NCBI GenBank assembly: GCA_023150235.1
Contig: JAKLLH010000005.1
Location: 72,830-136,829 of the forward strand
Reading direction: 5' to 3'
Length of the DNA stretch: 64,000 nt
Source: Azonexus sp.
GTDB taxonomy: Bacteria; Pseudomonadota; Gammaproteobacteria; Burkholderiales; Rhodocyclaceae
Shown here: piece after piece, positions 1-64,000 of the stretch
Layout: each line of letters opens with the position of its first letter
Position numbering within the stretch: the stretch's first letter is position 1
Made by a program: the position numbers and the translations under genes
The notes under the pieces: generated by a model
Told to the model about the DNA's origin: nothing
The model's input: only the letters and a program-made list of their open reading frames with translations
The model's database searches: none

Positions 1-433
1 TCAGGCCGAGGTCGCAATCGAAGGCGAGCAGGCTGGCGACGATCTGGTGGGTGTTGGCAACGTGCAGCGTTGCCGGCGAATCCGGGTTCTGGCGCAGGTA
101 ATCGGCGACCAGCAGGGTCGCCAGATAGTTGCCGATGGTCAGCGTCGCGCCGACCGCGAGCGGGCCGGGGCGGTCGCCGGCGAGCAGGCTGTCGATGTCG
201 GCGGCGAGCCCGAGCAGGCGTTCGGCTGAGGGCAGCAGGCCGCGCCCGTCGCTGTTCAGGTGCAGGCTCTTGCCGATCCGGTCGAACAGCGGCCGCTCGT
301 AGGCCCGTTCGAGTTCGAGCAGGGCGTTGCTGGCTGCCGACTGCGACATCGCCAGCCGTTCGGCGGCTTGCGAAACGCTGCCACAGCGGGCGATGGCGGC
401 GAAGATGGCGATCTGGCGCAGGCTGAATTTCAT
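1..433 (-). CDS. finR: LysR-family regulator, FinR-like (N-terminal part; runs off the window)
   Basis: Hand translation from ATG 433: MKFSLRQIAIFAAIARCGSVSQAAERLAMSQSAASNALLELERAYERPLFDRIGKSLHL, a LysR HTH; divergent from fpr, as for Pseudomonas finR. Confidence 0.8.
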   Translation of the reverse strand, partial: MKFSLRQIAIFAAIARCGSVSQAAERLAMSQSAASNALLELERAYERPLFDRIGKSLHLNSDGRGLLPSAERLLGLAADIDSLLAGDRPGPLAVGATLTIGNYLATLLVADYLRQNPDSPATLHVANTHQIVASLLAFDCDLGL

Positions 434-567
434 CGTAAGACTAACTCCGGTTTGAAACCCCGGCCTGAAGGCCGGGGGTTTCAGGCGACCGTTTTGGAAG
501 GGGATGCAAACCCCTTCCAAAACATGTTTGACCGACAGACATGAATGCCTGTCGCTAATTTCTTGCT
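434..567 (+). mobile_element. Non-autonomous IS200/IS605-like palindromic element (PATE/MITE), copy 1, 134 bp with internal deletion
   Basis: Near-identical to 20770, 48719 and 57938; follows TTCAT (429-433); starts CGTAAGACTAAC, ends TTTCTTGCT; first hairpin deleted between two ACCCCG repeats. Confidence 0.8.
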
Positions 568-588
568 GCGGCGGTGTCTTATATGTTT

Positions 589-603
589 TATCGCTGATTG
601 ATA
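589..603. promoter_or_regulatory. Possible LysR (FinR) binding box TATC-N7-GATA
   Basis: Dyad TATCgctgattGATA containing the T-N11-A pattern in the finR-fpr spacer. Confidence 0.4.
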
Positions 604-679
604 TTCAAATTATCCGCTTTTTTCGCTAAGCGAGGTCGCCGACAATGCACGCATTGCCACTGCCCGATTGATCCCCGCC

Positions 680-1456
680 ATGAGTGCCTTCGCCCCGCAA
701 AAAGTCCTGTCCGTGCATCACTGGAACGACACCCTGTTTTCCTTCCGTACCACCCGCGACCCCGGCCTGCGTTTCGTCAACGGCCAGTTCGTGATGATCG
801 GGCTGGAGGTCAATGGCAAGCCCCTGATGCGCGCCTACAGCGTTGCCAGCGCCAATTACGAAGAGCATCTCGAATTTTTCAGCATCAAGGTCCAGGACGG
901 CCCGCTGACCTCGCGCCTGCAGCACCTGCAGCCCGGCGACGAACTGCTGATCAGCCGCAAGCCGACCGGCACCCTGGTCCTGCGCGACCTCAAGCCGGGC
1001 AAGCGCCTCTTCCTGTTCGCCACCGGCACCGGCCTGGCGCCCTTCATGAGCCTGATCCACGACCCGGAAACCTACGAGCGCTTCGAGAAGATCATCCTCA
1101 TCCACGGCGTTCGCTGGACCAACGAACTGGCCTACCACGACTACATCGAGCAAGACCTCAAGGACCACGAATACCTCGGCGAGGAAATCCGCGACAAGCT
1201 GATCTACTACCCGACCGTGACCCGCGAACCCTTCCGCAACACCGGCCGCCAGACCGATCTGATCACCTCCGGCAAGCTCTTCGCCGACCTCGGCGAGCCA
1301 CCGCTCGACCCGGCCACCGACCGGGGCATGATCTGCGGCAGCCCGGCGATGCTCAAGGAAGTTTCGGAGATGCTCGACGGTTACGGCTTCAAAATCTCGC
1401 CGCATATTGGCGAGGCGGGCGACTACGTCATCGAGCGCGCCTTCGTCGAGCAATAA
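680..1456 (+). CDS. fpr: Ferredoxin-NADP+ reductase
   Basis: RAYSVAS FAD motif, ATGTGLAPF NADP motif, MICGSPAML, C-terminal ERAFVEQ; start moved to ATG 680. Confidence 0.95.
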   Translation: MSAFAPQKVLSVHHWNDTLFSFRTTRDPGLRFVNGQFVMIGLEVNGKPLMRAYSVASANYEEHLEFFSIKVQDGPLTSRLQHLQPGDELLISRKPTGTLVLRDLKPGKRLFLFATGTGLAPFMSLIHDPETYERFEKIILIHGVRWTNELAYHDYIEQDLKDHEYLGEEIRDKLIYYPTVTREPFRNTGRQTDLITSGKLFADLGEPPLDPATDRGMICGSPAMLKEVSEMLDGYGFKISPHIGEAGDYVIERAFVEQ

Positions 1457-1463
1457 GGCGGGG

Positions 1464-1507
1464 CCACGCAAATGAGGCCAGGGGAAATCCTGGTCTCATT
1501 TGCGTGG
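1464..1507. terminator. 19-bp stem hairpin between convergent fpr and kinase genes
   Basis: CCACGCAAATGAGGCCAGG-GGAAAT-CCTGGTCTCATTTGCGTGG with one G-T pair; no clear U-tract. Confidence 0.5.
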
Positions 1508-1636
1508 ACAGTGTTTGTAGTGGGGAGAGGTTGCTAAAAGGGGATGTTGAGCTTTGGGGCTGGGGTGGCTGTTTCCGACTTGCCGCCGCCGGTTGCCAGG
1601 CCCATCGCAGTCGACTGCTTTATGAGTAGAAAGCAG

Positions 1637-3502
1637 TCAAACGTTTGCTGTGCCAAGCCAGCGGGCAGCAACCACCTTCAGGGCCTCCAGGTTGATGGGC
1701 TTGGTGAGGAAGTCGTCCATCCCGGCTTCGCGGCAGAGTTGGTTGTCTTCTTCGAAGGCGTTGGCAGTCAGGGCGACGATGGGATGTCGTCCCTGATCGG
1801 TTTGGGTTTCCCAGGCGCGAATGTGCCGGGTCGCCGTAAGACCGTCCATCACCGGCATTTCCATGTCCATCAGGACCAGGTTTGGACGCAAGCCATTTTT
1901 TAGGGCATCGATGGCTTCCTGGCCGTTTTCAACACTCACGGCGTCGAGCCCCTGTTTTCTGAGCAGGGCTTCGACCACCTTGCGGTTGGTCGGATTGTCT
2001 TCCACCACCAATACCGTTCCGGTTAGTGTTTCCGTCGGCGGGGGATCGGATATCCCGAAGTTCCAGGATTCTCGGCGTCGTTCTTCGGTCGCGCATAACC
2101 GGCCTACCCGGACGCGAAACCAGAAGCGGGATCCTTTGCCTGCCGCGCTATCGACCCCGGCTGTTCCATCCATGAGCCTGGCTAGGCTGAGAACAATCGA
2201 CAGGCCGAGCCCTGTGCCGCCATATTCCCGAGTGGTTGAATGATCTGCTTGGCTGAAGGGCTGAAACAGCCTGGCCTGCTGTTCTAGGGGAATGCCGATG
2301 CCGCTGTCGGAAACTGAGAATTCAAGCACTGGGCGATGTTCGTCTTCCGTGACGACCGAGGCTTCGATGCGAACGAATCCCTTGGCAGTGAACTTGAGCG
2401 CGTTGCCGACAAGGTTGGAGAGCATCTGCCGCAGACGGGTCGCATCGGCCTCATGGCGGCATTCGGGCGGCCCCTTCCACTCAACTTCAATTCGTAGCCC
2501 CTTTTCTTGGGCGGATTGAGCAAACAGGTGGGCGGTTTCCTCGATGAGTTGGCGGGGACTGAAGGCAATACTTGAAAGCTCTACCTTGCCGGCTTCAACC
2601 TTGGACAGATCAAGGATGTCGTTCAGCAGCGTCAGCAGCGTTTGGCCGGAGTTGTAGATCGTACGAGCATAATCCTTGCGTTCGTCTTCTCCCATCTGGT
2701 CATCCATGAACATTAGTTGCGACATGCCAATGATGCCGTTCATCGGTGTGCGAATTTCATGGCTCATGGTGGCCAGAAAGCGACTTTTGGCAAGGTTGGC
2801 AGATTCGGCTGCATCCCGTGCCTGGCGGAGCGATTCCTTCTCGGCGGAGATGGCGTGGCGCATTTTGTCCAACGCGACCGAGAGCCTCCCGATCTCGTCA
2901 CGAACCGGCACCGGGAGAGGGGTGTCGTATTGACCAAGGGCTATGTCTTCGGCGGCACTTACGAGACGGTTCGCTCTCCTGCCGACAACAACCTCCAGCA
3001 AAGCGGCAATCATTGCGGCCACCAGCAAGGAACCGGCGGAGAGAAAGCTGACAATCAGTTGGGTCTGTTCTGCAAGCGACTTTTTTTGTTCAGAAATGTC
3101 GACGTGCAGTTCGAGTTCGCCCAAGGTGTTGTTGCGTAGGCGGATTGCTTGCTTGAAGGCGACGATGTCTTCTGTGTGGTTCGGGTGCCTGGTCTCAAGG
3201 GGGTAGATGGGGTCTCCGTTCTGGTCGGTCAGGACAATAAACTCCCAAGCGGGCGACCGTTCCAGCGCGGCATCCAGCGTTTCATAAACAGCACCGACCT
3301 GGTTTTGCAGGAGGAAGGGCAGGATGGCGTCACCCAGCGTCGAAAGATGCTGCTCTAGGTGTTTCTGCTCGCGGACGAGCGCCCGTTCGAGGAACCACGG
3401 TTGCCAGAGGCCAATGATCAGCGCGTCGGCAGTTAGTGTGGCTGCAACAAGGATTAGGACAATCTTGAGTCGGAGGGACATGGCGGTGGAATCAGTCGGC
3501 AC
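1637..3502 (-). CDS. Hybrid sensor histidine kinase (2 TM, HAMP, HisKA, HATPase, REC)
   Basis: [16 protein letters not shown]-box, NALKFT N-box, DSGIGI and GGTGLGL G-boxes, [12 protein letters not shown] receiver. Confidence 0.95.
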
Positions 3503-4319
3503 CCTTCACGTAGTATTCCTCGAGCCCCATGGTGGACAATTGCCGGTACTCGCCGGCAGTCGCGATTACCACTTGCTTGAACGGGATTTTGGCCAGCAAA
3601 GCGGCACCTTCGGTTGTGGCGCCCATATCGAGGAAGGCTTGGCGCAGCTTCTCGCGATCGGCCTTCGGCACGCGCGGGTGCGCTACTACCGGATGTGAAG
3701 GCATGCGGCGCGTTTCATAAATGATCGCCAGCTTGTTGCGGATGGATTCCGGCTGCTGATCGAAGGTCGACATTACGCCACCGGCTGCATCCACCTTGCC
3801 GAGTGCCACGTTCAGGTAGGCGGAGGTATGAGTCTGCGCCCAAAGTGGAGATATCCTGATTTTTTGCGCTCGCTCCAGATCGGAACGTATCAGCAAGGAA
3901 GCGCCTAGCGCATTTGGGGAAGGGAAAGCAACGGTCTTGCCATTCAAGTCGGCTACCGTCTTCACCGGTCCATCCTTCGCGACGACTAGGATGCCGAAGA
4001 GCTGCTGTCCCCCATCTCGGATCAGCGGTTCGTAATGCTGTGTCCGCGCCGCGACTAGGGAATGATAGGGATTCAGGTAGGCAAAGTCATAGCGCCCCTG
4101 TTCGAATTCATTCTCGAACTCGGGAATACGTGCTGATCCGACCATTTCAAGCTTGAAGCCGGTGCGTTTTTCGAGCTCGGCCAGGATCGGTGACCAGATC
4201 GCTGAAAGCTTACGCGGCTCAAATTGAGGGACAACACCAAACTTGTATGTACTCTCGGCAAACGCCTGAGTCTGGATCAGTGCGAGAAGCAGCAGTAGTG
4301 AGCACAATGAACGCTTCAT
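3492..4319 (-). CDS. PhnD-like (phosphate/phosphonate-type) periplasmic substrate-binding protein
   Basis: Signal peptide MKRSLCSLLLLLALIQ, FGVVPQ, YDFAYLNPYH, GKTVAFPSPNALGA; start moved to ATG 4319. Confidence 0.8.
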   Translation of the reverse strand: MKRSLCSLLLLLALIQTQAFAESTYKFGVVPQFEPRKLSAIWSPILAELEKRTGFKLEMVGSARIPEFENEFEQGRYDFAYLNPYHSLVAARTQHYEPLIRDGGQQLFGILVVAKDGPVKTVADLNGKTVAFPSPNALGASLLIRSDLERAQKIRISPLWAQTHTSAYLNVALGKVDAAGGVMSTFDQQPESIRNKLAIIYETRRMPSHPVVAHPRVPKADREKLRQAFLDMGATTEGAALLAKIPFKQVVIATAGEYRQLSTMGLEEYYVKGAD

Positions 4320-4597
4320 GGAATGCAATCTCCTAGTCGTAGTCAGGATTATGCCTTGGCTCTCGCTTAAAGGCCGCCCCAGGATCACCGAGCCGACACC
4401 TATTTCATCGCGTTTGCAGTTTGTTCTACTTCTGCTCCCGGCCGAATCCAGTCTCCCTCTGCTTCGAAATTGCCAACCCAATAACCCCGTGATGGCCGCG
4501 ATCATGTAGAAAAATGGGTATTCGCGCTCGTTGAAAGAGGCCTTGCCGGCCGCGACGCAAAACCCCCGGATCGCACGCCGCTCCCCGCATCAGCCTT

Positions 4598-4852
4598 TCA
4601 ATAATGAAACCGTAGCTGCGCAATTAGCAAGGCATCGTCTTCAACCCGGTACACCATGCGATGTTCGGCGGTAATGCGACGGGACCAGAAGCCGGCCAGG
4701 GCGTGTTTCAGAGCTTCTGGTTTGCCGGTGCCGGAGAAGGGTTGGCGCTGGGTTTCGCGGATCAGCTTGTTGATCCGCTCCAGAATCCGTTTGTCCTGTT
4801 TTTGCCAGTAGAGATAGTCTTCCCAGGCCTCGTCGGCAAGAATCAGTTTCAT
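4598..4852 (-). CDS. yoeB: Txe/YoeB family toxin
   Basis: AWEDYLYWQ, GKPEALKH, WSRRITAEHRMVY, LRFHY terminus. Confidence 0.95.
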   Translation of the reverse strand: MKLILADEAWEDYLYWQKQDKRILERINKLIRETQRQPFSGTGKPEALKHALAGFWSRRITAEHRMVYRVEDDALLIAQLRFHY

Positions 4853-5100
4853 TCGGCTAGCTGCCGTTCCTGGCCTTTGCCGGCGGCGAGTTGGGCGGTG
4901 GCCGCGAGCAGGCGTTTGGCGTTGGCCGGGGTGCGCAGGAGGTAGGCGGTTTCTTCCAGCGCCTTGTAGTCTTCCAGCGAGAGCATGACCACGGCTTGCT
5001 CGCCGTTGCGGGTAATGATCAGGGCTTCGTGGTTGTCACAAACCCGGTCCATGGTGCTGGCGAGGTTGGCACGAACGGCGGTGTAGGTCATTGCATCCAT
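4849..5100 (-). CDS. yefM: YefM/Phd family antitoxin
   Basis: VRANLASTMDRV, IITRNG, ETAYLLRTPANAKRL; 4-nt overlap with toxin start. Confidence 0.95.
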   Translation of the reverse strand: MDAMTYTAVRANLASTMDRVCDNHEALIITRNGEQAVVMLSLEDYKALEETAYLLRTPANAKRLLAATAQLAAGKGQERQLAE

Positions 5101-5116
5101 GGCGAACTCCTTGATA

Positions 5117-5134
5117 TGTACGTTTAACTGTACG
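5117..5134. promoter_or_regulatory. YefM-type operator: two TGTAC cores 12 bp apart
   Basis: TGTACG at 5117 and 5129, just upstream of yefM; same spacing as the E. coli yefM operator. Confidence 0.6.
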
Positions 5135-5230
5135 TATCGCGCTGCCGTTTGTCCAGCAAAACCAGGGTTGGCGCGTGTCGATCAAGGCGTGGTCCGGTAC
5201 AAGGCCAGCGCTGACCGCCGGCCAGAAACC

Positions 5231-5260
5231 GCCGTTTTCACGGTCGACCGTGGATGCGGC
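5231..5260. repeat. CACGGTCGACCGTG palindrome family member
   Basis: Perfect 14-bp core at 5239-5252, next to the stop codon of the 5261-5968 gene. Confidence 0.7.
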
Positions 5261-5968
5261 TTAAAACAGCTTGTCCGGGGTCAGGCGCAGGCCGAAGGAG
5301 AGCCAGCGGCTGGCGCTGGGGCCGTTGTATTGCTGGCCGATGGTGGCGTCGATCTGGACGCGGTCGGGGACGATGGCGTAGCGGGCGCCGATCTGCCAGT
5401 AGGGGTTGTGGCGGCTGTCGCCGAAGCTTTCGGCGATGCCGAGCAGGCGCGGGGTGAGCTGGAATTCGCCGCCGATGCCCCAGGTGCCGCTGTTCCGGTC
5501 GCTGGCCTTGTCGTGGAGCATGCCCAGGTTGGTGTGTACGATCAGCTTGTCGTCGTTGAACGAGAACGAGGCCGGCAGGTAGAAGTAGGTGTTGCCGAGC
5601 AGGTTGGGGCCGGGATTGACGCCGGGGTGCATTACCCTGCCGGCGGCCAGGCCCCAGCCCCAGCTATTGGTATTCAGTGGCCGGAACAGGGTTTTTGCCT
5701 GCAGGATGTAGTCGCTGGTCGAGGCGCTACCGTCGACGTAGGCACGACCGCCGCCTGCGGTGATTTCAAAGTTGCCGCCGGGGTTGCAGGCGGGCAGCGC
5801 CCAGAATTCCTTGCTGTCCTGGTAGAGGCGGGTCCAGCTTTCGAGCTGGCAACTGCCGGCGGTGGTCAGGCGAGCGTCGTCGGTGACGAAGGGGCGGGCG
5901 GCGTGGCTGCTGCCGATGCCGGCCGCGAGCAGGGCCAGGGCGGTAAATAGGGGACGAAAGAAGGGCAT
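5261..5968 (-). CDS. Exported, probably outer-membrane beta-barrel protein of unknown function
   Basis: Signal peptide; alternating aromatic/Gly strands; terminal Phe. Confidence 0.6.
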   Translation of the reverse strand: MPFFRPLFTALALLAAGIGSSHAARPFVTDDARLTTAGSCQLESWTRLYQDSKEFWALPACNPGGNFEITAGGGRAYVDGSASTSDYILQAKTLFRPLNTNSWGWGLAAGRVMHPGVNPGPNLLGNTYFYLPASFSFNDDKLIVHTNLGMLHDKASDRNSGTWGIGGEFQLTPRLLGIAESFGDSRHNPYWQIGARYAIVPDRVQIDATIGQQYNGPSASRWLSFGLRLTPDKLF

Positions 5969-6030
5969 CGGAAAATTTTAGTGACGGAATAAGTCACTTC
6001 GGTGACATTCGGGCGCGTGCCTGGCCGGGC

Positions 6031-6056
6031 AAAAAAAACCCGTCGGCTGACGGGTT
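6031..6056 (-). terminator. Rho-independent terminator
   Basis: Minus strand AACCCGTC-AGCC-GACGGG followed by a run of 8 T. Confidence 0.85.
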
Positions 6057-6159
6057 AATGGGTTTGTGGCTCCCTGGAGGAGAAACCGTGGACAAGTTTA
6101 GCGTCGTGATCTGACCATTCGCTGACTTTGTAAGGGTTTTGCGTAGGCGTTTTGCCGGT

Positions 6160-6546
6160 TTACGGCCACAGCACGCAGGCCCAGACCACGGCGGCATTGA
6201 GCAGCGACAGCAGCACGGCGGCGCTGCCCATGTCCTTGGCGCGTTTGGCCAGCTCGTGATGCTCCGGCGAGGCTTTGTCGACCACTGCTTCGACCGCCGA
6301 GTTGAGGATTTCGACGATCAGGATGAAGAGGATGCTGCCGATCAGCAGCGCACGGTCGACGCCGGTTTGGGCCAGAAACAGCGCCAGCGGGATGGCGACG
6401 GCGGCGAGCAGCACTTCCTCGCGGAAGGCGGCTTCGTTCTTCCAGGCGGCGGCGAGGCCGTCGCGCGAGTAACCGAGCGCGTTGAAGAGGCGGGTCAGGC
6501 CTTGCTTGCCTTTGTATTGCTGAAAATCGTTCATCGGGTCTGCCAT
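6160..6546 (-). CDS. dgkA: Diacylglycerol kinase
   Basis: GLTRLFNALGYSRDGL, EAAFREE, EILNSAVEAVVD, AKDMGSAAV. Confidence 0.95.
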   Translation of the reverse strand: MADPMNDFQQYKGKQGLTRLFNALGYSRDGLAAAWKNEAAFREEVLLAAVAIPLALFLAQTGVDRALLIGSILFILIVEILNSAVEAVVDKASPEHHELAKRAKDMGSAAVLLSLLNAAVVWACVLWP

Positions 6547-6566
6547 ATGATGGAATGCCAGCGTGC

Positions 6567-6764
6567 CTAGGCAGCCATGGCGTGCTCGATGTGCAGCGGA
6601 AAGGCGCCATTGGCGCGTGCTTCGAGCAGGACAATTTCGACTGCACTGCCATCTTCCGCGTAACTGATGTGGGTGTTCCAGTTTTGCGACACCTCGCGAG
6701 CAATGGCTTTGTCGGAAAGCCGGATGACGAGAATGTCATCTTCGTCGTAATAAGTGGTACGCAT
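6567..6764 (-). CDS. DUF2283-like small protein (putative antitoxin)
   Basis: MRTTYYDEDDILVIRL...SYAEDGSAVEIVLLEA pattern; GAGG SD. Confidence 0.7.
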   Translation of the reverse strand: MRTTYYDEDDILVIRLSDKAIAREVSQNWNTHISYAEDGSAVEIVLLEARANGAFPLHIEHAMAA

Positions 6765-6771
6765 GATCGCC

Positions 6772-7024
6772 TCAGTCAAGGGTGAAGTGGTGCATGACGG
6801 TTTTTACCACTACGCAGTCTTCCAGAACAAGGACCGCACAGAGCAGATTATCGTCGCGTTCAGGAAAGTAACGGTAAGCCCAAAGGTGGGTAGGATCGCG
6901 ATAGCGTGTTTCACCTTGATCAATGATGTTGACCAGCATCGTGTCGTCAATGTTTCGTTCCTCCATCCTTTGGCGGGCATGGCGAGTGACAACGATGCGG
7001 CGCGTGAAGCGAAGACTGAACAAA

Positions 7025-7032
<8 letters not shown>
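6772..7032 (-). CDS. DUF4258-like protein (putative RelE/BrnT-fold toxin)
   Basis: [13 protein letters not shown] and VVVKTVM motifs; paired with DUF2283-like gene; start overlaps uvrA stop. Confidence 0.7.
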
Positions 7033-9877
<2,845 letters not shown>

Positions 9878-9943
9878 CGCCGTTCGGGAGAGGGTTGCGG
9901 GGAGGCAAACTATACGCAAAAGCGCCGGGGAATGCACGGATGG

Positions 9944-9959
9944 CTGTATTTATGAACAG
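9944..9959. promoter_or_regulatory. LexA (SOS) box upstream of uvrA
   Basis: CTGTATTTATGAACAG = CTG-N10-CAG. Confidence 0.85.
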
Positions 9960-10052
9960 TTGTTGTGGGGCTGTCATTATTGCCAGCTTGTTATTCGAAA
10001 AACTGTCTTTTATGTTCTTCTTCTGGATATTCTTGGATACAGGAGAAGGCTT

Positions 10053-11168
10053 GTGAGCCAGTTTGAACGCCTCATCTTCGGCAATATCGAGTTTGCCGAT
10101 AGCGAGGAGCACCTGGAGTTCCAGTTCAAGTTCCTCTGTATCGTGCTGCTTTGCGGGGCGGTGTTTACGGCGGTTTTTGTCGTCGGCGAATACACGCGCC
10201 TGAATCCGCTCGATTCCCCTCATGTGCTGACCATGCGGTTTTTCATCGTCGCCGCGCTGTCGCTGTGGTGTCTGCTGCGTGGGCAAAAGCGGCGTTTTCT
10301 GGCGATTGCCTGGGTTTACGAGGCGGTTTGCATCGTGGAGTACATTTCGGTGCTGGCCTATGTGCCGCAGGATGAGTTGCGCATCCTCTGGCTATTTACC
10401 AATATTCCCGGCGTCTATCTCCTGCTCGGACGCAAGGCCGGTTTCGTCATCACCGTGCTGTCGGTGTTCGGCCTGCTCTTCGGCAATGCGGCGATGATCC
10501 AGCCCTACAGCCAGCCGGCGCTGGCGACGGCGGTGGTGAGCATGGTTTACCTGGCCCTGTTCTTTCACGTTTTCTCGTCGCGCTCGGTCTCCTATTATGT
10601 CCGCATGCGGGAGTCCAACGAGCGGCTCTACCATCTGGCGATGCACGATACCCTGACCGGTGTCCTCAATGCCCGTGCCTATTACGAGATCTGCGATCGC
10701 CTGATCGCTACCGCTCGGCGCAATGCCCGACCCTATGCCGTCCTTTTTGTCGACCTCGATCATTTCAAGTCGATCAACGACCGCCATGGTCATGCGGCGG
10801 GCGATGTGGTGCTGAAAAGCATTGCCGCAACCCTGGGCGGCAATATTCGCCAGAGCGATGCGCTGGGGCGTATCGGCGGCGAGGAGTTTTCCATTTTCCT
10901 TCCCGATACCTCGCGCGATGCCGCGCTCCAGGTAGCGGAGAATATCCGCCTGGCCATCGAGCGGCGTTGCCCGGAAATTGGCGGGGAGCAGTGTCTGCGC
11001 GTTACGGCCAGTATCGGGGTGGCCGGCAGCGAATCCGCTATCGACGACATGCTGACGCTTCAGCAGCGGGCGGATCAGGCGATGTACCGGGCCAAGGCGG
11101 CGGGACGTAACCGGGTCTCGCTTTTCCCGGCTTCGTCGCCAGCAGAAGAACTGGCCTTGCCGGCTTGA
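10053..11168 (+). CDS. Membrane-anchored diguanylate cyclase (GGEEF)
   Basis: Multiple TM helices, then HDTLTGVLN, DLDHFKSINDRHGH, GRIGGEEF; GTG start with AGGAGA SD. Confidence 0.9.
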   Translation: MSQFERLIFGNIEFADSEEHLEFQFKFLCIVLLCGAVFTAVFVVGEYTRLNPLDSPHVLTMRFFIVAALSLWCLLRGQKRRFLAIAWVYEAVCIVEYISVLAYVPQDELRILWLFTNIPGVYLLLGRKAGFVITVLSVFGLLFGNAAMIQPYSQPALATAVVSMVYLALFFHVFSSRSVSYYVRMRESNERLYHLAMHDTLTGVLNARAYYEICDRLIATARRNARPYAVLFVDLDHFKSINDRHGHAAGDVVLKSIAATLGGNIRQSDALGRIGGEEFSIFLPDTSRDAALQVAENIRLAIERRCPEIGGEQCLRVTASIGVAGSESAIDDMLTLQQRADQAMYRAKAAGRNRVSLFPASSPAEELALPA

Positions 11169-11361
11169 CGACAGGGACTTGCCTGGGGAAGCGCCGGATG
11201 TGGTGCCGGCCTCTCTTCGATGCCGCCATTTTCATCTTGCCGGGGCTGCGGATTACCGGCCTGTTGTTGCATGGCTGATGGAAAGGCTTTGACTCAACAG
11301 GTTTTTTGCCTATAATTGCCCGCTTTTCGCAGCACCCTTTTGTTTCCGTTTGGAGTCCAAC

Positions 11362-11673
11362 ATGTACGCGGTCATAAAAACCGGTGGTAAGCAGTATCGT
11401 GTTACCGCTGGTCAAAAACTTAAAGTAGAACAGATACCGGCAGACGTTGGCGCAGAAATCACTCTCGACCAGGTCCTGATGGCAGGCGAAGGCGAGTCCG
11501 TGAAGATCGGCGCCCCCTTCATCGCTGGCGCCAGCGTGAAGGCCACCGTGGTTTCCCACGGCCGTCACGACAAGGTCAAGATTTTCAAAATGCGCCGTCG
11601 CAAGCACTACCAGAAGCGTCAAGGCCATCGTCAGAACTACACCGAGCTGCGCATCGAAGCGATTGCCGCCTGA
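11362..11673 (+). CDS. rplU: 50S ribosomal protein L21
   Basis: [14 protein letters not shown]...GHRQNYT. Confidence 0.98.
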
Positions 11674-11697
11674 GTAGAGTAGAAGGAGCTAGATTAA

Positions 11698-11961
11698 ATG
11701 GCACACAAAAAGGCAGGCGGCAGTTCACGTAACGGCCGCGACTCACAAGCACAACGTCTTGGCGTCAAGCGCTACGGCGGTCAATTCGTCCTCGCCGGCA
11801 ACATCATCGTTCGCCAGCGCGGCACCGAATTCCACCCGGGCGAAAACGTCGGCTGCGGCAAGGATCACACCCTGTTCGCACTGAAGGACGGTGTGGTCCA
11901 GTTCACCATCAAGGGCGCCGCCAAGCGCCGTACGGTGACGATCGTTCCGGCTGCTGAATAA
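11698..11961 (+). CDS. rpmA: 50S ribosomal protein L27
   Basis: [16 protein letters not shown]. Confidence 0.98.
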
Positions 11962-11980
11962 CTTCAGCCCGGCAACACTG

Positions 11981-12011
11981 AAAAGCCCTGTCCGCCCGGA
12001 TAGGGCTTTTT
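11981..12011 (+). terminator. Rho-independent terminator after rpmA
   Basis: AAAAGCCCTGTCCG-CC-CGGATAGGGCTTTTT. Confidence 0.85.
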
Positions 12012-12044
12012 GCTTTATCGAGTCGAGCGTCGAGAGCGACTTGA

Positions 12045-13268
<1,224 letters not shown>

Positions 13269-13270
13269 GC

Positions 13271-14389
13271 ATGCAAACCACCCGCCTTGCCTCCGCCAAG
13301 CGACTGGTCGTCAAAGTCGGCTCGGCCCTCGTGACCAATAACGGTGCCGGCCTCGACCTGGCCGCCATTCGCGACTGGGCGCGCCAGATCAGCACGCTGC
13401 GCGACCAGGGCAAGGAAGTGGTTCTCGTCTCCTCCGGCGCGATCGCCTGCGGCATGCAGCGCCTGGGCTGGGAGAAGCGCCCGAAATCGGTGCACGAACT
13501 GCAAGCCGCCGCCGCCGTCGGCCAGATGGGCCTGGCCCAGGTCTACGACAGCGCCTTCCTCGACCACGGGCTGCACACGGCACAGATTCTGCTGACCCAC
13601 GACGACCTGGCCGACCGCAAGCGCTACCTGAACGCCCGCTCGACGCTAACCACCCTGCTCGCGCTGGGCGTCGTTCCGATCATCAATGAAAACGACACCG
13701 TCGTTACCGACGAAATCAAGTTCGGTGACAACGACACCCTTGGCGCCTTGGTCGCCAATCTGATCGAAGCCGATGCACTGCTCATCCTGACCGACCAGAA
13801 AGGCTTGTACACCGCCGACCCGCGCAAGGATCCCGCTGCAACATTGATTGGCGAGGCGCATGCCGGCGACGTGTCGCTGGAAGCAATGGCCGGCGGCGCC
13901 GGCAGCCGCGTCGGTACTGGCGGCATGATCACCAAGGTCATCGCCGCCAAGCGCGCCGCTCGCAGCGGCGCCCACACCGCGATTGCCAGCGGTCACGAAC
14001 GCGATCCGATCATCCGCCTCGCCGCCGGCGAACCCGTCGGCACCCTGCTGGTCGCCACCACTCAGCCGCTGGCGGCCCGCAAGCAATGGCTAGCCGACCA
14101 TCTGCAACTTGCCGGGCGCCTGTCGCTGGACGCCGGGGCGGTCGGCGCGCTCAGGGATGGTAAAAGTCTGCTGCCGGTCGGGGTTACCCGTATCGATGGC
14201 GAATTCGAGCGCGGAGCGGCGGTTGCCTGCATCGATCCGGAAGGGCGTGAAATTGCGCGTGGCCTGGTCAATTACGGCAGCGGCGAAGCTCGCCTGATCG
14301 CTCGTAAGGGGAGCGCCGAGATCGAAGACTTGCTCGGTTATGTCGATGAGCCGGAGATGATTCATCGCGATAACCTGATCCTGGCCTGA
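13271..14389 (+). CDS. proB: Glutamate 5-kinase
   Basis: [34 protein letters not shown] domain. Confidence 0.97.
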
Positions 14390-14438
14390 CCGCTGCCATC
14401 GCTTTCGGTGCTTTCCTCCGGCCGGGGGGGGGCTCGGC

Positions 14439-14876
14439 TCAGGGGGCGGAATTTTTGCCGTTCGTCACGGTCGACCGTGACGTGCCGGCATTTTGATCCG
14501 TGCTTGCTGCCGCTGGTGCGACCAGATAGGGATTGGCCATGATTTCGCTTCCGAGTTTTTCCAGCTGCGCCTGTGCCTCGCCTGCGGCTTCGCGCATTTC
14601 GTCTTCGCTCAGGGGGCGGGAGAGCGCTTCCAGTTCAATGCGCTGGATATTCGGGCATTTGCCGAGCAGCGAGTCGAGCAGGCTGTCGACTTTTTTCTGC
14701 CCCAGGCCGAAGAGCGTTTTTTCCGGGACGAAGAGGCGCACGAGGATGATGTCCGATTCGCCCTGGGCGCCGGCCTGCAGGGCCTCGAATTCGCGGCGGA
14801 GGTGGCCGCGCAGCTTGAGTGAAGTGACCGCTTGCGGCACTTGCAGGATGGAGTAGCGAAATTGGCCCTGGATCAT
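14439..14876 (-). CDS. Hypothetical protein
   Basis: 145-aa ORF with protein-like composition filling the proB-rpoD gap; no recognised motif. Confidence 0.55.
   Translation of the reverse strand: MIQGQFRYSILQVPQAVTSLKLRGHLRREFEALQAGAQGESDIILVRLFVPEKTLFGLGQKKVDSLLDSLLGKCPNIQRIELEALSRPLSEDEMREAAGEAQAQLEKLGSEIMANPYLVAPAAASTDQNAGTSRSTVTNGKNSAP
14463..14482. repeat. 20-bp perfect palindrome, CACGGTCGACCGTG family
   Basis: CGTCACGGTCGACCGTGACG, inside the 3' end of ORF 14439-14876. Confidence 0.7.
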
Positions 14877-15053
14877 GTGGTGTCGGAAGGGAGCGGAAGG
14901 CGGCGATTGTCGCAGAATCGTCGTGCCCCACCAAGCGCGCCGGTGCGCCCGCGTTACTGTTCGTCGGCTGGCTCGCCTTGCGATTTGTGCCGGAAAAAGT
15001 GCTCTAAGCTGTGGTAAAATTTATGGTTTTCTCCAATTCTACGGATCGTGTTC

Positions 15054-17036
<1,983 letters not shown>

Positions 17037-17259
17037 GTCGAGCTGGAGGAGGCCTCCGGCCTTCGCCCCGGTTTCCGTCTCCGACAAGGGGCGGGCATCG
17101 AGGCAAAGTCCGCAGGCAAAAGATATTGTCGGGTTTCAGGGAGTTTCACCAGATATCTCCCGCCGGAACCCGTAGTCACAGCGTCACCCGGGGCCAGTCC
17201 GGCCCGGGCGACGAAAGACCGCGAGGCTGTCGTTCAGGCACCTTCGGTGTCGTAGTTCC

Positions 17260-17543
17260 GGGCCTGTAGCTCAGTTGGTCAGAGCAGAGGACTCATAGCG
17301 CAAGTTGTGCCATACGCCGGGAAACCACGTATGGGATGGTGTCAAATTCGGCGAACCCTAAGTGCGGCAACGCATACGGCAACGCCGAGCCAAGCTTCGA
17401 TGCGAAAGCATCGTCGAAGGTGTAGAGACTAGACGGCACCCACCTAAGGCGAAAGCTACGGTGAAGGCATAGTCCAGGGAGTGGCGAAAGTCACACAAAC
17501 CCGAATCCTTTGGTCCAGGGTTCAAGTCCCTGCGGGCCCACCA
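17260..17543 (+). tRNA. tRNA-Ile2 (anticodon CAU), exons 17260-17296 and 17504-17543
   Basis: Joined exons give a 77-nt cloverleaf: GGGCCTG/CGGGCCC acceptor, GAGGA-CTCATAA-TCCTT anticodon arm, GGTTCAAG T-loop, encoded CCA; Ile rather than Met inferred from rpoD context and Azoarcus precedent. Confidence 0.9.
17297..17503 (+). ncRNA. Group I intron (Azoarcus-type, IC3), 207 nt
   Basis: Inserted right after the anticodon, ends in G; P1 CAU/GUG with U-G wobble; conserved blocks GTCAAATTCGGCGAA, AACGCCGAGCCAAGC, GGTGTAGAGACTAGACGGCACCCACCTAA, GGCATAGTCCA match the recalled Azoarcus intron core. Confidence 0.93.
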
Positions 17544-17547
17544 ATTC

Positions 17548-17578
17548 AAAAACCCAACCCTTACCGGTTGGGTTTTTT
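17548..17578 (+). terminator. Rho-independent terminator after tRNA-Ile
   Basis: AACCCAACC-CTTACC-GGTTGGGTT-TTTT. Confidence 0.85.
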
Positions 17579-17863
17579 CTTGCCTGCCGAGCCAGCACTG
17601 GCGGGGCTTTGGCAAAGATGCGTTGCCAGCCAACAGACCACCCACCCCTTTTCCCTGCCTCTCAGCTCCCGGAATCCTCTCTTTTCGGTAAGTTTGGCGT
17701 TCATAGCAAGGCTCCGTGATGTGATTGACGACGCCACCATGAACGCTCTGTTCGATCAGGAAGCCAAGTAATATCAGCCTGAAGTTCTCGAAAAGCGACG
17801 CTAATTCAAATTTATTGATATGTGTACATGACAATAAATGCATTTGGGTGCTAGCATTGGCGA

Positions 17864-19318
17864 ATGCGAGTATCCAAAGAAGAACTCATTGCGGTCTTGG
17901 CTCAGTTCAACCCTTGGTGGCGTGGCGAGCCTATTGCCGATCTGTCAAGTTGGAGGCGGGCCGCCTGGCGCGAACTGCATCGATGGGTTACCAATCCACC
18001 AGCCCATCGCGCAATATTGGTATCTGGAGCACGCCAGGTGGGCAAGACCACGCTACTGCTCCAGGAGATTGATGGACTGCTCGAACAAGGCGTATCACCG
18101 GCCAATATTCTCTATGCAACCTTCGATCATCCCGTATTGAAGCTGGCCGGCGTCGATGCAGTGCTCGAAGCATGGCGTGAGCGCGAGCCACGCGTGGATG
18201 GCCCGGAGTATCTGTTCCTTGACGAGGCTCAGTTCATCCGCGAGTGGGGTACATGGGTCAAGCACCAGATCGATTTCAACAAGCAGCGCCGCATTGTATT
18301 TACCGGGTCCGCTATGCCCCTGGTGGAGGCCGATCAGGAATCTGGTGTTGGCCGCTGGCATACCATCCGGCTGACCACGTTGTCGTTCTATGAATATTTG
18401 CAGCTTAAACAGTTGCAGTTACCGCAGCTGCCGCCGCTGAAAAGTCTCACTGAATTATTCGATTGGCAGCAACCACAGTTCTACCGCGTGCAAGAACTGG
18501 CCGCGCCCTACGTCGGTCATTTCCACGAATACCTTATCCGTGGTGGTTTTCCACAGACGGCACAAGTTGAAAGCATCACCCAAGCCCAGCGCCTGCTGCG
18601 CGAGGACATTATCGACAAAGTGCTCAAGCGCGACATGACGGCGTTGTTTGGCGTGCGACGTGTACTCGATCTGGAGCACACCTTTCTTTATCTCTGCATG
18701 CACGATGGCGGCCTGCTCAACATCTCCGACCTGTCGAGCAACCTGGAGGTAAAGCGCCCCACGGCCCAGCACTTCATCGAATTGCTCGAGGCCTGCCATC
18801 TGATCTACCGGCTGCCACCTTTTGGCTATGGCAAGGATGTGCTTAAAGGTCGATTCAAGGTCTATCTGGCCGATGCCGCCATTGCCCCTGCCGTCCTGCT
18901 CAAGGGCAAGAGCGTGATCGATGATCCGGCACTGCTGGGCGTGGCCACTGAAACCGCGGTCTTCAAACATTTGTTTGCCCGCTATTACTCCCAGAACGTG
19001 CGTTTCACCTACTGGCACGGCAAGCAGGGCCGTGAAGTTGATCTGGTCGCTGAAATTGGCCAGCAACTCATCCCCTTCGAAGTCAAATATCGCGCCCAGC
19101 ACACCGGTGCGCGTGAACTGAAGGGGCTGATCGAACTCTGCGAGCAGAAGAAAATTGCGCGCGGCTACGTGGTGACCAAATCCCTTGACGACTTCGGGCT
19201 GATGACAGGCCTGCCCGATACCGTCAAATCCGCCACCCAGATCATGCGTATCCCGGCGCCATTGCTGTGTTTCTGGATGGGTGCGTCGGATCTCAATCAA
19301 TCAGAAGTGCTGGACTGA
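17864..19318 (+). CDS. AAA_14 ATPase with C-terminal DUF4143 / PD-(D/E)xK-like domain
   Basis: FNPWW start, GARQVGKTT Walker A, FLDEAQ Walker B, GGFP, EVDLV...FEVKY. Confidence 0.85.
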   Translation: MRVSKEELIAVLAQFNPWWRGEPIADLSSWRRAAWRELHRWVTNPPAHRAILVSGARQVGKTTLLLQEIDGLLEQGVSPANILYATFDHPVLKLAGVDAVLEAWREREPRVDGPEYLFLDEAQFIREWGTWVKHQIDFNKQRRIVFTGSAMPLVEADQESGVGRWHTIRLTTLSFYEYLQLKQLQLPQLPPLKSLTELFDWQQPQFYRVQELAAPYVGHFHEYLIRGGFPQTAQVESITQAQRLLREDIIDKVLKRDMTALFGVRRVLDLEHTFLYLCMHDGGLLNISDLSSNLEVKRPTAQHFIELLEACHLIYRLPPFGYGKDVLKGRFKVYLADAAIAPAVLLKGKSVIDDPALLGVATETAVFKHLFARYYSQNVRFTYWHGKQGREVDLVAEIGQQLIPFEVKYRAQHTGARELKGLIELCEQKKIARGYVVTKSLDDFGLMTGLPDTVKSATQIMRIPAPLLCFWMGASDLNQSEVLD

Positions 19319-19479
19319 TTTCGTTCCGGCAGAAATTTTTGAGAATCCATGAACTTGCCGGCCGCACCAGCGCTGGCGCGGCCGGGTGTTTTGTCCCCGC
19401 CTGGCCGTGCCTTGCTCAATAGATGGAAAAACAGGTGGCATGAACCCTGCCCTTTGGAAGACGAAGAGCCGAGGGAGCC

Positions 19480-20139
19480 TCAGTTCAGCGAGGCGCCGGC
19501 AAGTTTTGCACCGAAACCGATGAACAGCGCCCCGACCGCACCGGTGCCGCCGGCTGCCAGCCAGCGCCGTCGGCTGACCTGGCGGGCGAGATGGACGCCG
19601 CCAAAAATCAGCAGGGTGAGGTAGAGGGCGCTACAGATTTGGACGATCACGCCGAGGATGGCGAAGGATAGTACCGGGTGTGGGTAATCCGGTGAGACGA
19701 ACTGGATGAAAAAGGAGACGAAGAAGAGGATTGCCTTCGGGTTGGTCAGGCTGATCAGCAGTGCGATACGGAAGGGGCGGCTGGCATCGAGTCGCGGTGT
19801 CTGGGCCGGATCGCGTTCGTGATCGTTCAGCGGTTGCCGCCAGCGGGCGATGCCGGCTTTCAGCAACTTGAAGCCGAGCCAGGCCAGGTAGGCTGCGCCG
19901 CTGTACTTGATGAGCATGAACAGCGCCGGTGTGGCTTGCAGCAGCGAGGCGACGCCGGTCGCGGCCGCGATCATCAACAGGGTGTCGCCGACGAAGATGC
20001 CGCAGGCGCCGCGATAGCCGGCGGCGATGCCCTCGCGCGAGGCGACGGTCATCACGTAGAGCGAGTTCGGCCCAGGCAGCAGCACGATGACGACGGTGCC
20101 GATGACGAAGGTCCACAGGTCGGTGATTCCGTAAATCAT
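19480..20139 (-). CDS. leuE: LysE-family leucine efflux protein
   Basis: YGITDLWTFVIGT, LLPGPNSLYV, LTNPKAILFFVSFF. Confidence 0.88.
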   Translation of the reverse strand: MIYGITDLWTFVIGTVVIVLLPGPNSLYVMTVASREGIAAGYRGACGIFVGDTLLMIAAATGVASLLQATPALFMLIKYSGAAYLAWLGFKLLKAGIARWRQPLNDHERDPAQTPRLDASRPFRIALLISLTNPKAILFFVSFFIQFVSPDYPHPVLSFAILGVIVQICSALYLTLLIFGGVHLARQVSRRRWLAAGGTGAVGALFIGFGAKLAGASLN

Positions 20140-20142
20140 GCT

Positions 20143-20769
20143 TCAGTCCTTGCGTTGCCAGACTTGCCAGCGTTCGCGGCCGGCAAAGACCGGGATCGAG
20201 TCGGCGACCGGGTGGTCTTCCAGGCAGGTGAAATGGGATGCCAGAAGTTCGTCGAGCTGTTCCGGCAGGATGCCGAAGGGTGGTCCCTTGGGCTGCTCGC
20301 AGACGAAGAAATAACCGGCTAGCCGGGCGCCGGCCGGCAGCAATTCGGCAAGGCGTTGGCCCCAGTCGGCCCACAGCTTGCGCGGCAGGGCACAGAGGAA
20401 GGCGCGCTCGTAAATCAGGTCGAGCGGGGTTTCCGGCTGCCATTGGAAAAAATCGGCGCAGATGAGGTCGACCGTGGAAACCGGTCCGAGCACCGGCGCC
20501 AGCACGCTACGTGCCCGCTCGACCGCGAGCGGCGAGAAGTCGAGGGCGGTCGTCCGCCAGCCGCGTTCGGCCAGCAACACCGCTTCCCAGCCACTGCCGC
20601 AGCCCGGGATCAGGGTACGCAAGGGCGCCGCTTCGGTGCCGATAAAAGCGGCGAATTCGTCGGGAACCTTGCCGGCGTCCCACGGGGTGGTGCCGGCGCC
20701 GAAGCGCTTGCACCAGAAGTCGGGGTGTTCCGGGCGTTGGTCCGGGGTCTTGCTGCTGCCTTCATTCAT
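20143..20769 (-). CDS. Thiopurine S-methyltransferase family SAM methyltransferase
   Basis: TPWDAG, LIPGCGSG, ADFF, IYERAFLCAL, GPPFG. Confidence 0.9.
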   Translation of the reverse strand: MNEGSSKTPDQRPEHPDFWCKRFGAGTTPWDAGKVPDEFAAFIGTEAAPLRTLIPGCGSGWEAVLLAERGWRTTALDFSPLAVERARSVLAPVLGPVSTVDLICADFFQWQPETPLDLIYERAFLCALPRKLWADWGQRLAELLPAGARLAGYFFVCEQPKGPPFGILPEQLDELLASHFTCLEDHPVADSIPVFAGRERWQVWQRKD

Positions 20770-20930
20770 CGTAAGACTAACTCCGGTTTGAAACCCCGCC
20801 CTTCAGGGCGGTGGGAGCCGACCCCGGCCTGAAGGCCGGGGATTCAGGCGACCGTTTTGGGAGGGGATGCAAACCTCTTCCAAAACATGTTTGACCGACA
20901 GGCATGAATGCCTGTCGCTAATTTCTTGCT
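20770..20930 (+). mobile_element. IS200/IS605-like palindromic element, copy 2 (161 bp)
   Basis: After TTCAT 20765-20769, the methyltransferase start codon; removing it restores GGAGAGAGCGC-ATG. Confidence 0.85.
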
Positions 20931-21050
20931 GCGCTCTCTCCATCGCAAAAGTGGATTCCGGTAAGCGGCAAAGCGCTGGATGCATCAAATGTACTCACTG
21001 GGGTGCATGCTAGAATCGCCGCTCCCCAATGCCTATGCCCACCTCGCATC

Positions 21051-21986
21051 ATGTCCGCTTCCTCCAAAATCGTCATCGCCTCTCGTGAATCCCGCCTCGC
21101 CATGTGGCAGGCCGTGCATGTCCAGGGTCGCCTGGCCGAACTCAATCCGGGGGCGGAGGTCGTCATTCTAGGCATGACGACCAAGGGTGACCAGATTCTT
21201 GATCGTCCGCTCGCCGAAATCGGCGGCAAGGGCCTGTTCATCAAGGAACTGGAAGTAGCGATGCAGGAAGGCCGCGCCCACCTCGCGGTGCATTCGATGA
21301 AGGATGTGCCGATGACCATGCCCGAAGGCTTCGCGCTGGAAGCCATCTCGGCCCGCGAAAACCCGCGTGACGCCTTTGTTTCCAACAACTACAGCGGCCT
21401 CGACGAACTGCCGGCCGGGGCCGTGGTCGGCACCTCCAGCCTGCGCCGCGAGGCCATCCTGCGCGCCAAGTACCCGCAACTGGTGATCAAGAGCCTGCGC
21501 GGCAACCTCGACACCCGGCTGAAGAAGCTCGACGCCGGCGAATACGATGCGATCATCCTTGCCGCTGCCGGCTTGATCCGTCTTGGTCTCAAGGAACGGA
21601 TCAAGGCCGTCCTGACCCCGGAACAATCGCTGCCGGCCCCCGGCCAGGGTGCGCTGGGGATCGAGATCGTCGCTGGTGACGCGGCGATGGCCGTCGTCGT
21701 CGCCCCGCTCAACGACCCTGAAACCGCGCATTGCGTGCGCGCCGAGCGCGCCTTCTCACGGGCGCTGGGCGGTTCCTGCCAAGTACCGCTGGGCGGCTAC
21801 GCGATCATCGACAACGGCCAGCTGTGGCTGCGCGGCTTCGTCGCCACCCCGGACGGCCAGCACATGCTCGCCGGCGAAGTGCGCGGCAACCCGGCGGAAG
21901 ACGAAGCGCTTGGCCTGCAACTCGCGGCCGACCTGCGTGCGCGCGGCGTTGACGCGATCCTGGAAAAACTCGGCCTCTGCCACTGA
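21051..21986 (+). CDS. hemC: Hydroxymethylbilane synthase
   Basis: [44 protein letters not shown]. Confidence 0.97.
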
Positions 21987-21991
21987 GCACC

Positions 21992-22780
21992 ATGGCACAC
22001 AGTGCGAGCGCGCCGCTTGCCGGGCTGACCATCGTCGTCACCCGGCCGCAGGCCCAATGCGGGCCGCTGGCCGAGGCGATCCGGGCCGCCGGCGGCGAGC
22101 CGCTGGTCTTCCCCTTGCTCGAAATCCTGCCCGCTGACGACCCGGCACCGCTGTGCGCGGCGGTGGCGCAATTGGCTACCTACCGGGTGGCGGTTTTCAT
22201 CAGCCCGAACGCGGTCGACCATGCGCTGCCGGCGATTCTCGCCGCTGGTGGCTGGCCGGCCGGCTTGCTGCCGGCGGCGGTTGGTCAGGGGACGGTCAAG
22301 GCCCTGGCGGCGCACGGCGTGAGCGGTTGCATCGCGCCGACCCAGCGTTTCGACTCGGAGGCCTTGCTCGAACTTCCCGAACTCGTGGGGGAACGGATCG
22401 CTGGCCAGCGGATCGCGATTTTTCGCGGCGACGGCGGCCGCGAGCTACTTGGCGACACCTTGCGCGCTCGGGGAGCGACGGTCGATCCGGTGACCTGCTA
22501 CCGCCGCCTCGGCCCGTCGGCTGGTGCCCGGCCCTTGCTCGCCGCCTGGCAAAATCGCCGTCTCGACGCGTTGACCGTGTCCAGCAGCGAAGGCCTGCGT
22601 TACCTGTGGGATTTGCTGCCGGCAGAGGGGCGCGAGGCCCTGGCGGAAACCCCGGTTTTCGTGCCACATGCCAGAATTGCCGAAAATGCCAAATCCATCA
22701 ACCTGAAAAAAATAATCCTCACGGAACCCGCTGACGAGGGCATTTTGCGCGCCCTGCGTGCTTATAATTGGCGCCGATGA
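21992..22780 (+). CDS. hemD: Uroporphyrinogen-III synthase
   Basis: VVTRP, FISPNAV, DSEALL, RGDGGRELL; follows hemC. Confidence 0.93.
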   Translation: MAHSASAPLAGLTIVVTRPQAQCGPLAEAIRAAGGEPLVFPLLEILPADDPAPLCAAVAQLATYRVAVFISPNAVDHALPAILAAGGWPAGLLPAAVGQGTVKALAAHGVSGCIAPTQRFDSEALLELPELVGERIAGQRIAIFRGDGGRELLGDTLRARGATVDPVTCYRRLGPSAGARPLLAAWQNRRLDALTVSSSEGLRYLWDLLPAEGREALAETPVFVPHARIAENAKSINLKKIILTEPADEGILRALRAYNWRR

Positions 22781-22864
22781 GGTCGGCATGAGTCCGGCCG
22801 GGAGGAGGGGCGTTTCGGGCGCCCAGCCAATTCATGACGCAAGGCCAAAAGTGAGAGGGACTCC

Positions 22865-23104
22865 ATGCTGAATATCGACATGCGCAAAATCTACAATTTC
22901 TACCCGGTGGAGCCCGATCCCGATCCGGCCAACCTGCCGACCGGTGGCGATTTGTACTATGAGTGCATGGACTGCACCGTGATCGTCAATTCGGTGCCGC
23001 ATGTCAAGGCAGCCTGCGCTTGCGGCAACCTTGAAGGCGGCGGTGGCAAGATGAACATCAAGAACCCGGCACGTGTGCGCGTGGTGCGCGGCAAGCTCAA
23101 ATAA
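22865..23104 (+). CDS. Small Cys-rich hypothetical protein (possible zinc ribbon)
   Basis: CMDC...CACG; GAGAGGG SD; GC3-rich codons. Confidence 0.7.
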   Translation: MLNIDMRKIYNFYPVEPDPDPANLPTGGDLYYECMDCTVIVNSVPHVKAACACGNLEGGGGKMNIKNPARVRVVRGKLK

Positions 23105-23201
23105 GCAAGGATGGCTGGTCCGGTATCCGCGCCGGGCCAGCCGCCAGCTCGGCAAGAAACCGTCGGTTAGTCACACACCGGCGTTTTTTTGGGTCTATAA
23201 T

Positions 23202-23219
23202 TGTAAGTAAGTTATTACA
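23202..23219. promoter_or_regulatory. Probable TetR operator
   Basis: TGTAA-N8-TTACA dyad 11 bp before the tetR start, preceded by TATAAT. Confidence 0.55.
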
Positions 23220-23230
23220 TACAAGACGCC

Positions 23231-23830
23231 ATGACCACTCCTTCCCGCCAATCGACAGGTTCTCGCCAGGCAGAGATTATTGCCACCATGCTGGCCTTGG
23301 CCGCTGAAAGAAACCCTGCGGATGTCACGACAACCGAGATTGCCAAGGCGATGAACGTGACGCAGGGGGCGCTGTTTCGGCATTTTCCGACCAAGGAAGC
23401 GATTCGGCTGGCGGTTGTCGAGTGGATAGAGGCGCAGTTGATGCAGCGGCTTGGGGCGGCACGAGAGGCGGCCCCCGATGCCTTGGCGGCCCTGGAGGCG
23501 ATGTTCCTGGCGCATGTGCAATTCATCCGGGCCTTTCCCGGTGTGCCGCATCTGATCTTTGCCGAGTTGCAGCAGCCCGAGCAATCGCCCGTTAGCCAGC
23601 ATGTCCAGAAAATCATGCAGCGCTATCGCCAGGCCCTTTCCGAGGTTTTGTCCAGCGCCCAGGCGGCACGGCTGATTCGCCAGGATGTGGAGCTTGCTTC
23701 CGCCGCCGTGCTCTTTCTCGGTGCGATTCAGGGGTTGGTGATCCAGTTTCTGCTTGGCGGCGCCTCGTCTGCGGTCGACAAGCAGGTGCCGGGTGTGCTG
23801 CAGCTCTACCTGGCCGGCCTGAAAGCCTGA
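23231..23830 (+). CDS. TetR/AcrR family regulator
   Basis: TTTEIAKAMNVTQGALFRHFPTKE HTH. Confidence 0.93.
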   Translation: MTTPSRQSTGSRQAEIIATMLALAAERNPADVTTTEIAKAMNVTQGALFRHFPTKEAIRLAVVEWIEAQLMQRLGAAREAAPDALAALEAMFLAHVQFIRAFPGVPHLIFAELQQPEQSPVSQHVQKIMQRYRQALSEVLSSAQAARLIRQDVELASAAVLFLGAIQGLVIQFLLGGASSAVDKQVPGVLQLYLAGLKA

Positions 23831-23832
23831 TC

Positions 23833-25023
23833 ATGAGCTTCCGCCGCTTCTTCACGCGCAAGCTCGGCCTCGGCCTTTTCCTCGCCGTGCTTATTGCCGG
23901 ATTGGGGCTGGTGGCGGTCCGTTCCGGCCCTTTTTCTCCGATTCGGGTGACGACGCAGCGCCTGGAGGCCGGCAGCTTTTCGCCGGTGATGTTTGCTATC
24001 GGCAATGTCGAGGCACGGCGTAGCTATCTCATCGGCCCGACGGCGGCGGGGCGGGTCCAGGCCGTTCATGCCGATGTCGGCGACAGGGTCGTGGCTGGGC
24101 AATTGCTGGTCGAAATCGACGCGCTTGACCTCGATGAACGCCTGCGTGCGGCGGACGCCGCCCATGCACGTGCGGCCAGTGCTGTCGTCGCTGCGGCGGC
24201 GCAGCACAGGGATGCGCAGGCCAGGCGGCAATTGGCTGAATTCAACCTCGGGCGCTATCGTGAGCTGGGGGCGAGAAACTTTGTCAGTGCCGGCGCCCTG
24301 GCGGGCAGGGAACAGGAGTTCGCTTCGGCCCAGGCGGCGTTCGAGGCTGGCGAAGCCAGCTTGCAGGGCGCCCGCCAGGAACTGCGTCGCCTGCAGGCCG
24401 AGCGCGATGGAATCGAGCGGCAGCGTCGGAACCTTCGGCTGCTGGCGCCGCGCGATGCCCTGGTACTCGGCCGCGATGCCGAACCCGGCTCGACCGTGCT
24501 TGCCGGCCAGGCCGTGCTGCGCCTGGTGGCACCGGATAGCCTTTGGGTCAGGGCGCGGCTGGATCAGGGGCGCTCACGCGGCCTGGCGCCGGGCCAGGCG
24601 GCCGAAATCGTCCTGCGTAGCGATGCCATGGCCGTACACTCCGGCAAGGTGCTTCGCATCGAGCCCTTGAGCGACAGCGTCACCGAGGAGCGTATCGCCC
24701 AAATCGCTTTCGAGCGCATCCCCGTGGGGCTCAGCATTGGCGAGATGGCCGAGGTCACCATAAAAACCGCTGCCTCGCAGTCCGCACTGCTGCTCCCCAA
24801 TGCGGCGATCAAGGCGATGTCGGCGGGTAGCGGAGTCTGGGTGGTGAAGGAAGGCAAGCCGCAGCTGACGCCGGTAAAGCTGGGTGAAGCCAGTCTCGAT
24901 GGTCGGGTGGAAATTCTGGCGGGCCTGCTTGCTGGCGACGAGGTCGTCATTCACAGCGAGCGCGCGCTTGCCGCGGGGGCGCGCATCGAGATCGTCGGGC
25001 AACTCGTGGAGGCATCGAGGTGA
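23833..25023 (+). CDS. Efflux periplasmic adaptor (MacA/HlyD-like)
   Basis: N-terminal TM, DVGDRV lipoyl half, coiled hairpin, GL..GDEV C-terminus. Confidence 0.9.
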   Translation: MSFRRFFTRKLGLGLFLAVLIAGLGLVAVRSGPFSPIRVTTQRLEAGSFSPVMFAIGNVEARRSYLIGPTAAGRVQAVHADVGDRVVAGQLLVEIDALDLDERLRAADAAHARAASAVVAAAAQHRDAQARRQLAEFNLGRYRELGARNFVSAGALAGREQEFASAQAAFEAGEASLQGARQELRRLQAERDGIERQRRNLRLLAPRDALVLGRDAEPGSTVLAGQAVLRLVAPDSLWVRARLDQGRSRGLAPGQAAEIVLRSDAMAVHSGKVLRIEPLSDSVTEERIAQIAFERIPVGLSIGEMAEVTIKTAASQSALLLPNAAIKAMSAGSGVWVVKEGKPQLTPVKLGEASLDGRVEILAGLLAGDEVVIHSERALAAGARIEIVGQLVEASR

Positions 25024-26213
25024 TCAGCCTGGCCGGGCGCGACATCCTTCACTCGTGGTCGAAGTTTGTCCTGACCGGTATCGGCCTGGGTTTGCTGATT
25101 GGCGTGACCCTGACCATGGCCGGGGTTTACCGGGGCATGGTCGACGATGCCAAGGCCCTGCTCAATAACAGTGGGGCTGACCTCTGGGTGGTGCAGCAGG
25201 ATACCCAGGGGCCTTATGCCGAATCCTCGAGCCTGCGCGACGATGTCTACCGCTCCCTGCGGGCGCTGCCGGGCATCCAGCGCGCCGCCAACGTTACTTA
25301 CCTGACGATGCAGGTCAGCCTCGCTGGCAGCGATGTTCGTGCCATGGTGGTCGGCTTTGAGCCCGGCCAACCCGGCGAGCCCGGCTATCTCGTCGCCGGG
25401 CGGCATATCGCCCGCAGCCATTACGAAGCTGTCGCCGACGTCAAAACCGGGTTTCGATTGGGCGATACGATACGCATCCGCCGTCATGAATATCGCGTGG
25501 TGGGCCTTACCCGGCGGATGGTTTCATCTGGCGGCGACCCGATGGTCTTCATCCCGCTCAAGGATGCGCAGGAGGCCCAGTTTCTCAAGGACAACGATGC
25601 CATTCTCAACGAGCGGGCGCGCACGGTCGCCAATCCTGCGCTGAACCGCGCCGGGGCGCCCGGTTTGCTCGATGCCGTCCTCGTCGCGCAGAGTGCGAAT
25701 CACCACGTCAATGCCGTCCTCGTCCGGCTCGTCGCCGGCGCCGATCCCGCACAGGTGGCTGGTGAAATTCGCCGCTGGAAGCACTTGCAGGCCTTCACGC
25801 GCAGCCAGATGGAGGAAATTCTGGTTTCCAAGCTGATTGCCACCTCGGCCAGGCAGATCGGCATGTTCCTTGTCATCCTGGCCATGGTCAGCGCCGCCAT
25901 CGTCGCCTTCATCATCTACACCATGACTTTGGGAAAAATACGCGAAATTGCCGTGTTGAAGCTGATCGGCACCCGTAACCGGACCATCGCCGGCATGATC
26001 CTGCAGCAGGCCATGGGGCTTGGCCTGATCGGCTTCATGGTCGGCAAGACAGCCGCCACCCTCTGGGCGCCGTTTTTCCCCAAATTCGTCCTGCTCGAAG
26101 CGGGCGATGCAATGCGCGGCCTGTTCGCGGTCATGCTCATCTGCGCCCTGGCCAGCACTCTCGCCATTCGTGTCGCCCTGCGCGTCGACCCGGCGACCGC
26201 CATCGGAGGTTAG
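25020..26213 (+). CDS. MacB/FtsX-like ABC permease
   Basis: GADLWV periplasmic domain, REIAVLKLIG, four TM. Confidence 0.9.
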   Translation: MISLAGRDILHSWSKFVLTGIGLGLLIGVTLTMAGVYRGMVDDAKALLNNSGADLWVVQQDTQGPYAESSSLRDDVYRSLRALPGIQRAANVTYLTMQVSLAGSDVRAMVVGFEPGQPGEPGYLVAGRHIARSHYEAVADVKTGFRLGDTIRIRRHEYRVVGLTRRMVSSGGDPMVFIPLKDAQEAQFLKDNDAILNERARTVANPALNRAGAPGLLDAVLVAQSANHHVNAVLVRLVAGADPAQVAGEIRRWKHLQAFTRSQMEEILVSKLIATSARQIGMFLVILAMVSAAIVAFIIYTMTLGKIREIAVLKLIGTRNRTIAGMILQQAMGLGLIGFMVGKTAATLWAPFFPKFVLLEAGDAMRGLFAVMLICALASTLAIRVALRVDPATAIGG

Positions 26214-26216
26214 TGC

Positions 26217-26921
26217 ATGGAAGGTTTCGGAATACGCATCGAAGGACTGCGGAAACGTTATGGTCAGGGCGATACCGCGGTCGACGCCCTGAAAGACGTC
26301 AATATGGCGGTAGCACCGGGCGAGGTAGTCGGATTGATCGGGCCTTCCGGCTCGGGCAAGAGCACTTTGCTCAAGTGTCTGGGGGCGGTTATCGAGCCGA
26401 CGGCCGGCAGGATGCTGCTCGGCGAGGATGAGATTTTTGCCGATGGCTGGAAAATTCCTGACCTGCGGACCCTGCGTCGCGACCGGATCGGCTTCGTCTT
26501 TCAGGCGCCTTACCTGATTCCTTTTCTCGACGTTACCGACAATGTCGCCCTGTTGCCCATGCTGGCGGGCAAGCCGGACGAGATTGCCCGCCAGCGGGCC
26601 AGGACTCTGCTGGAAGCCCTCGATATCGGTCATCGCGCCAAGGCGCATCCGAGTCAGCTATCCGGCGGCGAGCAGCAGCGCGTGGCGATTGCCCGCGCCC
26701 TGGCCAACCAGCCGCCAGTCATCCTGGCCGACGAGCCGACGGCGCCGCTGGATAGCGAGCGCGCACTCGGCGTCGTGCGCATCCTCAACGACATGGCGCG
26801 ACAGTTTCATACCGCGATCATCGTCGTCACCCACGACGAGAAAATCATCCCCACCTTCAAGCGCATTTACCACATCCGGGATGGGCAGACTTTTGAAATG
26901 CAAGGCAGCCTTGGCGGCTGA
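26217..26921 (+). CDS. ABC ATP-binding protein (LolD/MacB type)
   Basis: [29 protein letters not shown]. Confidence 0.93.
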   Translation: MEGFGIRIEGLRKRYGQGDTAVDALKDVNMAVAPGEVVGLIGPSGSGKSTLLKCLGAVIEPTAGRMLLGEDEIFADGWKIPDLRTLRRDRIGFVFQAPYLIPFLDVTDNVALLPMLAGKPDEIARQRARTLLEALDIGHRAKAHPSQLSGGEQQRVAIARALANQPPVILADEPTAPLDSERALGVVRILNDMARQFHTAIIVVTHDEKIIPTFKRIYHIRDGQTFEMQGSLGG

Positions 26922-26974
26922 ACCTCCCGCCCGGCAAGGTCGAGCGCCCGTCTCCACGCTGGTGAAAGGCAGGC

Positions 26975-27018
26975 AAAATTGGGCTTTTTCACGGTCGACC
27001 GTAAAAAAGCCCAATTTT
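26975..27018. repeat. 44-bp near-perfect palindrome, CACGGTCGACCGTG family
   Basis: AAAATTGGGCTTTTTCACGGTC|GACCGTAAAAAAGCCCAATTTT between convergent genes. Confidence 0.75.
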
Positions 27019-27998
27019 CACCAGCCCCGCATCAAGGCCAGGCCGTGTGCGCCATGTTGTTGCGCAGTGGCCAGCATTTCCGGGCGCATGCCGCCGAGGG
27101 CGAAGACGGGCAGGGTGTTGCCGGCGAGGGTGGCGGCGAAGTGCTCCCAACCGAGGCCGCTGGCTTCCGGGTGGGTCGGGGTCGGCAAGACCGGGCCGAG
27201 CAGGGCGTAGTCGAGGTTGAGCTGGCCGGCGTGGGCGATCTCGGCGGCGCTGTGGCAGGAGGCGCCGACCCAGGCGAAGTCGGGGCGCTCGGCGCAGGCG
27301 GCGAGCCCGGCGCTCGACAGGTGGAGGCCATCGGCGCCGACCTGGCGGGCGATCTCGGCATCGTCGTTGATCACCACCAGCGCCCCGTGGCTGTGCGCGA
27401 TGCGGGTTACCGCCTTGGCCAGCCACAGGCGCTGCGGGCGCGGCCAGCTTTTGTCGCGGACCTGGATCAGGCGCGGTGCTTCGCCGCCACGTGCGAAGGC
27501 TTCTTCGAGGCGCTCCAGGGTGCGTTCGACGCCTTCCGTTTCGGCCATGGTGATCGCCATCTGCGTCGGCGTCGCCAGGCCTTTGAGGATCGGGTCGTTG
27601 GCGGGCAGGATCGGTGCGACCTGGGCGGCGTCGCCGCAGGCCTGCCAGGCGACGGCGCTGTGTTCGAGCGGGGCGGTGATGCCGATTTCGCCGTCCCAGG
27701 CGGTGACGCGCCAGAAGTGCAGGCGCACCGTTGCGTGCGGGTAGGTGAATTGCCGGGTCAGCCACGGCGAACAGGCGGTGACGTGAATCCCGAGTTCTTC
27801 GTGGAGTTCGCGCACCAGCGCCTCGCGCACGCTTTCGCCGGCTTCCAGCTTGCCGCCGGGGAATTCCCAGTAGCCGGCGTAGACCTTGCCTTCCGGCCGC
27901 TGCGCGAGCAGGAATTCCTGCCCCAGGCGGGTGCCGGGGGCGGGCCGCAGCATCACGGCGGCGGCGACTTCGACGATCTTGGTGGTGTCGGCGCTCAT
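27018..27998 (-). CDS. Nudix (MutT-like) hydrolase fused to thiamine-phosphate synthase-like domain
   Basis: WEFPGGKLEAGESVREALVRELHEELG Nudix box; VINDD, GASCH, FALGG. Confidence 0.92.
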   Translation of the reverse strand: MSADTTKIVEVAAAVMLRPAPGTRLGQEFLLAQRPEGKVYAGYWEFPGGKLEAGESVREALVRELHEELGIHVTACSPWLTRQFTYPHATVRLHFWRVTAWDGEIGITAPLEHSAVAWQACGDAAQVAPILPANDPILKGLATPTQMAITMAETEGVERTLERLEEAFARGGEAPRLIQVRDKSWPRPQRLWLAKAVTRIAHSHGALVVINDDAEIARQVGADGLHLSSAGLAACAERPDFAWVGASCHSAAEIAHAGQLNLDYALLGPVLPTPTHPEASGLGWEHFAATLAGNTLPVFALGGMRPEMLATAQQHGAHGLALMRGW

Positions 27999-28912
27999 AG
28001 TCCTGCTCCCGGTAGTTGGCCGTTGAGTTTGCTGGCACTGCGTCCGGCCAGGTCGCGGGCGTATTGCCAGGCGACGCGGCCGGAGCGCGAGCCCCGGCTG
28101 AGCGCCCAGTTGAGCGCGTCGCGTTCGTGTGCGGCGATCACCGCATCGGCGATCCCGAAGTGCCGGGCCCAGCGGCCGACCACGGCGAGGTAGTCGTCCT
28201 GGCTGAAGGGGTAGAAGGAAATCCACAGCCCGAAGCGCTCGGAGAGCGAGATTTTTTCCTCGGTCGCCTCGCCGGGGTGGATTTCATCGTCGACGCGGGT
28301 GGTTTCGAGGTTTTCCGAGAAATACTCGGGCATCAGGTGGCGGCGGTTGGAGGTGGCGTAGATCAATACATTGGCCGGCGGCGCCGCGACCGAGCCGTCG
28401 AGCACCGACTTGAGCGCCTTGTAGGCGGTCTCGCCGGCCTCGAAGGAGAGGTCGTCGCAAAAAATCACGAAGCGTTCCGGGCGGCCGTCGAGCAGGTCGA
28501 CGATGTCGGCGAGGTCGACCAGGTCGGCCTTGTCCACCTCGATCAGGCGCAGACCATCCGCCGCGTATTCGTTGAGCACCGCCTTGACCAGCGAGGACTT
28601 GCCGCAACCCCGGGCGCCGGTCAGCAGCACGTTGTTGGCCGGCTGGCCGGCGACGAACTGGCGGGTGTTGGCGACGATGCGCGCCTTCTGGTCGTCAATC
28701 GTGTCGAGGTCGGCGAGGCGGATCGGGTGCGGCTGGCGCACCGGCTGCAGCCAGCCGCGCCCCTGCGTCTTGCGCCAGCGGAAGGCGACGGCGGCCTGCC
28801 AGTCGGGGGCCGGGGTTAGCGGCGGCAGGCTGGCCTCAAAACGCGCCAGCACCTGTTCGGCGCGGGTGAGCAGTTGTTCGAGTAGTTGTTCGCGTTGCGG
28901 GCTGTGGCTCAT
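27995..28912 (-). CDS. DUF815-family AAA+ ATPase
   Basis: LLTGARGCGKSS, FCDDLSFE, YATSNRRHLMPE. Confidence 0.9.
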   Translation of the reverse strand: MSHSPQREQLLEQLLTRAEQVLARFEASLPPLTPAPDWQAAVAFRWRKTQGRGWLQPVRQPHPIRLADLDTIDDQKARIVANTRQFVAGQPANNVLLTGARGCGKSSLVKAVLNEYAADGLRLIEVDKADLVDLADIVDLLDGRPERFVIFCDDLSFEAGETAYKALKSVLDGSVAAPPANVLIYATSNRRHLMPEYFSENLETTRVDDEIHPGEATEEKISLSERFGLWISFYPFSQDDYLAVVGRWARHFGIADAVIAAHERDALNWALSRGSRSGRVAWQYARDLAGRSASKLNGQLPGAGL

Positions 28913-29052
28913 CGGGCAGTTATACTTTGCGGCAAAAGCCCGCACTCTAACGAGGCGAGCCCCGGCTTGTCACGCGCGTCGCCGTGCGCGGCCGTGCGCG
29001 GCCGCGCCGGTCGCACGGATTCCCCTTGACGTTTTTCTCTCCTTCGTCCGCC

Positions 29053-30411
29053 ATGTCGCTGTTTTCCGCTTTCCCCGCCCGCTGCCAGGACCGTCGTTCG
29101 AGCGTTTCATCGTCCCGTTCGGCGGGACATTTCGGCGGCCGCTCGCTGCTGGCGCTGGGCGCAGCCCTGCTGCTGGCCGCCTGCGGCGAACTGCCGCTGC
29201 TCGGCAAGGGCGGGGCGCCGGCCGATGCCGTCCCGGAAAAAGCCGCCTGCACCGCGTCGACCGTGAATGCCGGCGCTTGTCCCGCCTGCCCGGCTTGCCC
29301 TGGTGCGCCGACCGTCGCGCCGGCCTTCAGCCGCGCCTTGCTGCCCGCCGATTACGCCGATCTGCCCGGCTGGGGCGACGACGAGGTGGCCGCTGCCTGG
29401 CCGGCCTTCCTGCAATCCTGTCGCGGCATCGCCAGCAAGTCGCACGGCGCGGCCTGGAAGCGGGTCTGCGATCTGGCGCGGCAGAGCGAGGGCAAGCCGG
29501 GGTTCGACCCGCGCCGCTTTTTCGAAAGCCAGTTGCGGCCCTACGCGCTGGCCAACAACGCCGGCGCCCGGCCGGTCTTCGAGGGCACCATCACCGGCTA
29601 TTACGAACCGCTGCTGCGCGGCAGCCGCGAACGCAGCAAGAGCTTCGCGCAGCCGCTGCTTGGCGTCCCCGACGACCTGCTGACCATCGACCTCGGCACG
29701 CTCTTCCCCGAGCTTAAAGACAAGCGCGTGCGCGGCCGGCTGGAGGGCAACAAGGTCGTGCCTTACTGGTCGCGCGCCGACATCGTCGCCCGTGGCGAGC
29801 GGCTGCCGGCGCGGCCGCTGCTCTGGGTAGACGATGCAATTGAATTGTTCTTCCTGCAGATTCAGGGTTCCGGCCGCGTCCGCCTGCCTGACGGCAGCCT
29901 GGTCCGGGTCAATTACGCCGACCAGAACGGCCACCCCTACCAGTCGATTGGCCGGGTGCTGATCGAGCGCGGCGAACTCAAGGCCGAAGAGGCGTCGATG
30001 CAGGGCATCCAGGCCTGGGCGCGGGCCAACCCGGCGCGGCTCGACGACTTGCTCAACAGCAACCCGAGCTATGTCTTCTTCCGCGAAATGCCGGCCAACG
30101 GCAACACCAGCAACCCCAGCGCCGGGCCGCAGGGCGCGCTGGGCGTGCCGCTGACGCCCGAGCGCAGCCTCGCCATCGACCCGCGCGCGGTGCCGCTCGG
30201 CGCCCCGGTCTTCCTCGCCACCACCCGCCCCAATTCGGCGCAGCCGCTCAACCGGCTGATGCTGGCGCAGGATACCGGCGGTGCGATCAAGGGCGCGGTG
30301 CGTGCCGACTTTTTCTGGGGCTTCGGCAAGGAAGCCGGCGAACAGGCCGGGCGGATGAAGCAGTCGGGCCGGATGTGGGTCCTGCTACCGCCGGAAGCGG
30401 CGCCGCAATAG
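29053..30411 (+). CDS. mltA: Membrane-bound lytic murein transglycosylase A
   Basis: LLLAAC lipobox, ITGYYEP, LQIQGSG, NPSYVFF, AQDTGGAIKG, DFFWG. Confidence 0.93.
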   Translation: MSLFSAFPARCQDRRSSVSSSRSAGHFGGRSLLALGAALLLAACGELPLLGKGGAPADAVPEKAACTASTVNAGACPACPACPGAPTVAPAFSRALLPADYADLPGWGDDEVAAAWPAFLQSCRGIASKSHGAAWKRVCDLARQSEGKPGFDPRRFFESQLRPYALANNAGARPVFEGTITGYYEPLLRGSRERSKSFAQPLLGVPDDLLTIDLGTLFPELKDKRVRGRLEGNKVVPYWSRADIVARGERLPARPLLWVDDAIELFFLQIQGSGRVRLPDGSLVRVNYADQNGHPYQSIGRVLIERGELKAEEASMQGIQAWARANPARLDDLLNSNPSYVFFREMPANGNTSNPSAGPQGALGVPLTPERSLAIDPRAVPLGAPVFLATTRPNSAQPLNRLMLAQDTGGAIKGAVRADFFWGFGKEAGEQAGRMKQSGRMWVLLPPEAAPQ

Positions 30412-30460
30412 AGCATGCCGACTCCCCGCGCACGGACTTGAGGCGGAATCTTGCGGCCAA

Positions 30461-30545
30461 GCACCATCGCGGTGCGCATAAATGCACCATGAAGGATGCA
30501 ATGCACTGATTTGCAATGGAATTTTGCACTGGAACAGTGCTTGCT
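30461..30545 (+). promoter_or_regulatory. NtrC site(s) and sigma54 -24/-12 promoter of amt
   Basis: GCAC-N7-GTGC at 30461-30475, weaker site at 30483-30500, TGGAAC-AGTGC-TTGCT at 30530-30545 (GG-N10-GC). Confidence 0.75.
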
Positions 30546-30578
30546 TAGTGGCGTTCCTATCCTGATATCGGAGCTAAC

Positions 30579-31781
30579 ATGGACGCACATCAATCCGGCA
30601 GCAACGTCTTGTTCATCCTGCTCGGCGCCATCATGGTGCTGGCCATGCACGCCGGCTTCGCCTTTCTCGAAGTCGGCACCGTGCGCAAGAAAAACCAGGT
30701 CAACGCGCTGGTCAAAATCCTGACCGACTTCGCGATCTCGACCATCGCCTACTTCTTCATCGGCTACGGCATCGCCTACGGCGCGCACTTCTTCGGCAGC
30801 GTCGATACGCTGATGGAAAAGAGCGGCTTCGAGCTGACCAAGTTCTTTTTTCTGCTGACTTTTGCCGCTGCAATCCCGGCGATCATCTCCGGCGGCATCG
30901 CCGAGCGCGCCAGGTTCCACCCGCAACTGGCCGCCACCTTCCTGCTGGTCGGCTTCGTCTATCCCTTCTTCGAGGGCATTGCGTGGAACCAGGCCTTCGG
31001 CATCCAGGCCTGGCTCAAGGCGACCTTCGGCGAGGAGTTCCACGACTTCGCCGGCTCCGTCGTGGTGCATGCGATGGGCGGCTGGATGGCGCTGCCGGCA
31101 GTGCTCCTGCTCGGTGCGCGTTATGGCCGCTACAGCAAGGACGGCCGCATTTCGGCCCACCCGCCGTCATCGATTCCCTTCCTTGCCTTGGGTTCGTGGA
31201 TCCTGATCGTCGGCTGGTTCGGCTTCAACGTGATGAGCGCACAAACTCTCGACAAAATCTCCGGCCTGGTCGCGATCAACTCGCTGATGGCGATGGTCGG
31301 CGGCACGCTGGTCGCGCTGGTGATGGGCAAGAACGACCCCGGCTTCGTCCATAACGGCCCGCTCGCCGGCCTGGTCGCCGTTTGCGCCGGCTCCGACCTG
31401 ATGCACCCGATGGGGGCGCTGGTCGTCGGCGGCGTTGCGGGTGGCCTGTTCGTGGTGATGTTCACGCTGACCCAGAACCGCTGGAAAATCGACGATGTCC
31501 TCGGCGTCTGGCCGCTGCACGGCCTTTGCGGCGCCTGGGGCGGCATCGCCGCCGGCATCTTCGGCAGCAAGGCCCTGGGCGGCGCCGGCGGCATCGCCTT
31601 CATGCCGCAGCTGATCATGACCGTGCTGGCAATCGTCATCGCCGTTTCCGGCGGCGTGCTGGTCTACGGCCTGCTCAAGACCCTCTTCGGCATCCGCCTC
31701 GACCAAGAGGAAGAATACGAAGGCGCCGACCTGTCGATCCACAAGATCACCGCCACACCGGAGCGTGAACCGAACTGGTGA
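30579..31781 (+). CDS. amt: Ammonium transporter (Amt family)
   Basis: DFAGSVVVH and WPLHG twin-His motifs, GWFGFN, 11-TM profile. Confidence 0.95.
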   Translation: MDAHQSGSNVLFILLGAIMVLAMHAGFAFLEVGTVRKKNQVNALVKILTDFAISTIAYFFIGYGIAYGAHFFGSVDTLMEKSGFELTKFFFLLTFAAAIPAIISGGIAERARFHPQLAATFLLVGFVYPFFEGIAWNQAFGIQAWLKATFGEEFHDFAGSVVVHAMGGWMALPAVLLLGARYGRYSKDGRISAHPPSSIPFLALGSWILIVGWFGFNVMSAQTLDKISGLVAINSLMAMVGGTLVALVMGKNDPGFVHNGPLAGLVAVCAGSDLMHPMGALVVGGVAGGLFVVMFTLTQNRWKIDDVLGVWPLHGLCGAWGGIAAGIFGSKALGGAGGIAFMPQLIMTVLAIVIAVSGGVLVYGLLKTLFGIRLDQEEEYEGADLSIHKITATPEREPNW

Positions 31782-31935
31782 GCTTTGCCCGTAAGGGAAA
31801 AATCCGAGTCGGAAAAATATGGAAAATCCGCGCCACCCGCGCCAGGCCGGTTTTCTCCAGTTTGACTGGGGAGGCCGGCGGGCTTGCTTTCCCCTTTGTT
31901 GATGAAGGGGGTTGCGGTGATCGCGGGTAGGAAGG

Positions 31936-32025
31936 TGGCGGGGGCTGTGAGATTCGAACTCACGGACGCCTTCCGACGTCGGCAGTTTTCAAGACTGCTG
32001 GTTTAAACCGCTCACCCAAACCCCC
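31936..32025 (-). tRNA. tRNA-Ser (anticodon UGA)
   Basis: 90-nt cloverleaf, GCAGT-CTTGAAA-ACTGC anticodon arm, long variable arm, G73, CCA. Confidence 0.95.
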
Positions 32026-32144
32026 GCGGCTGCGCCGATGCGCAGGGCGCGAATAATAGCACAAGCCGCTGTCTGCGCCAGTTATCCGATCAAGTACGGA
32101 AAACTACTGACTTGTCGGTGGGTACCTCATCTGGCGTCCGTGCC

Positions 32145-33059
32145 TCAGTCGCGCAGTTCGCGCCCGGTCAGCTTGATGAACACGTCTTCCAGGTTGGAGG
32201 CGCGGTGCACGTAGCGCAGGCCGTCGGCATCGGCGAGGCGGGCGAGCAGTGGGCGCGGGTCGTGGCAGTAGAAGAAGGCGGTTTCGCCTGAAACCTCGAC
32301 GCGTTCGGCCAGCGCTCTCTGGTTTTCGACGAATTCGGGCAGTCGACCGTGGAATTCGTCGTAGACCTCGACCACCTGCGGCTCGATGTGCCGGGCGATC
32401 AGTTCGCGCGGGCTGCCTTCGGCGATCTTGCGGCCGTGGTCGATCACGATCAGCGTGTCGGCCAGGCGCTCGGCTTCGTCCATGAAATGCGTGGTCAGGA
32501 TCAGCGTCTTGCCGGCGGCTTTCAGCTGTTTCAGGCGTTCCCAGATCAGGTGGCGGGCTTGCGGATCGAGGCCGGTGGTCGGCTCGTCGAGGAAGACGAT
32601 GTCGGGGTCGTTGATCAGCGCGCGGGCCAGCGTCAGCCGCCGCTTCATGCCGCCCGAGAGGCTGGCGATGCGCGCGTCGGCCTTGTTGCCGAGGCTGGCA
32701 AAATCGAGCAGGGCCGGGATGCGGGCGCGGATGTCGTGGTCGGCGAGGCCGAAATAGCGGCCGAAGACGAGCAGGTTCTCGGTGCAGGTGAAATCGGGGT
32801 CGAGGTTGTCGAACTGTGGGACGACCCCAACCCGGGCGCGGGCCGTTTGTGCTGCCGCCGGGATCGGCTGACCGGCAAGTTCGATGCGGCCGCTGTCGGG
32901 GGCGGTCAGGCCGAGGCAGAGGCGCAGCGTGGTGGTTTTGCCGGCACCGTTCGGGCCGAGCAGGCCGAAACAGCTGCCGGCAGCGACGGCAAACGAGAGG
33001 CCGGCGACCACCGGCTCGCCACCGTAGCTCTTCTTCAGTTCGCTGACCTGCAGCGCCAT
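32145..33059 (-). CDS. NodI-like ABC ATP-binding protein
   Basis: [39 protein letters not shown]. Confidence 0.9.
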
Positions 33060-33073
33060 GCCGGTTGCCGCGC

Positions 33074-33712
33074 TCAATGGCGCCAGGCGCGGCTGATGAT
33101 GTCGCGGATCTGGTGCAGGCGGCGATGGAAGAAATGGTCGGCGCCGGGGACCACCACCACCGGCAGGTCGAGCGGTTGTGCCCAGGCGAAGACGTTGGCC
33201 AGCGGCACTGTTTCATCGTTGGAGCCGTGGATGACGATGGTGTCGTGTGGTACGGCCTCGGTATTGTATTGGCGCGTTCCCTCGACAAAGCCGGCGGCGG
33301 TGCCGACCAGCACCAGGCGCTGCACCGGGTGGCCGGCTTCCTGCAGGTGCCTGGCGACGCGGGTCTGGCAGTAGGCGCCGAAAGAGAAACCGGCGAGCAC
33401 GACCGGGATGTCGCCGCAGCGGCGCTTGGCTTCTTCGAGGACGACCAGCAGGTCGTCGGTTTCGCCACGGCCTTCGTCATGCACGCCGTCGGTTTCGCCG
33501 ACGCCGCGGAAATTGGGGCGGAAGGCGGCATAGCCGAGGCCGACGAAGGTGCGCGCCAGGGTGTAGGCGACCTTGTTGGTGTTGGCGCCGCCACCCAGCG
33601 GGTGCGGATGCGCGATCAGTGCGATGCCGCGCGGCGCGTCAGGACGTTCCATGATCACGTCGATCTGGCCGGCCGGGCCGGCGATCAGGAATTTCTCTTC
33701 CGGGGCTTTCAT
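33074..33712 (-). CDS. Alpha/beta hydrolase
   Basis: [32 protein letters not shown]. Confidence 0.92.
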
Positions 33713-33720
33713 CGCGGGCC

Positions 33721-34029
33721 TCAGATTTTCAGGCGTTCGACGACGCGGTTGTTGAGCAGGTCTTCCTGGATGATTTCGTCGAGGTCTTCGTTATCGACGA
33801 AGGAATACCAGGTCTCTTCCGGGTACACCACCAGCACCGGGCCGTTGTCGCAGCGGCCGAGGCAGCCGGCCTTGTTGATCCGCACCGCGCCGGGGCCGTT
33901 CTGCTTGAGCGCGCCGATGCGGTCCTTGACGTAGGCAAAGGCGTCCGAGCCGCCGCATTGGTGACAGCATGGCTCGCCGGCTTCGCGCTGATTGGTGCAG
34001 ATGAAGACGTGTTTGCGGAAGTAGCTCAT
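33721..34029 (-). CDS. Thioredoxin-like (2Fe-2S) ferredoxin
   Basis: HVFICTN, GCLGRCDNGP, VYPEETWY. Confidence 0.93.
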   Translation of the reverse strand: MSYFRKHVFICTNQREAGEPCCHQCGGSDAFAYVKDRIGALKQNGPGAVRINKAGCLGRCDNGPVLVVYPEETWYSFVDNEDLDEIIQEDLLNNRVVERLKI

Positions 34030-34090
34030 GGGGTTTCCTGGCAGACGTTGAACGGCGGGATTATACGCCGCGTCCCTTGAGGGCCATTGT

Positions 34091-35143
34091 TCACGGTCGA
34101 CGCGTCGTCAGGAGCAAAAAGGGCAAGGTGAGGAAGGGCCAGAGGCTGGCGACGACCCGGGTCAGACCGTTGAAATTGAGAAAATGGCCTTGTTGCCAGA
34201 CGGCCAGCGCGGCTTGCGAATAAGGGTTGGGCGGGGCCAGGTTGACCAGTACGCTGCCGGCCATCAGCGCCAGTCCGGCGAGCATCAGGCGCGCCGTCGC
34301 CGGTAGTGCCAGGGCAATGGCCAGAACCAGGCCGGCAACAGGCAATCCGAGGCGGACGCCCGGTGTCAGCCAGCTCAAGGCTTCCGCCGGGCTGATCAGG
34401 ATCGCCGCCGCCAGGCTGCGGATGAGCAGGCCGAGCAGGAGGAAGAGTGGCACCACGAGGTAGGCGGCGGCGAGACGGGCGCAGAGCTGGCGGACCAACA
34501 GACCGACGGCGACGGCGTTGAAACTGACGATACTGGCTTCGATCAGCACGAAGCTCTCGGCGGCAAAGGGCATCGCGGTGCCGAGACCGAGCATCTGGCG
34601 CAGGTCGCCGGCACCGAAGAGCAGAATTTCCGGCGACAGCGGCAGCAGTAGCCACAGGCCGAGCAGGGTCAGGCCGAGTTCGGCATGTGCGACCGGGGCC
34701 AGCAGCTTTTGCTCGAAGGCGAGCAGGTGGGCCAGCACGCGCGGGCCGAGATAGACCGCGAGCAGCGCGCCGAGCAGGCTGCCCAGGCCATTGCAGGCAA
34801 GATCGACATTGGAAGGAACGCGCGACGGTAGCCAGGTTTGCAGTGCTTCGAGACTGGCGCTGAGCAGCATTCCGAACAGTGTCGCCAGCAGTAGGGCGGT
34901 ATGGCGCCAGCGCAGCGTCGACAGCCCGAGGGTCAGGAAAAAGCCGAGCGGCAGGTAGACCGCGACGTTGGCGACCAGGTCGAAAGCGGTCCAGTAGCGC
35001 GGCCAGCCGCCTTCGAGGAAGGCCAGCGGTGAAATGCCGGTGCTGCGCCAGCCGGTGAACGGGTGCAGGCTGGCGTAGACGATCAATACGCACCAGACCA
35101 GCGCCGAGTAGCGGGCGAGGCGCAGCGGGCTGTGGGAATTCAT
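34091..35143 (-). CDS. VanZ-family membrane protein
   Basis: NVAVYLPLG, SASLEALQTWLPSRVPSNVDL. Confidence 0.85.
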   Translation of the reverse strand: MNSHSPLRLARYSALVWCVLIVYASLHPFTGWRSTGISPLAFLEGGWPRYWTAFDLVANVAVYLPLGFFLTLGLSTLRWRHTALLLATLFGMLLSASLEALQTWLPSRVPSNVDLACNGLGSLLGALLAVYLGPRVLAHLLAFEQKLLAPVAHAELGLTLLGLWLLLPLSPEILLFGAGDLRQMLGLGTAMPFAAESFVLIEASIVSFNAVAVGLLVRQLCARLAAAYLVVPLFLLLGLLIRSLAAAILISPAEALSWLTPGVRLGLPVAGLVLAIALALPATARLMLAGLALMAGSVLVNLAPPNPYSQAALAVWQQGHFLNFNGLTRVVASLWPFLTLPFLLLTTRRP

Positions 35144-35149
35144 CTCGCC

Positions 35150-36637
35150 TTACGGGTGCGGCGGCACATGGTGGGTTTCGGCGGCGGCGCGATGGTGCAG
35201 CGCGTCGTGAATGTTCTCGACCGGCGTCGGCCGGCCGACCCATTGCGGCAGCAGCGAACCGGCAAACATCCCGATGAAGGAAACGCCGAGGCCGATCAGC
35301 TGCGGCGGCACCAGGCTGGCCTCGCCGATCAGAACTTCAACCAGCAGCCACGAGCAGAGGCCGCCGAGGGTCGCCGCCAGCGCGCCCTGGGTGGTCGCGC
35401 GCGACCAGTAGGCGCCGATCACCAGCGGCACGAAGGCGCCGGCCAGGGTGATCTTGTAGGCGTTTTCGACCATTTTGAAAATGCTGGCATTGGAGTACAA
35501 CGCGAAGGCCAGCACCAGCAGCGCGAAACCGACGATCGAGGCACGCATGACCCAGAGGAAGCGGTGATCGCTCATCTGCGGCATGAAGCCGCGCACGATG
35601 TTTTCGGAAAAAGCGACCGACGGTGCCAGCAGCGTCGCCGAGGAGCAGCTCATCACCGCCGAGAGCACCGCGCCGAAGAAGATCGCCTGCGCGAACACCG
35701 GCGTCTGCTGCAGGACCAGCAGCGGCAGGATCAATTGCGAGTCGGTCTGCAACAGGCCGTTGAATTGCTCCGGGTCGATCAGCGTCGCCGAGTAGGCGAT
35801 GAACATCGGCACGAAGGCAAAGCAGAAATAGGTGACGCCGCCGAGCACCGAGCCCCAGATCGCGATTTTTGCGGTACGCGCCGAGGTCACGCGCTGGAAC
35901 ACGTCCTGCTGCGGGATCGAGCCGAGCATCATGGTCAGCCAGGCGCCAAGGAAGGCGACCCATTGCCGCGGGTCGGGTGGTGGAAAGAAGTCGAGCTTGC
36001 CGGCGGCGTCGGCGTGCTCGATCACTGCCATGGCGCCGCCGGTCTGGCCGGAGATGAACCAGGCGATGAACAGCATGCCGCCCATGATGATCCCCATTTG
36101 CACGAAATCGAGGATCGCCACCGAGAGCATGCCGCCGAAGGTGGTGTAGGTGAGGACGATGGCGGCGCCGAGAATCATCCCGGCGGTCGGGCTGATCGCG
36201 CCGTCGGTGACGACGCTGAAGACCAGGCCGAGCGCCTTGATCTGGGCCGCGACCCAGCCGAGGTAGGAGACCACGATGCAGAGTGTGGTCAGCACTTCGA
36301 CCGTGCGGTTGTAGCGCAGGCGGAAGAAGTCGCCCAGCGTCAGCACGTTCATCTTGTACAGCTTGGTGGCGAAGAAAATGCCGCCGAGGATCAGGCACAG
36401 CGAGGAGCCGAAGGGGTCGGCGACGACGCCGCGCAGGCCTTCCTTGACGAAGGTCGCCGAGACGCCGAAGACCGCTTCGGCGCCGAACCAGGTGGCGAAC
36501 ACCGTGGCAGTGACGACCGGTAACGGCAGGTGGCGACCGGCCACCGCGAAATCCTTGGTGCTATGCACGCGCGTTGCGGCAAACAGGCCGATGCCGATGG
36601 AGACGAGCAGGTATAGAGCGACGAACCAGATCAGCAT
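35150..36637 (-). CDS. Sodium:solute symporter
   Basis: DFAVAGR, ATWFG, GGMLSV, QDVFQR, AVMS. Confidence 0.92.
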   Translation of the reverse strand: MLIWFVALYLLVSIGIGLFAATRVHSTKDFAVAGRHLPLPVVTATVFATWFGAEAVFGVSATFVKEGLRGVVADPFGSSLCLILGGIFFATKLYKMNVLTLGDFFRLRYNRTVEVLTTLCIVVSYLGWVAAQIKALGLVFSVVTDGAISPTAGMILGAAIVLTYTTFGGMLSVAILDFVQMGIIMGGMLFIAWFISGQTGGAMAVIEHADAAGKLDFFPPPDPRQWVAFLGAWLTMMLGSIPQQDVFQRVTSARTAKIAIWGSVLGGVTYFCFAFVPMFIAYSATLIDPEQFNGLLQTDSQLILPLLVLQQTPVFAQAIFFGAVLSAVMSCSSATLLAPSVAFSENIVRGFMPQMSDHRFLWVMRASIVGFALLVLAFALYSNASIFKMVENAYKITLAGAFVPLVIGAYWSRATTQGALAATLGGLCSWLLVEVLIGEASLVPPQLIGLGVSFIGMFAGSLLPQWVGRPTPVENIHDALHHRAAAETHHVPPHP

Positions 36638-36719
36638 GGCGGTGCGGAAAGCGCGGGCAAGGGGTTGAAAACGCGGGGATTATACGGGGATTGCCGGGGC
36701 GCGCGCGGGGCTCGCCGGT

Positions 36720-37394
36720 TCAGAACGGCGGGGGTGAGGAAAATTGGAGCTTTTCCACGGTCGACGGGTGAAAAAAGGAAATTTGGCTGGCGTGCAGCAG
36801 CAGGCGCGGCGCACGATCGACGGCTGCACCGGCGTACAGGTCGTCGCCGAGAATCGGGTGGCCGAGTGCCGCCAGATGCACGCGCAACTGGTGCGAGCGG
36901 CCGGTGATCGGCTCCAGTTCGACCCGCGTGCAGTCGGCGGCGGGGTCGCGGGCAAGCACCCGGAAATGCGTCAGCGACGGCTTGCCGATCGCGAAGTCGA
37001 CCATCTGCCGCGGCCGCCTGGGCCAGTCGCAGATCAGCGGCAGGTCGATGCTGCCGCTGTCGTCGCGCAGCAGGCCGGCGACCACCGCGATATAGCGCTT
37101 GTCCACCAGGCGCTCGCGGAACTGTCGCGACAGCTCGCTGTGCGCCGCCTTGCCGCGGGCCAGCACGAGCAGGCCGGAGGTCGCCATGTCGAGCCGGTGC
37201 ACGGCCAGCGCATCGTCCAGGCCCTGCCGGTGCAGCCGGGTGATCAGGCAATCCTGGCGCGCTTCGCCGCGCCCCGGTACCGACAGCAGGCCTGAAGGCT
37301 TGTCGACGACCAGCAGGGTGGCGTCGCAAAACAGCGGTGGTGTCCCGTCGTCCGGGGGCGGGAGGTAGGGGGTGGCGGGCGGAGAATTCAGCAT
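36720..37394 (-). CDS. rluA: RluA-family pseudouridine synthase
   Basis: KPSGLLSVPG, HRLDMATSG, TGRSHQLRVH, GHPILGD; start moved to ATG 37394. Confidence 0.9.
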   Translation of the reverse strand: MLNSPPATPYLPPPDDGTPPLFCDATLLVVDKPSGLLSVPGRGEARQDCLITRLHRQGLDDALAVHRLDMATSGLLVLARGKAAHSELSRQFRERLVDKRYIAVVAGLLRDDSGSIDLPLICDWPRRPRQMVDFAIGKPSLTHFRVLARDPAADCTRVELEPITGRSHQLRVHLAALGHPILGDDLYAGAAVDRAPRLLLHASQISFFHPSTVEKLQFSSPPPF

Positions 37395-37563
37395 GGATGC
37401 GATTCTGCCACAGGGGGCGCGGTGGCTTGGCGGAGGAAAAATACGGTCGACGGCAATAAATGGCGATTTTCGGCGTCGACCGTGGCAGCGGCCGGGATGC
37501 CAGCAGATTTGCCGGTACCGCAGTGCAAGCAAACAACTTGCCAAAAGAGTACTAATCCATGTA

Positions 37564-37579
37564 CTGTAAATATCAACAG
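37564..37579. promoter_or_regulatory. LexA (SOS) box upstream of recA
   Basis: CTGTAAATATCAACAG. Confidence 0.9.
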
Positions 37580-37683
37580 TATCCGGTTGCGGCGGCCGAT
37601 GGCTGGTTTCAGTGGTTGTCTGCAATTTCTGTTCCATCTTCGGCCCCTGTGCCATAATTCCGACAAATTTCCGAGGTATTCCC

Positions 37684-38704
<1,021 letters not shown>

Positions 38705-38712
<8 letters not shown>

Positions 38713-39139
38713 CCTGCGCGTGCGCGCCCTGCAGTTGCTGACCCGGCGTGAATACAGCCGGGCGGCGTTGAGAAGCAAGCTGGCCGCGCACGCCGAATCG
38801 GAAGAAGAACTCACTGCCGTGCTCGATACCCTGCAAGCCGAACGATTGCTGTCCGACCAGCGCTATGCTGCGGCGCGGGTGATGGCGCGTGGCAGCCGCT
38901 ACGGCGATGCCCGGCTGCGCCAGGAATTGCGGCAGCAGGGTGTGGCCGACGCTGAAATTGCCGCCGCCCTGCCCGAGGCCGGCGACGAAGGCGAGCGTTG
39001 CCGCCAGGTCTGGCAGCGCAAGTTCGCGGCCTTGCCGATGACTCCCGAGGAACGGGCAAAGCAACTGCGCTTCCTGCAGTACCGGGGTTTTTCAGGCGCG
39101 GCCATCCGCCGCGTCTTGCGCGGAGATGACGAATCATGA
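38705..39139 (+). CDS. recX: Regulatory protein RecX
   Basis: [23 protein letters not shown]; overlaps the recA stop. Confidence 0.93.
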
Positions 39140-39867
39140 GTAGCAACGCCCGCCTGTCGGCCCATAACCTGAAGAAACGTTACAAGGCGCGCACCGTCGT
39201 CGAGGACGTTTCCTTCAATGTTGGCGCCGGCGAGGTGGTGGGCTTGCTCGGCCCGAACGGTGCCGGCAAAACGACCTGTTTTTACATGATCGTCGGTCTG
39301 GTCGCCTCCGACGGCGGCGAGGTCTACATCGACGATGAGCGCCTGACGCATCTGCCGATGCACCGGCGGGCCCAGCAGGGCGTGTCCTACCTGCCGCAGG
39401 AAGCCTCGGTCTTCCGCAAGCTCAACGTCGAGGAAAACATCCGTGCCATCCTCGAACTGCTCAAGCTGCCGGTGAGCGAGGTCGATGCCCGGCTGGAAAG
39501 CCTGCTCGGCGAACTGCACATCGGCCATGTCCGCCATGTCAATGCCGCCGCGCTCTCGGGTGGCGAGCGCCGGCGCGTCGAAATTGCCCGGGCATTGGCG
39601 ACCAATCCGCGCTTCATTCTGCTCGACGAGCCTTTTGCCGGGGTCGACCCGATCGCGGTCCTGGAAATCCAGAAAATCATCCGCTTCCTGAAGGAGCGCG
39701 GGATCGGCGTGCTGATCACCGACCACAACGTGCGCGAGACCCTGGGGATCTGCGATCACGCCTACATCATCAACGCCGGCCATGTCCTCGCCTCTGGACG
39801 TCCGGACGAAATCGTCGATAATGAAAGCGTACGCAAGGTCTACCTCGGCGAGCACTTCCGCCTCTGA
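39136..39867 (+). CDS. lptB: LPS export ABC ATPase
   Basis: [39 protein letters not shown]. Confidence 0.96.
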
Positions 39868-39897
39868 CGCACCCAGGCCCGGAAAACCGCAGCAACA

Positions 39898-41367
39898 ATG
39901 AAGCCCGCCCTCCAGCTCAAACTTTCCCAGCATCTGGCCCTGACGCCGCAACTGCAACAGTCGATCAAGCTGTTGCAATTGTCGACGATCGAGATGCAGC
40001 AGGAAATCGAGCGCTACTTGCTCGAAAATCCGATGCTTGAGCGGGACGACGAGGTGCCGGAGTCCTTTGCCGGTGCGCAGGCCTTCGATAGCCCCTTCAA
40101 GCAGCAGGAATCCGGTAGCGAGGAAGCGCGGAGCGAGGCCCCGCCGGCCGGTGAGGAACGCGACGGCGAAGCGCCGGCGACCCCGGCCGACGTCGACGAC
40201 GACCGCTGGTCCAGCGATGCCGGCACCTACAGCGGTGCCGGGCGCGACGAGGACGACGATAGCGATACCCAGGACATCCACGCGGCGACGATCAGTTTGC
40301 GCGATCACCTCGGTTGGCAACTGGGGATGACCCAGTTGTCGCAGCGCGACCGTTCGCTGGTGCGCTTCCTGATCGAGGCACTGGACGACGACGGTTACCT
40401 GTCGACGCCGCTGATCGAACTCTGGGAAACGCTGCCGCCCGAATACGAAATCGAGCTGGAAGAGCTCGAAATCGCGCTCAAGCACATCCAGAATTTCGAT
40501 CCGACCGGGATCGGCGCGCGCTCACCGCAGGAGTGTCTGGCCCTGCAACTGCGCGCCCGGCCCGATAGTCGACCGGAAGGCAAACTTGCCTTGCGCATCG
40601 TCGAGCAGCATCTGGAGTTGCTGGCGGCGCGCGATTTCTCGCGACTGAAGCGACTGACCGGTGCCGACGATGCCGATCTGAAAGCGGCGCACGCCCTGAT
40701 CGTCAGCCTTGACCCGCGCCCGGGAGCACGTTTCGCCTCGCTCGATGCGCGCTACATCACCCCCGATGTGATCGTCAAAAAACTCAAGGGCAAATGGACG
40801 GCCTACATCAATCCAGATGCCTACCCACGCCTTCGGGTCAATCGTCTGTATGCCGAGATTCTCGCCCAGCAGCGGCGCGGCAACGGCAACCTCAACGGCC
40901 AGCTGCAGGAAGCCCGCTGGCTGATCAAGAATGTGCAGCAGCGCTTCGATACCATCCTGCGGGTCTCGCAGGCGATCGTCGAGCGGCAAAAGCAGTTCTT
41001 CGAGCACGGCGAAGTCGCGATGCGCCCGCTGGTGCTGCGCGAGATTGCCGATATTCTCGATTTACACGAGTCGACCGTGTCGCGGGTGACGACACAGAAA
41101 TTCATGGCGACCCCGCGCGGAATTTTTGAATTGAAATATTTCTTCGGCAGCCATGTATCCACCGATACCGGTGGCGCATGCTCCGCAACCGCCATTCGCG
41201 CGCTGATCAAACAGTTGATCGGCGCCGAGGATGGCAAAAAGCCCTTGTCGGATAGTCAAATATCCGAAATACTAGGCCAGCAGGGAATCGTTGTGGCCAG
41301 ACGCACGGTCGCCAAATACCGCGAGTCGCTCAACATCCCGCCGGTCAATTTACGCAAGACCCTGTAG
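39898..41367 (+). CDS. rpoN: RNA polymerase sigma-54
   Basis: [31 protein letters not shown] RpoN box. Confidence 0.98.
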
Positions 41368-41381
41368 AGAGAGGAGAAAAA

Positions 41382-41705
41382 ATGAATCTGCAGATCAGTG
41401 GTCACCACATCGAAGTTACGCCGGCTTTGCGCGAATACGTCGAGAACAAGCTGGATCCCGTCGTTCGTCACTTCGACAAGGTAACGGGTGTGACGGTGGT
41501 TCTGTCCGTCGAGAAGCTCAAGCAGAAGGCCGAAGTGACCATGCACGTCCCGGGCAAGGACCTGCATGTCGAGGAGGCCGGCGACGATCTCTACGCCGCC
41601 ATCGACGCGCTGTTCGACAAGCTCGATCGCCAGGTCCAGAAGCACAAGCAGAAATTGCAGGACCACCACCGCGGCGAGAAGCCCGCATTGCAATCTGCTG
41701 AGTAA
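41382..41705 (+). CDS. hpf: Ribosome hibernation factor
   Basis: [23 protein letters not shown]. Confidence 0.95.
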
Positions 41706-41765
41706 GCACTTGCTGGCCGTCGCCCCACTCCACTCCGGGGCGCGGCCTTTGTTTCGCCTTTTCCT

Positions 41766-42212
41766 ATGAATCCCCTGAACAACATCCTGTCTGTCGACCG
41801 TGTCGTCCTCGATCTCGAGGCCACCAGCAAAAAGCGGGTCTTCGAGCAGGCGGGGCAGCTTTTCGAGTCGCACCTGGGTATTGCCCGTGCGCAGATATTC
41901 GATAGCCTCTTCGCCCGCGAAAAGCTGGGTTCGACCGGTATCGGCCAGGGCATCGCGATCCCGCATGGCCGTATCAAGGGCCTCAAGCAGGCAGCGGGTG
42001 CCTTTTTCCGCCTTGCCAGCCCGGTTCCCTTCGATTCACCCGATGGACGCCCGGTCAGCCTGCTCTTTGTCCTGCTCGTTCCCGAGCAGGCCACCGAGGA
42101 GCATCTGCAAATCCTCTCGGAACTGGCTCAGCGTTTTGCCGAGCGCAATTTCCGCGACGCCTTGATGGCTGCCGGCGACATCGAGGCCGTTCTGCAGCTT
42201 TTCGCCACCTGA
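41766..42212 (+). CDS. ptsN: PTS EIIA(Ntr)
   Basis: REKLGSTGIGQGIAIPHGR. Confidence 0.95.
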   Translation: MNPLNNILSVDRVVLDLEATSKKRVFEQAGQLFESHLGIARAQIFDSLFAREKLGSTGIGQGIAIPHGRIKGLKQAAGAFFRLASPVPFDSPDGRPVSLLFVLLVPEQATEEHLQILSELAQRFAERNFRDALMAAGDIEAVLQLFAT

Positions 42213-42219
42213 GAACAAC

Positions 42220-43155
42220 GTGCGCCACATCAGCCTGATTCAACTCTACAAGGACAATCGCGAAAAGCTGATGTTCTCTTGGCTGCTGGCCGAGAACAAC
42301 GACCGCCGTATCGAAATCAAGGAGTCGAACAATTACGGTGCCGATGTGGTCGGCCACATCAACATCATTCATCCCGAACGCCTGCAGGTGATGGGCAAGG
42401 CCGAATACGACTGGGCCTGCCGTATCGGAGAACGGCGTTTCGGTCAGATGCTCAACGATCTGCTGGCCGCGCAGCCGCCGGCGGTGATCGTCGCCGACGG
42501 CCTGACGCCGCCAGACATGCTGTTCGAGGGCTGTACCCGCACCAACACACCGATGCTGCTTTCACCCAAGCATTGTTCCGGGGTGATCGACCTGCTGCGC
42601 ATTTACCTCTCGGCCCGCCTGGCCGACACGATCAGCCTGCACGGCGTATTCATGGATGTTTTCGGCATGGGCGTGCTGATTACCGGTGATTCCGGCGTCG
42701 GCAAATCCGAGCTGGCCCTGGAACTGATTTCCCGAGGGCATGGCCTGGTGGCCGACGATGTGGTCGAAATGGGGCGGATCGCACCGACCACCATCGAAGG
42801 TCGTTGCCCTGGCATGCTGCGTGATTTTCTCGAGGTGCGCGGCCTGGGCTTGCTGAACATTCGCACCATCTTCGGAGAAACCGCTTCGCGGCGGAAGATG
42901 AAGCTGAAGCTGATCGTTCACCTGCAGAGAAGCGCACACCAGGGCGATGCCCCCCGTCTGCCGCTCGATGCCCAGACTCAGGAGGTGCTTGGCGTTCCCG
43001 TGCGCAAGGTGGTGATTCCGGTCGCTGCCGGCCGCAACCTTGCCGTACTGCTTGAAGCGGCGGTGCGCAATACCATCCTGCAATTGCGCGGTATCGACAG
43101 CATGCAGGACTTCATGGAACGTCAGCAGCGAATGATGCTTGACGAGGATGTGTGA
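42220..43155 (+). CDS. hprK: HPr kinase/phosphorylase
   Basis: LHGVFMDV, GDSGVGKSE, LVADD, LEVRGLG, GRNLAVL. Confidence 0.96.
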   Translation: MRHISLIQLYKDNREKLMFSWLLAENNDRRIEIKESNNYGADVVGHINIIHPERLQVMGKAEYDWACRIGERRFGQMLNDLLAAQPPAVIVADGLTPPDMLFEGCTRTNTPMLLSPKHCSGVIDLLRIYLSARLADTISLHGVFMDVFGMGVLITGDSGVGKSELALELISRGHGLVADDVVEMGRIAPTTIEGRCPGMLRDFLEVRGLGLLNIRTIFGETASRRKMKLKLIVHLQRSAHQGDAPRLPLDAQTQEVLGVPVRKVVIPVAAGRNLAVLLEAAVRNTILQLRGIDSMQDFMERQQRMMLDEDV

Positions 43156-43316
43156 AGCCGCGATAGTCGGCTCGCGCTCCCTTGCCGGGGCTGCTTTTGA
43201 TGCAGATGATGGAGAGCGGCGAGCAGATGCTCCCTTCCGCTCCTGACCTCCGCCTCCGTATTGAAACCGTTTTTTCCAGCTGCAATCCGTTTGCGATCCA
43301 TTTTCGGGAGACTACG

Positions 43317-43580
43317 ATGAAAAAAACCGCATGCTTGTTTCTGCTCGCTTTCGCTGCCGGGTCTGCCTTGGCTATTGACGATTGTGAGTCGCGTGCCGCA
43401 GAGAAAAAACTTGCCGGCGCCGCCAAGACCAGTTTTTTGAAGAAGTGCCAGACTGACTTTCGGGCAACGCCGGAATTCGCAGCTTGCGAACAGAAGGCCG
43501 GTGAGAAGAAATTGGCTGGCGCCGCACGCAACAGCTTCATGAAGAAGTGCGTACATGACACACAAGCCGGCAGCAGGTAA
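43317..43580 (+). CDS. Exported PsiF-repeat protein
   Basis: Signal peptide plus two C-x3-A-x2-KKLAGAA-x-(T/N)SF-x-KKC repeats; GGAG SD. Confidence 0.8.
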   Translation: MKKTACLFLLAFAAGSALAIDDCESRAAEKKLAGAAKTSFLKKCQTDFRATPEFAACEQKAGEKKLAGAARNSFMKKCVHDTQAGSR

Positions 43581-43669
43581 GCAGCCCGGCTTATTGGCCG
43601 GGTGACTTCGGTGCGGCTCACCGGCGGCGGCTTGCGCCGGGGAGTTGGCCGCTCGATAGGGGGCGGTGC

Positions 43670-45268
43670 CTAAAGGTGGCCACCCGCTCCTTGTTCTTCA
43701 CCCTCGACGCCCGTTTGCTCAGTTTTTTCGCCCTTCTCCGGGCGCAGTGCGTAACGCACGAAATCGCAGCCGCGTTCGAGAAGCTCGACGGGAAAAACCA
43801 GGCCCAGCGTCTGATCATCCAGCGCCACGGCCTGGCCGGAGCGAAGCGCCAGCGTCGGCGGCAGGATTATTTGCCGCAGGTCGTCCTGTTGCAGCAGAAA
43901 AACCGCCTGTCGGGGCGTGCGCACCTCCTGCGGTGAGCGGGCCAGCGCCAGCGCCGACGGTAGCCCGGGAAACCACTGCACACTGGCACGCAAACTACCA
44001 TCGTCGAGCATTTCCAGTCCGCTCAGGCAGCCCAGACGCGGCGATCCGCCGAGGCGGCAGGCAAGCAGGCTGCCGACGGCATGCCTGACCGGTGTCTGTC
44101 CGGCTGGACGCAGTAGATAGGGATCGTCCGCCCGCCAGGTTTCACCCGGCACTTCAAGGCGGCTGACCGCGTGCGAAAGCTGTGAAACCCGGTCGAAGCC
44201 AAACATTCCAAGCCGTTGGTGTGCCAGGCGTGAAGCCTCAAGGCCGACTTTTTGCGGGTTCAGATAGTGGTCGGTGAGCAGCGCGTAGATGTGCTCGACA
44301 CCAAAAACCAGTGCTACCTCATCTGCGATGCCGCTATTGGCCGGACGGATTCCACTGAGGGCCAGTTCGACTTCGCGCAGCAGCCGCAGGCAGGCACCCA
44401 CCGACAATTCACGGCCGAGCTTCAGGGCTTCCGGGCTTTCTCCCGCACGCAATCCCTCGCTGCGCTGGCGCAGCTTGCGTACGATGCTGCGTACATCGAG
44501 CCAGCGTGGTTTGAGGGCGGGCAGCAAGGGGGGAGGGGCAAAGCGCCCGAGGTCGACCACTCGCGCCCGGGGATCGTCGCCGCGACTCTCCTGCCATTTG
44601 GCCAGCTCGCGCCAGCGGGCAAAGCTGCGGTCGAGCACGTTCAGCTGCAGGATATTGAAGCGCTGCGGCTCCAGCAATCGCCAGAGGAAGGCCCAGGCCA
44701 GATAGCCGCCGGCGCTGGCTGAGCCGAGTTCGGGATGCAGCGGGTCGACGGTAGCCGAGGCTAGTACGCCGGCAGCACGACTGCTGACAAGCAGGGCAAA
44801 CAACTGCTCGTCGAGTGTAACGGGGACCGCATGCCCGGCCTGTACATGGATGAATAGTGTCTGCCGCAGGGCATTGGCGGCACGTTGCAGGGCCAGTGAG
44901 GCCGACTCCGGCTGCAAGGCGGCGAGCTTGCGGCAGAGCAGGGCCAGTCCCAGCCACAGGCGCCTGGAGAGACGAAAGGCTTCCAGCTCGTTGTCGGCCA
45001 GCGGCAGTGGCTTGCGAACGTAGCGTACTGCCGCCGCCTCGCAGCAGGAGAGGGCTGCCGGCCACAGGGTCTCGATCCAGGCCGGCAGCTCGCCGCCATC
45101 GCCGCTCTCCGCCAGCAGGGCATCGCACTGGCTGACCAAGGTGGGTAGAAGAGCCGCATTCTTCCCTCGTTCGGCCAAAAAGGCAGCGGCAGCTTGCGGC
45201 TGGGCAAACGGCGGTGACGCCGGAGGCAGGCCGGGAGGGGTGAAGGGATTGGTCAGGGAGTGGGGCAT
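43670..45268 (-). CDS. Hypothetical protein, weak FimW-like / c-di-GMP effector-like impression
   Basis: 532-aa open frame co-oriented behind pggH; functional guess is low confidence. Confidence 0.6.
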   Translation of the reverse strand: MPHSLTNPFTPPGLPPASPPFAQPQAAAAFLAERGKNAALLPTLVSQCDALLAESGDGGELPAWIETLWPAALSCCEAAAVRYVRKPLPLADNELEAFRLSRRLWLGLALLCRKLAALQPESASLALQRAANALRQTLFIHVQAGHAVPVTLDEQLFALLVSSRAAGVLASATVDPLHPELGSASAGGYLAWAFLWRLLEPQRFNILQLNVLDRSFARWRELAKWQESRGDDPRARVVDLGRFAPPPLLPALKPRWLDVRSIVRKLRQRSEGLRAGESPEALKLGRELSVGACLRLLREVELALSGIRPANSGIADEVALVFGVEHIYALLTDHYLNPQKVGLEASRLAHQRLGMFGFDRVSQLSHAVSRLEVPGETWRADDPYLLRPAGQTPVRHAVGSLLACRLGGSPRLGCLSGLEMLDDGSLRASVQWFPGLPSALALARSPQEVRTPRQAVFLLQQDDLRQIILPPTLALRSGQAVALDDQTLGLVFPVELLERGCDFVRYALRPEKGEKTEQTGVEGEEQGAGGHL

Positions 45269-45323
45269 GCGGATTCCGGCAGCCGCCGCGATCCCGTCTC
45301 GGGAGGCGGCGTGCGCAGCCGTC

Positions 45324-46256
45324 TCAGCCGTCGCTGTTGATCCTGGCGATCAGGGCTTGCAAGGTGGCTTCCGCCTGGTCGTTGGCAACCTGGCAGGTCC
45401 CGGCGGCATGGTGGCCGCCGCCGCCATACTGCAGCATCAGCTCGCCGACGTTGGTGCGGCTGCCGCGGTCGAGAATCGACTTGCCGGTGGCAAATACGGT
45501 GTTCTGCTTCTGCAAGCCCCACATCACGTGGATCGAGATGTTGGTTTCCGGGAACAGCGCGTAGATCATGAAGCGGTTGGTCGCCCAGATCGTTTCTTCT
45601 TCGCGCAGATCGAGCACGGCCAGGTTCTTGTACACCTTGGTGCAACGCTGGATCTGCTCCTTGGCCTTGGCTTCGTGTTCAAAATAGATGTCCACGCGCT
45701 CCTTGACGTCCGGCAGCGCGAGGATGTCTTCGATCCCGTGGTCGCGGCAATACTTGATCAGGTCCATCATCAGCGCGTAGTTGCTGATCCGGAATTCGCG
45801 GAAGCGGCCGAGGCCGGTACGGGCATCCATCAGGTAGTTGAGCAGCGGCCAGCCGGTCGGGTTGAGGATTTCGTCGCGCGAGAATTGCGCGGCGTCACCC
45901 TTGTCCACGGCGTCCATCATGTCGTCGGCGATGCTCGGGAAAGCCTGTTTACCGCCGTAATAGTCATAAACCACGCGGGCCGCCGACGGGGCTTGCGGGT
46001 CGATGATGTGGTTCTTGCGTTCGCCGCTGTTGCGCAGGGTTTCCGACAAATGGTGGTCGAAAGCCAGGTGTGCGGCGGCAACGTAGGGCAGGTTGGTGGT
46101 GATGTCGCGGTCGGTGATCTCGATCTTGCCGTCCTGCATGTCTTTCGGATGCACGAACTTGATGTCGTCGATCAGCTTGAGTTCATTCAGCAGCACGGCG
46201 CAAACCAGGCCGTCGAAGTCGCTGCGGGTGACCAGGCGGAATTTTTCTTGGCTCAT
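45324..46256 (-). CDS. pggH: DHH/DHHA1 phosphoesterase, PggH-like (pGpG phosphodiesterase)
   Basis: RLVTRSDFDGL, HPKDMQDG, FDHH, PSAARVV, GGGGHHAAGTCQ and INSDG end match the recalled V. cholerae PggH. Confidence 0.8.
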   Translation of the reverse strand: MSQEKFRLVTRSDFDGLVCAVLLNELKLIDDIKFVHPKDMQDGKIEITDRDITTNLPYVAAAHLAFDHHLSETLRNSGERKNHIIDPQAPSAARVVYDYYGGKQAFPSIADDMMDAVDKGDAAQFSRDEILNPTGWPLLNYLMDARTGLGRFREFRISNYALMMDLIKYCRDHGIEDILALPDVKERVDIYFEHEAKAKEQIQRCTKVYKNLAVLDLREEETIWATNRFMIYALFPETNISIHVMWGLQKQNTVFATGKSILDRGSRTNVGELMLQYGGGGHHAAGTCQVANDQAEATLQALIARINSDG

Positions 46257-46330
46257 CTTGGGGCTCCAGGCGTTTTTTTGCATTAAAACATATTCCGGGC
46301 GGGCACGTCAGCGCGTGGCCGGAACGAAGG

Positions 46331-46813
46331 CTATGATGCCCCGAAAATAATGGCGCCGGCCGGACAGGGGGCGAAACAGGCGCCGCAGCCGGTACAGGTT
46401 TCGGGATCCAGCTGCGCCCATGCCGCCCCGCCGAGACGCGGTGGGAAACGGATTGCACGCGCATCGCAATGTTCGCCGCAGATACGGCATTCGATACCCT
46501 GTAGCGGCAGGCAGGCCGTGCCGATTCGGGCCTTCAGCGTCCATGGCGGAGTTGCCTCCCCTTGTTGCAGGGCGCCGCTGCGGCAGGCGCGAACGCAGTC
46601 GCCGCAGAAGGTGCATTCGCCGGCGGCGAAATCCAGCGTCGGGTAGCCGCCGTCGCCGCTGACGATGATGCCTTGCGGGCAGGCTTGCCGGCAGTCGTCG
46701 CAGCGGCTGCAGGCATCGATGAAAGCCGTTTCGGCAAGCGCCCAGGGCGGGCGGTTTTCAGCCCGCGGGCGCGGTCGACCGCGAAAGAAGCCGCGCCGCG
46801 CCAGGTCGACCAT
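46331..46813 (-). CDS. napF: Ferredoxin-type protein NapF
   Basis: RRGFFRG, RPPWA, four Cys clusters ending CTGCGACFAPCP. Confidence 0.92.
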   Translation of the reverse strand: MVDLARRGFFRGRPRPRAENRPPWALAETAFIDACSRCDDCRQACPQGIIVSGDGGYPTLDFAAGECTFCGDCVRACRSGALQQGEATPPWTLKARIGTACLPLQGIECRICGEHCDARAIRFPPRLGGAAWAQLDPETCTGCGACFAPCPAGAIIFGAS

Positions 46814-46815
46814 GT

Positions 46816-47655
46816 TTACTGCACGGCCTTCATCTTGTCGATGCCGCTACGCAGCATCTGGTCGATCTCCGAACCCGGCTCGACCTGCGGCAACAGCGCC
46901 TCCCAGTAGCCGATCGCCGCCTTGCGGTCGCCGCGTTCCATCGCGGCGGCGCCGGCCAGGAACAGGCTGTGGCCGTGTTTGGGATCGATTTTGAGCGCCT
47001 TTTCGACCAACTCCGCCGGTTTGCCCTGCAGCCCCTGGTTGCCGCCGGCCATGGCGATGGTTTCGGCGTAGCTGGCGAGCAGGTCGGGTTCCTTGAGCAC
47101 TTCTTTTTCGGCGCGGGCGTAGGCCTTGATCGCCTCTTGGTAGCGGCCGAGCACCTTGTAGGAGCGGGCCAGCATCAGCCAGCCCTGCATGTCGTCGGGG
47201 TTGGCGGCGACTTTGGCGGCCAGTTTTTCGACCATGGCATCGATTTCTTCCGGCGACAGTTTCGCCTGGGCAAGCGTTTGCGTCGGGTCGAGTGCGCGTG
47301 GGTTGCCGAGCAGGGTGTAGCCGCCAACTGCCAGCAGCGGCAAGGCGATCAGCAGGACAAGTGCCGTCTTGCGGGTCGGTGCATGGCTGACGGTCTGGTT
47401 TTCCTCTTCACCACGGTCAACTTCTTCCAGCAGGCGTTTTTGCAACTCGCTGCGTGCCTGCGCGAAATCGGCCTCGGCCAGCGTGCCTTCGGCCTGTTCG
47501 CGTTCCAGTTCGGCGAGCTGGTCGCGGAAGATGGCCAGGTTGGTTGCCTTGCGATCGGCGGCGGGTTGCCGGCGCAGTCCCAGCCACAGTGGCGGCAGGA
47601 GGAAGGCGAGGACGACGGCGAGGAGCAGCGCCGCAAAGAGGGCGAATTGAGTCAT
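46816..47655 (-). CDS. ccmI: Cytochrome c biogenesis TPR protein CcmI/CycH
   Basis: NLAIFRDQLAEL, GWLMLARSY TPR; operon position. Confidence 0.9.
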   Translation of the reverse strand: MTQFALFAALLLAVVLAFLLPPLWLGLRRQPAADRKATNLAIFRDQLAELEREQAEGTLAEADFAQARSELQKRLLEEVDRGEEENQTVSHAPTRKTALVLLIALPLLAVGGYTLLGNPRALDPTQTLAQAKLSPEEIDAMVEKLAAKVAANPDDMQGWLMLARSYKVLGRYQEAIKAYARAEKEVLKEPDLLASYAETIAMAGGNQGLQGKPAELVEKALKIDPKHGHSLFLAGAAAMERGDRKAAIGYWEALLPQVEPGSEIDQMLRSGIDKMKAVQ

Positions 47656-48137
47656 TTCGGTTCGTTTTCCTGGAGCAGGGCTTCGGCGCGGCGGATTTCC
47701 TCGGACGAGAGCGGCTTTTCATCGGCCAGTCGCAGGCTGCGCCGGCGCAGATAGGCGCGCAGTGCGAGCATCCCGCCGATCAGTAGCAGCAGCGGCCCGC
47801 CCCAGAGCAGCAGGGTGCTGGCCTTGAGCGGTGGCCGGTAGAGCACGAAATCGCCGTAGCGGGTAACCATGAAGTCGATGATTTCGCCGTTGCTCTTGCC
47901 ATCCTTGATCATGCCGCGGATCTCGCGACGCAGATCCTGCGCCAGCTCGGCGTTGGAGTCGGCGATGTTCTGATTCTGGCAGACCAGACAGCGCAACTCG
48001 GCCGACAATTCCTGCAGGCGTTTTTCGGCGACCGGGTCGGCCGCCAGCGCGGCTTCGGTCCCGGCATCGGCGATGCTCACGGTCGACGTGGAAAAAAGGC
48101 AAAAAAGCAGCGCCAGGGCGCTCAGGGTGCGTTTCAT
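47652..48137 (-). CDS. ccmH: Cytochrome c biogenesis protein CcmH
   Basis: LRCLVCQNQ, RYGDFVLYRPP. Confidence 0.95.
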   Translation of the reverse strand: MKRTLSALALLFCLFSTSTVSIADAGTEAALAADPVAEKRLQELSAELRCLVCQNQNIADSNAELAQDLRREIRGMIKDGKSNGEIIDFMVTRYGDFVLYRPPLKASTLLLWGGPLLLLIGGMLALRAYLRRRSLRLADEKPLSSEEIRRAEALLQENEPK

Positions 48138-48718
48138 CGATTCAGCTCCGCGAGCAAGGGCATGATCTTCTTGGCCAGCACCTCGGGAGTGATCGGTCCG
48201 GTGTGCTTCATGCGGATGACGCCGGCCTTGTCGATGACGTAGGTTTCCGGCACGCCGTAGACGCCGTAGTCGATACCGACGCGGCCGTCGAGGTCCATCA
48301 CCGTCAGCCGGTACGGGTCGCCATGTTCGGACAGCCATTTGCCGGCACGCTGCAACGCCAGCTTCTTCTCCTCGTCGGCCGGCATCTTGTTCATGTCGAA
48401 GCCGCCGTCGCCGCGAACTTCCTTGTAATTGAGGCCGATGAGCGGTACATCGACCTTCTTCGAGAATTCAACCAGCACCGGGTGTTCCTGACGGCAGGAG
48501 ACGCACCACGAAGCCCAGACGTTGAGCAGCCAGACCTTGCCTCGGAAATCCTCGGGACCGACGCTCTTTTCCGGTTCTGCCAGTACCGCCAGCTTGAAAA
48601 CCGGGGCCGGTTTGCCGACCAGCGGCGAGGGCACGTCGCGCGGGTTCAGGTTGAGCCCGACGGCGAGCAGGGCGACGAGGGCGGCAAAGGCGCCGATGAT
48701 CCAGTAGTAACGATTCAT
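48134..48718 (-). CDS. ccmG: Thiol:disulfide interchange protein CcmG/DsbE
   Basis: NVWASWCVSCRQEH, GVYGVPET. Confidence 0.95.
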   Translation of the reverse strand: MNRYYWIIGAFAALVALLAVGLNLNPRDVPSPLVGKPAPVFKLAVLAEPEKSVGPEDFRGKVWLLNVWASWCVSCRQEHPVLVEFSKKVDVPLIGLNYKEVRGDGGFDMNKMPADEEKKLALQRAGKWLSEHGDPYRLTVMDLDGRVGIDYGVYGVPETYVIDKAGVIRMKHTGPITPEVLAKKIMPLLAELNR

Positions 48719-48879
48719 CGTAAGACTAACTCCGGTTTGAAACCCCGCCCTTCAGGGCGGAGGGAGCCGACCCCGGCCTGAAGGCCGGGGTTTCAGGCGA
48801 CCGTTTCGGGAGGGGATGCAAACCCCTTCCAAAACATGTTTGACCGACAGGCATGAATGCCTGTCGCTAATTTCTTGCT
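48719..48879 (+). mobile_element. IS200/IS605-like palindromic element, copy 3 (161 bp)
   Basis: After TTCAT 48714-48718; removing it restores a ccmF/ccmG ATGA overlap; it supplies the current ccmF stop. Confidence 0.85.
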
Positions 48880-50864
48880 GCTTGTTGCACTCCAGCGGTG
48901 GCGGCAGCGGCACGCCGGGATTTAACGCGATAGCGGCGGTCGAGCATCGCCAGCAGGCCGCCCAGCGACATCAGCAGGCAGCCACCCCAGATCCAGTCGA
49001 CAAAGGGTTTGTAGTAGACGCGCACCGCCCATTCGCCTTCCGGCTTGTCGCGGTCGATCGGCTCGCCAAGCGAGACATAGACGTCGCGCAGGAGGCCGGC
49101 ATCGATTGCCGCCTCGGTCATCGGCATCGCCGACGAATGGTAGTTGCGCTTTTCCGGATTCATTTTGCGGAGAAAACGGTTGTCGACCGTGAGATCGAAG
49201 TTGCCCTGCATCGCCACGTAGTTCGGTCCCTCGACCTGACGCACGCCGTTGAAGCGGAAGCTGTAGCCGGCGACGGAAACCTGATCGCCGACCGCCATCT
49301 TGATGTCCTTCTCCTGCTCGAAGCTCATCACCATGGTCACGCCGACGACAAAAACGGCAACGCCAATGTGTGCCAGATGCATGCCGATGAAGCCGCGCGG
49401 CTGTGCCAATACAGCCGTCAGCAGGCTGCGTCCACCACGGGTATGGTGCACCCGTTCGGCAAAATTCTGCAGTGCGGTGACCACGACCCAGGCGGCAAAG
49501 AACAGGCCGAGCGCGGTCATCGCCTTCCATTGGCCATAGACCAGCGGCAGGGCGACCGCGACGATGGCACCGGCACCCAGCGCCCAGCGGGTGAGGCGCA
49601 GCAATTCGGGCAGCGAGGCTTCCTTCCAGCGGGCGAAGGGACCGATCCCGACCAGGAACAGGATCGGTGTCATCACCGGCACGAAGACCGCGTTGAAGTA
49701 GGGTGGGCCGACCGAGATCTTGCCGACGCCGAGCGCGTCGATCAGCAGCGGGTAAAGTGTGCCGAGCAGCACGGTGGCGCAAGCGACGACCAGCAGCACG
49801 TTGTTGGCCAACAGCATCGATTCGCGCGAGATCAGTCCGAAGCGGCCGCCCAGGCCAACCTTGGGCGCGCGCCAGGCGAAGAGCGTCAGTGACAGGCCGA
49901 TCACCGCGACCAGGAAGATCAGGATGAAGACGCCGCGGCGCGGGTCGGTGGCGAAGGCGTGCACCGAGGTCAGCACGCCGGAACGAACCAGGAAGGTGCC
50001 GAGCAGGGACAGCGAGAACGCCGAGATCGCCAGCAATACCGTCCAGTTCTTGAAGCTGCCGCGCTTTTCGGTCACCGCCAGCGAATGCATCAGCGCGGTA
50101 CCGATCAGCCAGGGCATGAATGAGGCGTTTTCGACCGGATCCCAGAACCACCAGCCGCCCCAGCCGAGTTCGTAATAAGCCCACCACGAGCCCATTGCGA
50201 TTCCCAGGGTCAGGAAGACCCAGGCGGCCGTGGTCCAGGGCCGTGACCAGCGCGCCCAGGCGGCATCAAGCTGGCCGGAAAGCAGCGCGGCGACGGCAAA
50301 GGCATAGGCCACCGAGAAACCGACATAGCCCATGTAGAGCAGCGGCGGGTGGATCACCAGACCGGGATCCTGCAACAGCGGATTCAGGTCGCGACCTTCG
50401 GTGGCGCCGGGCAGCAGGCGCTCGAAGGGATTGGACGTAAACAGGATGAAGAGCAGGAAGCCGAAGGCGACCAGGCCGAGCGTGCCGAGTACGCGGGCGA
50501 CCATCGTGTCGGGCAATTGGCGCGAGAACTGCGCGACACCGAAAGCCCACCAGGTCAGCATCAGGATCCACAGCAACAGCGAGCCCTCGTGGCCGCCCCA
50601 GACGCCGGCGACGCGGTATTCGATCGGCAGCAGCGAATTCGAGTGCTGCGCGACATAGACCACCGAGAAATCGTTGACCACGAAAGCCTGGGTCAGGCAA
50701 GCGAACGAGAAAGTGACCAGCAGGGCCAGGGCGTTGGCGCCGGGCCGCGCCAGCGCGATCCAGGCCTGCTGGTTGCGATGCGCGCCGAGCAGGCTCAGGC
50801 TGCCGAAAACGACGGCAACCAGCGCCGCGAGGATGAGGGCGAAATGGCCAAGTTCAGGAATCAT
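48867..50864 (-). CDS. ccmF: Heme lyase CcmF
   Basis: WGGHEGSLLLW, HPPLLY, WGGWWFWDPVENAS, SVHAFA. Confidence 0.97.
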   Translation of the reverse strand: MIPELGHFALILAALVAVVFGSLSLLGAHRNQQAWIALARPGANALALLVTFSFACLTQAFVVNDFSVVYVAQHSNSLLPIEYRVAGVWGGHEGSLLLWILMLTWWAFGVAQFSRQLPDTMVARVLGTLGLVAFGFLLFILFTSNPFERLLPGATEGRDLNPLLQDPGLVIHPPLLYMGYVGFSVAYAFAVAALLSGQLDAAWARWSRPWTTAAWVFLTLGIAMGSWWAYYELGWGGWWFWDPVENASFMPWLIGTALMHSLAVTEKRGSFKNWTVLLAISAFSLSLLGTFLVRSGVLTSVHAFATDPRRGVFILIFLVAVIGLSLTLFAWRAPKVGLGGRFGLISRESMLLANNVLLVVACATVLLGTLYPLLIDALGVGKISVGPPYFNAVFVPVMTPILFLVGIGPFARWKEASLPELLRLTRWALGAGAIVAVALPLVYGQWKAMTALGLFFAAWVVVTALQNFAERVHHTRGGRSLLTAVLAQPRGFIGMHLAHIGVAVFVVGVTMVMSFEQEKDIKMAVGDQVSVAGYSFRFNGVRQVEGPNYVAMQGNFDLTVDNRFLRKMNPEKRNYHSSAMPMTEAAIDAGLLRDVYVSLGEPIDRDKPEGEWAVRVYYKPFVDWIWGGCLLMSLGGLLAMLDRRYRVKSRRAAAATAGVQQAARN

Positions 50865-50945
50865 CGGGGAACGGCTCTCGGTGAGGTCGCCGCCGGCGGG
50901 CGGCGACCGGAATCAGGGGCAGGTATTGGCGGTTCGGGAGGGGCG

Positions 50946-51419
50946 TCAGTTGGCTGGCTTGGCGACAGCGTCCTCGGCTTTCTTCTCGGCGGCGCGGGTG
51001 TGTGCGTCGTTGACCGCCTTGGCGGCTTCCGGCGGCATGTAGTTCTCGTCGTGCTTGGCCAGTACCTCGGTCGCGCTGAAGCTGCCGTCGGCGGTCAGGC
51101 GACCTTGGGCAACGACACCCTTGCCTTCCTTGAAGAGGTCGGGAAGGATGCCCTTGTAGTGGACAGTGATGTCTTTCTCGGTATCGGTGACGATGAAGGC
51201 GATGGTCACGCCGTCGGCCTGGCGGCTGACGCTGCCTTCCTTGACCATCCCGCCGATACGGAACAGCTTGTCCTGCGGCGCCTTGCCGGCGGCGACATCG
51301 GTCGGCGAAATATAGAGCGCGATATTGCTGTTCAGCGCATTCAGCACCAGTGCGGCGATGATGCCGAGCACGGCCAGCGCGCCACCGATCAGCGCCAGTT
51401 TCTTGTGACGGGATTTCAT
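50946..51419 (-). CDS. ccmE: Heme chaperone CcmE
   Basis: [20 protein letters not shown]. Confidence 0.95.
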
Positions 51420-51604
51420 GCGGTTTCCTTCCTCGATTCGGCACGCAACTGCCGTTTCAGGCGGGCCTGCGTGTTTTTCAGCCGGCGACCGACCAGTACC
51501 GGTTCGATCGCCATGATCGCCACCGTCAGGCCGAACGAGCCCCAGACGTAGAAGCCATAGCCGCCCATGGCGATGAAATCGCCGAAACTGTTCCAGTAGA
51601 TCAT
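51416..51604 (-). CDS. ccmD: Heme exporter protein D
   Basis: [16 protein letters not shown]. Confidence 0.9.
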
Positions 51605-52359
51605 GCGCGTTCTCCGTCGCCGACGCCGAGCAGTTCGGCCTTGACCCAGTCGGTGTGGCGTTCGCGTTCGAGCAGGATGCTGCGGACCCGGGCAAGGGCG
51701 ACGGCAATCGCGTAGGACCAGAAGCAGAAGGCCATCAGCAGCATGCCCCAGAGCATGGTCACGGCCATCGACGATTTGGTCAGGTTGACGCTCGAACCCT
51801 GGTGCAGCGTGTTCCACCATTGCACCGAGAAATAGATGATCGGGATGTTCACCACGCCGACCAGCAGCAGCAGGCCGCCGGCCTTGTCGGCGCGGCGCGG
51901 GTCGTCGATCGCGGCAACCAACGCCATGTAACCGATATAGAGGAAGAGCAGGATCAATTCGGAGGTCAGTCGGGCATCCCAGACCCACCAGGCGCCCCAC
52001 ATCGGCTTGCCCCACAGCGCCCCGGTCCACAGCGAGAGGAAGGCCATCAGTGCGCCGGTTGGCGCCAGCGCCTGCGCCATCATGCCCGACAGCCGGGTAT
52101 TGAAGGCGAGGCCAATGGCGGCCCAGAAAGCCATCACCAGGTAGATGAACATCGACATCCACGACGCCGGGACGTGGATGAAGATGATCCGGTAGCCTTC
52201 GCCCTGCTGGAAGTCGGTCGGTGCGACCAGCATTCCGAGATAGAGCCCGGCGAGGCCGAACAGTGCGGCGAACGCGGCGAACCACGGGATCATCCGGCCG
52301 GCGAGCGGGTAGAAGGTCGCCGGCGAGGCGAAGCGATAGAGATTGAAGCGATCTTTCAT
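51601..52359 (-). CDS. ccmC: Heme exporter protein C
   Basis: [31 protein letters not shown]. Confidence 0.97.
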
Positions 52360-53024
52360 TCGAGGGCGATCTTCAAGGCGGCGGCCGAAGCCCAGGGGGC
52401 AAAGCCGAGAGCGGCAAAAGTCAGCGCGGCAAGCAGGGAAAGATGGCCTTCTCCCCCGAGTCCGGCCACCGTCGCGTCAACCGCGCCAGCGCCGAATATT
52501 AGCACCGGGATGTACAAAGGCAGAACCAGCAGCGAGAGCAGGATGCCGCCGCCGCGCAGGCCGAGGGTCAGTGCCGCGCCGATGGCGCCGATCCCCGACA
52601 GCGCCGGGGTTCCGAGCAGCAGGCTGCCGGTCAGCACGAGCAAGGCGTCGGTGGGCAGGTCGAACTGGAGTCCGAGGACCGGCGCCAGCAAGGCCAGCGG
52701 CAGGCCGGAGACCAGCCAGTGGGCGAAGACCTTGCCGGTCACCGCAAGGCCGAGCGGATGCGGCGCCAGCGCCAGTTGTTCGAGGGTGCCGTCGCGGTGG
52801 TCGTCGGCGAACAGGCGCGGCAGCGAGAGCATCGTCGCCAGCAGTGCCGCCACCCACAGCACACCGGGGGCCAGCTTGCGCAGCAGGTCGGGCTCCGGGC
52901 CGACGCCGAGCGGGAACAGGCTGACGACGATGATGAAGAAGAACAGTGCCGAAACGATATCGGCCTGACGGCGCAGCGCCAGCTTGAGGTCGCGGCCGAT
53001 CACCGCGGCAATGATTTTCAGCAT
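52356..53024 (-). CDS. ccmB: Heme exporter protein B
   Basis: LFPLGVGP, DDHRDGTLEQ, PLYIPVLIFG. Confidence 0.96.
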   Translation of the reverse strand: MLKIIAAVIGRDLKLALRRQADIVSALFFFIIVVSLFPLGVGPEPDLLRKLAPGVLWVAALLATMLSLPRLFADDHRDGTLEQLALAPHPLGLAVTGKVFAHWLVSGLPLALLAPVLGLQFDLPTDALLVLTGSLLLGTPALSGIGAIGAALTLGLRGGGILLSLLVLPLYIPVLIFGAGAVDATVAGLGGEGHLSLLAALTFAALGFAPWASAAALKIALE

Positions 53025-53034
53025 CTCGGCACCC

Positions 53035-53649
53035 TCATCCCAGCCGCAATTCGCGGACCGTGCCGGCGGGGATGTCGACCGGCTGGTGGGTGGTCATCAC
53101 CGCCAGACCGCCACGCTGCAGATGCCCCGAAATGATTCCGGCGAGCCAGGCGACGGCTGCCACGTCGAGCGCGACGAAGGGTTCGTCGAGCACCCACAGC
53201 GCCCGTCTTTCCTTGACCAGCCGGGCCAGCGCGACGCGCCGCTTCTGGCCTTGCGAGAGGTATTTGCAGGCCAGATCTTCGCGTCCGGCGAGGCCGACCT
53301 GTTCCAGCGCGTCGAGCGCATCGTCCTCGGACAGCGTTTCGTCGGCGAGGCGGGCCGAAAGCAGCAGGTTTTCCAGCGGCGTCAGCTCTTCCTTGATCGC
53401 GTTGTGGTGGCCGAGGTAACACAGCTCGGCGCGGTATTCGTCGATCTGTTCGTGGATGTCCTGGCCCCGCCACAGGATCTGTCCGGCTTCCGGCGGCAGC
53501 AGGCCGATCAGCATGCGCAGCAGACTGGTCTTGCCGGCGCCGTTGCGGCCCTGCAGATAGAGCAGCTCACCGCCGTCGAGACGGAATCCGACATTGGCAA
53601 ACAGGCGGCGTTCACCGCGCACGCAGGCCAGTTGTTCAGCGGCGAGCAT
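53035..53649 (-). CDS. ccmA: Heme exporter ATPase CcmA
   Basis: GRNGAGKTS, LSQGQKRRV, LDEPF; start uncertain (53649 ATG or 53673 TTG). Confidence 0.95.
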   Translation of the reverse strand: MLAAEQLACVRGERRLFANVGFRLDGGELLYLQGRNGAGKTSLLRMLIGLLPPEAGQILWRGQDIHEQIDEYRAELCYLGHHNAIKEELTPLENLLLSARLADETLSEDDALDALEQVGLAGREDLACKYLSQGQKRRVALARLVKERRALWVLDEPFVALDVAAVAWLAGIISGHLQRGGLAVMTTHQPVDIPAGTVRELRLG

Positions 53650-53690
53650 CGACAGGGGGGTGGGAGGGTTCAAAAAGCATGGCGCGGCAG

Positions 53691-53732
53691 ATTATGAACG
53701 CGCAAGTTTAGCGGTAGATTGATGATCATCAA
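53691..53732 (-). promoter_or_regulatory. FNR-family box with class II promoter for the ccm operon
   Basis: Perfect TTGAT-GATC-ATCAA at 53719-53732; CATAAT -10 on the minus strand at 53691-53696, consistent with a -41.5 position. Confidence 0.8.
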
Positions 53733-53940
53733 ACTGGAAGAGGTGAAAAACAGGACTCGCCGCGCCCGGTTTGCCGTTGTGAATCGGCCTGGCGGACGCT
53801 TCCGCGACAAATTGTCGCAGGGTGGAGGTCGGTGGCAGAAAGTGTCCGAAACGGCAGTATCGGCGCCATCCGCTGCGCTGCCTTCGCCCCCTTTCGTCGC
53901 CGACGGGCGCCAGTGGCAGGTCAACGTGGAGGAAAAGAAC

Positions 53941-56900
53941 ATGGACACACCCACCCCGCAATCCAGCGGCCAATTCGGACGTTTCAGCCAGCTACGCGTC
54001 CGTATCCGCGCCCGCCATCGGGCCGATGAAGACGAAGTCGTGCAGGAACTGCTCCGTCTCGCCCGCTTCACCCCCGCCGGGCAATACCAGATTCTCGAAC
54101 GCGCCCGCCCGCTGGTCGCCCAGGTTCGCGCCGAGCGCAACAAGACCACCGGCATCGACGCCTTCCTCAACACCTACGACCTTTCCTCCCGTGAAGGCAT
54201 CGTGTTGATGTGCATGGCCGAAGCCCTGCTGCGAATTCCCGACGCCGAAACCGTCGACCGCCTGATCAAGGACAAGATCGGCGCCACCGCCTGGGCCGAA
54301 AAGCTCGGCGCCTCGCACAGCCTGTTCGTCAATGCCTCGACCTGGGCGCTGATGCTGACCGGCCGCATCATCAAGCTCGGCGACGAGGACAAGCATCCGG
54401 GCGGCACCCTCGGCAAGCTGGTGGCCAGAATCGGCGAACCGGTGATCCGCCAGGCAACGCTGACCGCGATGCGCATTCTCGGCAAGCAGTTCGTGATGGG
54501 CCGCAATATCGGCGAAGCCCTGGAGCGCGCCCAGAGCGCCGAAAAACGCGGCTACCGCCACTCCTACGACATGCTCGGCGAAGCCGCCCGCACCAGCGAG
54601 GATGCACTCCGCTATTACGAGTCCTACACCCGCGCCATCGCCGCCATCGGCCAGGCTGCCAACGGGCTGCCGCCGCTGGCAGCACCATCGATCTCGGTCA
54701 AATTGTCGGCGCTGCATCCGCGCTACGAAGCCAGCCAGCACGAACGGGTGCTGCGCGAGCTGTTGCCGACGGTCAAAAAACTGGCCGCGCTCGCCAAGCA
54801 ACACAACATCGGCTTCACCATCGACGCCGAGGAAGCTGACCGCCTCGAAATCTCGCTCGACCTGATCGAAGCCCTCGCCCTCGACCCCGAACTGGCCGGC
54901 TGGGACGGTCTCGGCCTCGCCGTCCAGGCCTACATGAAACGCGCCCTGCCGACCCTCGACTGGCTCGCCGACCTGGCCCGCCGTGCCGGCCGCCGGCTGA
55001 TGGTGCGCCTGGTCAAGGGCGCCTACTGGGACGCCGAAATCAAGCTGGCGCAGGAGCGCGGCCTGAGCGACTACCCGGTATTCACCCGCAAGCAGTCGAC
55101 CGATGTTTCCTACCTCGCCTGCGCCCGCCGCCTGCTCGCCGACCGGGTAGCCTTCTACCCGGCCTTCGCCACCCACAACGCCCAGACCCTGGCCGCCGTC
55201 GCCCAGATCGCCGCCGAGGCCGGGGCCGGCGACGACTGGGAATACCAGCGCCTGCACGGCATGGGCGAGGAACTCTATGACCAGATCGTCGGCCCCGAGC
55301 GCTGGAACATTGCCTGCCGGGTCTATGCCCCGGTCGGCACGCACGAGGACCTGCTCGCCTACCTGGTCCGCCGCCTGCTCGAAAACGGCGCCAATTCGTC
55401 GTTTGTCAACCGGATCGCCGACGCCGACCTGCCGATTGACGACCTGCTCGTCGATCCCTGTGAAAAAGTTGCTGCCTTTGCCGCCGGCCCGGCCGGCCTC
55501 CGCCATCCACGCATTCCGCTGCCCGTGCAACTGTATCGCGCGGCCGGCGACGAACGACCCAATAGTGAGGGAATCGACATGTTCGATCAAAAAACCATCA
55601 GCGACCTCGCCGCCGCGCTCGTCACCAGCCGGCAGCAGACCTATCGCGCCGCCCCCATCGTCGGCGGCGCCGTGCTGGCCGGCCCGGAGCAGGCGCTGTA
55701 CGCCCCCGCTAACCGTCAGGAATTGCTTGGCCACTGGGTCGAGGCCAGCCCGGAACAGGCGGCCGCAGCGATGCGCCAGGCCGCCGCTGCTTACCGGCGC
55801 TGGGAAATGACCCCGGTCTCGACCCGCGCTGCCGCGCTCGACCGCGCCGGGCGCCTGATGCAGGAAAAGATGCCCGAACTGGTCGCCCTGATCGTCCGCG
55901 AAGGCGGCCGCACCCAGGGCGATGCGGTTTCCGAAGTGCGCGAAGCCATCGACTTCTGCCACTACTACGCCAAGGAAGGCCGCAACCGCTTCTCGGCACC
56001 GCTGGAACTGCCCGGCCCGACCGGCGAGAAGAACCGTCTCAGCCTGTACGGACGTGGCGTTTTCGTCTGCATCAGCCCGTGGAATTTCCCGCTGGCGATT
56101 TTTGTCGGCCAGATCGCCGCTGCGCTCGCCGCCGGTAACTGCGTGGTCGCCAAACCCGCCGAGCAGACACCGCTGAGCGGTGCGCTGGCAGTCGAAGTGT
56201 TGCACGCCGCCGGGATTCCGGTCGACGTGCTGCACTTCGTCCCCGGCGCCGGCGCAGTTGGCGCCGCGCTGGTCGCCGACCCGCATTGCGCCGGTGTCGC
56301 CTTTACCGGTTCGACCGAGGTCGCCCGCCACATTGCCCGCGCGCTGGCGGCCAAGGATGGCCCGATCGTGCCGCTGATTGCTGAAACTGGCGGCCAGAAT
56401 GCGCTGATCGCCGACTCCTCGGCGCTGCCCGAACAACTGGTTCGCGACGTCGTCGCCTCGGCCTTCAACTCGGCTGGCCAGCGCTGCTCGGCGCTGCGCA
56501 TCCTGTGCGTGCAGGAAGACATCGCCGACAAGGTCTGCGCGATGCTCAAGGGCGCGATGCAGGAACTGGTGATCGGCGACCCGGCCGACATCCGCACCGA
56601 CGTCGGCCCGGTAATCGACGCCGAGGCCCGTGCCGCGCTCGAAGCCCACGCCCGCAGCCTGAGCGCCGATGCCCGCGAAATCCACGTGTGCACGCTGCCC
56701 GCCAACTGCCAGGAGGGGAGCTTCTTCGCCCCCCGCGCCTACGAGATCGACAGCATCGCACGCCTGCAGCGCGAGGTCTTTGGGCCGATCCTGCACCTCG
56801 TCCGCTGGCGTTCCGACCAGCTGGCCGAGCTTTGCGCCAGCATCGCCGCCACCGGCTACGGCCTGACCCTCGGCATCCACAGCCGGATCGATGAAACCGT

Positions 56901-57129
56901 CGCCTTCATCACCGAGCGCCTGCACGTCGGCAACACCTACGTCAATCGCAACATCATTGGCGCCGTAGTCGGGGTCCAGCCCTTCGGCGGCGAAGGCCTC
57001 TCCGGGACCGGGCCCAAGGCCGGCGGCCCGCACTACCTGCTGCGCTTCGCCAGCGAACGCACGATCTCGATCGACACCACGGCGGCCGGCGGCAACGCCA
57101 GCCTGATGTCGATGGCGGACGCTTCCTGA
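53941..57129 (+). CDS. putA: Bifunctional proline dehydrogenase / P5C dehydrogenase (short type, no RHH domain)
   Basis: RLVKGAYW, ATHNA, RRLLENGAN, ISPWNFP, ETGGQN, GQRCSA; GGAGG SD before ATG 53941. Confidence 0.96.
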   Translation: MDTPTPQSSGQFGRFSQLRVRIRARHRADEDEVVQELLRLARFTPAGQYQILERARPLVAQVRAERNKTTGIDAFLNTYDLSSREGIVLMCMAEALLRIPDAETVDRLIKDKIGATAWAEKLGASHSLFVNASTWALMLTGRIIKLGDEDKHPGGTLGKLVARIGEPVIRQATLTAMRILGKQFVMGRNIGEALERAQSAEKRGYRHSYDMLGEAARTSEDALRYYESYTRAIAAIGQAANGLPPLAAPSISVKLSALHPRYEASQHERVLRELLPTVKKLAALAKQHNIGFTIDAEEADRLEISLDLIEALALDPELAGWDGLGLAVQAYMKRALPTLDWLADLARRAGRRLMVRLVKGAYWDAEIKLAQERGLSDYPVFTRKQSTDVSYLACARRLLADRVAFYPAFATHNAQTLAAVAQIAAEAGAGDDWEYQRLHGMGEELYDQIVGPERWNIACRVYAPVGTHEDLLAYLVRRLLENGANSSFVNRIADADLPIDDLLVDPCEKVAAFAAGPAGLRHPRIPLPVQLYRAAGDERPNSEGIDMFDQKTISDLAAALVTSRQQTYRAAPIVGGAVLAGPEQALYAPANRQELLGHWVEASPEQAAAAMRQAAAAYRRWEMTPVSTRAAALDRAGRLMQEKMPELVALIVREGGRTQGDAVSEVREAIDFCHYYAKEGRNRFSAPLELPGPTGEKNRLSLYGRGVFVCISPWNFPLAIFVGQIAAALAAGNCVVAKPAEQTPLSGALAVEVLHAAGIPVDVLHFVPGAGAVGAALVADPHCAGVAFTGSTEVARHIARALAAKDGPIVPLIAETGGQNALIADSSALPEQLVRDVVASAFNSAGQRCSALRILCVQEDIADKVCAMLKGAMQELVIGDPADIRTDVGPVIDAEARAALEAHARSLSADAREIHVCTLPANCQEGSFFAPRAYEIDSIARLQREVFGPILHLVRWRSDQLAELCASIAATGYGLTLGIHSRIDETVAFITERLHVGNTYVNRNIIGAVVGVQPFGGEGLSGTGPKAGGPHYLLRFASERTISIDTTAAGGNASLMSMADAS

Positions 57130-57172
57130 GTCCCGCATCGCCGGTGGCAAGCGTGCGCTGAGAAGAAATGGC

Positions 57173-57200
57173 CCTCGATCACGGTCGACCGTGATCGAGG
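57173..57200. repeat. 28-bp perfect palindrome, CACGGTCGACCGTG family
   Basis: CCTCGATCACGGTC|GACCGTGATCGAGG between convergent genes. Confidence 0.8.
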
Positions 57201-57289
57201 CGGTAAAAGTGCCGACGCCCCAGCTGGCAAAGGCGCTAGCCGGGGCGTCGATGGCAATCCGGGCGAGGGAGGCTGCTTGCCGGGGGCGT

Positions 57290-57937
57290 TCAGCGGCTTT
57301 CGACCGGGGCCGGACGCTGGGCACCGGCCGGGGCCAGGTCGAGGCGCTTGATGTCGGCATCGGGCAGGACTTCGAGGACGTTGACCACTTTCCTCACCCC
57401 GTCGGTGGTGCGGGCAACCTGGACGGCCACCTTGCCTTCGTAGGCGCTGACGATGCCCATCAGGTAGGTATGGCCGTTCTCGGTAACGACCTTGACGTGG
57501 TTGGCCGAAATCTTCTGCGAATCGACCAGCCGGGCCTTGACCTTGGAGGTCACGAAGCTGTCGCGGCTGCGCACGCTGAGGCTGGACGGGGCGGCGACGA
57601 CCAGTTCGTTATACACCTCGCGCACGCCCTGCAAGCCGCGGGCGGCAGCTTCGATTTCGCTGCGCGCCTCGTCGCCGGGAACTTCGCCGGTCAGCAGCAA
57701 ACGCCGGTTGTAGGCGGTGACATTGACGTGCGCGGCGTCGCGGAACTTGGCCGGAATCGCGTCGGCGGCCTTCCATTCCAGGCTTTCGTCGTCGGCCTGG
57801 GTGCCGGTGCTGCGGCGGTCGTGGGCGCTCATCACCCCGGCGGCGGTGCCGGCGACGATGGCCGGGAAACAGCCCTGCAACAGCGGCAGGGTCAACGCCA
57901 GCGCGGTCGCGGCGAGGGTCAGGCGGGACTTGTTCAT
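57290..57937 (-). CDS. Dual-BON domain lipoprotein (DolP/YraP-like)
   Basis: LQGC lipobox, DRRSTG, LLLTGEV, V.V.TENG..YLMG. Confidence 0.9.
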   Translation of the reverse strand: MNKSRLTLAATALALTLPLLQGCFPAIVAGTAAGVMSAHDRRSTGTQADDESLEWKAADAIPAKFRDAAHVNVTAYNRRLLLTGEVPGDEARSEIEAAARGLQGVREVYNELVVAAPSSLSVRSRDSFVTSKVKARLVDSQKISANHVKVVTENGHTYLMGIVSAYEGKVAVQVARTTDGVRKVVNVLEVLPDADIKRLDLAPAGAQRPAPVESR

Positions 57938-58098
57938 CGTAAGACTAACTCCGGTTTGAAACCCCGCCCTTCAGGGCGGTGGGAGCCGACCCCGGCCTGA
58001 AGGCCGGGGTTTCAGGCGACCGTTTCGGGAGGGGATGCAAACCCCTTCCAAAACATGTTTGACCGACAGGCATGAATGCCTGTCGCTAATTTCTTGCT
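57938..58098 (+). mobile_element. IS200/IS605-like palindromic element, copy 4 (161 bp)
   Basis: After TTCAT 57933-57937; removing it restores a TAATG stop/start overlap. Confidence 0.85.
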
Positions 58099-58688
58099 TA
58101 CTCGACTCCGAGCAGCAGTGCGTCGATCCCGTCGCACAGGCAGTGGATGATCAGCAGGTGGGTTTCCTGGATGCGCGCGGTGCGCTGCGCCGGCACGCAC
58201 AGGTGGATGTCGTCGTCGCGCAGCAGTTCGCCGATCTGGCCGCCGTCGCGGCCGGTCAGCGCGATCACCCGCATCTCGTGTTCGTGGGCGGCGTTGATCG
58301 CCTCGATCACGTTGCCGGAATTGCCCGAGGTCGAGATCGCCAGCAGCACGTCGCCGGCGTGGCCGAGGGCGCGCACCTGGCGGGCGAAGATCTGGCTGAA
58401 GGCGTAGTCGTTGGCGACCGCGGTCAGGATCGATGTGTCGGTGGTCAGCGCAATCGCCGCCAGTTCGCCGCGCTCGGCCTCGAAGCGGCCGACCAGTTCG
58501 GCCGCGAAGTGCTGCGCGTCGGCGGCTGAACCGCCGTTACCGCAAGCGAGGATCTTGCCGCCGTTGAGCAGGCTTTGGGTCAGGGTCTCGATGGCGGCGG
58601 CGACCGGCGCGGCGAGCAGGTCGACGGCTTCGAGCTTGGTACGGGCGCTATCCTCGAAATTCTCGGCAACGCGGGCGATCAGATCCAT
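58098..58688 (-). CDS. gmhA: Phosphoheptose isomerase GmhA/DiaA family (SIS domain)
   Basis: CGNGGSAADAQH, AISTSGNS, RIQETH. Confidence 0.9.
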   Translation of the reverse strand: MDLIARVAENFEDSARTKLEAVDLLAAPVAAAIETLTQSLLNGGKILACGNGGSAADAQHFAAELVGRFEAERGELAAIALTTDTSILTAVANDYAFSQIFARQVRALGHAGDVLLAISTSGNSGNVIEAINAAHEHEMRVIALTGRDGGQIGELLRDDDIHLCVPAQRTARIQETHLLIIHCLCDGIDALLLGVE

Positions 58689-58733
58689 GAAATGCTTCCC
58701 TTGGCGGGTGGAAAAAAGAGGGGTGATTTTACC

Positions 58734-59048
58734 TCAGAGCGCCGCGTAGACCGTGAGTTCCAGCCGCTGCCACGGCGTCGCCGCCAGGTGCAGGCTGGTG
58801 ATGCGGGCATGCAGCGCGATGCCCTCGTCGAGTGCCTCGGCCAGCGGCCGGTTGAGCGTGCGCGGCAGGTAGCCGATCCGCTGGCCCCGCCAGAGCACGG
58901 CCACGGCTTCCGGGTCATGGCGATTGGTGGCTTCGCGCTGCAGTTCCAGGCGGTCGCCCGCCGCCATTTCCGCGCCGACCTCGGCCAGTGCGTGGTATTG
59001 GCTGCCGGCCAGGGCGCAACGCAGGATGAAGAAGGCGAGTTCAGGCAT
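58734..59048 (-). CDS. Stand-alone HIRAN domain protein
   Basis: LAGSQYH, LQREATNRHDPEAVAV, IGYLPR. Confidence 0.85.
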   Translation of the reverse strand: MPELAFFILRCALAGSQYHALAEVGAEMAAGDRLELQREATNRHDPEAVAVLWRGQRIGYLPRTLNRPLAEALDEGIALHARITSLHLAATPWQRLELTVYAAL

Positions 59049-59403
59049 CGGCGGTGAAAGCGGCGCGCAGCCAGTGCCAGTGGCCGTTTTCCTGCAGCAG
59101 GCAGTCGAAACGGCAGTCGCATTCGCCGTGACGGGCCAGGTAATGCCGCGCCGCCAGCACAATGCGCTGACGCTTGGCGAAATCGATGCTCGCTGCCGCA
59201 CCGCCAAAGCCGCTGCCACGACGCGAACGCACCTCGACAAAAACCAGGGTCGCGCCGTCGCGGGCGATCAGGTCGATTTCGCCGCCACGCACGCGAAAAT
59301 TACGGTCGACAATGCGCAAACCCGCTTTTTCCAGCAATCCGGCGGCCGCCAGCTCGGCTTCGCGCCCCTTGACGACGGTGGTATCGTTGCCGCTTCTTCG
59401 CAT
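59041..59403 (-). CDS. yraN: YraN (UPF0102) endonuclease-like protein
   Basis: GREAE, RNFRVRGGEIDLI, VFVEVR, RFD. Confidence 0.92.
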   Translation of the reverse strand: MRRSGNDTTVVKGREAELAAAGLLEKAGLRIVDRNFRVRGGEIDLIARDGATLVFVEVRSRRGSGFGGAAASIDFAKRQRIVLAARHYLARHGECDCRFDCLLQENGHWHWLRAAFTADA

Positions 59404-59451
59404 TTGGCCCCCGTCCCGGCGCTTCCGCTGCCTGTGGCAAGGCCGGGAATA

Positions 59452-60300
59452 ATGACAATGGAAAACTCCGTATTGTACGTCGTCCCCACGCCCCTGGGGA
59501 ACCTCGCCGACCTCACCCGCCGCGCCGAGGAGGTGCTGCGTGCGGTGCCCTGGATCGCCGCCGAGGACACCCGCCACAGCGGCCCGCTGCTCAAGCAGCT
59601 CGGTGCCTCGGGACGACTGCTGCCGGCACACCAGCACAACGAGCACGAAGCGGCGGCACGGATCGTCGACAAGCTGCAGGCCGGCGAATCGGTGGCGCTG
59701 ATTTCCGACGCCGGCACCCCCGGCATCTCCGACCCCGGCGCCCGCGTCGTCGCCGCGGTGCGCGCCGCCGGTGGCCGGGTGGTGCCGCTGCCCGGCCCCT
59801 GCGCGGCGACCACCGCGCTGTCGGCATCCGGCCTCGGCGACCAACATTTCCTGTTCTACGGCTTCCTGCCAAGCAAGGCCGGCCAGCGCCGGCAAGCCAT
59901 CGACAGCCTGCGCGCGACGCCGGCGGCGCTGGTCTTTTACGAAGCCCCGCACCGGGTTCTCGATACCGTCGGCGACCTCGCCGAACTGCTCGGCGAGCGC
60001 ACGCTGGTGATCGCCCGCGAACTGACCAAGCTCTTCGAGAGCATCCACAGCGGCCCGCTGGCTGCCGCGCTCGACTGGCTCAAGGCCGATAGCAACCGCC
60101 AGCGCGGCGAGTTCGTGCTGATCGTTTCCGGCGCCCCGGCCAATAGCGACGACGGTGAAGGCGAGCGGGTGCTTGGACTGCTGCTCGCCGACGGCCTGCC
60201 GGTCAAACAAGCGGCCAAGCTGGCGGCGGCAATCACCGGCGCCGGCAAGAATGCGCTCTACGACCGGGCGCTGGCACTCAAGGCGGCGCAAGCCTCCTGA
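59452..60300 (+). CDS. rsmI: 16S rRNA C1402 2'-O-methyltransferase
   Basis: LYVVPTPLGNL, AEDTR, SDAGTPGISDPG, YEAPHR, RELTKLFE. Confidence 0.96.
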   Translation: MTMENSVLYVVPTPLGNLADLTRRAEEVLRAVPWIAAEDTRHSGPLLKQLGASGRLLPAHQHNEHEAAARIVDKLQAGESVALISDAGTPGISDPGARVVAAVRAAGGRVVPLPGPCAATTALSASGLGDQHFLFYGFLPSKAGQRRQAIDSLRATPAALVFYEAPHRVLDTVGDLAELLGERTLVIARELTKLFESIHSGPLAAALDWLKADSNRQRGEFVLIVSGAPANSDDGEGERVLGLLLADGLPVKQAAKLAAAITGAGKNALYDRALALKAAQAS

Positions 60301-60426
60301 TCCGCTGCCGCGCCGGTCTTCAGCACGGCCCGCGCCCCCTGTCGCCTCGGTAATGACATGCCGACAGGCTCGCCACCCGCTCTTCGGAATCATCCCGATC
60401 CAAAAACAATCCCCACGAGAACCGCC

Positions 60427-61269
60427 ATGAAATTCGAAGGTACCGATTCCTACGTTGCCACCCGCGACCTGACGCTCGCCGTCAATGCCGCCATTGCCCT
60501 GCAACGCCCGCTACTGATCAAGGGTGAGCCGGGCACCGGCAAGACACTGCTCGCCGAGGAAGTGGCGCGGGCACTCAACATGCCGCTCTTCCAGTGGCAT
60601 GTGAAATCGACGACCAAGGCGCAGCAGGGCCTCTACGAATACGACGCGGTGTCCCGCCTGCGCGACTCGCAGCTCGGCGACCCGCGTGTGCACGACATCG
60701 CCAACTACATCGTCCCCGGCGTGCTGTGGCAGGCCTTCGAGTGCGAGGTGCCGGCGGTGGTGCTGATCGACGAGATCGACAAGGCCGACATCGAATTCCC
60801 CAACGACCTGCTGCGCGAGCTCGACCGCATGGAGTTCCACTGCTACGAGCTGCAGAAGACGCTCAAGGCCAAGCATCGTCCGCTGATCATCATCACCTCG
60901 AACAACGAGAAGGAATTGCCGGACGCCTTCCTGCGCCGCTGCTTCTTCCACTACATCAAGTTCCCGGACAAGGCGACCATGCAGCGCATCGTCGATGTCC
61001 ATTTCCCGGCGCTCAAGCACGAGTTGCTCAAGGAAGCGCTCGAAGTCTTCTTCGACCTGCGCGAGGTGCCGGGCCTGAAGAAAAAGCCCTCGACCAGCGA
61101 ACTGATCGACTGGCTGAAGCTGCTCTTGGCCGAAGACATCCCGCCGGAAGTGCTGCGCGCCAAGGACAGCAAGGATGCCATTCCGCCGCTGCACGGCGCG
61201 CTGCTCAAGAACGAGCAGGACATCCACCTCTTCGAGCGCCTGGCCTTCATGGCCCGCCGCAAGGGCTGA
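60427..61269 (+). CDS. MoxR-family AAA+ ATPase
   Basis: GEPGTGKT, LIDEIDKAD, ITSNNEKELPDAFLRRC. Confidence 0.93.
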   Translation: MKFEGTDSYVATRDLTLAVNAAIALQRPLLIKGEPGTGKTLLAEEVARALNMPLFQWHVKSTTKAQQGLYEYDAVSRLRDSQLGDPRVHDIANYIVPGVLWQAFECEVPAVVLIDEIDKADIEFPNDLLRELDRMEFHCYELQKTLKAKHRPLIIITSNNEKELPDAFLRRCFFHYIKFPDKATMQRIVDVHFPALKHELLKEALEVFFDLREVPGLKKKPSTSELIDWLKLLLAEDIPPEVLRAKDSKDAIPPLHGALLKNEQDIHLFERLAFMARRKG

Positions 61270-61273
61270 TCCC

Positions 61274-62446
61274 GTGTTGATCGATTTCTTGCTGCACCTG
61301 CGGGCGCGGCAACTGCCGGTGTCGACCAAGGAATTGCTGGCCCTGCTCGAAGCGCTGGAAGCGCGGCTGGTCAGCGGCAGCCTGGACGATTTCTACCTGA
61401 TCGCCCGCGCGCTCTTGATCAAGGACGAGGCGCTCTACGACCGCTTCGACCGCGCCTTTGGCGAATACTTCCAGGGTATCGAAGCCTTGCCGGGCATGGA
61501 CGTGCTGGTGCCGGAGGAATGGCTGCGTCTGGCCGCCAAGCGCCATTTAAGTGAGGAAGACCGGCTCAAGCTGCAAAAACTGGGCTACGAAAAGCTGTTC
61601 GAAACCCTGAAGCAGCGGCTGGACGAACAGAAGGAGCGGCACGCCGGCGGCAGCAAATGGATCGGCACTGGCGGTACGTCGCCTTTCGGTCATGGCGGTT
61701 ATCACCCGGAAGGTGTGCGCATCGGTGGCGAATCGGCCGGCAATCGCACCGCCGTCAAGGTCTGGGAACAGCGCGAATTTCGCAACCTGGACGACACGCT
61801 GGCGCTGGGTGTGCGCAACATCAAGGTCGCTCTACGCCGCCTGCGCCGTTTTGCCCGTCAGGGCGCGGCCACCGAGCTTGACCTCGACAGCACCATCGCC
61901 GGCACCGCTCGCAACGGCGGCATGCTCGACCTGCACCTGCGCCCGGAACGCCACAACGCGGTCAAGGTGCTGCTCTTCCTCGACGTCGGCGGCTCGATGG
62001 ACGACCACATCCAGGTCTGCGAAGAACTGTTTTCCGCCGCCCGTGCCGAGTTCAAGCACCTGGAACATTTCTACTTCCACAACTGCGTCTATGAGGGCGT
62101 GTGGAAGGACAACCGCCGCCGCCACGACCAAAAGCTGTCGACCTGGGATGTGCTCCACACCTACGGCCCGGACTACAAGCTGGTCTTCGTCGGCGACGCC
62201 AGCATGAGCCCGTACGAAATCAGCCACCCCGGCGGCAGCGTCGAACACTGGAACCAGGAACCCGGCGCCGTCTGGATGGAACGCCTGCTCGCCACCTGGC
62301 TGCACGCCGCCTGGCTCAACCCGCTGCCGGAAGGGCAGTGGGAATGGACGCAATCGATCCGCATGCTCCGCCAACTCTGCCACAACCGCATGTACCCGCT
62401 GACCTTGGACGGGCTGGAACGGGCGATGCGTGGGTTGTCGAAATAG
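61274..62446 (+). CDS. VWA domain protein (CoxE-like), MoxR partner
   Basis: DVGGSM MIDAS motif, FHNCVYE, VGDASM. Confidence 0.9.
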   Translation: MLIDFLLHLRARQLPVSTKELLALLEALEARLVSGSLDDFYLIARALLIKDEALYDRFDRAFGEYFQGIEALPGMDVLVPEEWLRLAAKRHLSEEDRLKLQKLGYEKLFETLKQRLDEQKERHAGGSKWIGTGGTSPFGHGGYHPEGVRIGGESAGNRTAVKVWEQREFRNLDDTLALGVRNIKVALRRLRRFARQGAATELDLDSTIAGTARNGGMLDLHLRPERHNAVKVLLFLDVGGSMDDHIQVCEELFSAARAEFKHLEHFYFHNCVYEGVWKDNRRRHDQKLSTWDVLHTYGPDYKLVFVGDASMSPYEISHPGGSVEHWNQEPGAVWMERLLATWLHAAWLNPLPEGQWEWTQSIRMLRQLCHNRMYPLTLDGLERAMRGLSK

Positions 62447-62547
62447 GGGGTGCTACGGTCGACCGGGGTTTTGGGGGGGATTTTGGGTTGGTCGTGGGGG
62501 GGGGGCTATCGACCCTAGGCTGCCCGTGACAGCTATGAAAAGCTGAT

Positions 62548-62616
62548 GCTCAACGTCTGACATAACCGGCGCGGGTGGCTTCATCGCCAGCGTCCGTGTT
62601 GATGGATAGGCTGGGC
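62548..62616 (+). other. attC-like site (degenerate R')
   Basis: GCTCAAC (RYYYAAC) ... GCTGGGC, 69 bp, central palindrome and CGTCCG arm shared with the second site. Confidence 0.65.
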
Positions 62617-62622
62617 GTCTCC

Positions 62623-62889
62623 TCACTCATAGTGGGTCCACATGCGCAAGACGCGAACCGTTTTTTCTTTAGTGAAGACCTCGTAGACCATGCGGTGCTG
62701 AATGTTGATGCGACGAGAGTAGGTGCCTGCCAGATCACCTACCAACTTTTCAAAGGGCGGTGGGTTTTGAAACGGGTCACCCGCAAGAATAGCCAGCAGT
62801 TCCTGTGCCTTTGGCTTAAGACCACTTGCAGCAAGCTTTTTTGCATCTTTCATGGCTTGCTTGGCATAAGCAATTTCCCAACTCACCAC
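62623..62889 (-). CDS. Txe/YoeB family toxin (cassette-borne)
   Basis: FEKLVGDL, YSRRINIQHRMVY, RMWTHYE. Confidence 0.93.
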   Translation of the reverse strand: MVSWEIAYAKQAMKDAKKLAASGLKPKAQELLAILAGDPFQNPPPFEKLVGDLAGTYSRRINIQHRMVYEVFTKEKTVRVLRMWTHYE

Positions 62890-63125
62890 TTAAGCGCCTT
62901 CGAGCTATTTGCGAGGGGCTCGGCCATGCCAACTTTGATGGACTCTCGCATGCCAGGTACGGCTAGCAGGTACAAGGTTTCCTGAATTGCGCTCCAGTCT
63001 TCCGCAGAGAGCAGAACGGCACTGCTGCGTTTCCCTGAAATGATGATTGGCTCATGTGACTCTGCCGTTTGGTCAATGAGGCGGTATAGGTTTGCGCGAG
63101 CTTCGCTGGCGGTAAGTGTGTTCAT
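62883..63125 (-). CDS. Phd/YefM family antitoxin (cassette-borne)
   Basis: TASEARANLYRLID, IQETLYLL.VPGM. Confidence 0.93.
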   Translation of the reverse strand: MNTLTASEARANLYRLIDQTAESHEPIIISGKRSSAVLLSAEDWSAIQETLYLLAVPGMRESIKVGMAEPLANSSKALKW

Positions 63126-63154
63126 TTCATCTTCCTTGCAAAGAAGCGCCCATG

Positions 63155-63170
63155 GTACGCTAATGCGTAC
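63155..63170. promoter_or_regulatory. TA operator palindrome
   Basis: GTACGC-TAAT-GCGTAC, GTAC cores 12 bp apart, upstream of the antitoxin. Confidence 0.6.
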
Positions 63171-63195
63171 GACGGTCAAGCGGGCGCTTCAAGAC

Positions 63196-63265
63196 GCCCA
63201 ACGTAGAGGTGACCGGCGCTGCGCGGCTTTATCGCGCAGCGTCCGTGTGGACCGCCGGGTTGAAC
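63196..63265 (+). other. attC site
   Basis: GCCCAAC...GTTGAAC, 70 bp, with central GCTGCGCG-GCTTTAT-CGCGCAGC stem. Confidence 0.8.
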
Positions 63266-63376
63266 GAAGCCGCTACGCGGAGAGGTCGCCCGGTTGCTGG
63301 CGCTGAATTATTCTGCATGTCGGTTCCTTCGTTGTGAAGGGACCGATTCTGCGATATTTCAAGAGGATAAGCCGGT

Positions 63377-64000
63377 ATGTCAAGCAATTTTCCGGCGCAT
63401 TTTGCCCGGCAGCATGACAGCCATCTCAAGCACCTGAAACTCAAGCACCTGAAACTCAAGCACCTGAAACTCAAGGGGCTGCAGCCCAAGATGATTGACG
63501 CCTACGCCCGAGCCATCCGGCACCTGGGCGGGTATTTCGACTACCGCATCGACGATCTTTCGGAAGCGCAGCTGACCGAGTATTTCAGCGACCTGATCGG
63601 CGCGCATTCGTGGAGTGCGGTGAAGCTCGATCTCTACGGGCTGAAGTTTTTCACCGTCCATGTGCTCAAGAAGCCCTGGGCGATGCCCCATCTGATCAAG
63701 CCGCCCAAGTGCCAGCGGCTGCCGGACATTGTCACGGTCGACGAGGCGCAGCGGCTCTTTTCAGCGACGCGGGTCTTGAGCTACCGGGTGTTGTATTTCA
63801 CCCTTTACAGCCTGGGTTTGCGTCTGGGCGAGGGGCTGGCGCTCAAGGTGAGCGACATCGACGCGACACGCATGCGCGTTCAGGTGCGCGATGCCAAGGG
63901 TAACCGGGATCGTTTCGTGCCCCTGGCCCCGGCGACGCTGACGGTGTTGCGCCGCTTCTGGCAAACGCATCGCCATCCGGAACTGCTCTTTCCCAATCGC
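63377..64000 (+). CDS. Tyrosine recombinase of the IS91-associated type (partial; runs off the window)
   Basis: Hand translation MSSNFPAHF..LKGLQPK..AYAR, SWSAVKLDLYGLKFF, YSLGLRLGEG (catalytic R), AKGNRDRFVP; AGAGG SD. Confidence 0.85.
   Translation, partial: MSSNFPAHFARQHDSHLKHLKLKHLKLKHLKLKGLQPKMIDAYARAIRHLGGYFDYRIDDLSEAQLTEYFSDLIGAHSWSAVKLDLYGLKFFTVHVLKKPWAMPHLIKPPKCQRLPDIVTVDEAQRLFSATRVLSYRVLYFTLYSLGLRLGEGLALKVSDIDATRMRVQVRDAKGNRDRFVPLAPATLTVLRRFWQTHRHPELLFPNR
63425..63475 (+). repeat. In-frame 15-bp tandem repeat (CTCAAGCACCTGAAA)x3.4
   Basis: Encodes LKHLK-LKHLK-LKHLK-LK. Confidence 0.95.

Follow-up and report, generated by a model that had tools for sequence, protein, structure and literature searches.

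Elements of the IS200/IS605 group and PATEs share a set of hallmarks: they have no inverted repeats, duplicate no target sequence, use a one-sided target of 5 nt, and carry subterminal hairpins on the same strand. The known TAM and TEM pentamers usually have an A at position 4, and the target of ISDra2 is TTGAT. PATEs are gene-less derivatives of IS200/IS605 elements, such as those related to ISGst1 and ISGst5 in Geobacillus stearothermophilus (Meers et al. 2023, bioRxiv 10.1101/2023.03.14.532601). For ISGst5, experiments have defined TTCAT as the TAM, and its family includes PATEs (bioRxiv 10.1101/2023.03.14.532601). The left end of IS608 is cut 19 nt ahead of its hairpin, on the 5' side; at the right end, 10 nt separate the hairpin from the motif 3' of it, and each hairpin foot has a guide of 4 nt on its 5' side (PMC3201880).

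Here we describe a family of small elements found in a window of 64,000 nt (the whole stretch of DNA analysed, to which all coordinates refer) from a betaproteobacterium whose assembly amounts to 3.42 Mb in 50 contigs (62.7% G+C, 99.96% complete). The focal copy, a 161-nt non-autonomous element (20770..20930, + strand), is 94-100% identical to 45 other copies. It is probably a single-strand-type element, namely an IS200/IS605-like PATE or MITE that a Y1 HUH enzyme presumably moves in trans.

Copies and anatomy of the element

The focal copy directly follows the host pentanucleotide TTCAT (20765..20769, +), its target motif (TAM), which on the opposite strand reads as the ATGAA start of a TPMT methyltransferase gene (20143-20769, - strand; Pfam PF05724, E 6e-37). 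The window holds three further copies. Copy 1 (434..567, +), a 134-nt variant without hairpin 1, adjoins the ATGAA start of a minus-strand LysR-family regulator gene; copy 3 (48719..48879, +) sits exactly between ccmF and ccmG; and copy 4 (57938..58098, +) adjoins the ATGAA start of a BON-domain lipoprotein gene. The LysR-family, TPMT, and BON-domain genes were identified by Pfam, and DsbE/CcmG and CcmF by NCBIfam. The 22-nt right-end hairpin had four matches on the + strand of the window, compared with none in 100 shuffles. The first-pass annotation, made from the letters of the window, had listed four near-identical copies, all on the + strand and each directly 3' of a TTCAT that mirrors a minus-strand ATGAA start (the genes being given there as finR, a methyltransferase, ccmG, and a BON lipoprotein), and both the coordinates and the gene starts were as it gave them.

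We then searched the whole 3.42-Mb genome with both ends of the element. This yielded 46 copies with a left end, along with a single copy truncated at its 5' end and a right-end palindrome standing alone; identity to the focal copy ranges from 94 to 100%. Most are 161 nt long, the shorter classes being of 133/134 nt (without hairpin 1) and 106 nt (without hairpins 1 and 2), and a few copies carry small duplications. The density of one copy per 16 kb suggested by the window did not hold for the genome, where there is about one per 74 kb (46 in 3.42 Mb), and the window is thus locally rich. The single orientation noted earlier applies to the four window copies; in the genome both orientations occur. 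For an IS200/IS605-type element, whose active strand is the lagging-strand template, one expects an orientation bias; here 29 of the 46 copies lie on the G-rich strand, or 28 of 42 where |skew| exceeds 0.01, a weak bias that fits this class less well and that, on draft contigs, comes with no replichore assignment.

Of 42 copies, 39 have TTCAT directly on their left (logo T41 T42 C39 A42 T42). The exceptions in this genome are TTGAT (two copies), TTTAT (one), and CTCAT (one). Beyond TTCAT no base is conserved, and there is only a mild preference for T at -6 and -7. The right flank is unconstrained, save that in none of 47 cases is the next base an A.

Alignment of the copies showed ends that are sharp to the base (left, CGTAAGAC...; right, ...TTCTTGCT), and in an alignment of 44 copies no terminal inverted repeats were found. 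The element opens with a linker, CGTAAGACTAACTCCGGTTTGAAA (20770..20793, +), which contains CTCC (20781-20784, +), read on the gene strand as GGAG 11 nt before the ATG, and closes with GAAA (20790-20793, +), a putative left DNA guide under the rule that we infer from IS608 (PMC3201880). Four hairpins follow. Hairpin 1 (20794..20815, +) is an imperfect palindrome, CCCCGCCC-TTCA-GGGCGG(T)GGG, and is the one missing from the 133/134-nt variants. Hairpin 2 (20822..20841, +), CCCCGGCC-TGAA-GGCCGGGG, forms an inverted doublet with it, and its apex, GGCCTGAAGGCC, is common to the right-end hairpin in several subfamilies. Hairpin 3 (20854..20886, +) has a 13-bp stem, kept across the family, and a loop of ATGCAAA. 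The right subterminal hairpin, CGACAGGCAT-GA-ATGCCTGTCG (20896..20917, +), is a putative IP-R, in which compensatory changes across the family turn A-T into G-C and C-G into G-C. The right terminus, TTGCT (20926..20930, +), a putative TEM, ends 13 nt past the hairpin foot. This string of hairpins agrees with the anatomy first described; the hairpins lie on one strand, the fold of which gave z = -5.5 as single-stranded DNA and z = -3.2 as sense RNA. None of the four hairpins was found outside the element in this genome.

The family extends beyond this host. A left-end pattern retrieved more than 130 family copies from MAGs labelled Accumulibacter, Zoogloeaceae, Azoarcus, Rhodocyclales, and Betaproteobacteria MS502-56; these are 50-175 nt long, and no ORF was found within them. 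The stems of the subfamilies differ by paired changes (GGCAT/ATGCC, GCCCT/AGGGC, GACCT/AGGTC), and the alignment column pair 156/174 joins A to U in 38 sequences and G to C in 17, so that the hairpins covary across the family. A metagenome sample was also drawn with a right-end pattern, which leaves the left flank unforced and matches mostly unrelated DNA; the family members among its 120 loci (19) included 14 with TTCAT and 3 with TTGAT on the left. Conjugative plasmid 2 of Polaromonas sp. JS666 carries a 94%-identical copy, different in its first 17 nt, that lies 3' of a TTCAT forming the annotated ATGAA start of an IclR regulator. No match to the element was found in a phage collection. The family is spread widely through Rhodocyclales, wastewater and termite-gut lineages among them, and also occurs on a conjugative plasmid. 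As a family it is new, and it is an orphan of its transposase.

Insertion sites, start codons, and the ribosome-binding site

The ccmF/ccmG junction gave the clearest view of an insertion. All 15 congeners examined have the empty site ...CAACAAGC|ATGAAYCG, in which the two genes meet in an ATGA stop/start overlap. In the host, copy 3 places 161 nt exactly between the GC and the ATG, with nothing duplicated, and the empty site fixes the right boundary of the element to within 1 nt. Reading of CcmF continues four codons into the element and ends at a TAG that the element supplies (ccmF ORF in the list of open reading frames, 48867-50864, -). Since 15 congeners show the empty site, the element is inserted DNA, and the absence of target duplication claimed from the window is confirmed, as is the existence of empty-site orthologues: the sequence is not ancestral there. 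At copy 4, the terminal base of the element rebuilds the TAA of the upstream ORF, as read in silico at the junction. For the focal copy no exact empty site could be drawn, the TPMT-hemC spacer not being alignable among congeners; the length of the TPMT N terminus is consistent with a native start.

Among 40 relatives searched, a related element was found in only 1 of 24 congeners (G012). That element shares about 70% identity, both termini, and the TTCAT flank with ours, and compensatory changes set its right hairpin apart. These distributions bear on whether the sequence could be ancestral host DNA, encoding a structured 5' leader or a regulatory RNA shared by unrelated genes, and not mobile DNA at all. 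The 5' UTR position of about 40% of the copies and the sense RNA fold (z = -3.2) would suit such a leader, yet all 15 congeners examined lack it at the orthologous position, it is missing from all but one of the 24 congeners among the 40 relatives, it has no Rfam match, and over half of the 46 near-identical copies are not upstream of any gene. The empty sites refute a host-encoded leader, to which we assign practically no probability. The element is recently active mobile DNA, which inserts 3' of TTCAT without duplication, as its flank logo, sharp ends, and empty site attest and as the first-pass annotation had proposed.

We asked how the insertions are distributed with respect to genes, using calls made by a crude codon log-odds model with greedy selection (2,347 calls; the procedure under-calls) and checking doubtful ORFs by Pfam. 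Of 44 intact copies, 18 (perhaps 19; 41%) adjoin a real ATGAA start, and the remaining 25-26 occupy intergenic TTCAT sites with no gene start. None of the 44 is intragenic, though about 70% of the 6,185 ATGAA sites in the genome are. ATGAA is the commonest start context (328 of 2,347 calls, 14%). The scaled supply comes to about 435 start sites versus 565-816 intergenic ones, so that starts make up 35-44% of the non-genic targets, and the observed 41% falls within this range [P(≥18 of 44) = 0.24-0.69]. An ORF-length control was uninformative, and the host-trained codon model was unsuitable for the MAGs of lower GC content.

Because the share at start codons matches the supply of sites, no recognition is needed beyond TTCAT and the loss of intragenic insertions, and the link with start codons follows predictably from the target motif. 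The earlier view had been that translation starts are the target, chosen as a safe harbour. Such active recognition, of an SD-ATG context or of features of transcription and translation, is what the four window copies, the Polaromonas plasmid copy, and the roughly 40% of genome copies at real ATGAA starts would lead one to expect, two of these insertions being at coupled junctions. Yet 25-26 of the 44 copies are intergenic with no gene start, the share at starts equals the start fraction among non-genic TTCAT sites, and the flank is conserved only at TTCAT, with the mild T preference at -6/-7. Three intergenic copies, moreover, lie next to a different repeat, the palindrome CACGGTCGACCGTG, which is present in 187 copies and whose last five bases happen to be TTCAT. 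We consider a dedicated recognition of starts highly improbable.

The consequences for the adjoining genes were considered next to the spacing of the GGAG motif, which on the coding strand precedes the ATG by 11 nt, as first reported. GGAG spacers in the host peak at 5-9 nt (159 genes at 6 nt), and a spacer of 11 nt occurs in 25 host genes against a background of about 3. From its sequence, the GGAG of the element would therefore appear to be usable, at a sub-optimal spacing, and it is plausible that the element brings its own SD. In a sample of the family drawn without bias, 9 of 17 copies have GAAG or AGAG instead of GGAG, and the Polaromonas plasmid copy has no GGAG; this variation and loss weaken the idea of an SD under selection. 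No sigma-70-like promoter was found in the element, and its sole terminator-like site is on the opposite strand, so ccmG expression presumably needs read-through of the hairpins.

Start-adjoining insertions are no rarer than ordinary intergenic ones, including those at the two coupled window junctions, and are therefore tolerated. Their frequency is indirect evidence that the end of the element can drive initiation. A DNA-level target rule would in this way have a systematic effect on expression, dozens of genes having their native RBS and 5' UTR swapped for one leader and translationally coupled gene pairs being moved 161 nt apart. A further step would be that the left end evolved as a portable translation-initiation cassette that renders ATGAA starts harmless to occupy, with a mover that may be RAYT-like. 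We regard this as a tentative idea, and a rather doubtful one; if true, the main niche of the element would be the base immediately 5' of start codons, and each hop would replace a native 5' UTR and RBS by a common structured leader, uncoupling neighbours of the ccmF-ccmG type. For annotation, knowledge of the element mends start-codon calls and accounts for breaks in short-read assemblies.

The search for a mobilising enzyme

The first-pass annotation had noted that no transposase lies in the window, and the wider search bore this out, no transposase with matching ends being found in the genome or at the family loci. Canonical IS200/IS605 TnpA was absent from the 99.96%-complete host genome. 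Neither the TnpB Zn-ribbon nor, in a search run without a positive control, the IscB RRXRR domain was detected in the host genome or in the element-bearing MAGs searched. A permissive Rfam scan of the element gave no family at threshold (best E 0.23, unrelated) and no omega-RNA or HEARO; thus, neither the omega-RNA scaffold nor the genomic TnpB or IscB of an omega-RNA-bearing PATE was found. No autonomous copy, that is, a left end paired with a right end at 0.3-8 kb, was detected. In other genomes, no tnpA was found in more than 150 family copies or within 8-15 kb around them, and tblastn of family loci with IS605 TnpA, IS200 TnpA, RAYT-like, and TnpB queries gave nothing. At one locus, an IS200-like tnpA remnant is inserted beside a truncated family copy.

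Some element-bearing genomes do hold canonical IS605 tnpA-tnpB units, the ends of which bear no relation to those of the element, and the loci in G050, G012, G057, and G048 were rejected as its cognate. By self-BLAST, the other IS families of the host are IS1595-like, IS3/IS481-like, and Tn3 fragments only. As no enzyme with matching ends was found, the mobilising enzyme, and with it the enzyme class, is one that we infer.

The only Y1 genes of the host are two RAYT-like genes encoding proteins of about 240 aa, with scores of 62 and 59 bits on NCBIfam REP_Tyr_transpos (cut-off, 80). These raised the question of whether the element is REPIN-like and served by the two RAYT-like Y1 proteins, as domesticated REP-associated tyrosine transposases, in place of a classical TnpA. 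Besides being the sole HUH Y1 genes in the genome, they have counterparts in both element-holding congeners, and hairpins 1 and 2 form a REPIN-like inverted doublet. Their scores, however, are under the 80-bit family cut-off, and the element is absent from the flanks of both, one having inverted GGGACAGACCACGATTT flanks of its own, so that neither a RAYT gene flanked by its REPs nor a protein that satisfies the family model was found. RAYT-like genes occur in 14 of 31 congeners, 12 of which lack the element, and several element-rich MAGs, which are incomplete, show no Y1 gene. No REPIN is known to insert beside a fixed pentanucleotide. On balance, service by the RAYT-like proteins of a REPIN-like element seems unlikely.

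A different duplication-free, site-specific mover was also weighed, namely IS110/IS1111 (bridge RNA), IS91/ISCR (Y2 rolling circle), or IS607 (serine recombinase). The absence of duplication and of terminal inverted repeats would fit any of them, and no cognate Y1 enzyme was identified. The target of IS110/IS1111 elements exceeds 10 nt, extends to both sides, and has a core dinucleotide in common at the two junctions, whereas the target information of our element, as read from flank logos only, amounts to 5 nt on one side, with no core dinucleotide shared at the junctions. For IS91/ISCR, no Y2_Tnp (IS91) was found in the host genome or in seven of the eight other element-bearing genomes searched, and the target is TTCAT and not GTTC/CTTG. 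We judge a mover from these groups to be very unlikely. The IS200/IS605-type element moved in trans keeps our preference, and the family lends itself to identifying the Y1 enzyme, perhaps a RAYT-like one, by which orphan PATEs are moved.

Proposed mechanism and comparison with known elements

Under the preferred reading, the enzyme would recognise the subterminal hairpins on one strand and cut 3' of a host TTCAT (rarely TTGAT) that is picked out through base pairing to GAAA, the tetranucleotide just preceding the left hairpin. A second cut would be made 3' of the element's own TTGCT, and the excised strand would be pasted 3' of another TTCAT, with no duplication. ATG-AA, the start context used most often, reads TTCAT on the complementary strand, and insertions within genes are lost; about 40% of the surviving copies therefore separate the RBS of a gene from its ATG, directly adjoining the latter. 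The left end, purine-rich and with GGAG at -15 to -12, could then replace the displaced RBS, and transcription would pass through the hairpins; both replacement and read-through are implied by start insertions being as frequent as intergenic ones.

The pairing pattern that we applied was derived from two IS608 pairs, AAAG/TTAC and GAAT/TCAA. With GAAA as the left guide, this pattern calls for TCxT; the TCAT observed agrees, in line with the IS200/IS605-like geometry put forward at the outset. On the right side, neither TGAC nor GACC predicts TGCT, and TTGCT has no A at position 4; the right end does not fit the guide rule, and the original caveat that it is not a canonical IS200/IS605 end stands. 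The guide and cleavage motifs are nearly invariant across copies, which makes covariation between them unreadable. The first-pass annotation had noted that ATGA-type TAMs are known for IscB-carrying elements; TTCAT is the documented TAM of one such element, ISGst5 (bioRxiv 10.1101/2023.03.14.532601).

Compared with IS608, our element has its left cut 24 nt before the hairpin foot (19 nt in IS608) and its right motif 9 nt after (10 nt), and its GAAA guide fits TCAT under the IS608 pairing. In contrast, the pairing of right guide and TEM could not be reproduced, and the motif is of 5 nt and not 4 nt. The left-end pentanucleotides are those of ISGst5 and ISDra2, TTCAT (ISGst5) being the main one here and TTGAT (ISDra2) a minor one. 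ISGst5 and ISDra2 are, however, autonomous or nuclease-carrying elements of Firmicutes and Deinococcus and have no sequence similarity to ours.

REP and REPIN sequences resemble the element in being GC-rich extragenic hairpins with an inverted doublet, in a host that has RAYT-like Y1 genes. The element differs from them by its fixed flanking pentanucleotide, its asymmetric ends, the lack of clustering with RAYT genes, and the confinement of the hairpins to the element itself. Correia elements of Neisseria and other MITEs are likewise small repeats in 5' UTRs and operons that likely alter the transcription, RNA processing, or translation of the next gene. Correia elements have inverted repeats, generate a TA duplication, and do not adjoin the start codon to the base, whereas the present element has neither inverted repeats nor duplication and, in about 40% of its copies, adjoins the start codon exactly.

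The closest likeness is to PATEs. Two of their features that could not be matched are a TnpA-bearing partner, as no Y1 HUH TnpA with the same ends was found, and a recognisable omega-RNA, there being no TnpB or IscB in the host genome either; the four hairpins (two in PATEs) and the right terminus TTGCT also set the element apart. Like PATEs, it is gene-less, 100-200 nt long, and free of inverted repeats and duplication, with subterminal palindromes on the same strand at IS608-like distances from its ends and a pentanucleotide at the left end only. And like them, it lies 3' of that pentanucleotide in many near-identical copies that are presumably moved in trans.

Flanks of the insertion sites

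Downstream of the 161-nt element, the first base was never A in any of the 47 copies (G in 21, C in 17, and T in 9; for example, window position 20931), and beyond that base the right flank showed no constraint at any position. At three sites (C18:17395-17484, C36:30757-30846, and C32:47337-47426 of the Azonexus genome), the element is inserted next to another repeat, a long palindrome built around CACGGTCGACCGTG, whose end supplies a TTCAT. The core of this palindrome has 187 exact matches in the genome, and the family is present in the window too.

Two copies in the window provide stop codons to upstream reading frames. The upstream-facing end of the copy between ccmF and ccmG contributes a TAG (48867-48879), by which CcmF is terminated four codons late, while the terminal A of the copy abutting the BON-domain lipoprotein gene (58098) restores the TAA of the upstream ORF, as read from the in silico junction.

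Possible horizontal spread, truncated copies, and assembly breaks

A 94% identical copy is found on a conjugative plasmid from a different family, the Comamonadaceae (Polaromonas sp. JS666 plasmid 2, NC_007950.1:221-382), which suggests horizontal spread of the element. This copy adjoins the start annotated for an IclR regulator gene, and its divergent initial 17 nt (CGAAAATCTGCTTTTGG) suggest that the left linker is replaceable.

At C43:130, the left end of an element copy was removed by a copy of TTCTACTTTGTCAGATTCCCCCCACCCC, another multicopy terminus (at least seven copies in the genome, e.g., C25:70517-70551 and C43:115-130) that is probably an IS end. In the Betaproteobacteria MS502-56 MAG (G050:C76:226-812), a copy is cut short after ...CTGTCGCTAA, and what follows is a decayed tnpA of the IS200 type that carries its own hairpin; here, one single-strand element has been inserted into another. 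Since k119 assemblies end about 113 nt inside the element at many MAG loci (e.g., L013, L021, L022, and L035), this repeat often accounts for where contigs end in MAGs of termite-gut Rhodocyclales.

Outside the window, C25:115361-115410 holds a perfect 49-nt palindrome, AGCAAGAAATCAGCGACAGGCAT-GA-ATGCCTGTCGCTGATTTCTTGCT, in which the right end of the element is fused to its own reverse complement and the left end is absent. It may be a product of aberrant transposition or of hairpin repair.

RAYT-like genes

The two RAYT-like Y1 genes of the genome (C25:69000-69860 and C35:61480-62220) encode about 240 amino acids each and share 71% DNA identity. Inverted GGGACAGACCACGATTT sequences, with four to six occurrences in the genome, lie on both sides of the C25 gene and may be REP-like partners of that gene itself.

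Follow-up and report, generated by a model that had tools for sequence, protein, structure and literature searches.

A 161-nt gene-less element inserted at the ATGA overlap between ccmF and ccmG in an Azonexus genome

The ccmF-ccmG junction

The window analysed here, i.e., a 64,000-nt stretch of contig JAKLLH010000005.1 from Azonexus sp. (assembly GCA_023150235.1), carries on its minus strand genes of a System I cytochrome c maturation operon (ccmABCDEFGHI), as indicated by the order of the Pfam domains CcmF, CcmG, CcmH and CcmI. The ccmF product combines the domains CcmF_C (1.6e-130) and Cytochrom_C_asm, and ccmG is followed by two ORFs that encode CcmH and then a CcmI TPR domain; according to Pfam, the three genes downstream of the insertion described below, ccmG, ccmH and ccmI, are all intact. 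The features of the junction are the following, in the order of the minus strand:

48867-50864, minus strand: ccmF in its present reading, 665 aa, ending in ...GVQQA-ARN and TAG (ORF list, Pfam)
48719-48879, minus strand: inserted 161-nt gene-less element, AGCAAGAAATTAG...CTTACG, delimited by repeat copies with unrelated flanks and by empty sites
48867-48878, minus strand: element-derived codons GCA AGA AAT TAG, forming the new CcmF tail Ala-Arg-Asn and its stop
48845-48866, minus strand: hairpin A, subterminal, predicted 9-bp stem and tetraloop, directly 3' of the new stop codon
48809-48830, minus strand: hairpin B, GGAAGGGG...CCCCTCC, predicted by folding
48739-48794, minus strand: composite palindrome of two inverted GC-rich hairpins, predicted by folding; the internal deletions of the short element variants (138/139 nt and 111 nt) map here
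48730-48733, minus strand: element GGAG, candidate Shine-Dalgarno (SD) sequence 11 nt before the ccmG ATG (sequence, predicted anti-SD duplex)
48714-48718, minus strand: pre-existing target ATGAA (TTCAT on the plus strand), holding the ccmG start codon and formerly the ccmF TGA
48134-48718, minus strand: ccmG, DsbE-type thioredoxin of 194 aa (Pfam Redoxin/AhpC-TSA), unaltered by the insertion

The minus-strand sequence of the junction is ...GGA GTG CAA CAA GCA GCA AGA AAT TAG CGACAGGCATTCATGCCTGTCG on the ccmF side and CCGGAGTTAGTCTTACG ATG AAT CGT... on the ccmG side, exactly as given in an earlier note on this DNA: CcmF is read into the element, gains Ala-Arg-Asn and stops at an element TAG. 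The spacing between the ccmF stop and the ccmG start thereby went from -4 nt to +148 nt. The ccmG/ccmH junction of the same genome is CGATGAAAC.

The same note held that the insertion rewrote the C-terminus of CcmF. The gain of a tail (GCA AGA AAT, followed by TAG within the first 13 element bases) stands, but the wording is too strong, as every original residue is kept, only the third base of the last Ala now coming from the element, and of the 665 residues, the CcmF_C domain extends only to residue 643. The tail past this domain varies in sequence and length among relatives, so that the three added residues appear unlikely to have a functional effect. The C-terminal tryptic peptide is predicted to be AAAATAGVQQAAR for the filled allele vs. 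AAAATAGVQQA for the empty one.

The more general proposal that the element end caps upstream ORFs holds in a single frame, the one fixed by ATGA/xxA-TGA. Gene-strand stops occur at element offsets 10 (TAG), 84 and 125, one per frame, hence the two other frames stay open for 28 and 42 codons of the element. Because the use of the target TGA as stop codon puts the upstream frame into the early-TAG frame, the addition of Ala-Arg-Asn is fixed by geometry, and it is seen at six ORFs in this genome, namely CcmF, a ModB-like permease and four others. The probability of meeting a stop by chance within four codons is about 11%.

Empty sites and age of the insertion

Removal of 48719-48879 in silico joins ...CAACAAGC directly to ATGAATCG. 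When the two element flanks joined in this way were used as query, a contiguous match was obtained in most same-genus relatives, and the uninterrupted site (...CAACAAGC followed by ATGAA...) was found in a conspecific metagenome scaffold, in the closest other species and in the 18 congeneric genomes for which the junction was read. In each of these 18 congeners, CcmF terminates with Ala and a stop (GCA TGA), the TGA overlaps the ccmG ATG as ATGA, and CcmG starts with MNRY...; a 19th congener shows an identical junction in the alignment. The closest other species (about 90% nucleotide identity; protein cluster P0001) has the junction ...GGAGTGCAACAAGC followed by ATGAATCGTTAC..., within a full ccmABCDEFGHI operon in which 4-nt overlaps occur at six junctions (ccmB/C, C/D, D/E, F/G, G/H and H/I). 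Ala is the last residue in 119 of the 120 best CcmF homologues (mostly xQQA), and none of the 120 has an ARN end. The deletion thus reproduces the natural ...QQA end and the overlap of the relatives, which bears out the ancestral ATGA overlap put forward in the earlier note: the orthologues end in ...QQA with the overlap in place, and none ends in AARN.

Filled and empty alleles differ by exactly 161 nt, and no flank base is repeated apart from one ambiguous A. As the first base of the element and that of the target are both A, the boundary is ambiguous by 1 nt, and 48718-48878 is equally possible. ATGAA is present in every empty site examined; its assignment to the element, which would then have donated the ccmG start codon, was rejected on the basis of these empty sites.

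The age of the insertion is illustrated by the conspecific scaffold (L160), which is 99.0-99.6% identical to the window across 2245 nt, carries the empty site and encodes a CcmG protein identical to that of the window. Two contigs from other runs (L161 and L162) are 100% identical to the window and start inside the element, i.e., they represent the filled allele. From this 99% identical strain with an empty site beside contigs of the filled allele, it follows that the insertion is recent and polymorphic within the species. That the 161 nt could instead be an ancestral segment lost by the relatives, or that the ccmG ATG arrived with the element, is hardly conceivable: its only support is that all copies at first seemed to end in ATGAA, and it is opposed by 47 copies with unrelated flanks, by a precise absence with ATGAA kept in all relatives examined as well as in the 99% identical strain, and by the presence of the element in only one of 60 other related genomes searched.

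Genomic copies and likeness to known mobile elements

The genome (Dechloromonas/Azonexus-type) contains 47 copies of the element, at about 95-99% identity with a few lower or partial ones; four of them lie in the window, one with a 27-nt internal deletion. Outside these 47 copies, a few isolated matches to the hairpins or to a 12-nt motif occur. On the gene strand, nearly all copies start with AGCAAGAAATTAGCG and end with CTTACG, followed by ATGAA, and the flanks beyond are unrelated. Of the 47 copies in this genome, 40 adjoin the pentanucleotide TTCAT/ATGAA, as do 78 of the 86 copies from other genomes; at the opposite flank, the sole feature is that T is missing at position -1. Related copies were found in MAGs of Rhodocyclales/Burkholderiales that come from other metagenomes and bear the labels Accumulibacter sp., Zoogloeaceae, Azoarcus, Dechloromonas and MS502-56.

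A real gene start is abutted by 19 of the 47 copies, and six lie in overlapped stop/start junctions (four ATGA, one TAATG and one TGATG). Together with the five ORFs other than ccmF that end in ARN, these six copies agree with the earlier proposal that insertion inside operons is tolerated. At four of the other junction copies, the element is missing from congeners, whose junctions are mostly overlapped; no contiguous match was recovered in congeners for the empty sites of copies C1, C3-43045 and C36. A rough count over the 6185 ATGAA sites gave occupancy at 4 of 86 overlap-type starts vs. 15 of 743 other starts (Fisher p = 0.12). Overlap sites are therefore tolerated, not demonstrably preferred.

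Such a distribution raises the question of whether the element is an evolved operon-compatible cassette, in which selection holds a stop in the frame of the target TGA and an SD sequence at a fixed distance, sparing the host at start codons. In line with this, the TAG lies exactly in the ATGA/xxATGA frame and GGAG stands 11 nt from the target ATG, both being conserved across genera and in at least 44 of the 47 copies; TAG stays in the same frame in a subfamily whose 13-nt tip differs (AGCAACTCATTAG); and gene loss is not apparent at the 19 copies on start codons. However, the TAG belongs to the nearly invariant terminal 13 nt, and these bases, as element termini, would be under constraint from a transposase in any case; conservation of the terminal sequences, GGAG and TAG included, may serve transposition alone. 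Early capping concerns a single frame, with the chance expectation of about 11% given above, and ATGA sites are not significantly enriched. Besides, at least one diverged copy elsewhere has a 12-nt tip that shifts TAG out of frame. The data do not distinguish selection for capping from constraint on the ends, and an evolved cassette appears unlikely.

The ends of the element are not arranged as terminal inverted repeats, only 5 of 15 bases being shared between the termini. Instead, folding places one hairpin 13 nt from one end and the palindrome about 20 nt from the other, the two end hairpins having unlike stem sequences. Across the family, there is almost no variation in the termini, while the internal hairpins vary with compensatory changes, e.g., in hairpin A, where one pair alternates between GC and AU (8:7) and a second between CG and GC. 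A classical MITE was rejected, as there is neither target duplication nor a convincing pair of inverted termini.

These properties resemble those of the PATEs related to ISGst1 and ISGst5 of Geobacillus stearothermophilus. Both lack target duplication, use a one-sided T-rich pentanucleotide target, have subterminal hairpins in place of terminal inverted repeats, and occur as tens of near-identical gene-less copies for which mobilisation in trans is presumed. The target is even the same, TTCAT being the documented target/TAM of ISGst5, a member of IS200/IS605 (bioRxiv 10.1101/2023.03.14.532601). The present element differs in that its host is a betaproteobacterium (Rhodocyclales), that no TnpB, IscB or cognate TnpA was found in the genome, and that its strand bias is weak (orientation concordant with the sign of the local GC skew for 29 copies and discordant for 18, p = 0.14), too weak to serve as a test of single-strand transposition. 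Unlike classic IS608-type ends, its two ends carry hairpins with dissimilar stems. A search of the genome for a Y1 transposase gene whose ends match those of the element gave nothing, although the draft assembly could miss a copy, and no longer element sharing the ends was found in the genome or in 80 loci from other genomes. At the gathering score, Rfam returned only tRNA in the window; permissive matches on the element were all far below threshold, and HEARO, omega-RNA and IS605-orfB were not among them. Hence, the element behaves like an IS200/IS605-derived PATE, a likeness that falls short of proven membership.

Small repeats of other kinds are also known from operons. REP hairpins between cistrons alter mRNA stability and upstream translation. 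The present element shares with REP/BIME/REPIN sequences the GC-rich palindromes, which form an inverted pair in its composite palindrome, and the genome encodes two Y1_Tnp proteins, both RAYT-like and single-copy. In contrast, the element measures 161 nt, its ends are unique and not palindromic, and its target is fixed; no element sequence was found around either Y1_Tnp gene. It was not assigned to the REP/REPINs mobilised by RAYT, as its motifs are nearly confined to the copies and are absent beside the Y1 genes. A separate REP-like family with the core CGGTCGACCG (361 copies) fills the REP niche in this genome. An IS110/IS1111 derivation was likewise set aside: at the single IS110-family gene, on contig C40, neither the ends of the element nor element-like sequence was found. 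Correia elements (CREE/NEMIS, Neisseria) are bounded by terminal inverted repeats of 26 bp and duplicate a TA; like ERIC/IRU, they are small transcribed repeats found in operons and at gene ends that can supply stops or expression signals and can alter mRNA structure between cistrons. Unlike Correia elements, the present one has neither terminal inverted repeats nor TA duplication, and its insertion point relative to the start codon is fixed to the base.

Expression of ccmG and meaning of the insertion

Taken as a whole, the junction results from a recent insertion of a non-autonomous element at the ATGA overlap, likely with de novo initiation of ccmG, a near-neutral effect and mobilisation of the IS200/IS605 type. 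The 161-nt element inserted without target duplication, immediately on the 5' side of an ATGAA that was already present (on the opposite strand, 3' of TTCAT); this ATGAA formed the stop/start overlap of the two genes. CcmF was extended to the element TAG with its original residues kept, and ccmG retains its own ATG, now 148 nt beyond this TAG and behind three hairpins predicted to be stable. Transposition by a single-strand mechanism of the IS200/IS605 type with a transposase provided in trans appears most likely, and is the weakest point of the account.

Regarding translation, a spacing of about 20 nt nearly abolishes termination-reinitiation in tested gene pairs of E. coli and Haloferax volcanii (PMC10666635). 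Since coupling fails beyond this distance in the tested pairs, the termination-reinitiation coupling between ccmF and ccmG has, on good grounds, presumably been lost. Initiation of ccmG would then occur de novo at the element GGAG, which lies 11 nt before the ATG, the native GGAG of the empty alleles lying at 10 nt. Both are predicted to pair equally well with the anti-SD (-6.1 kcal/mol, computed with a generic anti-SD, the 16S 3' tail being absent from the assembly). Transcription probably reads through the element, because no sigma-70-like promoter and no terminator-like site in gene orientation were found in the region; the sole terminator-like site is on the opposite strand, hairpin A being terminator-like on the plus strand only.

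The predicted structure of the inserted RNA has to be weighed against this. Folding gives a highly stable structure (-92.6 kcal/mol over 201 nt; z = -5.6), and the MFE structure pairs part of the SD region with ccmG codons, while the centroid structure leaves this region open, so the accessibility of the element SD region is uncertain. A local estimate of accessibility from a 90-nt fold was discarded because the cut passes through the composite palindrome. A mildly deleterious, polar effect of the insertion is conceivable, in which the lost coupling and the hairpins cut the levels of CcmG, CcmH and CcmI, the element GGAG being a poor site and the allele being young, with the lower levels tolerated. 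The stability of the RNA, the partial pairing of the SD region, the position of hairpin A directly after the new stop and the empty conspecific allele, which indicates that the insertion is unfixed, all point in that direction. Conversely, the downstream genes are intact, 19 genes of this genome rely on such an arrangement, and the filled allele recurs in two further runs. Such a polar effect deserves consideration and is, in our judgment, somewhat improbable; the insertion is probably near-neutral and tolerated, rather than adaptive.

The family consensus fold also contains a 9-pair terminal helix (three G-U pairs), in which the first 14 element bases are predicted to pair with the stretch between GGAG and the target ATG; a ribosome that stops at the element TAG would occupy these 14 bases. 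If so, termination at the element TAG could unmask the downstream ribosome-binding site and act as a built-in substitute for coupling. This model is very unlikely to hold; if it did, the unmasking would make the element a self-contained operon-compatible spacer.

The event is of a known kind and provides a clean natural case; it does not reveal a new mechanism. Since the target contains both ATG and TGA, the small element is steered onto gene starts, gene ends and their overlaps, and the recurrent ARN tail, present in six proteins, is predictable and could pass for a conserved motif in annotation. One species thus holds both alleles of a coupled junction, i.e., the ATGA overlap and its replacement by 148 structured nt, the coding content being otherwise intact. 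This pair of alleles constitutes a natural experiment, which permits a direct test of the dependence of cytochrome c maturation on the coupling between ccmF and ccmG.

RAYT-like genes and REP-like palindromes

The genome has two RAYT-like Y1_Tnp genes, each single-copy, and a REP-like palindrome family that is separate from the 161-nt mobile element:
C35:61854-62183 and C25:69115-69450 (L001 and L002, source-genome contigs), Y1_Tnp genes, products of 237-243 aa
window 5212-5251, 26963-27002 and 37444-37483, and also genome-wide, REP-like palindrome TTTTCACGGTCGACCGTGAAAA

Both proteins begin with MPRRPR, and neither the 161-nt element nor the CGGTCGACCG palindrome was present in the flanks of the two genes. 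The latter sequence, which is the core of the palindrome family, occurs 361 times genome-wide. Besides, the palindrome directly adjoins the ATGAA target of several element copies.

Stop/start junctions and ATGAA sites

The ccmG/ccmH junction (window 48134-48138, minus strand, CGATGAAAC) is another ATGA overlap whose next base is A; it is a second ATGAA target within the ccm operon, unoccupied by the element. At element copy 4 (window 57932-58100), the flank reads GAGTA followed by A; the upstream TAA stop is completed there because the first A of the element follows this flank. In three congeners, the element is absent from this junction, which reads TAAATG, TGACATG or TGATG.

A second element and contig ends

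A second element of ~350 nt was observed in Betaproteobacteria bacterium MS502-56, where it lies in tandem with, and immediately after, a 161-nt-type copy (L048, L065). Both elements share a target-proximal module ending in GGGGTTTCAACCGGAGTTAGTTTTACG next to ATGAA, while the other end of the longer one, ATGAATGTTGTTGAAATGATGG, is unlike the 161-nt element. Its start was found after an element copy at four loci (L048, L054, L065, L089).

In several MAGs, contigs start ~88 nt inside the 161-nt element (L038, L044, L045, L050, L060, L061 and others). Two contigs from other runs carrying the filled ccmF/ccmG allele (L161, L162) likewise begin within the element. Short-read assemblies are broken at this repeat where contigs start inside it.

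A terminator-like site antisense to ccm

At window 48845-48876 (plus strand), the subterminal hairpin of the ccmF/ccmG copy (hairpin A) is followed by CTAATTTCTT, yielding a site that scores as intrinsic-terminator-like on the strand antisense to ccm. Element copies lying between convergent genes could halt antisense transcription.

Follow-up and report, generated by a model that had tools for sequence, protein, structure and literature searches.

A CALIN is a group of at least two clustered attC sites without intI nearby, the default distance in IntegronFinder being about 4 kb. Toxin-antitoxin (TA) cassettes of sedentary chromosomal integrons, e.g. the Vibrio superintegron, combine a self-promoted type II TA operon with an attC, are array-borne and are presumed to share the role of stabilising neighbouring DNA. 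IS1111-attC insertion sequences and group IIC-attC introns are mobile elements that target attC sites. By size, CALINs most often comprise two attC sites (1362 of 2961; bioRxiv 10.1101/2022.09.11.507474), and they have been ascribed to integron decay, to mobile-element rearrangement or to off-site insertion (bioRxiv 10.1101/2022.09.11.507474; PMC4889954). For about half of the reported CALINs, IntI is encoded elsewhere in the genome (PMC4889954), as it is here. SALIN, or attG, insertions (Loot et al., bioRxiv 10.1101/2022.09.11.507474) likewise place a cassette away from attI, where IntI could act in trans.

We analyzed a 64,000-nt stretch of an Azonexus sp. draft genome (50 contigs, 3.4 Mb), referred to as the window (C5:72830-136829). 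A cassette segment with a G+C content of 0.51-0.55 lies there between core genes with 0.60-0.69, including those for a MoxR-type AAA ATPase and a VWA protein (Table 1). The locus is very probably a two-attC CALIN with one complete, forward, self-promoted yefM-yoeB cassette that was mobilised by IntI, a classification that rests on our own genus-specific covariance model. With its two attC sites, and with intI absent both from the window and from the ~4 kb between site B and the contig end, the locus agrees with the small CALIN and self-promoted TA cassette of the original prediction, the contig end leaving a residual doubt.

Like the CALINs described with IntegronFinder (2016), the locus comprises two like-oriented attC sites, separated by ~580 nt, with a single complete cassette, and no intI is near. 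It differs from them in that a recombinase/IS91-like element has entered its upstream attC, and in the mutation of an invariant base in the R'' box of the cassette's own attC. Unlike a SALIN, the cassette has a true attC on both sides, and therefore the target, if insertion occurred here, was an attC and not an attG. Unlike the TA cassettes of sedentary chromosomal integrons, it lies outside an integron, in a betaproteobacterium (Rhodocyclales), in forward orientation; the same TA cassette is found between other cassettes in the metagenome contig L019. The window locus is an ordinary, well-documented kind of integron leftover and not a discovery in itself. As a natural example it is of textbook quality: a TA cassette is found stranded outside an integron, variants in the population fix the recombination points with single-base precision, and the change of an invariant R'' base goes together with a downstream junction that is frozen.

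Table 1 Features of the cassette cluster, in window positions
Feature	Positions	Strand	Description
46-nt distal stub TTGAGCATCAGCTTTTCATAGCTGTCACGGGCAGCCTAGGGTCGAT (top strand)	62508..62553	-	after the cassette; kept with the cassette across flanks
attC site A	62548..62616	-	own attC of the TA cassette
Gene cassette, 648 bp	62554..63201	-	5'-TTGGGC, promoter/operator, yefM, yoeB, attC A, G-3'
yoeB toxin	62623..62889	-	88 aa, C-terminus ...WTHYE; TIGR02116, PF06769
yefM/phd antitoxin	62883..63125	-	80 aa; PF02604
Putative cassette promoter and operator	63152..63190	-	TTGACC-16-TACCAT, palindrome, 9-nt inverted repeat
attC site B	63196..63265	-	attC of a lost or disrupted upstream cassette
Tyrosine-recombinase and IS91-like (HUH) element, left ~940 nt	63260..64000	+	remnant of a 2.39-kb element, ends ~64199

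Both sites belong to attC families of the genus

We built a covariance model, R1, from 35 attC sites in eight congeneric integrons, none of them from the window's genome, with the orientation of each site fixed by its intI. The consensus structure consists of an R box, an L box bulged by one base, and a short inner helix. In the R1 alignment 89.6% of the cells pair, compared with 73% in shuffles, and all seven L-box pairs vary on both sides, a covariation count that is partly circular because the seed scan had required L-box pairing. When the 64-kb window was searched, R1 matched site B with 43.7 bits (E 4e-7) and site A with 30.1 bits (E 3e-4), both on the minus strand only, and the next best match reached 12.4 bits (E 1.6). 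In the 6 kb to the contig end, including ~4 kb beyond site B, no further attC was detected by R1, with the filters on or off. The two ~70-nt attC-like sites that had been proposed from the sequence were thus both recognised by a model of congeneric sites that found nothing else in the window, and Rfam returned nothing relevant at the locus, only chance matches at E > 4. These significant, strand-specific matches show that both sites belong to attC families of the genus. Because both match the minus strand only, the TA genes are forward and not inverted.

Simpler searches were discarded. A genome scan with a hand-written RYYYAAC...GTTRRRY pattern and hairpin energies gave 278 mostly spurious matches in this GC-rich genome, and a stricter R/L-box scan gave 43 matches against 86 in shuffled sequence and was useful solely as a seed in arrays beside intI.

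At base level, conservation among attC sites is confined to the AAC of R'' and the GTT of R' (Bouvier et al. 2009, PMC2727003). On the minus strand, site B reads GTTCAAC...GTTGGGC, with R' G|TTGGGC (63202 to 63196) and a hybrid R'' GTTCAAC (63265 to 63259), in which the last C alone is native and the remainder comes from the inserted element. Site A has R' G|TTGAGC (62554 to 62548) and R'' GCCCAGC (62616 to 62610; canonical GCCCAAC), and therefore carries GTT in R' and AGC in R'', where the L019 orthologue has AAC. The crossover points are 62554|62553 in site A and 63202|63201 in site B. Site B is 96.8% identical over 63 nt to an attC in the complete integron of the same genome (C24:224954-225022), and the top strand of that attC, relative to its intI, corresponds to the window minus strand. 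One L-box pair of site B is broken (plus strand GGTGACC, versus GGTCACC in C24); on the top strand, the L box reads GGTGAC in the metagenome contigs L114 and L019 versus GGTCAC in the window.

Folding of the plus strand, which is the bottom strand of both sites, produced an R box, a ~5-nt spacer, an L box and unpaired T and G on the 3' arm (T, T and G in site A). The hairpin with extrahelical bases on one arm was thus obtained, and the R1 alignment keeps all helices, but the fold of site A is thermodynamically weak, its stability being no better than that of shuffles (z 0.04), compared with z -2.7 for site B and z -5.2 for the C24 copy. Since attC sites are near-palindromic, a strand and a set of cassette limits read from one sequence may err by exactly one attC length, and the strand reading calls for comparison across contexts or for a structural model.

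Gene content and limits of the cassette

The predicted toxin scored 88.9 bits with TIGR02116 (cut-off 51.8) and also matched PF06769; its best match in the PDB is the YoeB of 7v5y (E 1e-13). The antitoxin scored 67.5 bits with PF02604 (cut-off 29.8), and its PDB matches are RelJ and YefM antitoxins. Both proteins exceed the curated family thresholds, and the antitoxin gene precedes the toxin gene, with the yefM stop overlapping the yoeB start, the order of type II YefM-YoeB systems. Upstream of them, a promoter-like sequence (TTGACC-16-TACCAT, 63179-63152, minus) overlaps the perfect palindrome GTACGC-TAAT-GCGTAC (63155-63170), which is bracketed by a 9-nt inverted repeat (GAAGCGCCC/GGGCGCTTC). 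YefM-YoeB autoregulation acts at GTAC-core palindromes, and by analogy this sequence would function as the promoter and operator of the cassette. The proposal of an antitoxin-toxin pair with its own operator was thus supported by the family scores and by the palindrome over the promoter-like sequence. The pair resembles E. coli YefM-YoeB and Enterococcus Axe-Txe in Pfam and NCBIfam membership above the cut-offs, in the antitoxin-first order with stop/start overlap, in the C-terminal His-Tyr of the toxin and in the GTAC-core palindrome over the promoter, although the window proteins are distant from these (best PDB match E 1e-13). A second, distant yefM/yoeB-like pair lies at window positions 4643-5100 (C5:77472-77929), with 41% and 52% identity to the cassette proteins (tblastn).

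The exact YefM protein occurs on 12 metagenome contigs, and a YoeB query gave two more. Four junction contexts were found among these contigs. In the window type (L015-L018, L021 and L114), the order is recombinase element, attC B, TA genes, attC A, stub and VWA gene; L023 and L024 have the VWA side of this type and were not distinguished from it. L022 has the window's VWA side as well, but an unrelated attC body (...GGGCCGCCCCTTACCTAAAAC) is joined at |GTTGGGC. L020 and L115 carry a third attC upstream of the cassette and, downstream, the same 46-nt stub followed by unrelated DNA with the Mfd N-terminus. In L019, a B-like attC lies upstream, and the sequence past attC A diverges right after ...GACG|TT into another cassette, which is followed by a third attC and a BrnA cassette. 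The unrelated attC bodies in L022 and L020 extend to ...AC|GTTGGGC, and the homology breakpoints, 63202|63201 and 62554|62553, coincide exactly with the G|TT of the minus-strand sites. A scan of the metagenome contigs for the cassette 5' end gave 0 matches.

Of the two sites, only attC A accompanies the TA genes in each of the four contexts, and the cassette therefore runs from 63201 down to 62554, with its genes forward. As judged from these junction sequences, the cassette is shown to move as a unit, bounded by G|TT of the upstream attC at one end and by G|TT of its own attC at the other. The stub ends at the same base in L020 and L115 in spite of the different flank, with mfd next. Elsewhere in the genome, a second small cassette cluster without intI (C40:178500-180250) has two minus-strand attC sites (40.8 and 18 bits) and two low-GC cassettes, for a 199-aa membrane protein and a 180-aa protein; after its distal attC it carries a stub with 23 of the first 30 bases identical to those of the window's stub.

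These junctions bear directly on the reading of the original prediction, in which plus is the top strand and an inverted TA cassette, 62611-63259 with crossover points 62610|62611 and 63259|63260, sits in a solitary attC, GCTCAAC...GTTGAAC, and is locked by a T-to-C change in the crossover triplet. Both strands do satisfy RYYYAAC...GTTRRRY, as attC sites are near-palindromes, and the recombinase element does start at G|TTGAAC when read on the plus strand. However, R1 has no match on the plus strand, the B-type attC has the opposite orientation relative to intI on C24, and the breakpoints in L019, L020 and L022 keep attC A, not B, with the TA genes in every context and place the limits at 62554 and 63201, so that the first limits amount to a shift by one attC length. 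In addition, TTGAAC is the invariant 5' end of the inserted element, an end that complements the R'' box of the same element in 24 of 29 copies, and therefore GTTGAAC (63259-63265) is no evidence of an ancestral solitary attC that excision would restore. We consider this reading very improbable.

The base change noted in the original prediction is real, but it is located in the cassette's own R'' and not in a crossover triplet. The C at 62611 (plus) is the G in the top-strand R'' of attC A, where AAC has become AGC; A5, A6 and C7 of R'' are invariant in all 35 sites of the R1 model. AGC is present in the window and in eight other copies read at this place, and AAC in L019 alone. The nine AGC copies all have the same distal stub, despite three upstream attC sites and two chromosomal flanks, and L019, the sole AAC copy, has a different downstream neighbour. 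In a sample of one versus nine, this pattern fits a frozen 3' junction. AGC breaks the A-T pair adjoining the AA|C cleavage site in the folded bottom strand. A lock exerted by the R'' change, for a reason other than the one first given, is therefore plausible, on the basis of one canonical and nine mutated copies.

The integron elsewhere in the genome and the origin of the cluster

No match to TIGR02249 above the cut-off was found in the window or in the ~4 kb that separate site B from the contig end, and the locus accordingly lacks the intI and attI adjoining the cassettes of a complete integron. The absence of a nearby intI was correctly noted, but a complete integron is present on another contig of the same genome. 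The search of the other contigs revealed a single true, intact intI (C24:221573-222550; 491 bits with TIGR02249, cut-off 265), which encodes a full-length protein of 325 aa with the HTLRH and Tyr motifs and is situated 60 nt from gcvP. The genome's only complete integron spans C24:221573-225887. Past an attI-like G|TTGGGC, its array contains an unknown cassette, then one for restriction-modification and a third extending as far as the contig end. The attC nearly identical to site B is located between the second and third cassettes. The restriction-modification cassette (~1.9 kb) encodes a methyltransferase, a controller protein and an endonuclease, and has repeated ATGCTACTAATAGTA boxes.

We propose that IntI mobilised the cassette by recombining folded bottom strands, which would correspond to the window plus strand. 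The junction upstream of the cassette would still be exchanged in the population, presumably by IntI in trans: L022 counts for such activity, since next to the VWA gene it has the same cassette joined at G|TT to another upstream attC. The cassette itself may now be poorly excisable, since the AGC of its R'' would impair pairing beside the cleavage site, and excision may also be hindered by the broken L-box pair of site B and by the replacement of its R'' with the inserted element end. The TA pair, autoregulated at the GTAC palindrome, would penalise loss of the segment.

Arrival of the cluster as a block, comprising the cassette, attC A and the 46-nt stub, has in our estimate just under an even chance, and insertion of the cassette in situ by IntI into a resident attC is a tentative possibility below that; other routes of arrival share the remainder. 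Both block arrival and in-situ IntI insertion are among the routes proposed for small CALINs. Formation by attC x attC recombination in trans, as originally suggested, is possible, and the block beside mfd in L020 and L115 speaks for block movement. A search for an empty site in relatives did not provide one: the DNA that follows the VWA gene was compared in six congeners and is different in every species.

Two further explanations were weighed against mobilisation by IntI into a separate CALIN. An array fragment might have been carried as a block, e.g. by read-through (one-ended) rolling-circle transposition of an IS91-like element or by another rearrangement, with no role for IntI here. IS91-type elements are reported to mobilise adjacent DNA when termination fails (PMC7923331), such an element abuts the cluster, some CALINs have been ascribed by Cury et al. 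to IS-driven rearrangement (PMC4889954), and in L020 and L115, beside mfd, the segment of cassette, attC A and stub has an identical end point. We regard this as unlikely, although not remotely so, because the different attC joined exactly at G|TT at the VWA locus in L022 indicates an IntI-type exchange after arrival, the block in L020, which also has another upstream attC, excludes the element, and the window copy of the element is truncated and without its transposase.

The locus might instead be the distal end of the genome's single chromosomal integron, if the C24 array continues into the C5 end across repeats missing from the assembly, with the TA cassette as its last. With its 50 contigs the assembly is a draft, and draft genomes inflate CALIN counts (PMC9024848); the C24 array reaches its contig end, and C5 ends 3.2 kb past the window end inside a multicopy group II intron. 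The orientations are compatible, C24 plus and window minus both being top strands, and the two loci have one attC type in common. We nevertheless consider a continuous array improbable. The ~4 kb from site B to the C5 end contain no attC, even with the filters off. The C24 intI lies beside gcvP, and gcvP and the VWA gene are 1.4 Mb apart in the near-complete relative G017 (intI at 0.91, gcvP at 1.72 and the VWA gene at 3.09 Mb) and are on different large contigs in the closest relatives. Moreover, the last 139 nt of C24 recur at C22:141-279 (98.6% identity), followed there by unique high-GC DNA, which suggests that the C24 array ends there. Overlaps of the contig ends of C5 (group II intron) and C24 (match to C22) gave no unambiguous join. 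From synteny in other species, and with a draft assembly, we infer that the window locus and the C24 integron are two separate loci.

An element that abuts attC sites at R''

The DNA next to site B belongs to a 2.39-kb element that is multicopy in many Betaproteobacteria; relatives of the window copy occur in Azonexus, Thauera and other Rhodocyclales, and the element as a whole is widespread in Rhodocyclales, Burkholderiales, Nitrosomonadales and methanotroph symbionts. In the window, a recombinase ORF that starts at 63377 matches PF13495 and PF00589. Its score with TIGR02249 is 73.7 bits (cut-off 265), and the alignment stops at about position 181 of the 315 in the model; the window recombinase is therefore not an IntI. 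BLAST against an intact copy showed that the window copy holds element positions 1-887 only and is cut at ~64199, before the transposase. Intact relatives carry the HUH transposase motif HTHSRRLDLHPHVH, and L019 retains a fragment of it. We take the transposase, by eye, to be probably of the IS91 type; the window copy, cut off before this gene, lacks the HUH/Y2 transposase by which IS91 elements are recognised.

The left end of the element, TTGRAC-GAAGCCGCTACGCGGAG, is present in at least 62 copies, across most of the 80 loci (L033-L112), and the junctions are G|TT at both ends. At 32 of the 59 left ends that could be tested, the element adjoins an R1-detected attC to the base, and the attC is then invariably on the opposite strand. 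The right end is an attC-like site of the element's own, ending in G|TT, and is flanked by AGGC, GGGC, AGAA and others, the complements of usual R'' boxes. In 24 of 29 copies, the 5' TTGRAC and the R'' box of the element itself are complementary, and tandem copies are joined as ...AATCGTT|GGACGAAGCC. By these end sequences, the element looks like a cassette that enters the R'' box of a resident attC in inverted orientation. An inverted junction at R'' is what would follow if the resident attC took part through its top strand, and in mutant attC sites that recombine through the top strand, the recombination point moves to R'' (Bouvier et al. 2009, PMC2727003).

The recombinase gene requires a -1 frameshift at a conserved A-run, A8 in 49 copies or A7 in 18, to reach the HSLRH catalytic region, and the A8 site of the window element is located just past the window end (L013:2925-2945, on C5). 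Decay was rejected as an explanation for the frameshift, because copies throughout the family retain both the A-run and the dependence on a -1 shift; the shift is probably programmed slippage. The N-terminal part of the window recombinase gene (63420-63470) contains a tandem 15-nt repeat (CACCTGAAACTCAAG three times, encoding HLKLK repeats), the number of which differs from that in metagenome copies and in the intact copy L036 (one unit).

We tentatively read the outer half of site B, with somewhat less than even confidence, as the 5' end of a cassette-mimicking element, which would encode a tyrosine recombinase through a slippery -1 A-run and an IS91-type transposase, carry its own attC-like site and integrate inverted into a resident R''. 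This attC-targeting neighbour is a more unusual item than the CALIN. Like IS1111-attC insertion sequences and group IIC-attC introns, which also target attC sites, the element keeps a fixed position and orientation in the attC sites that it occupies, in many genomes. It differs in combining a tyrosine recombinase with an IS91-type HUH transposase and an attC-like end of its own, and in its inverted junction at the R'' box. A single anecdotal report was found, of the IS91-like ISShvi3 beside an attC (PMC9229058). If the reading is true, these elements would form a class of attC parasites not described so far, which could inactivate attC sites and either seed small cassette clusters or leave them stranded. 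An IS91-like/recombinase element habitually residing in R'' boxes could matter more for the decay and dispersal of arrays than the window locus does.

Two kinds of repeat occur around the locus. A direct repeat, ACGGTCGACCG.GGTTTT (62460 and 64310), was considered as a pair of element ends and rejected, since its 11-mer core is a REP-like palindrome found 585 times across the genome. This core, ACGGTCGACCG, is often intergenic in the 3.4-Mb genome, as AAAACCACGGTCGACCGTGGTTTT, and appears REP-like or uptake-signal-like. The terminus of C5 (L013:5882-6060, equivalent to window positions 67052-67230) is the 5' part of the group II intron, copies of which are present at 10 other contig ends and in two internal places. 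At the C5 end, the intron is inserted directly after a terminator-like hairpin (AATAAAGAAGCCAGTCA/TGACTGGCTTTTTTATT).
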